NCBI RefSeq assembly: GCF_006345805.1
Contig: NC_043007.1
Location: 55,304,001 to 55,368,000 of the forward strand
Source: Octopus sinensis
Lineage: Eukaryota
Direction of reading: 5' to 3'
Length of the DNA: 64,000 nucleotides
Made by a program: the position numbers and the translations under genes. Positions 1-64,000 of the stretch are shown here, one piece after another (the stretch's first letter is position 1; every line of letters starts with the position of its first letter). Below the pieces are notes generated by a model. The model had not been told where the DNA came from. It saw only the letters and a list, made by a program, of their open reading frames with translations, and did not search any database.

Positions 1-59
1 CATCTGTAATCACTTACCGCCTGATCGCTGTCCCTTGCCCCGATTCATGGCTTAGCAAG

Positions 60-893
60 TTGGAACGAATCTTTTTCCGCTTTTTGTGGAAGGGAGGAAA
101 GCCACTTGTGAGGCGCTCCGTTTGCTGCCATGAACCGTTAAAGGGTGGGTTAGGAATGCCTTGGTTGATGATGCGCAGGCATGCGTTGAGGCTTCTGACT
201 TTATGGCAAAAGGAGTGCCGACAAGCACTCACGCTGATCCACAAGGCGGGCAAGGCCGGCTGCGGAAATACCACCTCGGTATTTTATAGCAGGCTGGTAG
301 AGGCAAAGAACGACGACGTCCTAGGAGGGGCTCTGAGGTTTGACGAAGACCAGCTTACCAACCTGTTTAAAAAGACTTTCAGGACGGGGTATTTGGATAA
401 CTTCCAAAGATCCCTGGCCTGGCAGTGTTATAGGAATGCTTTACCTGTTCGCGAGAAGTTATCGCGGCACGGAATTTCAGTACCACCGACGTGTCCAAGA
501 TGCGGGTTGAACGATGAAACCGTCCAGCACGCTTTTGTACACTGTCGGAAGTTGTCAGACTTGATAAGTTACGCAGAACACGTGTTATCGCATCTGGGAC
601 GAGTACAGCTGTCGGCTAAGTCTATGATTAAGATGATACCGCCAACTGGACTCTCGAAGGAAGGTGAGGCATGTTTTCACTGCACGGTTGCAGTAGTAAA
701 AGAATGCATGTGGCGTACAAGAATGGAAGGAGTCGCAATAGGATCCTTTGTCTCAGGCCCCGGCTTGCTCACTTACTTCAGATATCATCTGAAGAGCAAA
801 ATGGGGCTGGAAAAGAAGATCTTTCCACGAGGTGTGTATGAAAAAAGATGGAAGGAAGTGGCAAAAAAGGTGGGTGTCAGAAACCCAGCTTAA
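60..893 (+). pseudogene. LINE ORF2 C-terminal part (post-RT region with zinc finger), cut by the window edge
   Basis: LERIFFRFLWKG...GGLGMP and CPRC...ETVQHAFVHC motifs. Confidence 0.9.
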
Positions 894-1161
894 CTATGGA
901 TGGAGGAGAGGAAAGAAAAGCTGCGGGGCCTTATAGGTTGCCGGGGTTTAAAATATATCGGTAAGATCTCAAGCTATGTAATGTTGTAATGCTCTATTAG
1001 TCAATGCAAAGGACCATTTAAATACAAATTTTGTATAAGGAATAATCCATATATTATGGAAAATTTTTAATCGAACCACTTAACTGTTTTTTGTATGTAT
1101 GTCCTGTATTGTCCTTCTATGTAATGATTTTATGATCGTAATAAAGAAATTCGTCGACAAC

Positions 1162-1222
1162 CATGATTGTCACACGCTGATGAAAGGTAAACACCTTGAA
1201 ACTCGGGTACGTGTGTATCATG
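1162..1222 (+). ncRNA. Type I hammerhead ribozyme (GUA cleavage triplet, cut after 1209)
   Basis: CAUGAU-ugu-CACACG CUGAUGA AAGG-uaaaca-CCUU GAAAC ucgg GUA CGUGUG-u-AUCAUG: complete core and all three stems. Confidence 0.9.
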
Positions 1223-1426
1223 TGTTGAAGACGGGGAGGATGACTCCCCTTCACAAATACTGACAGGACACAGATAGTGTGTCTATAGCCAGCGGGAGGA
1301 GGTGTCCTCCTGGGGCTACAAACTACAGTAGCATCCACCCTTTTGGGTTAGCCATATTCAAATGGCATATATGCATCACGTTGTGTTACCGCTACTGTTT
1401 ATAACTCGCTCTGAGATTTATCATTG

Positions 1427-1470
<44 letters not shown>

Positions 1471-1544
1471 TATTTGCTATGCGAGAGCAACTGTTTCTGG
1501 AAGACCCACCTTGTCGTAATTGCTCGAAATGTGGAGTAGATAAA

Positions 1545-1743
1545 ACAGCCGACAACTGATGAAGGGTCGTTCTTTATGTTACTTATCTTGTTTTCCATTT
1601 GTTTCTTTCGTTGTTCGCAAAAAATGTTCATATTTCATGTTGATTTTGTATCTCCTTTTGTTTACGTTTTATCACGGTCTGTACCCATATATGCTTATGT
1701 ATACACATATATATGTAAGTATGTACACATATGTATGTATATA

Positions 1744-1790
<47 letters not shown>

Positions 1791-1835
1791 GCATATATAT
1801 TATTTATATTATTATATGATTGAACGCCACTCATC
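1545..1835. repeat. ~290-bp dispersed repeat ('Z'), also at 41725-41995
   Basis: Shared gccgacaactgatgaag...ttccatttgtttctttcgttgtt...tattatatgattgaacgc. Confidence 0.7.
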
Positions 1836-1862
1836 CGTTTCCAAGTATATGCATATATATAT

Positions 1863-2274
1863 AGGCGTAGGAGTGGCTGTGTGGTAAGTAGCTTGCTTAC
1901 GAACCACATGGTTCCAGGTTCAGTCCCACTGCATGGCACTTTGGGCAAGTGTCTTCTACTATAGCCTCGGGCCGACCAAAGCCTTGTGAGTGGATTTAGT
2001 GGACGGAATCTGAAAGAAGCCCGTCGTATATATGTATATATATGTATGTGTGTGTATATGTTTGTGTGTCTGTGTTTGTCCCCCCTCCCCAACATTACTT
2101 GACAACCGATGCTAGCATGTTTATGTCCTCGTAACTTAGCGGTTCGGCAAAAGAGACCGATAGAATAAGTACTAGGCTTACAAAGAATAAGTCCTGGGGT
2201 CGATTTGTTCGACTAAAGGAGGTGATCCAGCATGGCTACAGTCACATGACTGAAGCCAGTAAAAGAGTAAAAGA

Positions 2275-2276
<2 letters not shown>
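1863..2276 (+). mobile_element. tRNA-derived SINE with a LINE-derived 3' tail
   Basis: A-box-like TGGCTGTGTGG, B-box-like GGTTCAGTCCC, tail ggtgatccagcatggctacagtc...taaaagagtaaaagag; more copies in the window. Confidence 0.8.
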
Positions 2277-2334
<58 letters not shown>

Positions 2335-2337
<3 letters not shown>

Positions 2338-2500
2338 GGTGTAAGCGTGGGTTTGTTTTAGAAAGCTTGGTTACCAACCAAATGGTTCTGGGTTTAGTCC
2401 CACTGCGTGGTACTTTTTCCCATCGTTTTCTACTACAGCTTTGGGTCGACCAAAGCCTTGGGAGTTGATTTGGTAGACGGAAACAGAAGGAAGCGTGTCG
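2335..2500 (+). mobile_element. tRNA-derived SINE, 5' part (same family as 1863)
   Basis: ggttctgggtttagtcccactgcgtgg...gaccaaagccttg...gacggaaacagaaggaagc. Confidence 0.7.
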
Positions 2501-2592
<92 letters not shown>

Positions 2593-3104
2593 AAGAGAGA
2601 GAATATCGATAAACAGTTAAAAAAGTGAATTGAAACATCTTCGGAAGACTAGTGAGAAAAATGTATTGCACCAAAGTTGGGTCAATAGTGAGTTCAATAC
2701 ACAGTAACTATACGGTACATCTAAATTGTTAAAACATGTCAGACTAGAGCTTGATAGCTTGAAATTAGCTGTATCCTTTTGTAATGGAAATTATTAAGGA
2801 GAACTGGCAAAAGCTTTTTTAGCAAAATTAATTTTTAGCAAATTGGAAGAAATGTGTATAAAAATTTACATTTTGTCTCAGTAGATGGCGTCACTTTTGT
2901 TAATCAATCCTCCCCATACTTGCGTTCTTCTGTCATCATGACAACCGCCGTCCCAATTAGATGCTCTGCCGTTCATTGTTACCTATGAAGAACTGTAACT
3001 TCGGAGCTATACCACGTAGTCTGGTGCTCAAGAAGTCTTGTTGGGATGACAGTGCTACTTAGTTATTGGTTTCAAGTTTTGGCACAGGGCCAGCAATTTC
3101 GAAG

Positions 3105-3270
3105 GAAGGGATATGTCGATTATTTCGAGCAACTAGTACTTATTTTATAGACCGCGAAAAGAATGAAAGACAAAGTCAATCTCAGTGGATTTTGAACTCA
3201 GAACGTAAAGATGAACGAAATGCCGCTAAACATTTTGCCTGGCATGCTAACAATTCTACCAGCTCGGCGT
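3105..3270 (-). mobile_element. tRNA-derived SINE, second family
   Basis: Reverse complement gagctggtagaattgttagc...acgttctgagttcaaa matches 15196-15410. Confidence 0.7.
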
Positions 3271-4844
3271 TTTAATGCTACTTAGTTATTAGATGCCCTT
3301 CTTATTACATTGCAGTCACCTCTTTTTTATTGATTCGGAAACCGTATTTCATGCAGCTGGTCACTACTTGGTTCTTAGACTATATAATTGTATTTTCACA
3401 CTAACACGGGCTGTGAATGTTGCTACTTTGTGGTTTATCAATCATACTGGTCAGTGCAGGGCTGTATGATGCACTTCACGAAGATTGATTTAATCCACTT
3501 TTCGTTTTGCGGCTCCAAGAAGAGAAGCTGAATTCTTAGCTATATTTTGCTACACTGTCTCAACTGAAGATCAAAAGAATGTCTACTTGAAACGGCGAAC
3601 GAATATTTCACAAGTTCTAGTTACAGCAGACTAGGTTACATTCCGGGAACTGTACTGGACATACCGCCTTGGAAGTGTGTTTGTTAATTTTCTTAGCTTC
3701 ATGGTATGGCAATCCAACTGACGGCAGCAGTTTCAATAGTTTAGAATGTTCACAATATGAATATTACATGCACAATTTTACATATAATTTTCATAAATAA
3801 CTGAAAAAAATTATTAAATTCAAGAAAATGTTCTTTTTTCTTAATAAAAAAGAGGTAACAACAAATTCTGTGTTTTAAAATGTTTGATTTAAATAAGAAG
3901 AATAAATAGAATATATATATATATCTGCATATATTCTGAAGTATAAAATATAAGATATTTCAAGCAAATAGATAGTGAAGTGTATATAAATAATTGAAAT
4001 TTATGTCATTATAAAAATATAAATATAAAAGAGTATGTAATAGAAATAATTAATGTAAATAGTGCGATAAATATTTAAAAAATAAAATATTATTTTTCTT
4101 TTATTTGTACGAAACGTATAACTTAGATATAATTAAATAATGAAAAAGAATTGCGGTTAAATTTATCACTTTAACTCATTGGAATACGCTAAATGAACAT
4201 GTTTGTTGGGTATTATACATGATAAATTAAAAAAAGACAAAATCTTTTTCCAAAAAAAAAAAAGACAAGGATTTTTTATGTGTAAAAACACGTAACTATA
4301 AAAATCTAGGAATATAACATCAACATCAAGCTTTATGGTTATTTTTAAAATGCTTTCAGATAACAAGCACAAGTAACGTAAGATCAATTCACATGGAAGT
4401 TGGAGAGGACACATGAACTAAAATTAAATAGATGATATTTCAAGTTTTGGCTAACAACATTTTATAATTGCCGATAAAACATCATATGCACATGTTAATA
4501 CTGTGTGTAAATATATAGATAATGGTTTCTGATGTTAATAAGAAGTGAGTGAAATTACAGTTGTTTCTAAAAGCAATTTGTTATGGCTTTTAAAGTTAGA
4601 AAAAAGTTGCGTTTTTGTCTAGGAAATCAAAATCAAATTGAAAACAGAAATGGCTTGATAAATAAAAGCATCTCACTGTGAGTAAAATATTATGGCACCA
4701 GTTCTATGTATATTTAATACTCGTGGAAATAAAAAAGAACAAATTCTAGGATATTAGATATGAAAATAGCTCAAATGAAATTATAAAAATATGGAAGGGC
4801 AATATATACCCATTTATTCTTGTTTCAGATTTTGGACTGTATAC

Positions 4845-4961
4845 ATACATACATACATACATACATACATACATACATACATACATACATACATACATAC
4901 ATACATACATACATACATACATACATACATACATACATACATACATACATACATACATACA
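4845..4961. repeat. (TACA)n microsatellite
   Basis: Direct inspection; similar tracts at ~5470-5563 and ~6455-6565. Confidence 0.95.
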
Positions 4962-5564
4962 TGGTGGTGGCTGCCCCCTCGTTATTGAGTATGGCCATTG
5001 CACGAAGTTTAATCAATGTTGTTATCGTGCAATGCCTGTGCAAGAAGATTTTTTTTAAAGTGAGGAAAGGCTGTGCACTGAGTCAATCCCACTCACTAAG
5101 TCAATCCCACTCACTAAGTCAACATCATCGGTAACCGCTGAGCCGCAGGTTTTATATCGGAGTTATCCCAGTTACCTGAGTTACCTTCTCCTAGAAGGAT
5201 GCCCTAACAAAGGCTAGGAGTCCTTCACTCCCAATGTTTTAATCGCGCGATCGGGTATTCAGTCCGATTATTTCTGTCCCCGCGCATGATACAGCCTTAA
5301 GATATTTATTGGATGGCCGTTGACTCTCAAGAGTTCCTCCGCCCTTTGAAGGGTTTTGTTTTTCATCCCGCAAGCTTGGTGGGGTTGCCGGTTTAGTCGC
5401 CGACGACACGAGCATGCAACAGGTTGTACTGGGTTACATGTTACCAGTAGCACTCGAAAGTGACCTGACATAACATACATACATCCATACATGCATGCAT
5501 ACATACATACATACATACATACATACATACATACATACATACATACATACATACATACATACAT

Positions 5565-6330
5565 AACTGCTAAAGATATTAATGTAACCCATAATTTCTT
5601 TGTAGATGACCTCAAGATTTACGCTAAAAATGTTAATAATGCCCATCCCCCCTCCAAAAAAAACCCAGCTGGAATTAATAACAACATTTTCAGCTGACAT
5701 AAGAACAGAATTTGGCCAGAAGAAATGTTCTTATTTGATTGATGAACAAGGAAAATCAGTCTCCAGACCCAAAACCTGTGCATCAATGGTATCACTATTT
5801 CTCCTGCCGCACACAAAGAATGCTACAAGTATCTAGGCATTGATGAAAATATACCATACGAAGGTAATATGTATAAAGACAGAGTGACTCAAGAAGATTA
5901 CACCAGACTTAGAAAAATATGGCAGTTCAAACTCTCAGTACTGATTCCAACATTTGGAATACTTGACTGGTCTGTAAAAGAAATTCCCGAACATCAACTG
6001 GATATCTCCACAAAAATAGTGATATCGACGGTGATATCAGAAGAGATAACGGAAATAAACAACATACAATGCCATCCAGAAAAAATTGTCCTGGAATAAA
6101 TATAGGGAATCCTTTTGTTATAGAATACGTACACAAATATCAGCACAAAGAATACTGGTGGAACTTTCCCATTATAACATCTATCAAGTGCAAGCATAAT
6201 AGGCCGGATATTGTTTTGAGAGAGAAAGAATATGTACCGTCATAGAGGCCAGCTATCCTGCTGATGTGAATATCGCTTCGGAAGAGAAAGATGGACAACT
6301 GTTTTGACAGCTACAGTTTCTATAGAAATT
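5565..6330 (+). mobile_element. Degenerate RLE-type LINE fragment (R4/Dong-like): RT C-terminus and endonuclease motif
   Basis: Broken frames give FFVDDLKIY, EFGQKKC, YKYLGIDE, RLRKIW and HNRPDIVL. Confidence 0.75.
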
Positions 6331-6599
6331 AGTCAAATGACCCGCTCAATTTAAATGCAATCTGTAAGCGTTGTCTATATTCCAAAGATGGAACTTTGTA
6401 TTTTTGCTAGAATTCAGCTCCTTCTTTAAATGAAGAATTTTTAAACAAAATGAACATGCATACATGCTTACATACATACATACATACATAAATACATACA
6501 TACATACATACATACATACATACATACATACATACATACATACATACATACATGCATGCATACATGAAATAAGAGATAACTACTAAATACCCGATAAAC

Positions 6600-7230
6600 A
6601 AGAGAGAGAACAGATGTCACCAAACCTCCACGAACTAATAAAAAACACCGGTCATGCTATATTAGTGTGGAAGATATTGCCCTCATCAGTCGCAGTTGCC
6701 TCAAAATGTCAACAAGAATTCTATCTGCCCTTGAGAAATGATATTGTAGCAAAAGCTGTTTACAATGCTATCTGCAGGAAGAGTTGCTTTGGCGAATATA
6801 TCAAAGGCATATGAGAATCGGAATGTACTTATACAAGGAATACTTCAATAGAAACATCAATTCGGTACAAACATAACAGACCTGATATTGTTCAGTGGGA
6901 CGGGGAAACAAAAGTCATGCAGCGTTATCAGAGGTAAGCTCTCCAGCAGAAGTGAACGTACCATCAGAACTTCAGGAAAAAGAAAATTTATGGTGAACTT
7001 ACAGCTCATGTTCCTTGGCTATAAATCTTCATTTGCACTTATTATCATAGGTGCATTAGACTATGTAACTCCATAGTTTCGTGCAAAAATATAGAAATGC
7101 TAGGATTTTCTTTGAAAGAGCAAAATAAACTGACGCGCGTCCTTCAAACCCAAGCCTATTTAGCGGAAAAGATGGTCGCTAGAAAAGTAGAAAATTTGAA
7201 GGCAAAACTGAGAAGCATTAATTAGATCAT
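6600..7230 (+). mobile_element. Second R4/Dong-like LINE 3' fragment (zinc-finger remnant plus RLE)
   Basis: RNDIVAKAVY, HNRPDIVQW and IIIGALDYV in broken frames. Confidence 0.7.
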
Positions 7231-7721
7231 CAAGAAACTATGTGACAGCTGGTTTCTGATTCATTGTTTCTGGTATGGAATGAGCACGTAATCATAACAA
7301 GTATTGACGCCATTTGCTTCTGAGTGAATCACACAAGAAGGCAGAAAGCTGTAGAAAGAAACAGCTATTAGACTTTCAGAGACAAACTATTGTTCTTTTC
7401 AAGAGTGAAAATCTGACTTGGGAACTGACTAAATGTTTGACTGTGTTACCGAACGTCTTTCAACTATCACAATACTGTTGTTGCAACTTTGAAACTTTGT
7501 TTACCTCAAATAGATCTTGTGAAAATATAAATTGGCATTTCACGAATTTTCCGCTTTTCTAGCGACCATACTGTATAAAAAGTAATGAAGCACACACGCG
7601 CGCGCACACAGACACACACAGACACGGACACACAGACACACACACGCACAGTCACAGACCCCCATCCACGCACACACGCACACACGCACGCGCGCACAAA
7701 CACACACACGCGCGCGCTCAT

Positions 7722-7870
7722 AGTACGGATGCGTGGTTAAGAAGTTTGTTTCGTGACCACAAACAAACTTTTGGGCGAGTTTCTTATACTATAGCCTGAG
7801 GTTGATCTATGCCATGTGAGCTTGACTGAAGTTCAATGTCCGAAACAAGTAAAATAATAAAAGAATAAAA
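7722..7870 (+). mobile_element. Internally deleted SINE
   Basis: gcgtggttaagaagtttg...ctatagcctgagg...gaaacaagtaaaataataaaagaataaaa tail. Confidence 0.55.
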
Positions 7871-10800
7871 TTAGCATTTATCCTATTTAGATTTTAGATT
7901 AGACCTTCATTCAAATCAGAATAGACACAAGTCTTCAACAATCCTTGAAAATATCCTTTGTAGACTATCCTCTTTCTTTCTTTTCACGGTTTAGCTAGGG
8001 TGAGAGCCAATGTCATGACACATTTTTAATCTTTCGTAGGGTCTCAAGATTGGTTCGGAGAAGGGAGACACTTATTCTCAAACTGAATATCTCGTTCACA
8101 TACTTGCAATAGAATGAACTTAGCTATAGCACCCAAGAATCAGATGGTATTGTTAAAGATATCCAGTGGTAATGTACTCAAGAACTAGGTGACGGCTTTA
8201 AAGGTATTCAAGGACTACGTGGTGCTCTTATATGTACCCACCAACCATGCACTGGCGTTAATTTTACCTAACAAGTATAACATGGTGTAAAACTGGGCGA
8301 TAGATTAAGTGTACCGCTCAAGAACACTTTAGCAATTGATGTGAAACGATAATAACGAGTCATCTTTGTGAATGTTCAGTAACAAAGAGGTGACTGTCAA
8401 TATTTGGAATTTTAAGAGACTTCTTTGAAATTTCAAATTTTCCGGGCAATTTTTCCATAAACCCTTCCACAAGTTTCTTATAGATATCTTTTTCTTCATT
8501 CTATGAACTCTTTGTAAAGCAATATCGTATATCTGCTTTGTTCCTTTGAAGTTACATAGAAATATTATTCAATAATATGATTTAATATTAGATCTATTCA
8601 ATGATTAATTGCTAAATTCTCATACAACTAATTTGCAAAATAACATTTTTTAATTTTTAAAAGCATTTCTTTTCTTCTTAGGTTATTAAAATCAAGACTG
8701 ATTTACTTCCTTAAATATACATAACAAATATTGATATTCCATTCTGAGCAATCTAATATATATTCAGACTCACAATCACCATAATGACTAAATATTTCTA
8801 TTAGAATAGCTAAATTAAAATCACTGATTGGAACCGGAACAACAAGACAACAATGTTGAAATGAGATGAAAACGGCTTTCATGTTCGAGGTAACAAAAAC
8901 CTGAAATTTGCAATGTCTAAATTTGAAATAGAATTGGAATAGAAACTTCTATCGCTTATGGGTATTCACTGTTGTGTGAAACTTGAAAACATACTGTGCT
9001 TCTGACAAAATTCTCTATATGTATACTCTGCAACAAGAACAAGAATAAGAATACACACATTCACATACACCTGAGTGTGTGCGTGTGTGTGTATGTGTAT
9101 GTGCTGCGTGTGTGCACGTGAGAGTGTGGATATGTGTGTTTGGGTAGGTGTGTTCTGTGCTTGCGTCTTTTAATAAAAACACATTCTGCCTGGTTGTGAA
9201 AAAGGAAATACTGTAGTTAGACCAGAAATTTCATTTGCTTTTTGACAAGTTTCAACTTTTGTTAAAGCGCAAGTAGAGAGAGGTTACTGATTCCTGGTCA
9301 CCAGGAGAATAGTAGCATGTGACAAATTAAAAATATTGGTTAGACTAATATGCAAAACAGTGTGAGTGTTGGTAACATGATTTATCTCTTAGAAGCCATT
9401 TGAATTGTGGTGCTGCATGGATGGACTGTATTTGTAACATACACACGCACACACGTACAAGCATATGCGTAAATACGCACATATTGTACTTATCCAAATA
9501 ATCCGAGAAATTATTAGATAATCTAGATTTCCAAAGGTCAGCATTAGTGACCCCAGATCTTTAGAATAAAATCTAGTGAAGTGCATTATGTAAAATTACG
9601 AAAACACGAGAGGGAGGATATAATTTAAATTTATAGCTGAAACTAGCCCACTTCCCAAGATGCTAATATCATTGGAAAGGAAATAAATGCCACAACATCT
9701 ATTTCCTTTATTTGTTCTTGATAGAAAAGTAATATTTTAAACAATAGTGTAGTATATTTTCTTTCACGAAAAGCAGAACACTTCACTTCGCACTTATCTG
9801 TTTTTCGGCCAACGCCACTAAACTCAAATAAATTGATAAGAACTGTACACCAGAATAAAGAAGCAAATGACTTTAGTTACATTGTAAACGAAGAAGATTC
9901 TAACAAGAATTGTATTTTCAAGGTTGCTGATCACGAACTCCGTCTGTAATAGATTTAATTCTTTAAAAACGAGATGTATATTTGTACACAAAATATATTT
10001 CTAAATATATTCATATATAATGTTTGTGATCCTTAGGCTTATTTGGGAAGAGCGTTTCACATAGCTGTAGACCCATGAATCAAAGACTGTATACAATGTA
10101 TACATATTTCAGATGATGATAATCAAAGAAAGAATTAGTATGAAGGTTCATAGTTGTCATTTAGCCTAAGGCTGACATTTACCTTGCAGACGTATGATCA
10201 AAACATTCCAGCCTTTACTCAGTTATAATATAGTCAGGAATACAATCTATAATATCCAGTCATTCTTCATTTTTAAAATATTGGAGCGTGGTTTGAGTGA
10301 GATTTAGCTGCTACAATTTGTTAGTCGTGCAACCATTTAAAGGATCTTTCGTTGGATCAACCAATAGATTCATGTAAATGTAAATCACAATTGGTAACTT
10401 TTGAATATGCTATTTTCAGTACTGTATACACTAGTGCATACATAATTTCTGTTATAAACTTGTAGTAGTAGGCTTGTAGAATAATATAAAAACTAAGTAA
10501 TTGATTATTTAGGTTACATTGTTTGCGATGAAAATTATGTCATATTCACTGCATTGGGAACATAACAGAGCACGACGATGAAACATTCTGTAAATAAAAT
10601 GTTTGAATATAAAATCAATGATATAAGGGAATTTGAATATAGAATGTGTGTCTGTTGATTAAAAATCTCCGTCAAATGATGTTGAGATAGGGCACATCTT
10701 CTCTTAAAACTTATTGAAATCACAGTTGGTTCCTATCAGTGGTAGAATGTAAGAAAATTTCAAGAAGGAGTTTAATCACGCCATTTTCAGTTCTCGAATT

Positions 10801-12507
10801 AGAACTCAGAATGCATAGAACCATATATAAGGTCAAAGATTTTGTTCCACACAATCACTGCTTCTGTAATCCATTGCAGTTCGTTTTCTCAAATTATTAC
10901 AAACTCTAACATCTTATTTTATATTTCTTTAATTTTGAGTTAGATGTACCAACTAAGATGTTGAGTTAGATGTGCCAACTGAGATGTTTATCTCCCAAAG
11001 AAAATAATGTTTTATATTATATATACCTTTACCACCGATGTTGTATTCTATTTGTGCCCGAACACTAGCAAACGTTGTTCTATATTTAATTACAAGTTTG
11101 GTAAATACTATCATATTTGTGGTCCTCCGTCATAAAATCATACTGTCCACAACACTTGTTGTATGAGCAACACGTCATCTTGTAGCAGTTCCGCTATTTA
11201 TTCCTTGATTTCCGCTAGTTTTTCATCTACAACAACTAAACCTCATATGTAGCCTACAGCATATTCTAATCAGTCTTCCATTCTACTTCACATCAAGTTC
11301 CATACAATACGAATAGAACTGTAACAGCAAATAACGGAAAACACAGTGTAGCTTGTTGATGACGTCAGAGGTACTATTTTTATGGAATGCCAAAAGGAAC
11401 AAGACCTATTTATTTGTATAACTCTTCTATACATTTTTCTTCTTTCTCTAAGAATTCGATGATTTCGTATAATTTTCCTGCTATTTCACAGTCAGCAATA
11501 CAAAGATATGGATTTTCCCTAACTACTTGAATTAATTCTGTAGGACACCATCCACGTGAAGAGGAAAATATCCTAGGGAAGCTAAGATCCTTTTTAATAA
11601 CTGCGTTCAAGAAACCAAGCTAAACGCCATTTTCAAGTAAACTGTACAATTTTATTGTATAAAGATATTATGCTTCTGCATAATGTTTTAGTTTAATTTA
11701 TTTGTAGTTTAATTACGGCTTATTCAATTTATCATTGCTTGGATACAAAATATATGGCAGCAGCAATTCTTACAAATAAATAAAATAATGAAGGAACAGC
11801 AACAAACAATATATAATCAATTCTAGGATTCTTACATTACAAATGGTTTTTGAGAAACTCGAATTTCCAAGTTAGGAAAACGTGTTATTTGTCGTTGCTG
11901 TAGGAATACATCACATGATCAATTTATTACATCATTATTATATGTACTTACACAAATCGACTCAATAATTTGAGCATGCAATTTAGAGCTACCTATCTTA
12001 CAATACTCGATTTTGATCTTATAAAATATAATTTTAACCACCCTTAAAAATAAAGCAGCAACAGTTAAATGCTAAAAAAACCTTTCACAAAACAAAAACC
12101 AAAATAACACTGAAGTTTTTAAAGGTTCTATTTGTATCACTTTCGATTTGGGTTTTGTGTCTGTTTTTCTTAATATAAAAAAACGCGAGTATTGTTTTCT
12201 TTCTGAAACAGTACTTAAATAAAATAATTTTGACGAGGAGAACGTCAGGTTTCTCAGACAGGATATGACAGTTTGATTCATTCTCGGTGATTATTTTATT
12301 GACTCAGAAGAAACATAATTAAAATTCGGAAGAAAAAACAATTCAGCAATAAATGTTTGGTTATAGATAAAAGGACACGGAATGGCCACCTAAATTTATA
12401 TATGATTGTAGTCACTCGTGGTCCGAGAAAGACGGTTCTTTAGTTTCTTCCTGAATAACCTGCACAAATAATTTGTTTACACTGATCAGATGTTTGTGCT
12501 GTATATT

Positions 12508-12700
12508 AGTGTACTCGCCACCCAATCAATTCGATGTTACCAGAACAAGTTCGCAGTTTATCACACTCGAGGCATCGGTCTGATCGCAGAGCAACATGAA
12601 ATGAAGTATTTTGCTTAAGAACACAACGTCCCATCCGGTCCAGGAATTGAAACCACGTTCTCGCGATGCAGCATCCTGACCACTTGGCCATGCGCATCAC
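12508..12700 (-). mobile_element. tRNA-derived SINE
   Basis: Reverse complement has tggccaagtggtcaggatgc (A box) and ggtttcaattcc (B box), followed by a CORE-like segment. Confidence 0.6.
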
Positions 12701-13896
12701 ACATTTACATATAACATCTCAGAAAAGTAGCAGTAGATTCAATTTAATTTGAATGAATGAACGAATGTATGAATGAAATGAAATGTATTTTTTAGTTTCT
12801 TACTTTGACAAATAATTCTTTTAAGACACACCCTCGCAACTGCAGTGAGTGAGCAGAAGTAATAGAATACTGATTTCAGGCCTTAAAATAGTTTGTCCCG
12901 ACCGTTAAAAATTTGCTGGGTTTAATTTTGTTTCTATTTTTCGGTACCAGTCAATAGATTTCATAAGAAATTGGTCTTATATCTCGATAGAATTCTATTT
13001 ACAAGATGACTGTTTCATAAAAAATTCAGTATCTGCTTGTGAATTCATGTAGCGCCGCTATCAGGAAATGGGCTATCAGCTCGTTGCTTAGTAGACTGGC
13101 TCCTATTGACTCGAAAAATTATGATGCAAGAAAAATAATATCAACATAACTTAACAACAACCTGTCTTATTCATCCTTTCTGTGGGTTTTTCTTCCATGA
13201 AAGAATGAAATATTTCAGAGAGAAAACTGTTAAGAATTGATTTAAAATCAAGCAATAAAATTAACGAATACAGTCTCTCTTTTTGGAGTAAAAGACGCAT
13301 AGTAAGAAGAAAAAATAAATAACTGTAGTCAAAAGGAATGGTATAGACACTTTGTTTATCGACCGTATAAAGTTGGAGGCATGTCTCAAGTAAGAAACTA
13401 ATATAATTGATGGAATATCGGAATTTGGATTGCTGAATGTCTGAACAACAAACTCATAGAAATAGCGATGAAGCAAATACAAATATTTCAGCTGTTTTAA
13501 GATTAATGTCTGATCAATAGATAAAGAGTAAGAACCCTAGTAAATTCAGTAACAGTTAAGATAAGCGAAGAAAGGCATCAGACACATCGTATACATTCTA
13601 ATCGAAGATTATCAAGTATTTACTTTCTGAGGTGGAAAATATTTTCACGATAGACAAAAATATGGTTATACTTGGAAGAAAATTATTTTAAAGTTTCTTG
13701 TATTTTTACTTAAGGTTGAAAAGTACCGCTAGCAAGCAGTTATATATGGTCCTACCCATCGAAAGGTCAGCGGTTTTAATGGAATATGTGGCAGTTAACC
13801 GTCAAATGTTCAGTTTTTATCTTTGGATAGATACCATTAATGTACTTCGTATACAATGTACATTGATGAGACCTAAATATCTCTAGAACATTCTGT

Positions 13897-13985
<89 letters not shown>

Positions 13986-13991
13986 ATACAT

Positions 13992-14044
<53 letters not shown>

Positions 14045-15195
14045 GTACAAGTATATATGTATACACACACATAAATATCCACGCATACATAAATAGATAA
14101 GGAGACAGACAAGTTGTTGTTATTTAGTTCCAGTTTAACACTGATAGAATAGATGTAAAAAGCAAATGATTTCTCTCAGAAATGACCATTCCGTCTTCTG
14201 TCTTTCGTTCAGGCATTGCGTATTATCCAAAGTTTCCCTCCTCCATAAAACTTTAAAGTGTGAAAGAATAAGTTGATATTTCTAGCAGATCGGATGATCA
14301 GAAAGAGGACTACTTATTGGTGCTCTACCAGGTCTTATTAAAAAGATCATGCTCTTAAGAACGTGCATATCAACCCCATTTTTCGTATTTATTCACCTCC
14401 CGGCATACTAGCAAACTCAAGCAAATTAACACAGACTAACATCGTAGAACTACACTACGCTTACATCAACACATGCGCGCACACATATATTCACTCGCAC
14501 CAACAGGACCGTAAGCGGTATGGACAGCTGCATATATAAACGGAAACAAAGTCTACACTCTCCTACACGTACGCACATATTTTGACATTATACAATACTA
14601 ATATGCATTTACGCAACACGCACAAAGAGAGACAATTACTCGCATACTATATAGTTTGATTGCATCTGTACATACACTTTGAAGACTTACCTCGAGACAC
14701 ACAAGCCCAAAAGAAGAAATAGAGCACATACGCATAACAACAGCACCCCTATAAAATTCCAATTGTCTTGTCCTTTAGGATACACTTCCTCGCCCATTAT
14801 CTTGTCATCTTTAAACAATCCATTTCCTCCCTACACCTGCATACACAATACATGTAAATACATGCAAACTAACATTCACACATACATACACTCACATACA
14901 TATTAATTGCATTTCTCATTGATACTCCTATACGCACATGTTAATATACCAGCACTCCTACGCAAACTACCACCACAGAACTACACTAACCATACACGAA
15001 CATACGCACACGCCAACACCGAAACCGACCAAAAGCCAAGTCAGCTAAAACTAACCGCGTCACATCAAAATTAATTCATACTCACATACACACACATTAG
15101 TTATACAATGTGAAGCTGGCTACACCCAGCTACTCGTTACATTCAAAATGAGCTCTCTGTAGGATATTTTCTTCACATATAAATATACACACTAA

Positions 15196-15410
15196 GGCAG
15201 TGAGCTGGCAGAATCTTTACCGCACCGTACAAAATGTTTAGCGGCATATCGTATGTCCCTACGTTCTGAGTTCAAATTCCACCAAGGTCGACTTTGCCTT
15301 TCATCCCTTTCAGGGTCGATAAAATAAGTACCAGCTGAACACTGGGAGCGATGTAATCAACTCACACCTTCCCACGAAATTACTGGTTTGTGCCAAAATG
15401 TGAAACACAC
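15196..15410 (+). mobile_element. tRNA-derived SINE, second family
   Basis: ggcagtgagctggcagaatc...gttctgagttcaaattcc...gggtcgataaaataagtaccag. Confidence 0.75.
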
Positions 15411-16542
15411 TCTATTCAACGCTCGTATTGTGTGCTCGTTTGAACTGTGATCTCTCTCTCTCACACACACGTGCACATACACACACACGCGCGCGCACAC
15501 ACACTCACAGTCACACACATTTAGATTGGTAGCTTTTATTGAAGAGTAATATCCCGGAATGTGTTGGAGGATCTCTTTCTGTCTCGGTATAAATAGCAAT
15601 TTGTGCGCATAGTTCGGTTTTGTTCCCTATTCTCTTTCTTCTATATCTCATTGACGTATGTGTCGTCACATCCAACAACATCCGTTCTCATGCAGATAAT
15701 ACAGCCTTTCTTTCCAACCCCAACCTTGCATCATGCACTTGCAACCCTGACACCCTACGCTAAATCTTTACCGATTCTATAAATGGAGACTTCGAGGACA
15801 CCTTCCAGTAGAATCTTGTTTCTTTTTACAGCACTTTCCCTTTATCTCCAATACCCACCGAGTACTGCTCATATCAAGAAATTGCCATTGCCTCCTACCC
15901 TGAATACGTGTATCATTCAACTAGAAACCTCACAGTCATTTCAAATATTGGGCTTCACTATCACCGTCGATCGTCCTCAGTCTAAGTCCATTCTTTAGTT
16001 ATACTATGTATACTCGTATGCGGAACTGGTCCCATCCGGCTACTCGTTACATTCACAAGGACGGCATCCAAAAAACTGGCACTTGTTTTCAGTGCTAAAT
16101 TTTCCAGCACTCAAAAGCTTCTCAGAATCTACAAAACTGAACTGAAGCTTACAATGGAGTTGTTCGGGATGGTACTGCTGCTATACTTCACAGATATTCT
16201 GGACAGCATCTAAAGACTTTGATTTTTAACCACTAACAGACACGTATCAGCCTTCTCAGTAGCGTGTTGTCTTCTGTCTGTTTTTTGTCGCTGCTATAAA
16301 GACTTCAGTTCCGCGGAGCGGGTTGGTCTCATATCTCCTTCACGCTCATTTGTCTCTTTATCTCTCGTCACCCTTATTTTGTTCAACCCAGAACATTGGA
16401 CTCTTGAATCTCTTCCTTATTCCTGACTGCATTTACATTTATACACATACATACACACATAAGTAGGGAGATACTACACTACACGCTCACACATAACACA
16501 CATACACAAGCGCATGCACACACACAGACACACAGACACACA

Positions 16543-16595
<53 letters not shown>

Positions 16596-17013
16596 TCAGA
16601 ACACTGGAACCTAAATTCACTGATATTTCGCTGCAGTAGCAAGTATTTGTTAATGCTAGAGGCTATACTGATATGAAATACTTGCATTCATTGTTATAAT
16701 ACTTCTCATAGTAATATTTACCTGAGTAACACTACGGGAAACAATGCCAAATTATTGTATACAATTCTTGAAAGACTCCATCATACGCTCTATTTTAACA
16801 GGAAGCAAACGTATAGGAGTCAATAAAATCATGGTTTCCGCCACATCTTCCTTTCTCCTTTAAAAAAAATCTTTTTTGTTCAATGGAATACACACACACA
16901 CACACACAGACACGCGCGCAAGCACACCGTTTTCCGTATGACTTTCAATATATCTTTTTGTTGTAGTAGCACATTGTGATCAATTTTTAATGATGTAAAA
17001 GAGTAATAAAATG

Positions 17014-17099
<86 letters not shown>

Positions 17100-17121
17100 G
17101 TGAAAAGGAACACACGAGTTG

Positions 17122-19679
17122 ATATATATGAAAAAACAAGTCAAAAATAGAAAATGCTAAAATAATTTTATAGTGAACATTTCAGTACCGGTTTCGGTCA
17201 TTTTGAGACCTTTTCAACTGTAACGATTAAATAATTAAATTTAGAAAAATTAGAAGAAAAGTTTTTTTAAAGGAATATTTCTATAGTAGTGTTCAGATAT
17301 AAGTAGCATTCTGCCTTTCTCTGACTCCCTTGTTTGCACTTGTGTGTTGGAGGTCGTTGTGAGTTCTTGGTAGGGTAGTAGAGGAAGGAGGCTGATGAGG
17401 AAAGGGGGTGGGAGAATCTGGGAGTGCCCTGATGGTCGTATTTTGAATGGTCAGTGGCGGCTGGCAGTCGCAGTTCAATTCAGGAGAATATTTCTATTGA
17501 AAGGCTTGTTTATAGAATTTGCGTAGGTGTTATACTAAAAAACATTAGTGACAAAGTTAAGGGGTAGAAGGTGGAGAAGTAGAAGAAGAAGAAGAAGAAG
17601 AAGAAGAAGATGACGATGTTGATGATGATGATGATGAAGAAGAAGAAGAAGAAGAAGGAGAAGGAGAAGATGACGATGATGGTGATGGTGGTGATGGTTA
17701 TGACGACGATGTTGATGATAATGATGATGATGAAGAAGAAGAAAAAAACAGAGAAGGGAGAATATGAATGGGTTAAAGTAGTGAGGTGTTGTATGACTTG
17801 AAGTTGGCATGTTGTGGATTATAGCTGTGATTTTAGCTGTGATTAGTAATGGATTCTTTGGAATGTAATATTTGTGTGTGAATATTTCTTTTATTCTAAA
17901 GTTGAGGTATATTAATTGTTTGTCGTAGGCCCGTTAAGAAGTGGCCTGTATTTTGCAATAAAGAGAGTTTCTTTACTTATTCGTTGTCTCGAGGTTGTAT
18001 CGTCCCTAAATTGGTAGAGGGGGAAAATCCTGAAGCTTGGTGTTTTTTGTTGGCGCAAGTATCTATGTGTTGGCTAAAAGCTATTTTTCTGTTTTGGGGA
18101 ATTTTTATCTGGGATCTGTGTAGGGCCATTCGTTTACGCAAACTATTTTTTGTTTGGCCTATGTACTGCTCTTGACACCCGGAGCAGGTTAGTGAGTATA
18201 TTAGGTTCTCCGAAGCACATGTGAAGTTGCTTTTCACTGTAAACCGTTGTCCCTGTTTGAAGGAGAACTCTGATCCCTCAATTAGATAGTCGCATATCCC
18301 GCAATTGGGTCTTCCACATTTTTTTTACTGTCGGCTTCTGTGTTGAAGAGTGAATTCGGGCTTGTGTTAGGAGACTTTTCATGGATTTAGGCTGTCTCTT
18401 GCTTTTTATGATCGTGTGTGATTGGAGGATTGTGTTCATTCTGTGGTCTTTTTTTAGGAGGGGTATGTTGTGGAGGATGGTGCCGAAGGCTTCGTTATTG
18501 AGAGGGTTGTGTGTGGAGATGTATGGTAAGGCTTTTGGTTGTAAGTTTTTCTTTGATTTGGGATGTCTCAGTTCCTTGATGTTAAGTTGAAGGGCACGTT
18601 GAATGCACTTGTCAATAAGTGAAGGTGGATAGTTCCTGGTGATAAGGGTATCTTTTAGTTCTTGTAGTCGTGTGTCTCTGGTGTTTGCGTTCGAGACTAT
18701 AGTGCATATCCTTTTTGCTAGGTTGAAGGGGATATTCATCCTGGTGTGTCTGGGGTGGCATGAATTGAATGGAAGATATTGCTTAGAGTCTGTAGGCTTA
18801 TAGTATATGTCTGTTTCTATTATATTATTAGCTTTCTTAATGAGGATATCGAGGAAGGGGAGTTGTTGCTGGCTATATTCCATCGTGAATTGGATGTTTA
18901 GAATAAAAGAAATATTCACACACAAATATTACATTCCAAAGAATCCATTACTAATCACAGCTAAAATCACAGCTATAATCCACAACATACCAACTTCAAG
19001 TCATACAACACCTCACTACTTTAACCCATTCATATTCTCCCTTCTCTGTTTTTTTCTTCTTCTTCATCATCATCATTATCATCATCATCGTCGTCATAAC
19101 CATCACCACCATCACCATCATCGTCATCTTCTCCTTCTCCTTCTTCTTCTTCTTCTTCTTCATCATCATCATCATCAACATCGTCATCTTCTTCTTCTTC
19201 TTCTTCTTCTTCTTCTTCTTCTTCTTCTACTTCTCCACCTTCTACTCCTTAACTTTGTCACTAATGTTTTTTAGTATAACACCTACGCAAATTCTATAAA
19301 CAAGCCTTTCAATAGAAATATTCTCCTGAATTGAACTGCGACTGCCAGCCGCCACTGACCATTCAAAATACGACCATCAGGGCACTCCCAGATTCTCCCA
19401 CCCCTTTCCTCATCAGCCTCCTTCCTCTACTACCCTACCAAGAACTCACAACGACCTCCAACACACAAGTGCAAACAAGGGAGTCAGAGAAAGGCAGAAT
19501 GCTACTTATATCTGAACACTACTATAGAAATATTCCTTTAAAAAAACTTTTCTTCTAATTTTTCAAAATTTAATTATTTAATCGTTACAGTTGAAAAGGT
19601 CTCAAAATGACCGAAACCGGTACTGAAATGTTCACTATAAAATTATTTTAGCATTTTCTATTTTTGACTTGTTTTTTCA

Positions 19680-19685
<6 letters not shown>
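17122..19685 (-). mobile_element. Penelope-like element (Neptune-type): RT C-terminus plus GIY-YIG on the minus strand, with an inverted pseudo-LTR (~775-bp arms at 17122-17900 and 18897-19685)
   Basis: ORF 18278..18925 (QFTMEYSQQQLPFLDI, DIYYKPTD) and ORF 17977..18237 (IYSLTCSGCQEQYIGQT...LRKRMALHR). The arms are near-identical reverse complements flanked by TA repeats. Confidence 0.9.
19588..19625 (+). ncRNA. Minimal type I hammerhead variant (U3/A8) in the PLE pLTR; mirror copy at 17183-17220 (-)
   Basis: CAG UUGAAAA GGUC-ucaaaau-GACC GAAAC CG GUA CUG; palindromic stem III ACCGGU. Confidence 0.75.
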
Positions 19686-19754
<69 letters not shown>

Positions 19755-20382
19755 TAAAAATGAGGGTGTCTAAAAGACACCAACATGCCGAAATAGCAGT
19801 CGAAACACTGACTATAGTACCACGTTAAATGTTCATATCGCACCATGAGGTAAAGCGGAGGGACAAAACATACAAGCAAAAATTATTGAATAATTCAAGA
19901 TCCAAGGATTTCTGGTTCTGCTTTAGATAAGCTTTACCGTCATCAATTGAATATATCAAGGGTACATCAATACAGATATATATATGCACAGCAAACGATA
20001 TACTTACATATACGAGCGTCGTACATACATATCGTACTTACATATCGTACTTATGCGGTGATTTGGAGGGCGATTCAGACTGGCTGTGTCCATATGTGCA
20101 TATGTATGTATGTACGACGCTCGTATATGTAAGTATATAGTTTGCTGTGCATATATATATCTGTATTGATGTACCCTTGATATATTCAATTGATGACGGT
20201 AAAGCTTATCTAAAGCAGAACCAGAAATCCTTGGATCTTGAATTATTCAATAATTTTTGCTTGTATGTTTTGTCCCTCCGCTTTACCTCATGGTGCGATA
20301 TGAACATTTAACGTGGTACTATAGTCAGTGTTTCGACTGCTATTTCGGCATGTTGGTGTCTTTTAGACACCCTCATTTTTAA
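19755..20382. repeat. Fold-back element: ~275-bp near-perfect inverted arms with a ~75-bp spacer
   Basis: aaaatgagggtgtctaaaagacacc...gtacatacata versus tatgtatgtac...ggtgtcttttagacaccctcatttt. Confidence 0.85.
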
Positions 20383-20478
20383 TTGTTAAAAATTTTTTTT
20401 ACCTTTGTAAGGTATTTCTTTCATGCTGGCCACTTGATAATTTCGACACTTAAATATCGATATTATCCTCATATATAA

Positions 20479-20518
<40 letters not shown>

Positions 20519-20550
20519 GTATGGATGTATATATTTATATGTATATATGA

Positions 20551-20585
<35 letters not shown>

Positions 20586-20647
20586 CATTTATACATATGT
20601 ATATATATGTGTGTTTATATATATGTATCTATCTATCTATATATATT

Positions 20648-20727
<80 letters not shown>

Positions 20728-21029
20728 CACATAAATCTCTTATAGTATATCGTTACGTTGTAAAGACAAAGTGTGCTCAGCACTATAGAGTTTAAGAAAA
20801 TGCTATTTCACACACAATAAGAATAAACACGCAGAGTACATGTGGAACTACGAATATTTATATGAGCTCTCATATATAAATTCTAACTGTATGTTGTATA
20901 TATATTCTAAATATCAAATTGCGTTATCATATGCTCTTCATAAATTTTTGATCTCTTTGATTTTACCCACTGTTATGAAATTATAAATTATAATGTGAAG
21001 TAAACAGGAAACCAGTTTTCATGTTGCAC

Positions 21030-22760
21030 TGAATGGGTGAAGTTCATTGTTAAAATGAGGTGTGGGGGTGTGCTATAGTTATTAGCCAAACCCGAAACTA
21101 TGACAAATTGGCTACACCCTGGCAAACTTTATAAATAGAGATAATTTTATCCCCTAGTTTTTTTTTTTGTGACAGTTTTGTTCAATTGGTGTGTTGTTCG
21201 AGTTAGTGAGCTGAAAGTATGTATGCTCCATGTGAGTACTGTAATTCTTAACCTGTTATTGTAAGCCTGTTATTTCCTGAATTGCTGAATTTGTTGAAAT
21301 TTTTATTTGTATACCCCATTTTATGGGTGAAGTAAGGAATAACAGACCAGTGCAAGTGGGCAGTTATGCTGCAGTGACTGGCAAAAGCCTGTCAGCGGAG
21401 TTACTGCAAGTCCGTGAAATAGAAGTTAATGACAAGAATTTCAAGAAGTATAACGACTTGTTGAAAAAGGCGGGAGACTGTCTTAGGCTGACGTCTCCCA
21501 AAGAAGTTATTGAGAATATCGAGAAAAGAACTATTATCTACAAAACGTTAAACATAGCAGCGAAGAAAGTAGAAATAGCAGCGACGGAAGCAGTAGAGGA
21601 GTGTTTGAGAGAGGTGAAGGACTGTACCACGTTCTACACCAGAGGACGGAAATTCGGCACGATGGAGGTGCGCTTTGTAAACGAAAATGAAGCAAAGAAT
21701 ATTCCGCTGTGGCCTTGAGATCAGCTGAGTGGGCAAACGTGCGGAATGAGTAACGATAGGTAGAGTGCCCCCTGACATTGACGAGGCATGACTGGTGGCA
21801 GCCATCCTCTACCATACAGAGGAAGATGCAGAAATTTTGAAAATGTCCAAAACTACGGAGGTGAACTGTGGGGATATGGGTTAGAGGTGACAGTCCATAT
21901 AAGTCTGCCAGACCTCCATAAGATCGTAGAAGAGCTGGTTTTGCTGGATGAGACTAGATTGAGGATTGTTGTGGAGGGTAGACCTCCAATATGTTTTTTG
22001 TGTGGAGTAAAGGGACACATGAAGGCCAAGAAACACAAGGAGGAAATAACAGAAAAAGAAATTCAAGAAGAGAGTACAACCATAGAGGAAGAGAAAATGG
22101 AGGAGCCATTTACGGCGGTGAAAAGAAAAAAAGAACTTAGAATCACCACCAAAAAGCCCCAAGGAGAAAAAAGAAAGACAAACGAAGAGAAGAATAAGAA
22201 AGAAAAGAGAAAAAAATGGAAAAACCAAATGAAAAATCAAGTGAAATGCGAACTCACGAACCGCCGCCTTCAACTAGCAAGGAAGGAGTACGATAGAAGG
22301 AAGGAAACGAAAAGAGACAGCGAATTAGAGACAGAGATATTTATGACAGATGAAGAGAATGATAAAGGATATCAGAGAACGATACCTACAGGGAGAAATT
22401 TACGAAGCCTCATAGTATATGAAAAAAGCGTCGAAACTGAAAAGAAAGTAACAAAATGAAAAATATTAGAGTGAAAATAACAAACCATGAAGTTAAGAAG
22501 AGTGTGCTGTTGGAGAGAGAAAGAGAACTATTTTGGAAAAAAAAAAAAGAGTTGAAATAACACCATTTCGGTGTTATCTACTTTGGCGGGTGGGAAAGCC
22601 ATTTCATTCTCATTAATTATATTCATAATTCCTCCGATATGTGTTTTCATGTACCCCAATGTATTGCTTTGTCTGTCCTTGTGCTGCCCCCTCTATGTTA
22701 TGGCCGTAGTGTCAAAATAAAGAAAGAAATTTTGCTCAATTGGATTCTGGAAGCTATGAT
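21030..22760 (+). mobile_element. ORF1-only (gag-like, zinc knuckle) Tx1/L1-related element with no ORF2
   Basis: ORFs 21323..21718 and 21788..22459 are homologous to 35996..36754 (RGRKFGTMEVRF; RLRIVVEGRPPICFLCGVKGHMKA). The 3' end resembles the LINE 3' region (tgtcc...ctatg...aataaagaaa). Confidence 0.75.
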
Positions 22761-24309
22761 TACCTGTTTACTTCATGCACTTTGTGCTTTGTGTTAGGCA
22801 TGTATGGAATTATTCTATGCTCCAGGAATTCGCCAGAACTTTTTGCTTGTCAGTTTTAAGATAATTTCTGTGTTACATCTGGGTCCAAGGTTTCTACATT
22901 CCAAGGTTCGACATTCCAAGCTTCGAAACGCAAGTTTGAATGCCAAATTGATAGATAGATTTTTCGAAGTCAAGGTTCGAAATCCACTGTCGAAATCCGA
23001 GGTTCGAAAATCGAAATTTTACACAATTGGAAATCCGGATTTTATGAAATCCAAAATTTTTGGAATGCTAATTTTGAAAAACCAAATTTGTGTGAGGCCA
23101 ATTTTGGGAAAACCCAAAACCGGGATATGGAGTCCGAACTTCTGAACTGTGTATATATGTTACCCTTGTAACTTTTGACTGCATGTCTGGCGTAACATCT
23201 GCTGTTTGTGTATATATGTGTCTGTATGTAAGCTGTTTTTATACTGACCATTAATAATATTTTACAAAAAAATTAATGGTGTTGTGTTTTTTGAAATTCA
23301 CCCTATCCACGTTGATTCTGTGAATTCGGGTCATATCTTCTCTATCTATAAAGCTGAAATACGAAAATTTTGTTTGTCTCATTTTGGGATTGGAACGGTT
23401 TAAGGGGCACTAGATGGGATCGAATTGGCTCCAAAATTTACAGGGACATGTAAAAAGAGGCGAGGAAGTGAGTGGACTAGGTTAGAAAGTCATATCTCAA
23501 AAGCTGTGGTTACTTGGGCAACAAAACCCACACTTTGACAAGTGTTTATCGTTTCTCTCTTTTGTATATAAGCCTGTCTTCCTCCATCTCTCTCTTTCCT
23601 TCCTTCCCTGCACTTTCGCCGTCTCTCTGTCACTCTTTCTCCCACCACCTCTTCCACTGTACGTCTGTCTGTACCTATAGAGAGAAAGTGTTGACATCCG
23701 CAAAAGTTTAAATATTCCCGCCACAGGTCTTTTAGAACGGTGAATTATTACATTGATACACATTGGATTTTTATGTGAAAAGGGGTCTAAATGGGGCTGA
23801 AAGAGGATTAAAATTTACAGGAGGGGGTGTTTATGAATTCTCTGTTACATCAAACTAAAAATTTGCGCCAGCCTTTAAATCGTCAATGTGTTGCCGTCCA
23901 TGATGAAGAAGTTTTGAATGCTTGCATTGGTGAGTCTACTGTCGTGAGAAAGAATGACTTAAAAACTTGGTGTTTAGGAATTTTCTTTTACATCAAGTTC
24001 AAAATTTTGCGCCAGCCGTAAAACTGCCAGTACGTTGCTGTCCCTCGTTAAGAAGTTTTGAATGCCAGCCATGGTGAGTCTACTATCCTCAGATTCTATC
24101 CCTTCAAACTTTGGTTTCCAATATTTTTTTTTTATTCAGCTCGCAAGTTCGTCTGTCCCTTTTAAATGTTACTGTTTTGCTGTCCGCCTTGAAGCAGACC
24201 TTTCCGTTGTCACTGCCTGATATTTATGATTGATGTTTCAAAATATTTTATTTCTCAACTTACTCAAGATCTTTTGCTCTTTGTAAATGGGAGATAGATA
24301 CTTAAGCTA

Positions 24310-24423
<114 letters not shown>

Positions 24424-24579
24424 ATACATACATATATATATATATATTTTAAATTAATAATAGAAGGGTAAAATGTATTAATTAAATTAATTAATTAATT
24501 AATCAATTAATTAACAATTTTACCAAGTAGATCGGTACGTTAAAATAACCTTTATAGGTAAAATTATCCACATAATTAA

Positions 24580-24860
24580 AATTAGTGTTCAGCTAACTGC
24601 TTCACCACATACCGAAATTAGAAAGAGGAGTTAAAAATTTCTTTCCTGCTACTATAAGAATCTCCATGACGGTAAACATACTTTTTTACGAGGGCAAAGA
24701 GAAAAACAATGAATCAACACGACCGAGATTAATTATATACGCGTTTCGAGATTAAAGTAATGTGGTCAGATTAAAGATTCTTATAGTAGTAGGAAAGGAA
24801 TTTTTAACGCCTATTTCTAATTTCGGTATGTGGTGAAGCAATTAGCTGAACCCTAATTAT
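24580..24860. repeat. Imperfect fold-back (~85-bp inverted arms)
   Basis: ttcagctaactgcttcaccacataccgaaattagaaa versus tttctaatttcggtatgtggtgaagcaattagctgaa. Confidence 0.75.
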
Positions 24861-24866
24861 AATTAT

Positions 24867-24915
<49 letters not shown>

Positions 24916-24959
24916 TATATATATATAATATATCATATATGCATACGCTAACACACACG

Positions 24960-24995
<36 letters not shown>

Positions 24996-25158
24996 GAGAG
25001 ATATGTGCGGAGATGTACTTGCATAGCAAGTGACTTGATTTCTGAGATCGTGTACTGAAACAAAAACAATTGCATCCTTGAAGGTTATATGCCATTTAAA
25101 TAGCTTGTAAACACCTTCTACGCTGCAATTGTTATATATATATATATATATATATATA

Positions 25159-26392
25159 TCTTGACTTCAGTAAAGCGTTCGACAGGGTAGACCATAACAT
25201 CCTACTCTCAAAATTGGCAAATGTTGGAATCCGTGGAAAAGTTCTACACTGGATTAAGTATTTCCTGGCGAATAGAACACAACATGTTGTAGTTGATGGA
25301 GTCCACTCAAACCCAGCAAAAGTCACCAGCGGTGTTCCCCAGGGAACTGTTTTGGGTCCGCTACTCTTCATAATTTACGTAAACGACCTTTCCAGTGTTG
25401 TACATTACTGCAAAGTGAAAATATTTGCTGATGACACTAAGCTCCAGCAAATCGTCAATGAAGAAGCAGACCGAACTCAACTCCAGTCTGATCTATATGC
25501 TGTGAGTCAATGGGCAGACAGAAACAAAATGCAACTGAATGAGGGAAAATTTGAGCTGATGCATTTTGGAAGAAATTCCTCACTAAAACAACCATACTCT
25601 CTTCCTTCAGGGGAACCGCTCACAGCCTCTAACAATATCAGAGACCTGGGGGTAATTGTTGATGACGATCTCAGTTGGAGTGCACACATCAACAAGAAGG
25701 TCGATATAGCTCGTAGGATGAGTTCCTGGATCTTAAGAACTTTCCGGTCCAGAGAACAAGGTGTCATCATATCACTCTTTTCCTCCTTTGTACGGCCACA
25801 CCTTGAATACTGCTGCCCATTGTGGTCTCCTCACACAAGACAAAACATCTCCAGAATTGAGTCACCCCAGAGGGCACTCACTAAACAAATTGAAGGCATG
25901 GCTGCTCTCGATTATTGGGATCGCCTTAAAGCCTTGAAACTTTACTCCCTCCAGCGTCGCCGTGAGCGGTACATCATTTGTACGATGTGGAAAATATACC
26001 GCCAACTTTGCCCAAACGACCTAAACATTAGCTTCAAGGTTCATCCAAGACTTGGACCACGGGCTATACGTCCCCTGACCAATTCAAGATCACAACATAC
26101 ATGTACACTGCAACATAATTTCTTTTCCTCAACAGGCCCTGCCCTATTTAACATTGTCCCGAGGGAGATCAAAGAGGAAAAGGATCCCATCAACTTTAAA
26201 CAGAATCTGGATAGATTCCTTCAAAGAATACCAGATAAGCCACCCATAATTGGATACAACTCACCCAACAAGAACTGACTACTTGAACAAAACTTGACTT
26301 AAACAGGATTCGAATAATCCTATCAGGTGGTGCTATTAAGTTAGACATGGCCTGGACCAATCTTTGGTCGAAACATATCTAAGTTTATCTAA
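25159..26392 (+). mobile_element. 5'-truncated CR1-type LINE inserted in (TA)n; RT C-terminal ORF 25214..26278 is open
   Basis: LDFSKAFDRVDH just upstream, GVPQGTVLGPLLFIIYVND, FADDTKL, DLGVIVD, RPHLEYCCPLWSP, LYSLQRRRER. Confidence 0.92.
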
Positions 26393-26395
26393 GTT

Positions 26396-26466
<71 letters not shown>

Positions 26467-26544
26467 GTATATATATATATATATTTATGCATATATATAT
26501 ATATAATTTATGTGCGTGTGTGTATTACATATATATATATATAT

Positions 26545-29275
26545 AAAAAAAATAGTAAAGAGTGAAAAAACGACAGAAGGCTTAAATGTTAAAAAATATA
26601 TATATTTGCGTCAATATGTCTGAAGAATATTAGAAATTTTTTTAAACAAACTTTTTTCCTTTATAATGACATAATTTTTAAAGAAAGACCGGTTTCGCAT
26701 TTAGCTTTTCAAATTTCTTGTGACGTTATGTTTATGTTTATGTTTGTGTTTAAGCTCCGGAGAGTTCTAAATAAGGGAAGGTAGTGGGTGATTTCTTCCG
26801 GTGTAAGGGAGATAATCGCTTAAAAATTTTTTTCCTTTCCCTTAATGTGAATTTCTCTATATCAGTATGTTCGGATGGTTGAGTCTGGGCTTGTACTTTT
26901 CAATGAAGAATGTTTCCTTGTTTAGTCTAATTTGTGTTGATGATCCGAAAGCACATTGGTAAAATGGAAAGATTAAAAATTGTGGTAGTAGTTGCTTTGC
27001 GCATTTCTCAATGTGCTCACTAAAAGGTATCATTCTATATTCTGGGAATGCAATCTGTTGTCGATGCAGTGTGCATCTACGTCTGAGTGATAGTCCCGTG
27101 GAACCCACGTAGTCTTGGTGGCAGCCCGAGCATTTTATGACATAAATTATGTTTTCAGAGACACAAGTAAAGTTAGATTTGATCTTGAATTTCTGTCCCT
27201 CTTTAAAGAGGAATTCTGATCCTTCTAGTAGGTTAGGACATGTTGCACAGTTCGATCTACCACATTTTTTTACTTTTGCATCCGTAATTTCAGAAGACAA
27301 TTTTGCCTTTGTGAGAATCTTTTTAAGTGATTTAGGCTGTTTGTAGCTTTTAATGATTTGGTGTATGTTTAGAATTTCCTTTAATTTGGGTTTTTTATGA
27401 AGTATTGGTAAATTCTGGGTGATGATGGTGAAGGCTTCTTTGTTTCTGGAGTTAAACAGAACACACCAACAACATCCTAATACCAGACCCAACCACCATA
27501 CAGCACAAAACGACACTAGAATAAGAAATACACCACACACAAATCGCTACTACCCCATGAACCAAAATTACTGGTCCCCAATAAACACAAGACAAACGCA
27601 AAAAAACACTATGTCAAGCAACATCCCACATACAAGCAGTTCGAAACAAAAATATTTCCCATACAGAAATTTTACACACACCACAAACAATAACAACCAT
27701 AGATTCCCCCACACACACAACGATAGGGGGCAACAATACCACCACTCTCCCGACCAAATACCACACAACCTCACAGACAACTCATACAAACAAAATTACA
27801 CCCAACATTTTTTAGCCAGGGACCAGGGACACCAGGACACAGGCTGGAACCTAGTAATAAGGAAAAACCGAAGATAATCAATCTTTCAACCAAACCTCTT
27901 TCTAACATAAAAATTGACATCCTCTCAAAAGGGCTCAAGTTTACACCAACTCCACGCAGAGCCAACCTAAATGAAATCAAGGATAATATAACAGAATTTT
28001 GCAGAAAATTAAGACTAGCGGAAGCATCAACCAGTTTCAATACTGAAGATGAATCACTAGTCAAGAACAAAAGTGAACACATCCCACACAGAGGAAGAAA
28101 TAAAGATCTTGACGAATTCTGTAACCACATTGAGAACTTCCCCTACCATACTATACATAAACAGAAAGCTAACTAAAATTTTAACACTACACAATGGAAA
28201 GAACTGATAGAACTTCAAAATGATGAGGATATAACCATTAAGGAAGCAGACAAGGGAAATGCAGTTGTAATAATGGATACATCATACTACAGAAATCTCG
28301 TAATTTCCTTGCTTGATGACGACCTACATTATGAAAAAATTACCAACTACACCCCACAAAAAATAATGAAAACTCTATCTTCACTAATTAAAACCCATGA
28401 AAAGGAACTAACAACCAAAGAGATTGACTTCCCAACACAACAAACTTTAAATGCAAACCTAGCCTTTTCTGTGGTCTGCCAAAAATTCATAAAAGTCAAA
28501 TTATAAATGAAACCATTAAAAAATCACCAAAGACATACATACACACACCTAACCCGTGGGACCTAAAACATGTCCTAACCTACTAGAAGGATCAGAATTC
28601 CTCTTTAAAGAGGGACAGAAATTCAAGATCAAATCTAACTTTACTTGTGCCTCTGAAAACATAATTTATGTCATAAAATGCTCGGGCTGCCACCAAGACT
28701 ACGTGGGTTCCACGGGACTATCACTCAGACGTAGATGCACACTGCATCGACAACAGATTGCATTCCCAGAATATAGAATGATACCTTTTAGTGAGCACAT
28801 TGAGAAATGCGCAAAGCAACTACTACCACAATTTTTAATCTTTCCATTTTACCAATGTGCTTTCGGATCATCAACACAAATTAGACTAAACAAGGAAACA
28901 TTCTTCATTGAAAAGTACAAGCCCAGACTCAACCATCCGAACATACTGATATAGAGAAATTCACATTAAGGGAAAGGAAAAAAATTTTTAAGCGATTATC
29001 TCCCTTACACCGGAAGAAATCACCCACTACCTTCCCTTATTTAGAACTCTCCGGAGCTTAAACACAAACATAAACATAAACATAACGTCACAAGAAATTT
29101 GAAAAGCTAAATGCGAAACCGGTCTTTCTTTAAAAATTATGTCATTATAAAGGAAAAAAAGTTTGTTTAAAAGATTTTCTAATATTCTTCAGACATATTG
29201 ACGCAAATATATATATTTTTTAACATTTAAGCCTTCTGTCGTTTTTTTACTCTTTACTATTTTTTATATATTCAC
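26545..29275. mobile_element. Penelope-like element (Neptune-type) in head-to-head form: minus arm with linker, GIY-YIG and 3'UTR (26545-27455); plus arm with N-terminus, RT core deleted, then GIY-YIG and 3'UTR (27460-29275)
   Basis: CGRSNCATC...IIYVIKCSGCHQDYVGST...HRQQI on both strands; LSKGLKFTPTP and ITIKEADKGNAVVIMD on the plus strand. Confidence 0.9.
29092..29130 (+). ncRNA. Degenerate minimal hammerhead-like motif in the PLE pLTR; mirror copy at 26681-26719 (-)
   Basis: AAGAAA-u UUGAAAA GC-uaaau-GC GAAAC CG GUC UUUCUU; stem I has one extra nucleotide. Confidence 0.5.
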
Positions 29276-29304
29276 CCACGTGCTTTCACAAACCAACTTT
29301 CTTA

Positions 29305-29396
<92 letters not shown>

Positions 29397-29668
29397 TACA
29401 TATATATATATATACATAGATATATATATAACAATTGCAGCGTAGAAGGTGTTTACAAGCCATTTAAATGGCATATAACATTCAAGGATGCAATTGTTTT
29501 TGTTTCAGTACACGATCTCAGAAATCAAGTCACTTGCTATGCAAGTACATCTCCGCACATATCTCTCTCTCTATATATATATGTGTGTGTGTGTGTGTTA
29601 GCGTATGAATATATGTATATATATAATCTCTCTCTCCATCTCTCTCTGTCTATATACATATATATATA

Positions 29669-30238
29669 CAGGGGTTAGACAAAATAATGGAAGCACCTAG
29701 CATCATCTCATCATAATTTTGAAATATCTATAAAATCGTTAAAAGTTTGTTTATTTTTATGTTTTTTGATTTATTATTAGTGTTGCTTAATATGTTTTGC
29801 TAAAATTGCTGCTTCTTTTCAGATATCACCAGAAGAAGGTAATTAAAATTTATTAAAATGACAGATCTAACGGACTTTCAAAGAGGTCAAATTGTTGGTG
29901 CACGTATGACAGATGCTAGCGTAACGAAAACAGCTGAAATGTTTGTATCAAGAAGTACTGTCTGGAAAGTAATGACGGCCTTTGAGAAAGAGGGAAAAAC
30001 CTCCGCGTCGAAACAAAACTCCGGAAGAAAACCAATGCTTTCAGATAGGGACCGTCGGACTCTTACGCGAATTGTCAGAAATGATCACAAAAGTACAGTT
30101 CCGAAAATTACTGCAGAGCTTAATGACCACCTCGAGAACCCAGTTTCCACAAAAACTGTTCGTCGTGAGCTGCACAAAGCCGGATTACACGGGATGGCTG
30201 CAATCAGAAAACCACTACTCTCAAAAATAAACGTTGCA

Positions 30239-30240
<2 letters not shown>
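29669..30240 (+). mobile_element. Tc1-family transposon, 5' part (paired-like DNA-binding domain), truncated at (TG)n
   Basis: TA|CAGGGGTT start; ORF 29858.. reads MTDLTDFQRGQIVGAR...SGRKPMLSDRDRR...STKTVRRELHKAG...IRKPLLS. Confidence 0.85.
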
Positions 30241-30322
<82 letters not shown>

Positions 30323-30490
30323 TATGTGTGTGATAAGTATTATATATACCTAATATATTTATATTATACATACCGAAAAAATATAACTGGATTCTCATTA
30401 CCACATTGAAATCACCCAGTTGATCCATTAATCTCTGTTTAGAAAGAGCTTGAATATACAACAGAGTTATTTATATTGTTTCAAAGCTTG

Positions 30491-30521
<31 letters not shown>

Positions 30522-30556
30522 ATATGATATAATATAATATAATATAATATAATATA

Positions 30557-30626
<70 letters not shown>

Positions 30627-30745
30627 AGTTAATCCAAATAAGAAAACACAAAAAAACAAAAAAAAACACAACAACGCGAGGACGTGGAACAAATAAAGTG
30701 TTATTGGACGCTCAGGAAAGAAAGGAAGAAGGAGGGTTTAACGTT

Positions 30746-30803
<58 letters not shown>

Positions 30804-31574
30804 CGATAAGATAATTGTATTATGACAAAGATTTATATTCACAGAAAGCATCATATTGTTACAATATTTTATACATAGAAAACAATTACATCCTTGAATG
30901 TGTACCGCTGTGGCTATAAATCTTTTATATTCCCTAAATCAAAGCAGAGTAATTTATTAATCAAACTAGCAACCAGCAGCAAGTTATTTATACAAATTGG
31001 TCTATGTGAGTTAGTCAGGTCATTAGTCGGTTTAAAAGCAGTAGTTTCATATACAATTTAAGAGGGCATTCAATATATAATTTAAGAGAGTAGATGAAAG
31101 CGCAAAGGGTTGAAACTAGTTCAGCTGGTACTCTTTGCCTACGAAGATATTGTTCACATTAAGTACTTTGTTATGTGCCGGTAAACAATGTTGGCTAAAA
31201 TACAATTCATCCATCCGTCTGTCCGTCTTATCCGATGATGCATACATCGTCATCGTCATCATCACCGTCGTTGTCGTCAGCGTCATCATCATCACCACCA
31301 CCATTATCACCATCGTTTAACACACAATTTTCCATGCCCAAGTAGATCAGGTGGTATATGTTGAGTCTCCACAACCGGATGTCCTTCTTTCTGTCAATCC
31401 TCCCCTATTTCCAAGTAAGGTAATTTATCACTATGACCAGACACGTCTTGGAAGATTGGCAACAGAAACCGCTATCTCGACGGTGACGCTCGCTTAAAAT
31501 TATCATGAAATGTCTAATCAAGGCTACAGTAACACACACACATATGTGTATATATAATATATATATATATATAT

Positions 31575-31614
<40 letters not shown>

Positions 31615-32009
31615 TAACAATGATAATATATCTATATATAATCAAAATAAACACGATATCAAGTAGTGATGCAGTACGGCCGTTTCAAGCGGCGCCATTT
31701 AATTGATGAAATTAAATAAACTGCACAAATAAATAAATAGAATTTTAACAAGTAGGACACATTAATATAATTTTCTCAATATAATTATTATATTAAGAGC
31801 TGTTACTATAAGTAAAGCCACACACTGGAAAGGGACGCTAAAGTCAAACTACTAACGAATGGAGAGCGTGTTACAGCGCTGACCATGAAATCGTTTCGAT
31901 ATGCAGCTGAACATTTAAAAATAATTTTTTTTTTGTTCATTCCCTCGACTTCAGTGCGTGTGTATAATTGATAAAGTAGTTTGATATCTTTTACAGTTTT
32001 CCTTTACTT

Positions 32010-32362
32010 GTTTCAGTAATTGGACTGCGGCCATACTGAGGCACCGACTTGAAGAGTTTTAGCCAAACAAATCGACCCCAGAACTTATATATTTAAAATC
32101 TGATACTTGTCCTGTCTATCTCTTTTGCCGAACTACTAAGTCAAGCGAAGTAATAAAAATTTTCAGGTACACAAAGAAAAATCACACACACAGACATACA
32201 CAACGGGCTTCTTTCGGTTTCCATCTATCCAAGTCCACTCACAAGGCTTTGGTCGGCCTGGGGCTATAGCAGAAGACACTTGCCCAAGGTGACAGGTACT
32301 GGGAGTGAACCCCCATACCATGTGTTTGGCAAACAAACTCTTCATTGCGCAGTCACGCTCGT
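32010..32362 (-). mobile_element. tRNA-derived SINE (family of 1863)
   Basis: Reverse complement of cttgggcaagtgtcttc...ccgaccaaagccttgtgagtgg plus the LINE-type tail. Confidence 0.75.
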
Positions 32363-32400
32363 GTGGCAAGAAGTTTGGTTCCCAACAGCGTGTATATATA

Positions 32401-33175
32401 TAAAAGGTCTGATCAATAATTATCCGGACTGTTGCCATAATTTGTTATAGTAACGAAGCTAAAGCACGGAGAGCGAAGCCGCTTGGCACAGATTGCCCTT
32501 GAACTCTGCTGCGCACGAGCACTAAGGTTTAACGTTCTAGCTCACTTCCGCTGTTTACAGCAGTGTTTGGACTGAGCGTGTGTAGTGTGTGATCGTCGCA
32601 TTGACCATGGCAGATGCCTGCTCAGAGGCCTACGCAAAGTTGCAGAAAGTGTACGGAGAGGAGTATATGAGCAGCACATAAGTGTACGAGTGGTTTAGAC
32701 GTTTCCAAGAAGGCTAAAAAAATGTCGATATTGACGAAAGTTCTGCGAGACCTGCATCTAGTATAACTGAGGAAAACATCGCAGAAGTGCGTGCAGAGAG
32801 GAAATCGTCGAATCACCATCCGTGAGTTTTCAAAGGATGTACAGATTTTTTACGGTTCAGTCCAGTCCATTATCACTGAAGATTTGGGTATGAGACACGT
32901 GTCTGTCAAGTTTGTGTCAAAACTGTTTTCAGTAGATCAAAAAGACACTCGTGTTTCAGTAGATCAAAAAGACACTCGGATTTCAGTTGCACAAGATCTT
33001 GATTGTGTCGAGAACGATGAAATTTTTTTGAAAACTTTGCGTAGGCCTCTATGCAGGTATCACCAAGCTTTTGGCAAAATTTGATGCAGATTCTCAGCTC
33101 AACTTTCTCTGTCATGATCAATGCGACGATCATACACTATACACCATCTTTCGAAGCACTGCTGTAAACAGCTGG
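32401..33175 (+). mobile_element. Degenerate mariner transposon, 5' half, with an inverted second copy of its 5' region
   Basis: TA-flanked aaggtctgatcaataattatccggact TIR-like start; VYEWFRRF, RRITIRE and DLGMRHVSVKFV motifs; 33040-33175 is the reverse complement of the start region (MTEKVELRICIKFCQKLG). Confidence 0.8.
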
Positions 33176-33377
33176 AGTGAGATAAAACGTTAAAATATAT
33201 ATATATATATTTATATATATATATATATTTATAACGAATATGAGGAGTATAATTCACTTGTGATCTAAACGAATATGTACGCTGAGTAAGTGGTATAATT
33301 GGTCGACCGTTATGTTCCAAGATTACAACTAAGGCTGGAGTTAAGGATCCGTATTAGGGTTTCGTTATAGCAGGTAT

Positions 33378-33825
33378 ATATTATATTAGAGGAAAAATCA
33401 AAACCAAGGCGGAACGAGCCGAGCATCTCAAGTCATTTATAATAATGTTACTTGGGTCAGGTGAATTTGAAGGCTTAAAGCTGTTTCTGGGATAACTCAA
33501 GCGGGAGGTTAGTATGACCACGCACTGAGCATTCCATCATCAGAGACAAAGTGTGAATATTTTAGACAGGAAAAATTTACAGTTTACAAAGAAATAAAAT
33601 TCACAGTTTATAAAGAAGAAAATAGAAACATAAACTGTAAATTTTCCCTATCTAAAATATTCACTCTTTTGTCTCAATGCGTGGTCATACTAACCTACTG
33701 CTTGGGTTATCGCAGAAACGGCTGTAAGACTTCAAATTCACTTTACCGTAATTAAATTATTATAAATGACTTGAGATACTCGTTCTGCCTTGGTTTTGAT
33801 TTTTCCTCTAATATAATATAACCTT
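33378..33825. repeat. Imperfect fold-back (~215-bp inverted arms)
   Basis: agaggaaaaatcaaaaccaaggcggaacgag...ctcaagtcatttataataat versus attattataaatgacttgag...ctcgttctgccttggttttgatttttcctct. Confidence 0.8.
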
Positions 33826-33829
33826 TTCT

Positions 33830-33995
33830 ACTCTAGGCACAAGGCCCGAAATTATTGGGGAGAGGGCCAGCCGATTAGATCGACCCCAGTACGCAACTGG
33901 TACTTAATTTATCGATCCCGAAAGGATGAAAGGCGAAGTCGTTCTCGGCGGAATTTGAACTCAGAACGTAAAGAGAGACGAAATATCGCTAAGCA
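33830..33995 (-). mobile_element. tRNA-derived SINE, second family
   Basis: Reverse complement matches 15196-15410. Confidence 0.7.
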
Positions 33996-34061
33996 ATAAT
34001 ATAATATAATATATAATATAATATAATATGATATAATATAACACACGCACACACACACACA

Positions 34062-34108
<47 letters not shown>

Positions 34109-34564
34109 ATATGTATGAGTATGATAGTAAGTAAGCCTGCGCATTAAGAGTTATACACATGCGCATATGACAGCTAGGAACAGACAAATAGAGGGCAAGG
34201 GAGGAAGATAGAGTGAAAGTGTGTGGGGAACAGGTGTGGAGAAAGACGGGTGGTGAATATAAAAGTCAACGTGAAAAACCCTCATTCTCTAAAAATATTC
34301 CTGTTATGGTATCAGAATATTCTAATAATGGATTCTAGTCTGCAATCTAGAATGTTATAGAGGAATTTTGTTGAATCAGGCTGTAGATAGTAATTCTGTT
34401 GATCTAAATATACAACAACAACAACAAAAACAACCATAAAAGCAAGTAAAAAGAAAGAAAAGAATATTAATTTTTCATAGAAAGAAAGCAAACACGGCAA
34501 AATAAGTGGAGGGGTTGAGAGAGAAAGATTGAATATGAGTGAGAGAGAAATTGAAAGAAAGCAA

Positions 34565-34603
<39 letters not shown>

Positions 34604-35202
34604 GGGTGGTTATAGATTTGTATATTGTATAATATATTTCGTTCAGCCATTCACCATCTTTCACTTCTGACGTCAAATATTACCATTCCGCATTTTCATA
34701 ATTATTATACCAATGCTTTTGTTGTTGCTGCTGCTGTTGTTGTTACGACTACTATGCCTTACTGCTCATTCTATTGCTTGTCATATTCTTGCTACTGCAG
34801 GAGTTGTTGTTGTTGGTACCGTGTTGTTGTGCCGTTTTGTTGTAGATGTTGATGCTGCTGTTACTGCTGTGTTTCTATTGATGTGTATGTTGTTCATGCA
34901 TGTGAGAAGGACGATGGTGATGATAATTGTAGTGTTGATAGTGTTAATACTAACTGCTAATTAAATGAAAATAGGAAAAGAAAACAACACTAAAAATTAC
35001 TCAAAATGATCGAAATGAAAGACTTTTTTTGTTGTTGCTTCTCTTTGCTGCAGCATTATAGTCCACTTTTGCTGGGGCTGCGTTGATGCACATAAAACAA
35101 GGTGGAATTAATCAAAGATCTATCGAAGAGTATTCATTACACAGCATATTTGAAGATATGCTTGCAGCAGCAGCCTCATACATATGCCTCTATATACGTA
35201 AA

Positions 35203-35323
<121 letters not shown>

Positions 35324-35378
35324 GCCTGTCTGCCTGTCTGTCTGTCTGTCTATATGTACATACATTCGCATATATGTA

Positions 35379-35430
<52 letters not shown>

Positions 35431-35995
35431 AAATAAATCTCTGAACGAGGTATAAACAGTAACTGCACGACAATGTGAGGTATATTTGCCATCTCAATAT
35501 GGCTAACCACTAAGGGTGGGTGTTTTTGTGCCCTATCGGATGTTCTCCTGGGGCTACAAGCTACAGTAACACCCACCCTTAGTGGTTAGCCATATTGAGA
35601 TGGCAAATATACCTCACATTGTCGTGCAGTTACTGTTTATACCTCGTTCAGAGATTTATTATTGCTTGTATACACTTTTTCAAGATCAGTGACGAAAGGT
35701 TACTGGAAAAAGGATATAAGTATTTGCATTGGGACTCCTTTCATCGTAAACCGGTGTTTTTTGAATTTTTCCTCGGAGTATATCAAATATTTTTCTGTTG
35801 CTGCAAATCGTTGTGTGAGTTCGTTTCCGTTTGTCTACTTTGTTGTGTTACACGTAATATAATTGTTGAACTGTTTTTGACCCAGTAATTTTCGCCCTTC
35901 GGGGTAAAAAATCTCTGTGTTTTTTTTTGTGTGAACTCTTAACCTGTATAGGTTATTTTTGAAAAAAAAATTCTCTTGTCATTTGTGACAAGTTT

Positions 35996-37503
35996 GTGTT
36001 GTCTAATATGGAATTAGACTTTCCCGAGATGGGAGAAGGTACAACAACTGTTAAACAAAAGGAAACACAGGCAAAACCCAGTTTTTCAGACGCCGTAGGT
36101 GGCGAAGTGAAAGAAATGGAGGTGTCAATGGAAAGACTATTCATGTTCAGACCGCTTGTGCAAAAAAGAGGTGAAGAAACACGATTGGTACCGCCCCCTG
36201 AGACTATACAGGCAATAAGGGAAAAAATGGTCACCTATAAAGTGTACAATATAAAAGAAAAACGAATGACCGACGTAAAAAACGAAATGGTCGAAAAGTG
36301 TATGGCATCAATATGGAATAAAGTTCGTCATGTCAACCGAGGTACAAGAAGCGCTACAGTGGAGGCGCATTTTGAGACGGCGGAAGAAGCAAGGCAAATT
36401 TCGACGCAAACGTTGAAAAACGAGAATATAATACTGCTACACTTATATTTAGGGTGCAGAACAGCAAAGGTGACCCTAGAAGATATACCAAGGGGCTACG
36501 ACGTGATGTGGGCGGCAACAGCGGTCATTTTTAATGTTGAATCAAAATTGACAATTTTGAGTATGAAGAGGAAAATAGCAAAACACTGGAGAGGCCAGCA
36601 GCTGGAGATGATTATCCAGGTGGAAAATGCGATGCTGGAAAGCCTACCAGATAGAGTCTTCGTAGGGGAGGGGCACTCCATACGACTTTCGGTGGAAGGA
36701 CGCAGGCCCAGATGTTTTAAGTGCGGGCAAAAGGGCCACGTTCGCTCCGTTTGAACAAAGAAAAATAATACGGGCAATGCCCCCCCCCACAAAACGCTGT
36801 GAAGAACGCAGAAAGCAGCAAAGTGGAGAACAAAGTAACGACTGGCGAAAGCAAGGAGGTAAAAAAAAACAGGTCGAACTCCAAAAAGGAGGAAGACAGG
36901 AACGAAATGCAAAATGAGAAAGGAAAGGAAGAGGAAATTAATACAACGAAAACAAATATACAAGAAGAGATGGAATTCACGAACGTGTCGAACAAAAGGA
37001 AAAAATCCATCACCCCTGACTCCCCACCCGTAACAAAAAAAAAAAAACAACGCAGACGAACAAATTAAAAATATTCTCCAATCCCACCCCGGCGGTACTA
37101 CATTTATAGGCCAGCACTTTAACAAACCCCACCCACCAACTGTAAAAGGGTTTAAACCCAATGAAAATATTATAGCATACACCACAAGGAACGAGAGAGC
37201 AGTAAAATTTGTGCAAGCAAGTATGCAGATCAGGGGCTACAAAGCGACCGAGAAGGAAGCGGGGTGGCGATATGCAAGGGTCGGCGAAGAAGGATGGAAA
37301 GGAAAAACTTACAAGACCACGTAAAAGCCGGCTTCATTAAGGATGTCACCCAGGAGGTGACAACTGGGAAATTATACGTCAGCCCGGCAGCCACACCAAC
37401 CCAGAGCCCGGTGGCAACGCCGGTGAAACGCCCAGCAGCAACGGCGAGGGGGGGGAGACAGGCAGAAGGGATCTGTCAGGCTCCCTCTCGCAACCGTGAG
37501 TAA
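35996..37503 (+). pseudogene. LINE ORF1 (gag-like, CCHC knuckle), disrupted
   Basis: ...VEGRRPRCFKCGQKGHVRSV* where the last Cys codon position is TGA; lysine/glutamate-rich continuation in ORFs 36799..37068 and 37264..37503. Confidence 0.8.
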
Positions 37504-37522
37504 ATAATTTTCTTTTTTTTCG

Positions 37523-40500
37523 ATGATTAAGTTAGGTTGTATAAATGTGCGTGGAATGGGATCGAAATGGGAACAGGCTTGTTTTTGGGACGACCTCATT
37601 TCACATAGAATCGATGTAGCTATTGTTACCGAGTCCAAGATGAAAGGACCCCAAGCGTTCTCACCACTTCTCAATGGTTACGAGAAATTTATTTCTCCTA
37701 GCCGGGAGGGAGGTGCAGGCGTGGCAGTTCTTTTCAGGAAGAACTTGGACTTACAGGTAAGTACTGTCTTTCTGAACCCAGAAGGTAGGCTGGTTGTCCT
37801 AGATGTGACGCACGTGAGTAAGCAGTCCTTCAGGTTGGTGGCCGTCTACGCTCCTAATGGACGTGGGCAGACCGGTCTTTTTCGGGAACTGGAGCACTTT
37901 CTAGTGACGTCCAAAACGGTAGTCTTGGTAGGGGATTTCAACACCATTCTCGATGCGCGGGTGGATGGTGTAGGCTCGAGCGATAGGAAGGGGAATCCTG
38001 GCCTCAAGGCTCTACTGGCGAGCTTTAATCTAGTAAACCGTTTTCGACTGGATGAGCCGAACGTTCCACAGTGGACGTGGAGTAATAACGACGGCTCATG
38101 CAGATCGTACATAGATAGAGTATTTGTTAAGGAACGAGATAGGAATAGTGTTAGCTGTACACAATTCTCTGTTGTGCCTTACACGGATCCCAAACTTGTG
38201 ACGTGTGAGGTACAGGTAGATAAATGCCATAGACAAGGTCCCGGGTACTGGAAAATGAACAAGTCTATTTTGACTTGTGAAGCTTTCCGTACCCGGATTA
38301 AGGAATTAGTACAGAGGGCATTATGTGGCACCATCATTAATAATAGATGGTGGCTCGACCTCAAAAGAGCCATCCGTTTGGAGTCCATTAGATTTAGCAA
38401 GCAGCTAAGTTTAGATAGGACTAGAATAGAGAGCGAATTAGTTAAGAACTTAGACGAGGCTATGGAATCTGGCTGTGCATCCGGAGTGTTGGCAGCGAGA
38501 GCGGTATTGTACCGTCACCTCAACGCCAAGCACGAGGGGTGCAGAGTCAGAGCTAAGTTACGTGCAGGAAAACGAGAAGGTATTAACGTTGCCGGATGGG
38601 CCCGTCGTGAGGAGAGTCAGAAGGGCAAAAAGTCCTGTATTATGTCCTTAACTAACGAGCAGGACCGCAAGATCTATGGACAGGAGGAGATGCAGAAGGT
38701 CCTTCACCAGCATTTCGCTCGGCTGTTTGGGGGCGGTGGTCCGCTCGAGCGTGGGGAGACCTTAAAGGACTTCCTAGCTGGTGGGCCTCGGCTCTCGGCA
38801 GGTGAGGCGGAGTGCTGTGAAGGATCGATCTCTCCCGCGGAGGTAAGAGGGGTTATGGCCGAGTGCGCCGGGGAAAAGTCGCTGGGGTTGGATGGTCTGC
38901 CCTATGAATTTTATTGTTGTATGCCGGACTTGTTCGGGGACATACTGGCAAGCGTCTATGCAAACTGGCAATAGAATGGGAGGATTCCCAGCTCTGTGAG
39001 TCGGGGAGTTGTGACGCTTGTCCAGAAAGACCCGAGCAAGGGGGACAGTATTAGTAATTATAGGCCCATAACTCTACTTAATGTAGAGTTTAAGATTTTG
39101 GCCAAGGTGTTAGCAAAAAGGCTGACGGCTGTCGTGGAGAAACTTGTCGTGAAGGCACAGACATGTGCAATCCCAGGCAGGTCGATCCAGGATAATCTTC
39201 ACCTTCTCCGCTACACTATAGATAGGGTCGGGAAATTAGACGGCAAAGGAGGGGCATTGGTCCATTTAGACCAAAGTAAAGCGTTTGATAGGGTAGACCA
39301 TCGGTACTTGGCGGCGGTCCTCGAAGCGGCTGGGCTGGGCCCTGGCTTCTGCGGGTGGATCTCAGCTATGTACAGCGGCATCAAGTCCACAGTCCAGATA
39401 AACGGTTACCTAACGGAGCCGTTTTCGATCAAGCGTTCAATTCGTCAAGGGTGTCCCTTGTCCCCGCTCCTGTATGTTTTGGCTCTTGAGCCATTGCTGC
39501 GGAAGCTAGAGAATCTGGGAGGCAACCCTAATGAAATCGGATGCGGTAAGTCTGTTTCTGCCTATGCGGATGACGTCACCCGCATCGTGTCCAACGGAAC
39601 ACAGCTACCTCGGGTAGCAGGTGCTCTCCATAGATACGAAGCGGTGGCAGGGGCAAAAGTTAACAGGGACAAGTCCATCGGTTTGCGCCTCGGCACCTGG
39701 AGGAACAAGCCGATACCATCCAGTGTTGTTGGACACTGGACGGATGGTCCTGTTAAATTCCTCGGAGTCTGGTTTGGTCCAGACTCCCAGACGGAGAAGA
39801 ATTGGAGCGAGGTAACGAGCAAGGTGGATGTCATAGTACGGAAGTGGTCCGGAAGGCATCTTTCCTTGAAAGGAAGGGCGGAGGTGACAGATGTTTATAG
39901 CCTCTGTCGTCACCTACCGCCTGACCGTCGTGCCTTGCCCCGATTCGTGGTTAAACAAGTTGGAACGACTCCTTTTCCGCTTTTTGTGGAAAGGAGGAAA
40001 GCCTCTTGTGAGACGCTCCGTGTGTTGCCAGCAACCGCTAAAGGGTGGACTGGGGATGCCTTGGCTAATGATGCGCAAGCATGCGTTGAGGCTGAGACAC
40101 CTCTGGTGTTACCTGGAGGATGATAAGGTGTGGAGTTCGCTGGCAGAGGAATTCTTTCCGCGACCGGCCTCTATGGAGGGATTTACACCCGGTCTCATTA
40201 AAGGATGTAACCTGACTTCAGGGCAGAAGGAGTGCCGACAGGCACTCTGGCCGATCCACAAGATGGGCAAGGCCGGCAGCGGGAATACCACCTCGGTGTT
40301 CTATAAAGGGCTGGTAGAGGGAAAAAATGACGAAGTCCTAGGAAGGGCTCTGGGATTCGATGAGGATCAACTTTCCAACCTGTTTAAGAAGACTTTCAGG
40401 TCGGGGTATTTGGATAATTACCCAAAATCCCTGACCTGGCAGTGCTATAGGAATGCATTACCTGTTCGCGAGAAGTTATCCAGGCACGGAATGTTAGTGC

Positions 40501-40910
40501 CACCGACGTGTCCAAGATGTGGGTTGGACGATGAAACCGTTCAACACGCTTTTGTACAATGTCGGGAGCTGTCAGGCTTGATAAGTTACGTTGAACACGT
40601 GTTGTCGCATCTGGGACGTGTACAGCTGTCGGCTGGATCCATGATTAAGATGATACCGCCAACTGGACTCTCAAAGGAAGGTAAGGCTTGTTTTTACTGT
40701 ACGGTGGCAGTATTGAAAGAGTGTGTATGGAGAACTAGAATGGAAGGTCTAGTGAAAGGGTCCTTTATCTCTGGCCTCGGTTTGTTAAAATACTTTGGAT
40801 ATCATCTGAAGAGCAAGATGGGGTTGGAGAAGAGGAGCCTGCCACAGAAAGAGTATATGGAACGTTGGAAGGATGTGATGAGAAAGGTGGGTGAGAGTAA
40901 TCCAGCTTAA
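37523..40910 (+). pseudogene. LINE ORF2 (AP endonuclease, reverse transcriptase, zf-RVT) with one in-frame stop (38972-38974) and one frameshift (~39895)
   Basis: CINVRG, VTESK, VYAPN, VGDFN, SYIDRVF, YRPITLLNVEFKILAKVLAKRL, LDQSKAFDRVDH, RQGCPLSPLL, YADD, CPRCG..ETVQHAF. Confidence 0.95.
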
Positions 40911-41264
40911 TCATCGAGGAAAGGAAAAAGCAGCTGCTGGGACTTATAGGCTGCCGGGTTCAAAATTGAAACTGGTACCTCCCATCCCCTTTCACTGTAC
41001 ATAACTGTTTAAAATAAAGTAATAATAATAAAAAAAAGAAAACATACGCACTAAAAGTTCTCGTGATAAAGGCAAAAGTAAGCCAAGTTTTCGTTTCAAG
41101 GCAAAGTAAGCCAAGTTTTCGTTCAAGTTACGTAAAATTTTATTTTTGTAATTTTTATAATTTCATTCGAACTCGCATAGCATTTTTGTAATTGTTTTGT
41201 CCTGTAATGTCCCAATTCTATGTTAGATCACTTGATCATAATAAAGATAAATTCATCGTAAACC

Positions 41265-41325
41265 GGTGATTGTCGTGCGCTGATGATGGGTCAATACCCA
41301 GAAACTGCAGTCCGTGCGTATCACT
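41265..41325 (+). ncRNA. Type I hammerhead ribozyme (GUC cleavage triplet, cut after 41312)
   Basis: GUGAU-ugu-CGUGCG CUGAUGA UGGG-ucaaua-CCCA GAAAC ugca GUC CGUGCG-u-AUCAC; compensatory changes versus 1162-1222. Confidence 0.9.
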
Positions 41326-41533
41326 TAGGTTGACGAGGGAAGGATGACCTCCCTTTGCAAATACCGATAGGGCACAGAAAGTGTGCCTATAGCCAGCTGG
41401 AGGAGATGTTCTCCTGGGGCTACAAGCTACAGTAACACCCACCCTTAGTGGTTAGCCATATTGAGATGGCAAATATACCTCACATCGTTGTGCAGTTACT
41501 GTTTATACCTCGTTCAAAGATTTATTATTGCTT

Positions 41534-41995
41534 ATATGTACATACTTCTATATGTATTTACATATGCATATGTGGGCACAGGATGTCACGGAACATAAAC
41601 AACATAAAAAACCGAAAGCATGAGATACGAAATACGAATACATGGAATATGAACTGTTTTTGCAACAACGAAAGAAACAAATGGAAAAGAAAACAAGTGT
41701 TTTTCTTAATAGGGTTTAGAAAAATAGCCGACAACTGATGAAGTGTCGTCCGTTATATTACTTGTTTTCTTTTCCATTTGTTTCTTTCGTTGTTGCAAGA
41801 CAAAGTTCATATTCCATGTTTTCGTATTTCGTATCTCATGTTTACGTTTTTTCTATTGTCTACGTTCCGTAACGTCCTGTGCCCACATATGCATATGTAT
41901 ATACGTATAGATGTAAGTATGTACATATATGTATGTATATATGCATATATGTATTATTTATATTATTATATGATTGAACGCAACGTATCTTTTTC
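41534..41995. repeat. 'Z' repeat in fold-back form (41534-41698 inverted against ~41760-41930)
   Basis: catatgcatatgtgggcacagga...ggaaaagaaaacaagt versus acttgttttcttttcc...tcctgtgcccacatatgcatatg. Confidence 0.75.
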
Positions 41996-42001
41996 AAGTA
42001 A

Positions 42002-42056
<55 letters not shown>

Positions 42057-42969
42057 TGTATGAATATGTCTATAAATACTATAAATATAGATAAAAATGG
42101 AAGATAGGCAAGCAAAGCATTTGACATTACTCTAGGATATTTACTGCATAACATTGAGCACAAATAAAGTATAAATAAGTTATAGAACATTTATGGTAGA
42201 TAAGAGACTTTACTTATCTACCATAACTGAATATATACAGGTTTGGCCAAAAGTCACCTGAGAGTAAATCAAAATTCCATAAATACTTTATATTTAACTT
42301 TATTTATTCATTCCAATTATGAATGTTTCATAGCTGAATGCTGTGGGTTTAAATCACAGTTTTTTTCCAGCATTTGTCTATTAGCGAAGTCTCATATAAA
42401 ATAAACTATCATGCGTGTACTTGTATCGTATCATGATTGATAAATAAATATTAAGCATATCAACAATAATCTAGCACTTGACATGGATTTGTAGAGTCAT
42501 ACATTTTTATTTGTGAAGCAGATCGTATTAATTTATTATGCCAGCTGCTGTTAGTTTCGATGTCTCGATCTTCAAGCCCTGTTTTTCTCTAAATGGTATA
42601 CAAACGAGAAATACTTTGATAAGATAGGTTTTCAAACTAACACTTCTGTCAAGACGAATGATTCGTCTTCAGCTATTGTGCTCTAAGCATGATATTGCAG
42701 TCGCTGTCAAAAAAAATGATATAATTGCTTGAAGTTGATGGGAAACAGAAAAAAATCAAGGGTGATCGAGAGAGATTACCTCAGTCGTTGCGTGAGTTCA
42801 GTGTGGGAAAGAGGGAATAAGTGTAAGATTGAAACAATGGATATATTAGACGAATGACAGAATCGTTGTGAAAAGAAGGAGTAAAGAAAGTTTGACGTGA
42901 AGCAATATTCAGCGTTTGGTATTTATGTGGCGCTAGAGTAAAGGAGGTCTTTTTCTAGCTGCGTATAAT

Positions 42970-43012
<43 letters not shown>

Positions 43013-43015
<3 letters not shown>

Positions 43016-43960
43016 CTTCAAAAGGAAGGTAGAAGAGGGTTGATATCAGTAGAAGACTGTATGGAGTTAGCTAGTATCCTATGTAAGTAATTGCGACGAA
43101 AGTTTATTTAGAGCTGCTAGAGTCACAGCAAGACATAGAGAAACCAAATAGCCAAGCGAAGTTAAAAACCAGAAAAAAGAACAAAAGTTATCTGACTGGC
43201 AGAAGAAGGCTTTGCATGGTAGGTTCCCAAAGGTAGTTGCGGCAAATAGTAGTAGTGAGACATGGTTATAGCTGCAGAAAGGAAGGTTGAAAAGAGAGCC
43301 AGAAAGTTTACATGTACCAGCTCAAGCTCAAGCCTTAAGGACTAATTGGATAATAGCCAAGATAGACAAAAACCAAATAGATTCCCAATGTAGGTTATGC
43401 AAATTAAGAGGAAAGTGTTACGCATATAGTAAGTGAATGTAACACGCTGGCACAGAAAGGATACAAGAAATGATATGACAACCTAGGGAGGGTAATCCAC
43501 TGGGAGTTATGTAGAAAGCTAGGATTTGACCATACTGATAAATGGTATGAACATGAGCCCAGTAAAGTACTAGAAAGTAAGAAATATAAGATGCTGTGGG
43601 ACTTAAACAGACAAAGTAATAGAAGCTAGAAGGCCTGATTTAGTAGTAGTAGATAAAGAGAATATATAACGTGTCACATAATTGACTTTACAGTTCCAAA
43701 TGATGAAAAAATCAATATAAAAGGTATAGAAAGAATAACAAAGTACCTGGATCTATCCATTACAGAGACTATGGAAAGTGCATGTAGAATGTATTTCAGT
43801 AGTTATGGGTGCATTAGGAAATATCCGTAAATATTTGAACAGATGGATAGAGGAAATAGGCATAAATCCCAGTTTAGTACAGGTCCAGAAAACATTGTTA
43901 TTAGTGACAGCTAGGAGACTTAGGAGGGTTCTTAGCATCTAAGGTTACTTGTTGTATTCC
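43013..43960 (+). mobile_element. 5'-truncated R4/Dong-like RLE LINE, 3' end, lying between (TAA)n-type tracts
   Basis: GRRGLISVEDC, LHGRF, CRLC...HIVSEC, IHWELC, KWYEHEP, RRPDLVVVDK, IIDFTVPND and GALGN in broken frames. Confidence 0.85.
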
Positions 43961-43997
43961 GATGTTAGTTTTTCTTTTCCAACAGTTGTGTGTATAT

Positions 43998-44017
43998 GAA
44001 TGATAATAATAATGATG

Positions 44018-44094
<77 letters not shown>

Positions 44095-44113
44095 AATAAT
44101 AATAATAATAATA

Positions 44114-44172
<59 letters not shown>
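43998..44172. repeat. Compound (AAT)n/(GAT)n microsatellite
   Basis: Direct inspection. Confidence 0.95.
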
Positions 44173-44175
<3 letters not shown>

Positions 44176-44179
44176 AATC

Positions 44180-44735
44180 TATTATAAAATAGCCACCATA
44201 AGCCTGCAAAAATACCTGCTTCAGAAGCGAGGAAAACTAATAGTCATGGATTATCTTGAAATTAGTCTTTATCGTAAGGTTCTAGAAAAATACGGCAGCC
44301 CATTCTCCCTCTACATAGAAAATAACTGGAAGAGATACCTGGATGACTGTTTCATTCTTTGGCATGAAAATATAGAGAAACTTAGAGAATTCCGAGCACT
44401 TTTAAATGGATTTGACGTAAACATTCAATTCACGATGGAATATGGCTAACAACAACTTCCCTTCCTCGACATCCTCATTAACAAATCTAACAACGTGATA
44501 GAAACAGATATATACTATAAGCCTACGGACTCCAAGCAATATCTACCGTTCACCTCATGCCACTCCAGACACACCAGAATGAATATCCCCTTGAACCTGG
44601 CAAAAAGGATATGTACTATAGTTTCTAATGCAAACACAAGAGACACACGACTACATGAACTAAAGGATACACTCATCACCATGAACTACCCACCTTCACT
44701 AATTGACATATGCTTTCAACATGCCCTTTAACTAA
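44180..44735 (+). mobile_element. Penelope-like RT C-terminal fragment (same family as 18278-18925)
   Basis: WKRYLDDCFILW, NIQFTME, LPFLDI, DIYYKPTDSKQYLPF. Confidence 0.85.
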
Positions 44736-45179
44736 ACGCATACTTACACGCATACTCTTTTCACACTTCTAACACTCTCTTCACATTCTTCCTTTTTTTC
44801 TTTTACTCGCATATGCTGTCATCTCACTTCTACGCTTTCATCACACACATTACGATTACACATACACAACAACCACCCACACTTCCACTATCCCATGCCA
44901 ATAGACTACCACACTTGCACACCTCTACACACACACACATACAAACATAAGTACTCATCTCTCCGTGAGGATGTAATGGGCATATTCACTAATGGGCATA
45001 TTCACCTTCCCAGGTGTCGAAACAATAATGATATCCATTAGGCTGCTGAAGATGGGATATATCTACATTTGATGCACTTGTTGACTGTAAATCTTTTGTA
45101 TCATGTATTCTCTTAGCTCTAAGTTGTCCTTCATTAAATTCTACTTCCTGAAGGGTTAAAGTTGTTTAAGGTTATTAGT

Positions 45180-45620
45180 CCTCGGATGTTTTGTTACATA
45201 TATGACCATCATATATGAAGCTACCGTAAACTCTATAACCACTAAAGACACCGTTTCGACGAAGAAATACGTGGGCCTTACAGAGGGTAATTTCAAGGCC
45301 AGGTTCAATAACCACACTTTGAGCTTTAGGCACTGGAATAAAAGAAAAGCGACACAATTATCCAATCATATTTGGTCTTTAAGAGATAAAGGTGTCGATT
45401 ATAACATACAATGGAAGATTTTGGCCAGATGTAAGCCCTATACTAACGGCAGCGGAAGGTGCGGTCTATGCGACATGGAGAGATGGCTTATCTGGAAAAG
45501 CAGCTTAGACCCTACTACATGTCTAAATACAAGGACAGAGCTTTTCGGATCATGCCCACATGTGACTAAATTTCTGTTACGTTTTTGGTCCCCTAAAGAA
45601 AACAGATAGAACATGCTTTC
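45180..45620 (+). mobile_element. Penelope-like C-terminal GIY-YIG endonuclease fragment from a different PLE lineage
   Basis: ORF 45202..45609: IIYEATV...KKYVGLTEGNFKARFNNH...CGLCDME...LNTRTELFGSCPH. Confidence 0.8.
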
Positions 45621-46077
45621 TGTGTTATGTTCCAAGAAGAATTTATATATTTTTATATATTTTTTATGTATTTTTATATAATTTTTATGACGAAAAATGC
45701 GAGCGATGTATAAGTACGCAGGCAAGCAGAGTTATAACTAGTAATTTCCCTTTATTTTAACGGTATTTTTTCATAACGTTTTCAAATAGCCAGATAACCG
45801 AAGAGATGGTGTTGTGGATTTCCACTTTGGCATCTGAAACTCAGAGTTTTATCTTGACTACCGAGTAATGTAACATATTGTATATATATATATATATAAA
45901 CCCTAGACTTGGAGTTAGAAAACCATTTACACACAACTACCCATAAATACATACATACATCCACCACTATAGCTGCTGACCTCTCACTACCATATTAACA
46001 GACACACACATAGGTCATTCACATAAACACACGTAAACAGTTAATACCACACACAAACACACCCACCCACCTGTAGG

Positions 46078-47746
46078 TGGTATCCGGCGAGTTTGTCTAA
46101 AACACAATTTTACTAAAAAATAAAAATTGTCCCTTTTCTGATGAATTCGTAGGAAATGGAAAGAAATAGTTGTTTACTCATGCTATTAAGTATAGATAGT
46201 TGTTCCGATAATGTGGAATAAAACTAGTTATTTACTATTATGTGGAATAAAACTATTTGTTTACTAAAAAACCCAGTTGTTTCCTAAAAGAATTTGTTTT
46301 TTGAATTTTTCATAGTGAAAAGACCTATAGCCAAAGATGTTTGCTGAATTTACTGAATCAGAAAAGGTCGTATGAAGTTGGTTGATAATGGACATACATA
46401 CTATAAGAATGGTGAAAATGGTGAACATGTTTATTGGAAGAGCGAAAAATATCCGAAAACAAAATGCCATGCTTGCATAATTACTATAAAGGATGAAACT
46501 GTGAAATCTTCCAACGACCATAATCATGTATTGGATGCTGCTGAAATTGTAGCAAAAGAAGCCGTTTCAAAAATACGTCAACTGGCTAAGTCAACACAAG
46601 ATGCACCCCATTCAGTTGTATCTAGTGTTCCCGATGATTGCGATCAAGCTGTTGGCTCCAAGCTACCAAAAATGCAAAGTATTAAGATCTATAAGGCAAC
46701 TAATCTTTACTGGACCGGCCCTACCATCAACTTGCAATGAAATAGTTTTCCCATCTGAGCTTACCAAATCTTTTAAAGGTGATCAATTTCTGCTTTATGA
46801 CTCAGGACCAGTTGAAAAGCGTATTGTGATATTTGCGACAAGACGTAATTTACAGTGTATATCCCTAAGCAGTCACTGGTATGCAGACGGTACATTTAAA
46901 ACAGTCCCTTTGTTATTTCACCAGTTATATACCCTATATGGATTAAAAAGGAAAGCTTCGCTGCCGCTCGTGTTTGCGTTATTGCCGGACAAACAGAAAA
47001 AACATATATAACGTTTTTGCATGAGATAAAGAATCTTGAACGATCATGTGCACCATTATCAAAACGATCGATTTTGAGAAAGCGATGATGAAAGCACTTT
47101 TGAAAGAATTTCCGAGTGCAGAAAAGAACAGTTGCTTTTTCCACTTCAGCCAATGTATCTTTCGTGTAATTTAAAGTAATGGTTTAAAACGAAATTATGA
47201 AACAGACCTTAATTTTGCTTTAGTGATGAGAATGCTATCAGCATTAGCATTTGCTCCAGTAGGTACACTAACAAGAGCATTTGAGTTATTATGTCATAAT
47301 AACACCTTCCCTGACGGAGCTCAAGAAATCATTGATTATTTCGAGGATACGTGAATTGGAAGGCCTAACAGAAGGAATGCACGACGTTCACCTCTCTTCC
47401 CACTAAGTATGTGGAATATGTATGTATTTAAGAGTTCTTGATAATTTGCTCAAAACAAATAACTCTCTCGAAGGATGGCATGAAGCATTCGAAAGCCAAG
47501 TTGGGTCTCATCCCATAACAGTTGGAAATTTAACTTTTTTACAAAAAGAACAAAATCTAAGCGAGATTCGGATTGAAGGGTATATTGCTGGAATAGAACC
47601 AGAGCGTCCAAAGAAGCGCTATCGAGATACTGCAAAACGAATAAAATGTCTTGTTCAAACTTTTGATCCACAAAATATTATTGATTACGTTCATGTTGAT
47701 TACTATATACATACATACATATTATGTATGTATATATATATATGTA

Positions 47747-47826
<80 letters not shown>

Positions 47827-48199
47827 TACATATATATATATACATAATATGTATGTATGTATATATGTATGCATATATATATATATATGCATACATATAT
47901 ACATACATACATATTATGTATGTATATAGTTAATAAAAAACCTTTCCTTTTAAGATTTAATAAGTCCTTTCAGTAAATACTGTCTTTTGTTTTTTATGCA
48001 TTTTGAATTAAAATAATCCTAATGTTTTTATAAATAGTTAACAACTAGATATAAACACGAATAATTACAAATTATGAAAAAAAATACGAATTCATCAAAA
48101 ATAAACAATTTTTACTTTTAGTCAGATTGTGTTTTAGACAAATTGCATTTGGATCAATTGTATTTTAGACAAATTGTTTTAGACAAAGTCGCCTAGACA
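46078..48199 (+). mobile_element. Degenerate Mutator/MULE DNA transposon (FLYWCH-like plus MULE transposase) with TIR remnants
   Basis: GHTYYK...VYWK..KCHA...HNH; WYADGTFKTVP..FHQLYT..G..LPLVFALLP; ggcgagtttgtctaaaa versus ttttagacaaagtcgcc. Confidence 0.85.
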
Positions 48200-48654
48200 C
48201 TGCTTCACACTCACACACAGTTACCACCACACGCACACACGCTACCACGAGCACATTTACTCAGTTACTGCCATACACACACACGCTACCATAGGCACAC
48301 ACGGTATCACACAAACACACATACCACTACCACAACACGCACACACACACGCACACATACGTAGTTACTGCCACAAACCCACGCTACCATACGCACGCAC
48401 ACACATCTACACATACACACAATTACCAACCATTCTTCATACTCTGCAGTCCCAGAAGGCACTTTCTCTTTGTCGATCTATTTCCGGTCATTCCAAAACG
48501 TAACTATACATAGACTGTTGGCGCTATTTTCTTTCCTTTTTCTTTTCGATTTTCTTATGCCACCTGTTTCCAAAGAAGAGGTTTGCTCGAAACGTAAAAC
48601 AACCACTCTTTCTCTATTTTCGTGGTATATACTTTGCATGTACTCATGTTGCTT

Positions 48655-48915
<261 letters not shown>

Positions 48916-48917
48916 TT

Positions 48918-48991
<74 letters not shown>

Positions 48992-48994
48992 CAT

Positions 48995-51745
48995 ACATTT
49001 TGTTACTCTCAAATTCAGTATGTGACACACTACTTGTACTTATAAGGCAAATCTGTGTAGCTATATGTGCTACATATCACCTTCCAGATTTTCCAAATCA
49101 TGTAGGCAAGTTTGAAGTCTGCCTTACAAAAATAGAAGTTCTAGTCACATTAGGACAACACATAAGTGTACTTCTTATGGGAGACTTCAATCTGCCCAAC
49201 GTTAGATGGCCCGAAGGCCTTTCTCTCCTAGGAATGACACGGTGCGAACAAGGACAGGTGAGGTCCCTCCTAAACCTCATCAACACTTTGTACATGGAGC
49301 AAATAGTACTTCAACCAATCAGGGCAGGTAACATACTGGATCTCTGCTTCACAAATAATATGGATCTAATCCATAATGTGAAAGTGACACCGACGCTACT
49401 CTCGGATCACAACATGGTAGAGCTGACCATGTACGGGCCAAAGGAAAGCATGGACATGCAGCCTACAAGAAACTCTCAGAATCTTTCCAGCTTGAACTTC
49501 CATAAGGCAAACTGGAAACAAATTGAAAAAGAGATCCTCAAACAAAACTGGTCTAAATGTCTCTCCTCACCGGACATCGACATGAAACTTCAACATTTCA
49601 TGTCTGTAATGCAAGCCATATGCTACAAATGTGTCCCAGAGAGAAAGGCCACTGTATACAAGAACAATATTCCCAGCGAGAGGAAATTCTTATGAGACGG
49701 CGTACAAAAGTTTCAAATCGCCTAAACAAACAAATTGAAAGCAGTGAAAAGTCTCGCCTGAAAATAAAACTGGTGGAAATTGAAAAAAGTCTGCAACCCG
49801 CCCATGAAAAAGAAAGAGCACACAAAGAAGCCTGGGCTATAGTCAACATAAAATCTAACCCCAGAGCTTTCTACAAGTTTGCCAAAGAAACAGTTTCGGT
49901 GCACTGCAGGATAGGGCCACTCCTCGAAAAAGATGGTACACTCACAGGAAATCCAATGAGGATAAGTGAAATACTAAATGAGCAATTCAAAAGTATTTTC
50001 ACTCCACCCCTAGGGCACTTTCAAGTCAGCAATCCAACTGACTTCTTTACCACTGCAGATATAAAAACAGAGGCAATGATGACTGATTACATCAATATAA
50101 AGGAAGACGATGTAATAAGGGCTATAGATGAAATGAACCCAAACTCAGCTACTGGCCCCGATGGATTCCCCGCAATCCTTCTAAAAGTATGTAAGCGAGT
50201 CCTAGAAAGACCACTGCAGTCCCTCTTTCAGAGCTTCCTTGCAACTGGCAAACTTCCAAGAAAACTGAAGGCGGGTAAAATATGCCCTATTCATAAAGGA
50301 GGTAGCAGAGCGGAGGCCAAGAACTACAGACCTATCTCTCTGGCCTCACACATCAGCAAGTTCATGGAACGAATAGTCAGAAGAAAACTAATCGCTTTCC
50401 TTGAAGAAAATGACTTGCTGCCTGACACCCAACATAGTTTCCGACCAGGGAGAAGCTGCCTAACTCAGCTCTTACAACAATATGACTAGGTGCTGAAACA
50501 ACTGCTCAACCACTCAAATGTGGAAGTGATATATCTCGACTTTGCAAAGGCCTTTGATATCATGTCACAAACTGTGTGATCTTGGCATAGTTGGAAAGTT
50601 GGGAGAATGGCTTCATGACTTTCTGAAGGATAAAAGTCAGGTGGTAGTAGCCAAAGGGGTCACCTCCAATGACACGCAAATGTTGAGTAGTGTTCTGCAA
50701 GACACTGTTTTGGGACCACTACTGTAATGGCCCTCTCAGACATGTCCTCAGCCACACAGAGAGTCACGATCACAAGTTATGCAGATGATACAAAAGTTTC
50801 ACAGGTAAAACAGAACCCTGAAGACGCTATGCACCTGCAATGTGAACTGGATGAAATATACAAGTGGGCTGAAAAAAATAGCATGCAGTTTAATGCTGAA
50901 AAGTTCCAAGCTTTGTGCTATTAGCATGCAAAACTAAATGCAATACCCAACACATACACTGGACCTGGAAAGATTGCAATCCCAGAGGCACAATCAGTGC
51001 GAGACCTGGGTATTTACATGAGTAATGATGCAACCTCTCATGTGCATGTTGCTAAATTGGCAATGAAATGTAGGCGGCTGACCGGATGGATTCTTAGAAC
51101 TTTTAGAACAAGAGACCAAGAAACCATAATGGTCCTCTGGAGGAAACTTTCCTAAGCCACTTAGACTACTGCTCTCAGCTATGGTCACCAACCAGTTTCA
51201 AATTAATCTCAGAACTTGAGGCAATCCAACGAAGCTACACGAAGAAGATAGCCTCTGTGCAACATATAAGCTATAGGGAAAGACTCAAGAGATTAAGACT
51301 CTATTCCTTAGAGCGTAAGCGAGAAATATATGCCATAATATACATCTGGAAGATCCTGGCATCGAGAGTTACACAAATACTAGAGCTAGGCGTCACTGCA
51401 TAGTGCCAAGGACTCCAAATTTGCCATCAAGATGTAGGACAAGATACTGCAATAGCCTGGGCTTCAGAGGTCCACAGCTCTTCAATATCCTCCCGAAGGA
51501 CCTGAGAGGCCTGCATGGGGTGGATGTAGGTGTCTTCAAAATAAAGCTGGACCTCTTCCTGTCAGGTGTCCCAGATGAACCAACTTCGCGACAGGAGGTG
51601 CAAATGAGGGCAGCTGCATCAAACTCTCTCATGCACCAAATGTCAATTGCTAAAAAGCATTCGTGAAGTAACATCATGTAGCAACACCAAATGGCGGTGC
51701 CCCAGCATTGCCACAGCTCGTGAGCTGAAACTAGATGAAAAAATA
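48995..51745 (+). mobile_element. Degenerate CR1-type LINE (partial APE plus RT to the 3' end)
   Basis: MGDFNLPNVRW, GNILDLCFTN, ATGPDGFP, PIHKGG..NYRPISL, GRSCLTQLL, YADDTK, LYSLERKRE; 3' tail ggcggtgccccagcattgccacag. Confidence 0.9.
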
Positions 51746-53490
51746 TTTGATGGTTATGACCCACGAACCTTGCAATGGTGGGTGTTCCCACAGCTCTTCC
51801 ACTTTGGGTGAACCTGACAGCACTCGATTGGGTTGATTTGTCCCTTCCCCGAGGAACCCGTGTTTCGTTTGGGGCAGAATGACTTTAGTCGGAGGGGCAC
51901 CTGCGGTGCCCTATAGGAACACCGGTGTGGATGGTGTACAGGGGGATACACACCTGCAGTGCTGGCAGCGAGGCGAGAGGGTGGATGCACCATCAAGTTT
52001 GTCTGGTATGTTATGATCACTGCCAGGCTTCACCCATAGGGACACTACCTTGTCGTGGTTTAAGAGCTTACGTCTGCGGGCGGGACGCAAGCCATTATTG
52101 GCCTTGCGGGCGCCAACCCGTCAGCGGACTAACTAAATGTGTCCTTTTCCCCATAGCGGTTCCAATTATTTAGTGGGGACCAAGCAGTGCGGAGGATTAT
52201 CGTGTGCAGAGTGGGATGATACCCTGCTGTTGGTCGTGGTTGCGCTTGTCGGCCTCCTGCTCATCCGAGTCGGTCACTACCTGGCTTCGGTGTGGTGTGA
52301 AGGCCCCCTATTTCTTTAAAGAATTTCACGGGGCGGCGCCCACGGACGGCCATGGTTAGAACGGCCGGGTTCGCTCTCCGGATTGGGCTGCTGACGGGGC
52401 GAGGTAGGGATGGGGTGTTTCCACCCTGCCTCTTATCTCGCCCATAAGTTAGCGCCTCGTGAAGGTTGCTGTCCCTGCTGTCCCTGCTGTCCCTGCTGTC
52501 CTTGGGTGGCTCACGACGTTGTCTCCTGACGCCGATTGTTGTGGCTCACACAATTTATTGCTGGAGCGGACTCACTTTCGGCCTCATTACGGGAGCCAGT
52601 CAACTGACGGGTAAACCGTCAATATTGACTTTGTCTCCTGACGCCAGATTGTTGTGACTCACGCAATTTATTGCGTGAGTGGACTCACTTTCGGCCTCAC
52701 TACGGGAGACAGTCGAATGACTGGTAAACCGTCAGTATTGAGCCCTTCGCGGACGGTTGCGGGGTTTTTGGCTTAGTATGAGGACTTCGGTTGGCTAGGA
52801 AGGATGTTGGCCTACGGTCTGCAGGGTCTGACTCCTTACTCTTGTACTCTTGACTTTCTTCCTTTTACTCTTGGAAAATGCCGCGAAGTCCAGTTCGTTA
52901 ATAAATAAGTTACGAAACACACGGTTGCCAGGGGCCGTATAAGATGGTGGCTTGTGGGCAAAAGAGCGGGGCTCCAAGCCTGGCCGAGCGTGTTGCCCAA
53001 CCACGTTTGGCCCATATCTACGCTTCCTGCAGTTGTATAGAGCCATTTACACTGCAGGTAATACCAATGGCTCGCACACCAAACTTGACCCTGAGAGTTT
53101 ATATCGGATCCTGCACATAAAACCCCCTCGATGAAGTGCTCAATTTTTTTTTTTTTTTTTGAGGACCGAGAGACTGGTGTGTAGGATGCCCCTCAAGTTT
53201 TTTTTTTTTTTTTTTTTGAGGAGGCGGCATGGTTTGGGGGCCGTGCCTCGATATGAGCTTAAATTTAAATAAATGAAAATCAAAATAACAACCCGAATTG
53301 GACATTTAGCTTCTTCTGACTATCGAAGAAGCACCCGCTTCTGTTAGTTTTAGATCCCCACTACTTAGGTAGTTTTTCTGTTTTTTTTATTTTATTTTAT
53401 TCGTAAGGTTAACTTAAGCTGGGACCTGGCTACGACAGCGTGGGACCACCCACGATAAAATACAGGGAAGGAGAGTGAATCTCATTTAGA
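51746..53490. other. Unidentified ~1.7-kb, GC-richer, structured sequence joined to 28S at the R2 cleavage position (candidate R2-related insert)
   Basis: Junction ...tctcatttaga|TAGCCAAATGCC; the normal upstream 28S sequence (gggagtaactatgactctcttaagg) is absent; no RT or RLE motifs found by eye. Confidence 0.45.
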
Positions 53491-53567
53491 TAGCCAAATG
53501 CCTCGTTATCTAATTAGTGACGCGCATGAACGGATCAACGAGATTCCCACTGTCCCTATCTACTGTT

Positions 53568-53600
<33 letters not shown>

Positions 53601-53607
53601 CGGATCG

Positions 53608-53647
<40 letters not shown>

Positions 53648-55080
53648 TTTTGTGAGGGCACACGGTAGGCGTAGCATAGGCGGTAGCATTCGCGTTGCCC
53701 CGCGCCGGGCGTTGCCGTCACCGGCGGCGCGCTGGCGTGCTGTTCGTTGTCCGCGCCGTCGCGCCTCGCGCGGCGGTCGGTTTCGTCGGTGCGCCGTGGG
53801 CGCCGTCGGCTAAGCGCGTTCGACGTCGGGGTGTCGCGCGCGTTTGCGACGATGAAAAACCGCCACTTCCGTAGTTTCCTCGCTCACTCGATGGAGAAGG
53901 GATCGGGCCGTCGCCGCAACGAACGACGGCCCGCGCACGCGCCGGGAGGCGCAATGTACGCCGACGCACGAGAAGGCCGCGCGCGCGGATCCGACAACCG
54001 CGACGACGCCCCGGCCGCGCGCGCGCTTTCCGGACCGGGAGGTCCGTAGGCGGCGGCACGCAGCGACGGAACGCAGCGCAGCGGAAGGAAAGAACGCGCG
54101 CGTAGAAGCCGACCCGCGTTGACCGAAGGCGCGACCGCGCACCGGCGCGTGGCGGGTTGCCCGCCGACGCTGCGACGACCGCCGGAAAAATGGGGCGCAC
54201 CGGGATGCCGAGTCCGACGCCAACGCTACAGCCCCGTACCGGTCCGCCGCTTCGCGTGAAGACGTGTTCCGGCGCCCGGCGGCGCGACGCCGAGCGAACG
54301 GCGTCGCGGCCGCGCGGGAGCGAGGCGACACACACGGCAGTTTTAAAATGTTGAGCAATCATCAGCCATTTATAGAGGTTTTCTATTAATACATAATTTT
54401 CATATTAATAGATAACATTATAGAGAAGGTAGATATATAGGCAAAGATGTCGATTTAAAATTTAAGAAAATTAAGGTAGTAGAGTTTATCTTCCGACTGA
54501 AGAATATTCATTAAGTTATTTTGAACTACTAGAAGGTTGGGAAGTATAATCAGTTGAAAGAAGAGAAAAAGATTTTCTATTTATAGAAATAGGGGTGAAA
54601 TAAATGTCAGAAGGTCTTCATAAAGAAATTAAGGTAGAGAGGGGGTTTCGTCGGTGCGCCGTGGGCGCCGTCGGCTAAGCGCGTTCGACGTCGGGGTGTC
54701 GCGCGCGTTTGCGACGATGAAAAACCGCCACTTCTGTAGTTTCCTCGCTCACTCGATGGAGAAGGGATCGGGCCGTCGCCGAGCGGTGGTTCATTATCTG
54801 GTGCGAAGCGCGCGGTGCATGTCGAGCGCCTTTGCGGGCGCCGGCGCAGCCGATGCGCGACCCTTAGTCGAGAACAGTGTCGGTCGGGGAGTTTGACTGG
54901 GGCGGTACGTCTGTAAAACGGTAACGCAGGTGTCCCAAGGCGAGCTCAGCGTGGACGGAAACCACACGTCGAGCAAAAGGGCAAAAGCTCGCTCGATCTC
55001 GATTTTCAGTACGAATACGGACCGCGAAAGCGTGGCCCATCGATCCTTCCGAATTACAGCGGCGAGCTATGCGTCCGCCG

Positions 55081-55123
<43 letters not shown>

Positions 55124-55146
55124 GGCCAAGCGTTCGCAGCGACGTC

Positions 55147-55184
<38 letters not shown>

Positions 55185-55226
55185 CGAAGCAGAATTCGCA
55201 AAGCGTTGGATTGTTCACCCACTAAC

Positions 55227-55273
<47 letters not shown>

Positions 55274-55875
55274 TCCTACCGATGCATCGCGCGTACGCGG
55301 CGCCCCGAGTCGCGTCGGGGTACTCGGCGTGCGGTCGAGGCGGCGGCGCGCTCGCGCGTCCGTCCGTCCTGGCCGTGCCGCCGGCGTTTCTCCGGCCGAC
55401 CTTAGGGGGCGTCGGCAACGTCAACTCGGCTACGGCTATCCCGTCCAGTACGAGAGGAACCGCGGGATCAGAGCAACGGTTTGCGCGCTCGCTCGATAGA
55501 GCGGTGGTGCCAGGCTGCCTCTGAGCGATAACGGCTGAACGCCTCTAAGCCGGAACCGTAGCCGGACCCGAGTTGTTTTCCAAAAGCGTCTCAACCTCAA
55601 GGCGCATGCCTTAGCTCGGCGTTCGCCGTCCGCCCGTCGCGTTCGCGCGGCGAGCGGCAGCGTCGCCGGCGGAATTGCCATTCGGGGACGCGGCGGCGGC
55701 CGCGGCGTTCGCGCCGTGGTCGTCTGCTCGTCGTCCCGCCCCGACTAGTTCGAAGAGATCGAGACGAAAGGGATCGCTTGCATACGACCCGACTTGCCGT
55801 TCGGAGTGACGTGCTTAGTAGAGCAGCTACCACACTGCGATCTATTGAGTCTCTTCTCGCGAACGACACGATCCG
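53491..55875 (+). rRNA. 28S: 28S rRNA, 3' portion (dispersed copy, probably a pseudogene), interrupted by a duplication/insertion at 53917-54781
   Basis: tagccaaatgcctcg.., gaaagaagaccctgttgagcttgactctag, ggggagtttgactggggcgg, gtgtcagaaaagttaccacagggataactggcttgtggc, ctgaacgcctctaag, gagcagc..ctgcgatctattga. Confidence 0.95.
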
Positions 55876-56077
55876 CCCCTTCGAGGCGGAGAAGCGGGAG
55901 GAGGTGAGGAAAGATGGCGAAATTGTTGCGGCTTGGAGTCGGAGTCGGAGGAGTTACGAAGTGTTTGTGTTGCGTTGTGTCTCGTCTCGTCTCGTCACGT
56001 CTTGTCTGCGTCGAACGACTCGGCGCGCGGTAATAGTCGTCGTCGCCGTAACCGCCTTCGTCTCGGCCGACGAATCG

Positions 56078-56192
56078 AGCGCGCATCGGCTTAGCAGCGC
56101 GCATCGGCTTAGCAGCGCGCATCGGCTTAGCAGCGCGCATCGGCTTAGCAGCGCGCATCGGCTTAGCAGCGCGCATCGGCTTAGCAGCGCGC
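56078..56192. repeat. 18-bp tandem repeat (agcgcgcatcggcttagc) x ~6.4
   Basis: Direct inspection. Confidence 0.95.
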
Positions 56193-56940
56193 GCTCCGTT
56201 GCGGGTTCGTTTAAGTGAGAAGTGGAAGAAACGCAACCTCCTGCTTAGTGCGCGAGTAGACGGGGTTGCTGCGCCAGCATGCAGCACCCCTGTCTGTCGT
56301 AACTTTCTGTACCGCCGACGAGTCGTCGCTCGTCGGCGGCGGCGTCCGGCTCGGGCCCCGGTCTCGCGGAGCGACGTACAAACTCTGAGTGGGACACCGC
56401 GACTGCCTGTTGTCGAAGCGGCGACTTCTGGGCATCGTCGCCCGATTGGCGAGGCGCCGCGTGAACGGATCGAGGTCGAGGAGCGTGTCCCTATCTACTG
56501 TCTAGCGAATGCAGAGCCGAGGGTACGGGCTTGAAGAAGTTCTCGGTATCGAGTGCGGGTAAGCGGCGGGAGTAACTTGAACGGATCGAAGGCGACGAGG
56601 ATATTGCCGCTGTCCCTATCTACTACTGTCTAGCGATAAGCAGAGCTGAGTTACGACGAAGACCACGAGTGTGTGTGTCCGTGTGTTATCCACGCGCATC
56701 GAAGCGGCGATTTCACTTGAGAGAGTTCTCGGTCGAGTGCACGGGTCGAAAGAGTTATGCGGCCGGTCGATTGCCGGGGAGTAAGTCTGAGTTACGACGA
56801 AGACCACGAGTGTGTGTGTCCGTGTGTTATCCACGCGGTCCGACCCGTAAGTCGAAGGAATCAGACCCGTATGCTTGCGGGTCGGCCCCGGTTTGGATAG
56901 TCACGCTCTAGGTGACCGTCGCACCCCAAGGGGGTCAGGA

Positions 56941-56952
56941 CTATGTTGAGGG
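56941..56952 (+). promoter_or_regulatory. Putative Pol I spacer promoter initiation motif (ctatgttgaggg)
   Basis: Ends a conserved ~70-bp cassette (ggatagtcacgc...caccccaagggggtca.gac); resembles the TATA-TAGGG-type initiators of invertebrate rDNA. Confidence 0.5.
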
Positions 56953-58241
56953 CTTGCAGTCGGCAGGTGGATGTCTCCGGGACCGTTCGGAAGGATGCCA
57001 GAGACGTCAGCCTACGACGAAGACGCCGTCAGGCCGGCGGGCGTCCGCCGCCTTCGCGCCGCCTCGCTTTCTCCCGTTCGGCCACGCCCCGCGGGTCCGT
57101 TAGCGGCAGGCCTGCGCCTGTCGCCCGTTCCTCCGCCGCGCTACCGTGCCCGAAATCGAAAGAACGAACCCAAGCCCGCGGTCCGGCCCACGGACGCGTG
57201 GACGTAGCCGCCACCGATGCCGGAAGGCGTTCACGAGATACTCACGCGGTCGATACGGAGAGACGCGGTCCGTCCCGTAAAATCCCGAAGGATGACAAAC
57301 AGCGGCTAGCACGAGGTAGCGGCGGGAGGCCTGCGCCGGTCGCCCGATGCTCCGCCGCCCAGCCGTGCCCGAAATCGAAAGAACGAACCCAAGCTCGCGT
57401 CGTTGCCCACGTACGCGTGGACGCAGCCGCCAGCGATGCCGATGTTGCGAGGTACGGGCGTTCGATACGGCGACGCGGTCCGTCTCGTAAATTCCCGAAA
57501 GATGGACAAACTGCGGCCGCCTTCGCCCGCGCCTCCGCGGCGCTACCGCGAGGCTGAAGTTCAGCTTGAGCGAAGCTTGCGCTCTCGCCCACGTACACGA
57601 AACCGAAAGAACGAACCCACGCTCGCGGTACGGCCCGAGGACGCGTGGACGTAGCCGCCACCGATGTCGGAAGGGCGTTTACGAGATGCACGCCGTCGAT
57701 ACGGCGACGCGGTCCGTCCCGTAAAAACCCGAAAGATGGCAAACTGCGGCTAGCACGGTCGCCCGTTGCTCCGCCGCCCTAACGTGCCCGAAATCGAAAG
57801 AACGAACTTGAGCGTGCGGTCTCGCCCACGTACGCGTGGACGTAGCCGCGACCGATGTCGCGAGGTGCGGGCGTTCGATGCGGCGACGCGGTCCGTCCCG
57901 TAAATTCCCCGAAAGATGACAAACTGCGGCCGGTGCAGGCAACGGCCGATAGCGGCGGCCATGCGCCCGCCTTCTACCGCCTTCGTCCGCAGTCCCGCCG
58001 CGCGACCGCGAGGTTCAAGCGGGGGGCTCGAGCGAAACCTGCGCTCTCGCCCACGTACACGTGGACGTAGGCGCGATCGATGCCGTCAGTCGCCGGGAGT
58101 GCGTGGCGATATGCACCGGGCAAAAACAGCGACGTGGTCCGACCCGTGAGTTACGGATGTGCTCGGACCGTAAGCAAACGGATCGGCCCCGGCTGGATAG
58201 TCACGCCTCTAGGTGATCGTCGCACCCCAAGGGGGTCAAGA

Positions 58242-58253
58242 CTATATTGAGGG
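58242..58253 (+). promoter_or_regulatory. Putative Pol I spacer promoter (ctatattgaggg)
   Basis: Same cassette. Confidence 0.55.
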
Positions 58254-59092
58254 CTTGCAGTCGGCAGGTTTCATGCCTCGGGGACCGTTCGGCAGGATGC
58301 CAGAGACGTCAGCCTACGACGCCGTCAGCCCGGCGGGCCGCCGCCGCCTTCGCGCCGCCTCGCTTTCTCCCGTTCCTCCACGCCCCGCGGGGCCGTTAGC
58401 GGCAGGCCTGCGCCTGTCGCCCGTTGCTCCGCCGCGCTACCGTGCCCGAAATCGAAAGAACGAACCCAAGCCCGCGGTGCGGCCCACGGACGCGTGGACG
58501 TAGCCGCCAGCGATGCCGGAAGGCGTTCACGAGATGCACGCGCTCGATACGGCGACGTGGTCCGTCCCGTAAAATCCCGAAAGATGACAAACTGCGGCTG
58601 GCGCGATGTAGCGGCAGGCCTGCGCAAAGGCCTGCGCCGGTCGCCCGCGTCTCCGCAGCCGAACCGTGCGTGGAATCGAAAGCACGAAACTAAGCGGGCG
58701 GTGTCGGCCACGTACGCGTGGACCTAGCCGCGACCGATGTTGCGAGGTACACGGGCGATCGATACGGCGACGTGGTCCATCTCGTAAATTCCCGAAAGAT
58801 GACAAACTGCGGCCGGAGCCGGTAGCGGCGGGCCTTCGTCCGCGCCTCCGCCGCGCTACCGCGAGGCCGAAGCGGAGCTTGAGCGAAGCTGGCGCTCTCG
58901 CCCACGTACACGTGGACGTAGGCGCGATCGATGCCGTCAGTCGCCGGGAGTGCGTGGCGATGTGCACCGGGTAAAAACAGCGACGTGGTCCGACCCGTGA
59001 GTTAAGGAGGTGCTCGGACCGTAAGCAAACGGATCGGCCCCGGCTGGATAGTCACGCCTCTAGGTGACCGTCGCACCCCAAGGGGGTCAAGA

Positions 59093-59104
59093 CTATATTG
59101 AGGG
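59093..59104 (+). promoter_or_regulatory. Putative Pol I spacer promoter (ctatattgaggg)
   Basis: Same cassette. Confidence 0.55.
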
Positions 59105-60148
59105 CTTGCAGTCGGCAGGTTTCATGTCTCGGGGACCGTTCGGCAGGACGCCAGAGACGTCAGCCTGCGACGCCGTCAGCCCGGCGGGTGACCGCCGCCT
59201 TCGCGCCGCCTCGCTTTCTCCCGTTCGTCCGCGAGCGCGGGGCCGTTAGCGGCAGGCCCGCGCCGGTCGCCCGTTCCTCCGCCGCGTTACCGTGCCCGAA
59301 ACCGAAAGAACGAACCCACGCTCGCGGTTCGGCCCACGGACGCGTGGACGTAGCCGCCACCGATGTTGGAAGGGCGTTCACGAGATGCACGCCGTCGATA
59401 CAGCGACGTGGTGCGTCCCGTGAAAACACGAAAGATGGCAAACTGCGGCTAGCACGGTCGCCCGTTGCTCCGCCGCCCAGACGTGCCCGAAATCGAAAGA
59501 GCGAACCTAAGCTCGCGGTGCGACCCCAGTACGCGTGGACGTAGCCGCCACCGGTGCCGGAAGGCGTTCACGAGATACCGGCGCTCGATAGGAGTACGTG
59601 GTCCGTCCCGTAAAAATCCCGAAAGATGACAAACTGCGGCTAGCACGAGGTAGCGGCGGAAGGCGTGCGCCGGTCGCCCGCGTCTCCGCCGCCGCCCTAC
59701 CGTGCGTGAAATCGAAAGCACGAACTTGAGCGTGCGGTCTCGCCCGCGTACGCGTGGACGTAGCCGCGACCGACGTCGCGACGTGCGGGCGTTCGATGCG
59801 GTCCGTCCCGTAAATTCCCGAAAGATGACAAAGTGCGGCCGGTGCAGGCAACGGCCGATTGCGGCGGGCATTCGCCCGCCTTCTACCGCCTTCGCCCGCA
59901 GCTCCGCCGCGTTACCGCGAGGCTCGAGTGAGACTCGAGCGAAACTCGCGCTCTCGCCCGCGTACACGTGGACGTAGGTGCGATCGATGCCGTCAGTCGC
60001 CGGGAGTGCGTGGCGATATGCACCGGGTAAAGACAGCGACGTGGTCCGACCCGTGAGTTAAGGAGGTGCTCGGACCGTAAGCAAACGGATCGGCCCCGGC
60101 TGGATAGTCACGCCTCTAGGTGACCGTCGCACCCCAAGGGGGTCAAGA

Positions 60149-60160
60149 CTATATTGAGGG
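60149..60160 (+). promoter_or_regulatory. Putative Pol I spacer promoter (ctatattgaggg)
   Basis: Same cassette. Confidence 0.55.
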
Positions 60161-61906
60161 CTTGCAGTCGGCAGGTTTCATGCCTCGGGGACCGTTCGGC
60201 AGGACGCCAGAGACGTCAGCCTGCGACGCCGTCAGCCCGGCGGGTGACCGCCGCCTTCGCGCCGCCTCGCTTTCTCCCGTTCGTCCGCGAGCGCGGGGCC
60301 GTTAGCGGCAGGCCCGCGCCGGTCGCCCGTTCCTCCGCCGCGCTACCGTGCCCGAAACCGAAAGAACGAACCCACGCTCGCGGTACGGCCCACGGACGCG
60401 TGGACGCAGCCGCGACCGATGCCGGAAGGCGTTCACGAGATGCACGCCGTGGATACGGCGACGCGGTCCGTCCCGTAAAAACCCGAAAGATGGCAAACTG
60501 CGGCTAGCACGGTCGCCCGTTGCTCCGCCGCCCTGACGTGCCCGAAATCGAAAGAACGAAGCTAAGCTCGCGGTGCGACCCCCGTACGCGTGGACGTAGC
60601 CGCCACCGATTCCGGAAGGCGTTCACGAGATGCACGCCGTCGATACGGCGACGTGGTCCGTCCCGTAAAAACACGAAAGATGGCAAACTGCGGCTAGCAC
60701 GGTCGCCCGTTGCTCCGCCGCCCTGACGTGCCCGAAATCGAAAGAACGAACCTAAGCTCGCGGTTCGACCCCCGTTCGCGTGGACGTAGCCCCCACCGGT
60801 GCCGGAAGGCGTTCACGAGATACCGGCGCTCGATAGGAGTACGTGGTCCGTCCCGTAAAATCCCGAAAGATGACAAACTGCGGCTAGCACGAGGTAGCGG
60901 CGGAAGGCGTGCGCCGGTCGCCCGCGTCTCCGCCGCCGCCCTACCGTGCGTGAAATCGAAAGCACGAACTCGAGCGTGCGGTCTGCCTTACCCGAAAGAT
61001 GGCAAACTGCGGCTAGCACGGTCGCCCGTTGCTCCGCCGCCCTGACGTGCCCGAAATCGAAAGAACGAAGCTAAGCTCGCGGTGCGACCCCCGTACGCGT
61101 GGACGTAGCCGCCACCGATTCCGGAAGGCGTTCACGAGATGCACGCCGTCGATACGGCGACGTGGTCCGTCCCGTAAAAACACGAAAGATGGCAAACTGC
61201 GGCTAGCACGGTCGCCCGTTGCTCCGCCGCCCTGACGTGCCCGAAATCGAAAGAACGAACCTAAGCTCGCGGTTCGAACCCCGTTCGCGTGGATGTAGCC
61301 CCCACCGGTGCCGGAAGACGTTCACGAGATACCGGCGCTCGATAGGAGTACGTGGTCCGTCCCGTAAAATCCCGAAAGATGACAAACTGCGGCTAGCACG
61401 AGGTAGCGGCGGAAGGCGTGCGCCGGTCGCCCGCGTCTCCGCCGCCGCCCTACCGTGCGTGAAATCGAAAGCACGAACTCGAGCGTACGGTCTCGCCCGC
61501 GTACGCGTGGACGTAGCCGCGACCGATGTCGCGACGTGCGGGCGTTCGATGCGGCGACGCGGTCCGTCCTGTAAATTCCCCGAAAGATGACAGTGAGACC
61601 GGTGCAGGCAACGGCCGATTGCGGCGGGCATTCGCCCGCTTTCTACCGCCTTCGCCCGCAGCTCCGCCGCGCTACCGCGAGGCTCGATTGGGACTCGAGC
61701 GAAACTCGCGCTCTCGCCCACGTACACGTGGACGTAGGCGCGATCGATGCCGTCAGTCGCCGGGAGTGCGTGGCGATATGCACCGGGTAAAAACAGCGAC
61801 GTGGTCCGACCCGTGAGCAAGGAGGTGCTCGGACCGTAAGCAAACGGATCGGCCCCGGCTGGATAGTCACGCCTCTAGGTGACCGTCGCACCCCAAGGGG
61901 GTCCAG

Positions 61907-61920
61907 ACTAATATGTAGGG
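61907..61920 (+). promoter_or_regulatory. Putative rRNA gene promoter initiation site (actaatatgtaggg)
   Basis: Last and variant cassette; the sequence downstream no longer follows the IGS module. Confidence 0.55.
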
Positions 61921-62605
61921 TTGTGGTTGATCGGCATAGGTTAGCGTCTCGGAAGGATGTCCTCGTAGCTCCTTTCCTGATGACGGTTAGCTCCCCGTTT
62001 GCCGGTGCAAGATCGATTCTACACGGCCGGCGCGTCCTCGAATTTCCGCCGCCGAACCGCCCGCCTTTCAGACGCTGCGTTCGCCCGCCCGTTGACGCCC
62101 GCGTTTGCCCGCCTTCGCCCGCCTTTTGAAGCTCGCCTTCGTCCGCCTTCGCCCGCCTCTGGACGTCCGCTTCTTCACGCCCGCCTATTAGACGCTGCGT
62201 TCTACCCGCATCTTTCGACGCACGCCTTCGCCCGCCTTTCAGACGCCGCTGCGTTCGCCCGACCCTTTCGACGCACGCGTTTGCCTGCCCGCCCGCCCGC
62301 CTTCCTTCCTTCCTTCCTTCCTTCGCTCGCCCGCCGGCAACCGCCGCACAAGCGCTATTTACGTAGGGTCGCGGCCGAACGGCATAGGCGGACCGCCTGG
62401 AAGGGATGTTGTCGGCGCTCCTTTCTGCCAACGGTTGGCTCCCTTATTGCCGGTGCAAGGTCGACTCTACACGGCTGGCGCGTCCTCGAATGTCTGCCGC
62501 CGCCGCCGCCACACCGCCCGCCTTTTAGACGCGCTCCCTCGACGCCCGCGTCTGCCCGCCTCTTCACGCTCGCCGGTTCGTCCTCCCGCAATCGAACCGC
62601 TTCTC
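61916..62605 (+). other. Probable start of the 5' external transcribed spacer, truncated by AT-rich genomic DNA
   Basis: GC-rich and unlike the IGS modules; follows the last promoter cassette; abrupt switch to (TA)n-rich DNA near 62610-62650. Confidence 0.6.
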
Positions 62606-63731
62606 GTGAAACGATCGTACCAAATTACCGAAGTTATTCTTGTTGCTTTTTTTGATTATATATATATATATATATATATATATGCATACACACACACATA
62701 CATATATGTACACATATCTTTCTTGTATTTTGCTTGATACAATAGGGTTTGGTTTATATTTTTATGGGTGTATGAGTATGTGCGCGTATGTGTATTTTTA
62801 TATGTTGTATTTGAGTATATATTTATATAAATATTATTGTGAGGATATATATACCTCTTAAAGGGGTGTTAGCATCCAAATTACCCAGTTTTTATGCAGC
62901 GTATCGGTGAAGTACTAAAAAGTTGTTAGCCATGCTAATTCCTACAACATTGGAAAGATTCGCTGCCATCTCTGTGTAGATGAAATTCTTCAAATTTTAA
63001 CTTCTAAACAGTAAGAGGGAGAGTAGGTTGTCTTGTGTGCATGCCTAGAAATATGGGTTTAAAAACTGCAGTTGAATTAAACGTTACTAAAAATAAAAAT
63101 GATTTATCTAGTAGATATAAATTGATATTTAAAAAATAAAATATCTTAATTATAATTAAAATAAATAGTAATATTAATATCAAGTTAAATATACACTAAT
63201 TGGATAATAGATATAATTTCATAAATATTAGTGAATTCCTCGAATATCATCTTTTTGTATTCTCTTATAATAAAAGATATATTGAATACAAATCTTGGTG
63301 ACGTAAAATGCAGCTATAGTATCATAGAAAGCAGATTGTATCTGTCATACGGTAAACAATAACTTTTTTAATTGCTAAATAAAAATAAATACTTGATTAT
63401 TAAAAATAGTAGTTATGACTAAGTGACTTGGATAATAATTCTTAATTAACTAAGAAATTTTACCAACATATCATACTCTCACAAATAATAATGAAAATTT
63501 AGGAATAAATATATCTCCCTATATTTCTATCTATCCATCTCCATTGCACCCCACCCCAAAGCAAATACAATGTACTCTTTTAAACAATACCTCACCAAAA
63601 CATCTGTTTTATATAAATAAATGAGCTGCTTGTACATTCGCAAAATTTTATTTGACAAATTCGAGAAAGGAACGAAAGCGCTAATAATAATGAAGAAATA
63701 AAAAGATTTTTTCCAAAATTCTGACGACTTT

Positions 63732-63789
<58 letters not shown>

Positions 63790-63891
63790 ATACATACGCA
63801 TAACTATGCGTGTGAACGCATAAGAATGCTCATGTGTAACTTTAGGTCTGTGTATGTTTGTGTTTGTGTGTGTGTATATGTTGGTGTGTGT

Positions 63892-64000
63892 AGGCGCCTA
63901 TGCACACGGGCACAGGCTTGGCAAGCTTCTTAACCACATTGTTCCAGATTCAGTCATGCTGCGTGACACCTTGGGCGTTTGTCTTCTACTATAGCCCTGG
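63892..64000 (+). mobile_element. SINE 5' part (family of 1863), cut by the window edge
   Basis: ttaaccacattgttccagattcagtc...ccttgggcgtttgtcttctactatagccc. Confidence 0.6.

What the first reader, a model, noticed from the sequence alone, without database searches (positions are those of the whole stretch)
51746..53490. Structured insert with no recognisable ORF, joined to 28S exactly at the R2 nick site
Seen: rRNA homology begins at TAGCCAAATGCC (53491) and the preceding 28S sequence is replaced by 1.74 kb of unrelated, moderately GC-rich sequence. Its last bases (tgaatctcatttaga) loosely echo the target (tgactctcttaagg). Known: R2 3' junctions fall at AAGG|TAGCC, and non-autonomous internally deleted R2 derivatives exist in Drosophila. 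I found no RT, CCHC or PD..D motif in the frames I read. Inference: an unusually long R2 3'UTR, a non-autonomous R2 parasite, or a different element using this site.
Basis: partly seen in the sequence, partly recalled or inferred. Interest (0 to 1): 0.75.

Follow-up and report, generated by a model that had tools for sequence, protein, structure and literature searches.

The report
Octopus non-coding parasite of R2
The 1.74 kb insert is a dead copy of a protein-less mobile element that depends on the R2 retrotransposon to enter the 28S rRNA gene, a kind of parasite-of-a-parasite that the papers searched here describe only in fruit flies.

Summary
28S homology starts exactly at the canonical R2 site (53491), and the 1.74 kb before it is unrelated to rRNA and has no ORF or protein match.

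The insert is one of 18 copies of a 1.65-1.8 kb element family that I call fA. Copies are 72-98% alike. Full-length copies sit between ...CTCTTAAG and TAGCC... of 28S.

The same octopus genome holds autonomous R2s: lineage A with an intact ORF of about 1300 aa, and lineages B and C at 55-64% aa identity. fA shares three things with them:
- a roughly 55-nt 3' RNA module;
- an HDV-like ribozyme core whose P1 helix spans about 330 nt and covaries across families;
- a remnant of the R2 start-codon region.

fA is therefore an internally deleted, non-autonomous R2 derivative (SIDE-like).

The window copy is a fossil. An abundant LINE ends exactly at its 5' edge and replaces its first 14 nt, which are one strand of P1. 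It has a 28-nt deletion, and it lies in a rearranged rDNA fragment.

Ribozyme cleavage and mobilisation in trans are inferred, not shown. The scan met this family before on other DNA (s1-106015, s1-105092, s1-108499).

The parts
49000..51745 (+). Degraded non-LTR retrotransposon (endonuclease- and RT-like ORF pieces) of an abundant, young family. Its 3' end abuts the element. It is not part of the element, but it defines the element's truncated left edge.
   Evidence: ORFs. In 39 of 39 other genomic copies (93-97% identical) the match to window 51350-51800 ends at query 387-399, which is window 51736-51748.
51746..53490 (+). fA element: a non-autonomous R2 derivative. This copy lacks the first 14 nt (CTCTTAAGTGGGGC) of full-length copies.
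   Evidence: 18 genomic copies share the ends. Pairwise identity to the window copy is 98% (L002), 96% (L003, L004), 94% (L005), 90% (L006, L007), 86% (L010), 82% (L012), 79-80% (L014-L023) and 72% (L030).
51747..51997 (+). J1/2 domain 1: a roughly 250-nt structured insertion closed by helix H1 (UUGAUGG at 51747-51753 with CCAUCAA at 51990-51996).
   Evidence: RNAalifold predicts the closing helix. H1 pairs covary across families: U-A/C-G/U-G at one pair and A-U/U-A/G-C at another.
52002..52027 (+). J1/2 domain 2: helix H2 (UCUGGUA at 52002-52008 with UGCCAGG at 52021-52027). In this copy its inner hairpin is lost to a 28-nt deletion.
   Evidence: Alignment A1 columns 354-381 are gapped only in the window copy. 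H2 is 97.7% paired but barely varies.
52039..52145 (+). HDV-like ribozyme core. P2 5' GGGACAC 52039-52045. P3 ACC 52047-52049 with GGU 52057-52059. L3 UUGUCGU 52050-52056. P1 3' strand UUAAGAG 52060-52066. J1/4 CUUAC 52067-52071. P4 from GUCUGC 52072-52077 to GCGGAC 52124-52129. J4/2 UAACUAAAU 52130-52138, with the invariant candidate catalytic C at 52133. P2 3' GUGUCCU 52139-52145. The P1 5' strand (CUCUUAA) is missing from this copy.
   Evidence: RNAalifold finds P2, P3 and P4 independently. On 29 sequences, 91% of cells pair against 38-53% when partners are slid. C52133 is invariant in 29 of 29. P1 covaries with the leader.
52149..52178 (+). Hairpin P5 just after the ribozyme (CCCCA 52149-52153 with UGGGG 52174-52178; inner CCAA/UUGG). 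Also present in autonomous R2-A as CUCCC/GGGAG. The window copy has a C-A mismatch in the inner stem.
   Evidence: pair 151-181 is C-G 20, U-G 6, U-A 2..
52467..52501 (+). 9-nt microsatellite (TGCTGTCCC, 3.9 copies); the least conserved part of the element.
   Evidence: conservation profile.
52515..52741 (+). 113-nt tandem duplication (2 copies, 88% alike). Seen in the window copy, L002-L005 and L007; the other copies have one unit.
52875..52958 (+). Remnant of the R2 start-codon region (AAAATGCCGC...), collinear with autonomous R2-B/C/D lineages. No longer coding: a stop follows 7 codons after the ATG.
   Evidence: blastn 75-78% over 83-85 nt to L009, L055 and L048. tblastn of R2-B/C/D N-termini against fA copies gives E down to 1e-7.
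53420..53490 (+). 3' module shared with R2. Box UGGGACCUGGCU 53420-53431. Hairpin GUGGGACCACCCAC 53440-53453. AGGGAA 53464-53469. Small terminal hairpin GAGA/UCUC 53471-53483. Tail AUUUAGA 53484-53490.
   Evidence: the hairpin is invariant in 15 of 15, and its closing pair covaries U-A/U-G/C-G/A-U. Identity to R2-B/C 3' ends is 69-73%, against 56-64% to R2-A.
53491..53916 (+). 28S rRNA, +1 to +428 after the R2 site (98.8% to the genome's 28S).
53914..54338 (-). Inverted piece of 28S (369-793 nt upstream of the R2 site). It shows that this rDNA fragment is rearranged.
   Evidence: 97% identity, opposite strand.
54644..56837 (+). Rest of 28S (+291 to the end) and the start of the spacer, 92.6% identical to the reference copy. 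It is preceded by a 305-nt AT-rich insert (54339-54643).

Best explanation
The insert is a fossil copy of fA, a non-autonomous, internally deleted derivative of an octopus R2 retrotransposon (a long 'SIDE').

Inferred life cycle:
- An fA copy sitting in a 28S gene is co-transcribed with pre-rRNA.
- An HDV-like ribozyme at its 5' end cuts it free just 5' of CUCUUAAG. The ribozyme's P1 pairs that leader with UUAAGAG about 330 nt downstream, across two stem-closed domains inserted in J1/2.
- R2 protein supplied in trans recognises the 3' module (hairpin GUGGGACCACCCAC ... AGGGAA ... tail). It nicks 28S at AAGG|TAGCC and reverse-transcribes the RNA there (target-primed reverse transcription, TPRT).
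- The 28S-like leader on the cDNA end anneals upstream and gives the uniform 5' junction.

Shown: family membership, both junctions, homology of both ends and of the start-codon patch to autonomous R2 lineages, absence of coding capacity, and covariation in P1, P3, P4, H1 and P5 (P2 is compensated only relative to R2-A, by manual pairing).

Inferred: actual self-cleavage, which R2 lineage supplies the protein (the 3' module is closest to lineage B/C), and present-day activity.

The window copy itself is dead.
For: Family and junctions:
- There are 18 copies with identical ends.
- Six (L003, L004, L016-L018, L020) have 28S on both sides in register. Full-length copies read ...GACTCTCTTAAG|TGGGGCTTGATGG... 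at the 5' junction and ...TTTAGA|TAGCC at the 3' junction.
- Identities form a graded ladder from 98% to 72%, as expected from a succession of master copies.

Autonomous partners:
- R2-A has an intact 1302-1311 aa frame and matches solved R2 proteins at E 5e-158.
- Further lineages at 55-64% aa identity were found. Their N-terminal coding regions lie downstream of ribozyme cores of the fA type.

3' end:
- The 3' hairpin and AGGGAA are invariant in 15 sequences from fA and R2, and the closing pair covaries.
- The window's 3' module is 69-73% identical to R2-B/C ends.

Ribozyme:
- RNAalifold recovers P2, P3 and P4.
- On 29 sequences, 91% of cells pair against 38-53% when slid, and 8 pairs change on both sides (1 of 500 shuffles reaches this).
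- P1 leader and partner sets are CUCUUAA/UUAAGAG, CUCUUAC/GUAAGAG, CACUUAU/GUAAGAG, CUCUCUU/AAGAGAG and CUCUUUC/GAAAGAG.
- For P1, H1 and H2 together, 36 cells change on both sides against 10.9 expected (0 of 500 shuffles), and 93% pair against 31-52% when slid.
- In the related families (R2-C/fD, leader CUCUUUC), three copies in unrelated flanks share sequence only from the first P1 nucleotide onward. For fA itself, copies outside 28S still carry 5-9 nt of the 28S-like leader.

Origin and coding:
- Collinear patches include the R2 start-codon region.
- There is no ORF, Pfam match or RT remnant.

Other samples:
- Contigs of 20 public runs (12 studies, 4 organism labels) hold parts of the element. 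One run labelled 'RNA?' has an 849-nt contig that begins ACTCTTAAGTGGGGC.
Against: - No Rfam ribozyme family matches, even at E up to 10. Those models do not cover a core split by about 330 nt.
- P1.1 is not convincing, and J1/4 is 5 nt where R2 ribozymes are reported to have 0-2.
- Within the fA, R2-B, R2-C and fD sequences, P2 hardly varies. It is compensated only relative to R2-A, and in a register shifted by one, which the alignment scored as broken.
- Related sequences can beat shuffle controls without any structure.
- Four copies (L016-L018, L020) are essentially identical (100% at the printed rounding). They are therefore DNA-level duplicates, not independent insertions. Many other copies lie in decayed rDNA fragments that may also have spread as DNA.
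- No intact ORF was verified for lineages B and C.
- All sequencing runs were available only as contigs, so no RNA 5' end or expression level could be read.
- The terminal 3' hairpin is barely more stable than shuffled sequence.
Confidence: 0.88

Rival explanations
1. The 1.74 kb is the unusually long 3' UTR of a 5'-truncated autonomous R2.
For: It ends at the R2 3' junction and carries the R2 3' module. 5'-truncated R2 copies are common. One truncated copy of another lineage sits at an R2 site in L048.
Against: Relatives have their own fixed 5' end with leader and ribozyme, flanked by upstream 28S. The 3' UTR is about 0.5 kb in R2-A (L045 ORF end 6810, element end 7317) and about 0.3 kb in R2-B. 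No RT or endonuclease coding sequence lies upstream in any fA copy.
Confidence: 0.02
2. Inert rDNA debris: a single ancient insertion of unknown origin at the R2 hotspot that was spread only by DNA-level duplication of rDNA fragments, never by retrotransposition.
For: Many copies share the same 28S flank. L016-L018 and L020 are essentially identical to one another. The window's rDNA is rearranged.
Against: 5' junctions differ between copies: precise, deleted, partial duplications, and non-28S flanks that still carry the leader. Head-to-tail arrays with R2-B exist without intervening 28S. The leader and its distant partner change together between subfamilies, which needs selection on an RNA during propagation. 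The 3' module and ribozyme core are kept at 72% overall identity.
Confidence: 0.06
3. An R2-site element mobilised by machinery other than R2, for example another site-specific or abundant LINE of the genome.
For: Only about 55-75 nt at the 3' end resemble R2. An abundant LINE lies next to the window copy.
Against: The adjoining LINE shares no terminal sequence with fA; it simply ends there. The insertion point is the exact R2 nick. The 3' hairpin is identical in all three R2 lineages examined. There are no poly(A) tails and no target-site duplications of another type at the junctions.
Confidence: 0.04

Closest known systems
R2 SIDEs (Short Internally Deleted Elements) of Drosophila, e.g. R2Dwi_SIDE (Eickbush & Eickbush 2012, PMC3414825)
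   Same: ORF-less. Inserted at the R2 site of 28S. The 5' end is an R2-type HDV-like ribozyme with a large J1/2 loop. The 3' end is related to the 3' UTR of a co-resident autonomous R2. Nucleotide differences fall in loops or are compensatory. 5' junction variation is of the R2 type.
   Different: - Size: 1.65-1.8 kb instead of 529 bp.
- No poly(A) tail.
- Keeps a long 5' part homologous to the R2 5' UTR and a remnant of the ORF start, rather than ribozyme plus 3' UTR only.
- Only about 55-75 nt of 3' similarity.
- Many subfamilies down to 72% identity, against under 3% divergence in D. willistoni.
- The host is a cephalopod with at least three R2 lineages.
- Self-cleavage is untested here.
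R2 ribozymes that cleave upstream in 28S (Eickbush, Burke & Eickbush 2013, PMC3774820)
   Same: The P1 5' strand is made of 28S-type sequence upstream of the insertion. 5' junctions are uniform, which that paper explains by annealing of the retained 28S nucleotides. P1 is 6-7 bp, P4 is variable, and there is a catalytic C in J4/2.
   Different: - The predicted cut is only 9 nt upstream of the 3' insertion site (8 nt of leader), not the 13-36 nt reported.
- J1/2 holds about 320 nt in two stem-closed domains.
- J1/4 is 5 nt.
- In some lineages the leader differs from 28S (CUCUUAC, CUCUUUC) and overwrites the host sequence at the junction.
Autonomous R2 of the same genome (R2-A at L045:2735-7317; R2-B/C at L009, L012, L049-L058)
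   Same: Same insertion site, same 3' hairpin, homologous ribozyme core and P5 hairpin, homologous start-codon region.
   Different: fA has no RT, endonuclease or zinc-finger coding sequence.

Membership tests
R2 SIDE (non-autonomous R2 derivative) | Inserted at the R2 site of 28S with an R2-type 3' junction | tested here: met
   ...TTTAGA|TAGCC at LSU model position 2280. The window copy and 9 others continue into 28S from TAGCC.
R2 SIDE (non-autonomous R2 derivative) | No reverse transcriptase or endonuclease ORF | tested here: met
   (best tblastn E 0.74).
R2 SIDE (non-autonomous R2 derivative) | 5' end homologous to the ribozyme of an autonomous R2 | tested here: met
   About 170 nt align with the R2-A, R2-B and R2-C 5' ends. 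blastn gives 72-75% identity to R2-B/C cores.
R2 SIDE (non-autonomous R2 derivative) | 3' end homologous to the 3' UTR of an autonomous R2 in the same genome | tested here: met
   Shared module: 69-73% identity to R2-B/C and 56-64% to R2-A. The similarity is limited to about 55-75 nt.
R2 SIDE (non-autonomous R2 derivative) | Origin by internal deletion of a full-length R2 | tested here: met
   Collinear patches: core, start-codon region, and a further patch at fA 1383-1521. Most of the intervening 5' UTR is too diverged to align, so this is supported but not complete.
R2 SIDE (non-autonomous R2 derivative) | Mobilised in trans by R2 protein (TPRT) | not testable with these tools
   Indirect only: varied 5' junctions, tandem joins to R2-B, and a succession of subfamilies.
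HDV-like self-cleaving ribozyme | Nested double pseudoknot: P1, P2, P3 and P4 in the canonical order | tested here: met
   P1, P3 and P4 have compensatory changes. P2 is compensated only against R2-A.
HDV-like self-cleaving ribozyme | P1.1 (2 bp between L3 and J1/4) | tested here: inconclusive
   Only a possible GU/AC pairing, separated from P1 by 3 nt. L3 and J1/4 barely vary.
HDV-like self-cleaving ribozyme | Catalytic C in J4/2 | tested here: met
   The C at window 52133, followed by U/G-A-A, is invariant in 29 of 29 sequences. A catalytic role is inferred.
HDV-like self-cleaving ribozyme | Self-cleavage 5' of the first P1 nucleotide | not testable with these tools
   Consistent with copy boundaries at the first P1 nucleotide and with a contig starting 1 nt before it.
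HDV-like self-cleaving ribozyme | Match to an Rfam HDV-type covariance model | tested here: not met
   No hit at E up to 10 in the window element or the R2-A 5' end. The models hold no pseudoknot and no 330-nt J1/2.
Autonomous R2 | Single ORF with zinc-finger/Myb, RT and restriction-like endonuclease domains | tested here: not met
SINE | tRNA-, 5S- or 7SL-derived pol III head | tested here: not met
   No tRNA. No Rfam small-RNA match at gathering score or at E up to 10.

The most novel reading that the evidence does not exclude
fA is a long-lived and still abundant hyperparasite of octopus R2. It is long because it must keep more than a ribozyme and a 3' tag. It retains the whole R2 5' UTR and the ORF-start region. 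In Bombyx R2 (Christensen et al. 2006, recalled from memory and not checked here) that region is a second protein-binding RNA needed for second-strand cleavage.

Its ribozyme works across a conserved, roughly 320-nt structured J1/2 insertion. Its P1 leader is element-encoded and is written over the host 28S sequence at each insertion. That would give natural, sequence-marked evidence for the annealing model of R2 5'-junction formation.
Probability: 0.3. Interest if true: 0.65.

Novelty: new member of a known kind. Interest (0 to 1): 0.55.

Why it matters
In the 8.4 million papers searched, non-autonomous R2 derivatives are described only for Drosophila. An octopus family with many subfamilies, co-resident with at least three R2 lineages, shows that this parasite-of-a-parasite relationship arises outside insects and can last.

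The natural leader variants that covary with their partner 330 nt away give a ready set of compensatory mutants for testing ribozyme function. They also allow a test of how R2 5' junctions form.

The minimal shared 3' hairpin points to what octopus R2 proteins recognise. That is of practical interest, because R2 is being engineered for site-specific gene insertion (PMC12222951, title and abstract as listed).

For annotating this genome, the result explains a recurrent 'unknown' insert in rDNA fragments.

Tried and rejected
- Rfam at gathering score and at E up to 10 found no ribozyme or R2 3' element family in the insert or in the R2-A 5' end.
- Plain blastn between the insert and R2-A found only the 28S flank. 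The relationship appeared only through motifs and through lineages B and C.
- I first treated families 'fB' and 'fC' as further non-autonomous elements. The RT search and tblastn showed they are the 5' ends of autonomous R2 lineages, so I dropped that reading.
- A 219-aa stop-free stretch in older copies has no Pfam match and overlaps the ribozyme. I treat it as chance in GC-rich sequence.
- The terminal 3' hairpin is not clearly more stable than shuffles, so I report it only as inferred.
- RNAalifold on the middle 1.2 kb gave plausible stems with few compensatory changes. I make no claim from it.
- Sequencing runs were available only as Logan contigs, so RNA ends and levels could not be read. 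Depth figures (word depth 350-480 for near-identical contigs in a 2.7-G-letter run, X2) hint at high copy number but are not copy numbers.
- The earlier-findings look-up by sequence came back blank.
Full R2-B/C copies and the loci could therefore not be fetched.
I kept 28S flanks out of the reads calls.
Full report
**Observation.** The window holds the 3' part of a 28S rRNA gene (Rfam LSU_rRNA_eukarya, 594 bits). Searched on its own, the stretch 53491-53520 aligns to LSU model positions 2280-2309, beginning UAGCCAAAUGCC. In another locus of the same genome the upstream half of 28S ends at model 2279...CUCUUAAGG, before an R2 insertion. So 53491 is the canonical R2 3' junction. The 1745 nt before it are not rRNA. 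They have no ORF above 88 aa, no Pfam match, no tRNA and no tblastn similarity to the genome's own R2 protein (best E 0.74).

**A family, not a one-off.** The matches resolve into 18 copies that all begin at query position 2-12 and end at 1724-1745. I call the family fA.
- Six copies (L003, L004, L016-L018, L020) are flanked by 28S on both sides.
- Full-length copies read ...GGGAGTAACTATGACTCTCTTAAG|TGGGGCTTGATGG... at the 5' junction and ...TTTAGA|TAGCC at the 3' junction.
- Copies are 1.64-1.98 kb long. Their identities form a ladder: the window copy is 98% identical to L002, 96% to L003 and L004, 94% to L005, 90% to L006 and L007, 86% to L010, 82% to L012, 79-80% to L014-L023 and 72% to L030. 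This is the pattern left by a succession of master copies.
- L016-L018 and L020 are essentially identical (100% at the printed rounding), so they are DNA-level duplicates.
- A scan of the assembly for the 28S sequence just upstream of the R2 site found 14 matches. Five belong to a divergent 28S type that carries no insert. Of the nine octopus-type sites, one is empty, two hold an R2, four hold fA, one holds a 5'-truncated R2 of another lineage, and one has a deletion.

**Autonomous R2s.** One R2-site insertion (L045:2735-7317) is a 4.6-kb element.
- Its frame is intact at 1302-1311 aa. It carries RVT_1 (E 5e-28) and matches solved R2 proteins at E 5e-158. I call it R2-A. A second copy lies 2 Mb from the window (L047).
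- A genome search with its RT part found many further copies, including lineages at 55-64% aa identity.
- tblastn shows that the N-terminal coding regions of those lineages lie about 1 kb downstream of ribozyme cores of the fA type. It also shows that their C-terminal coding regions lie just upstream of 3' modules of the fA type.
- These are therefore autonomous lineages, R2-B and R2-C. I had first mistaken their 5' ends for further non-autonomous families.

**Shared 3' module.** fA, R2-A and R2-B/C all end with a hairpin GUGGGACC(A/G)CCCAC, an A-rich linker, AGGGAA, a short variable hairpin and a 7-9 nt tail before TAGCC.
- The hairpin is invariant in 15 sequences, and its closing pair covaries (U-A 8, U-G 3, C-G 2, A-U 2).
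- Over this module the window copy is 69-73% identical to R2-B/C ends and 56-64% to R2-A.
- One R2-B end has the same AUUUAGA tail.
- The small terminal hairpin is only weakly supported.

**5' ribozyme.** The fA interior at 52039-52145 is homologous to the first 170 nt or so of R2-A and to the 5' regions of R2-B/C. It has the order of an HDV-like ribozyme:
- P2 GGGACAC
- P3 ACC
- L3 UUGUCGU
- P3' GGU
- P1' UUAAGAG
- J1/4 CUUAC
- P4
- J4/2 UAAC-UAAA, with a C (window 52133) invariant in 29 of 29 sequences
- P2' GUGUCCU

Evidence for the nested helices:
- RNAalifold on 16 fA copies finds P2, P3, P4 and a following hairpin P5 by itself.
- On 29 sequences from all families, 91% of cells pair against 38-53% with slid partners. 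Eight pairs change on both sides, which 1 of 500 shuffles reaches.
- R2-A's P2 (GGGUUGCU with AGCAGCCC) is fully compensated relative to the others. It sits one register off in the alignment and was counted as broken.

**The P1 helix.** The partner of P1' lies 136-360 nt upstream. It is the 7 nt just before GUGGGGC at the element's start. The two strands change together:

| Sequences | Leader (P1 5') | Partner (P1 3') |
|---|---|---|
| young fA | CUCUUAA | UUAAGAG |
| old fA | CUCUUAC | GUAAGAG |
| L030 | CACUUAU | GUAAGAG |
| R2-B and R2-A | CUCUCUU | AAGAGAG |
| R2-C and fD | CUCUUUC | GAAAGAG |

- On a 19-sequence alignment, P1 plus the two helices that close the intervening domains are 93% paired, against 31-52% when slid.
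- 36 cells change on both sides against 10.9 expected (0 of 500 shuffles). Three P1 pairs and two H1 pairs are compensatory.
- In the related families (R2-C/fD, leader CUCUUUC), three copies in unrelated flanks share sequence only from the first P1 nucleotide onward. An HDV-type cut would leave the RNA 5' end exactly there. For fA itself, copies outside 28S still carry 5-9 nt of the 28S-like leader.
- In old fA copies inserted in 28S the junction reads CTCTTACG rather than the host CTCTTAAG. So the leader is copied into DNA with the element. This fits the published model in which retained 28S-type nucleotides anneal to the target and give uniform junctions (PMC3774820).
- Weak points: P1.1 is unconvincing, J1/4 is 5 nt against the 0-2 reported, and no Rfam family matches.

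**Origin.** Besides the core, fA shares collinear patches with R2-B/C/D.
- The clearest is window 52875-52958, at 75-78% nucleotide identity. It contains the ATG and first codons of those R2s.
- Their N-terminal peptides hit fA copies at E down to 1e-7.
- fA is thus an R2-B/C-like element that lost nearly all of its ORF by internal deletion. It kept the 5' UTR, the ORF start and the last 75 nt or so.
- Conservation among subfamilies is highest over 51893-52250. It remains 0.8-0.9 through much of the middle and drops at the microsatellite and duplication (52453-52650) and in the last 240 nt outside the module.

**State of the window copy.**
- Its first 14 nt, including the P1 5' strand, are missing. 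An abundant LINE family ends exactly there: 39 of 39 other copies stop matching at window 51736-51748. The loss is best explained by that LINE's insertion, not by incomplete reverse transcription.
- It also has a 28-nt deletion in J1/2 domain 2 and a mismatch in P5.
- Downstream, the rDNA is rearranged: 28S +1 to +428, then an inverted piece of 28S from 369-793 nt upstream of the site, then 305 nt of AT-rich DNA, then 28S from +291 to its end plus spacer at 92.6% identity.
- It is a fossil in an rDNA fragment.

**Other samples.** Twenty public runs from 12 studies and four organism labels hold parts of the element, all as contigs.
- Laid on the insert, DNA-type runs give many short contigs 95-100% identical. 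In one 2.7-G-letter run these have word depths of 350-480, a hint of high copy number in unassembled rDNA but not a count.
- A run guessed to be RNA has an 849-nt contig that starts ACTCTTAAGTGGGGC and continues into the element. It therefore begins one nucleotide before the predicted cut. Contigs cannot prove an RNA end.

**Comparison with what is known.** The closest described things are the R2 SIDEs of Drosophila.
- They are ORF-less R2-site inserts with an R2 ribozyme (large J1/2 loop) and an R2 3' end. They are 529 bp long, end in poly(A) and diverge by under 3% (PMC3414825).
- fA meets the defining features that can be tested in silico. It differs in size, in what it retains, in lacking poly(A), in age structure and in host.
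- A full-text search found no report of such elements outside Drosophila.

**Earlier notes of this scan.**
- They had already met the family on other DNA. s1-106015 reached the same reading.
- s1-105092 saw 'only one copy' and an 'unproven' ribozyme, and s1-108499 found no evidence for a mobile parasite. The census and covariation here answer both.
- s1-420599 described the R2-A ribozyme of the L047 copy.

**Verdict.** The finding is a real feature and a new member of a known kind. The window copy is dead, but the family is informative.

Noticed in passing
L006, L009, L012, L014 (G000:C9332:60191-73248): Head-to-tail chain of R2-B/C, fA, R2-B, fA, fA with no, or only 4 nt (TAGC) of, 28S between members. 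This may come from end-to-end template jumps of the R2 reverse transcriptase or from repeated insertion at element ends.
   Followed up: partly
L049 (G000:C27:14098930-14102100, minus strand), about 215-375 nt upstream of the ribozyme core: The 5' leader unit of an R2-B copy (about 17-23 nt, ...CTCTCTTGTGGGGCCTG...) is repeated about nine times in tandem. R2-B copies on C27 (14.07-14.11 Mb) recur every 8.7 kb or so.
   Followed up: no
L034, L035, L036, L043, L044 (small contigs C10266, C12603, C12762, C8697, C8750): A second, clearly divergent 28S type around the R2 site (for example ...CGTAATTTAATTGATGACGCGC...), with no insert. It is either another organism in the assembly (parasite, symbiont or contaminant) or a very divergent rDNA.
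   Followed up: no
L048 (G000:C27:14066000-14075999, minus strand); junction at rc position 1399: A further R2 lineage (44% aa identity to R2-A). It joins 28S at ...CTCTTAAT and starts almost at its ATG, so it is 5'-truncated. About 6 kb separate this junction from the next TAGCC.
   Followed up: partly
window 49000-51745: Young, very abundant LINE family (4278 first-look candidates; scored copies 93-97% identical) whose 3' end abuts the element.
   Followed up: partly
window 53914-54643: Inverted 28S piece followed by a 305-nt AT-rich insert inside the pseudo-28S. Origin of the AT-rich piece not examined.
   Followed up: no
L062, L063 (G000:C20:21382720-21385970; C6:18042840-18046040): A sister family (fD). 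It has fA's expanded J1/2 domain but the CUCUUUC/GAAAGAG P1 set. No R2 coding sequence was seen nearby, so it may be a second non-autonomous family.
   Followed up: no
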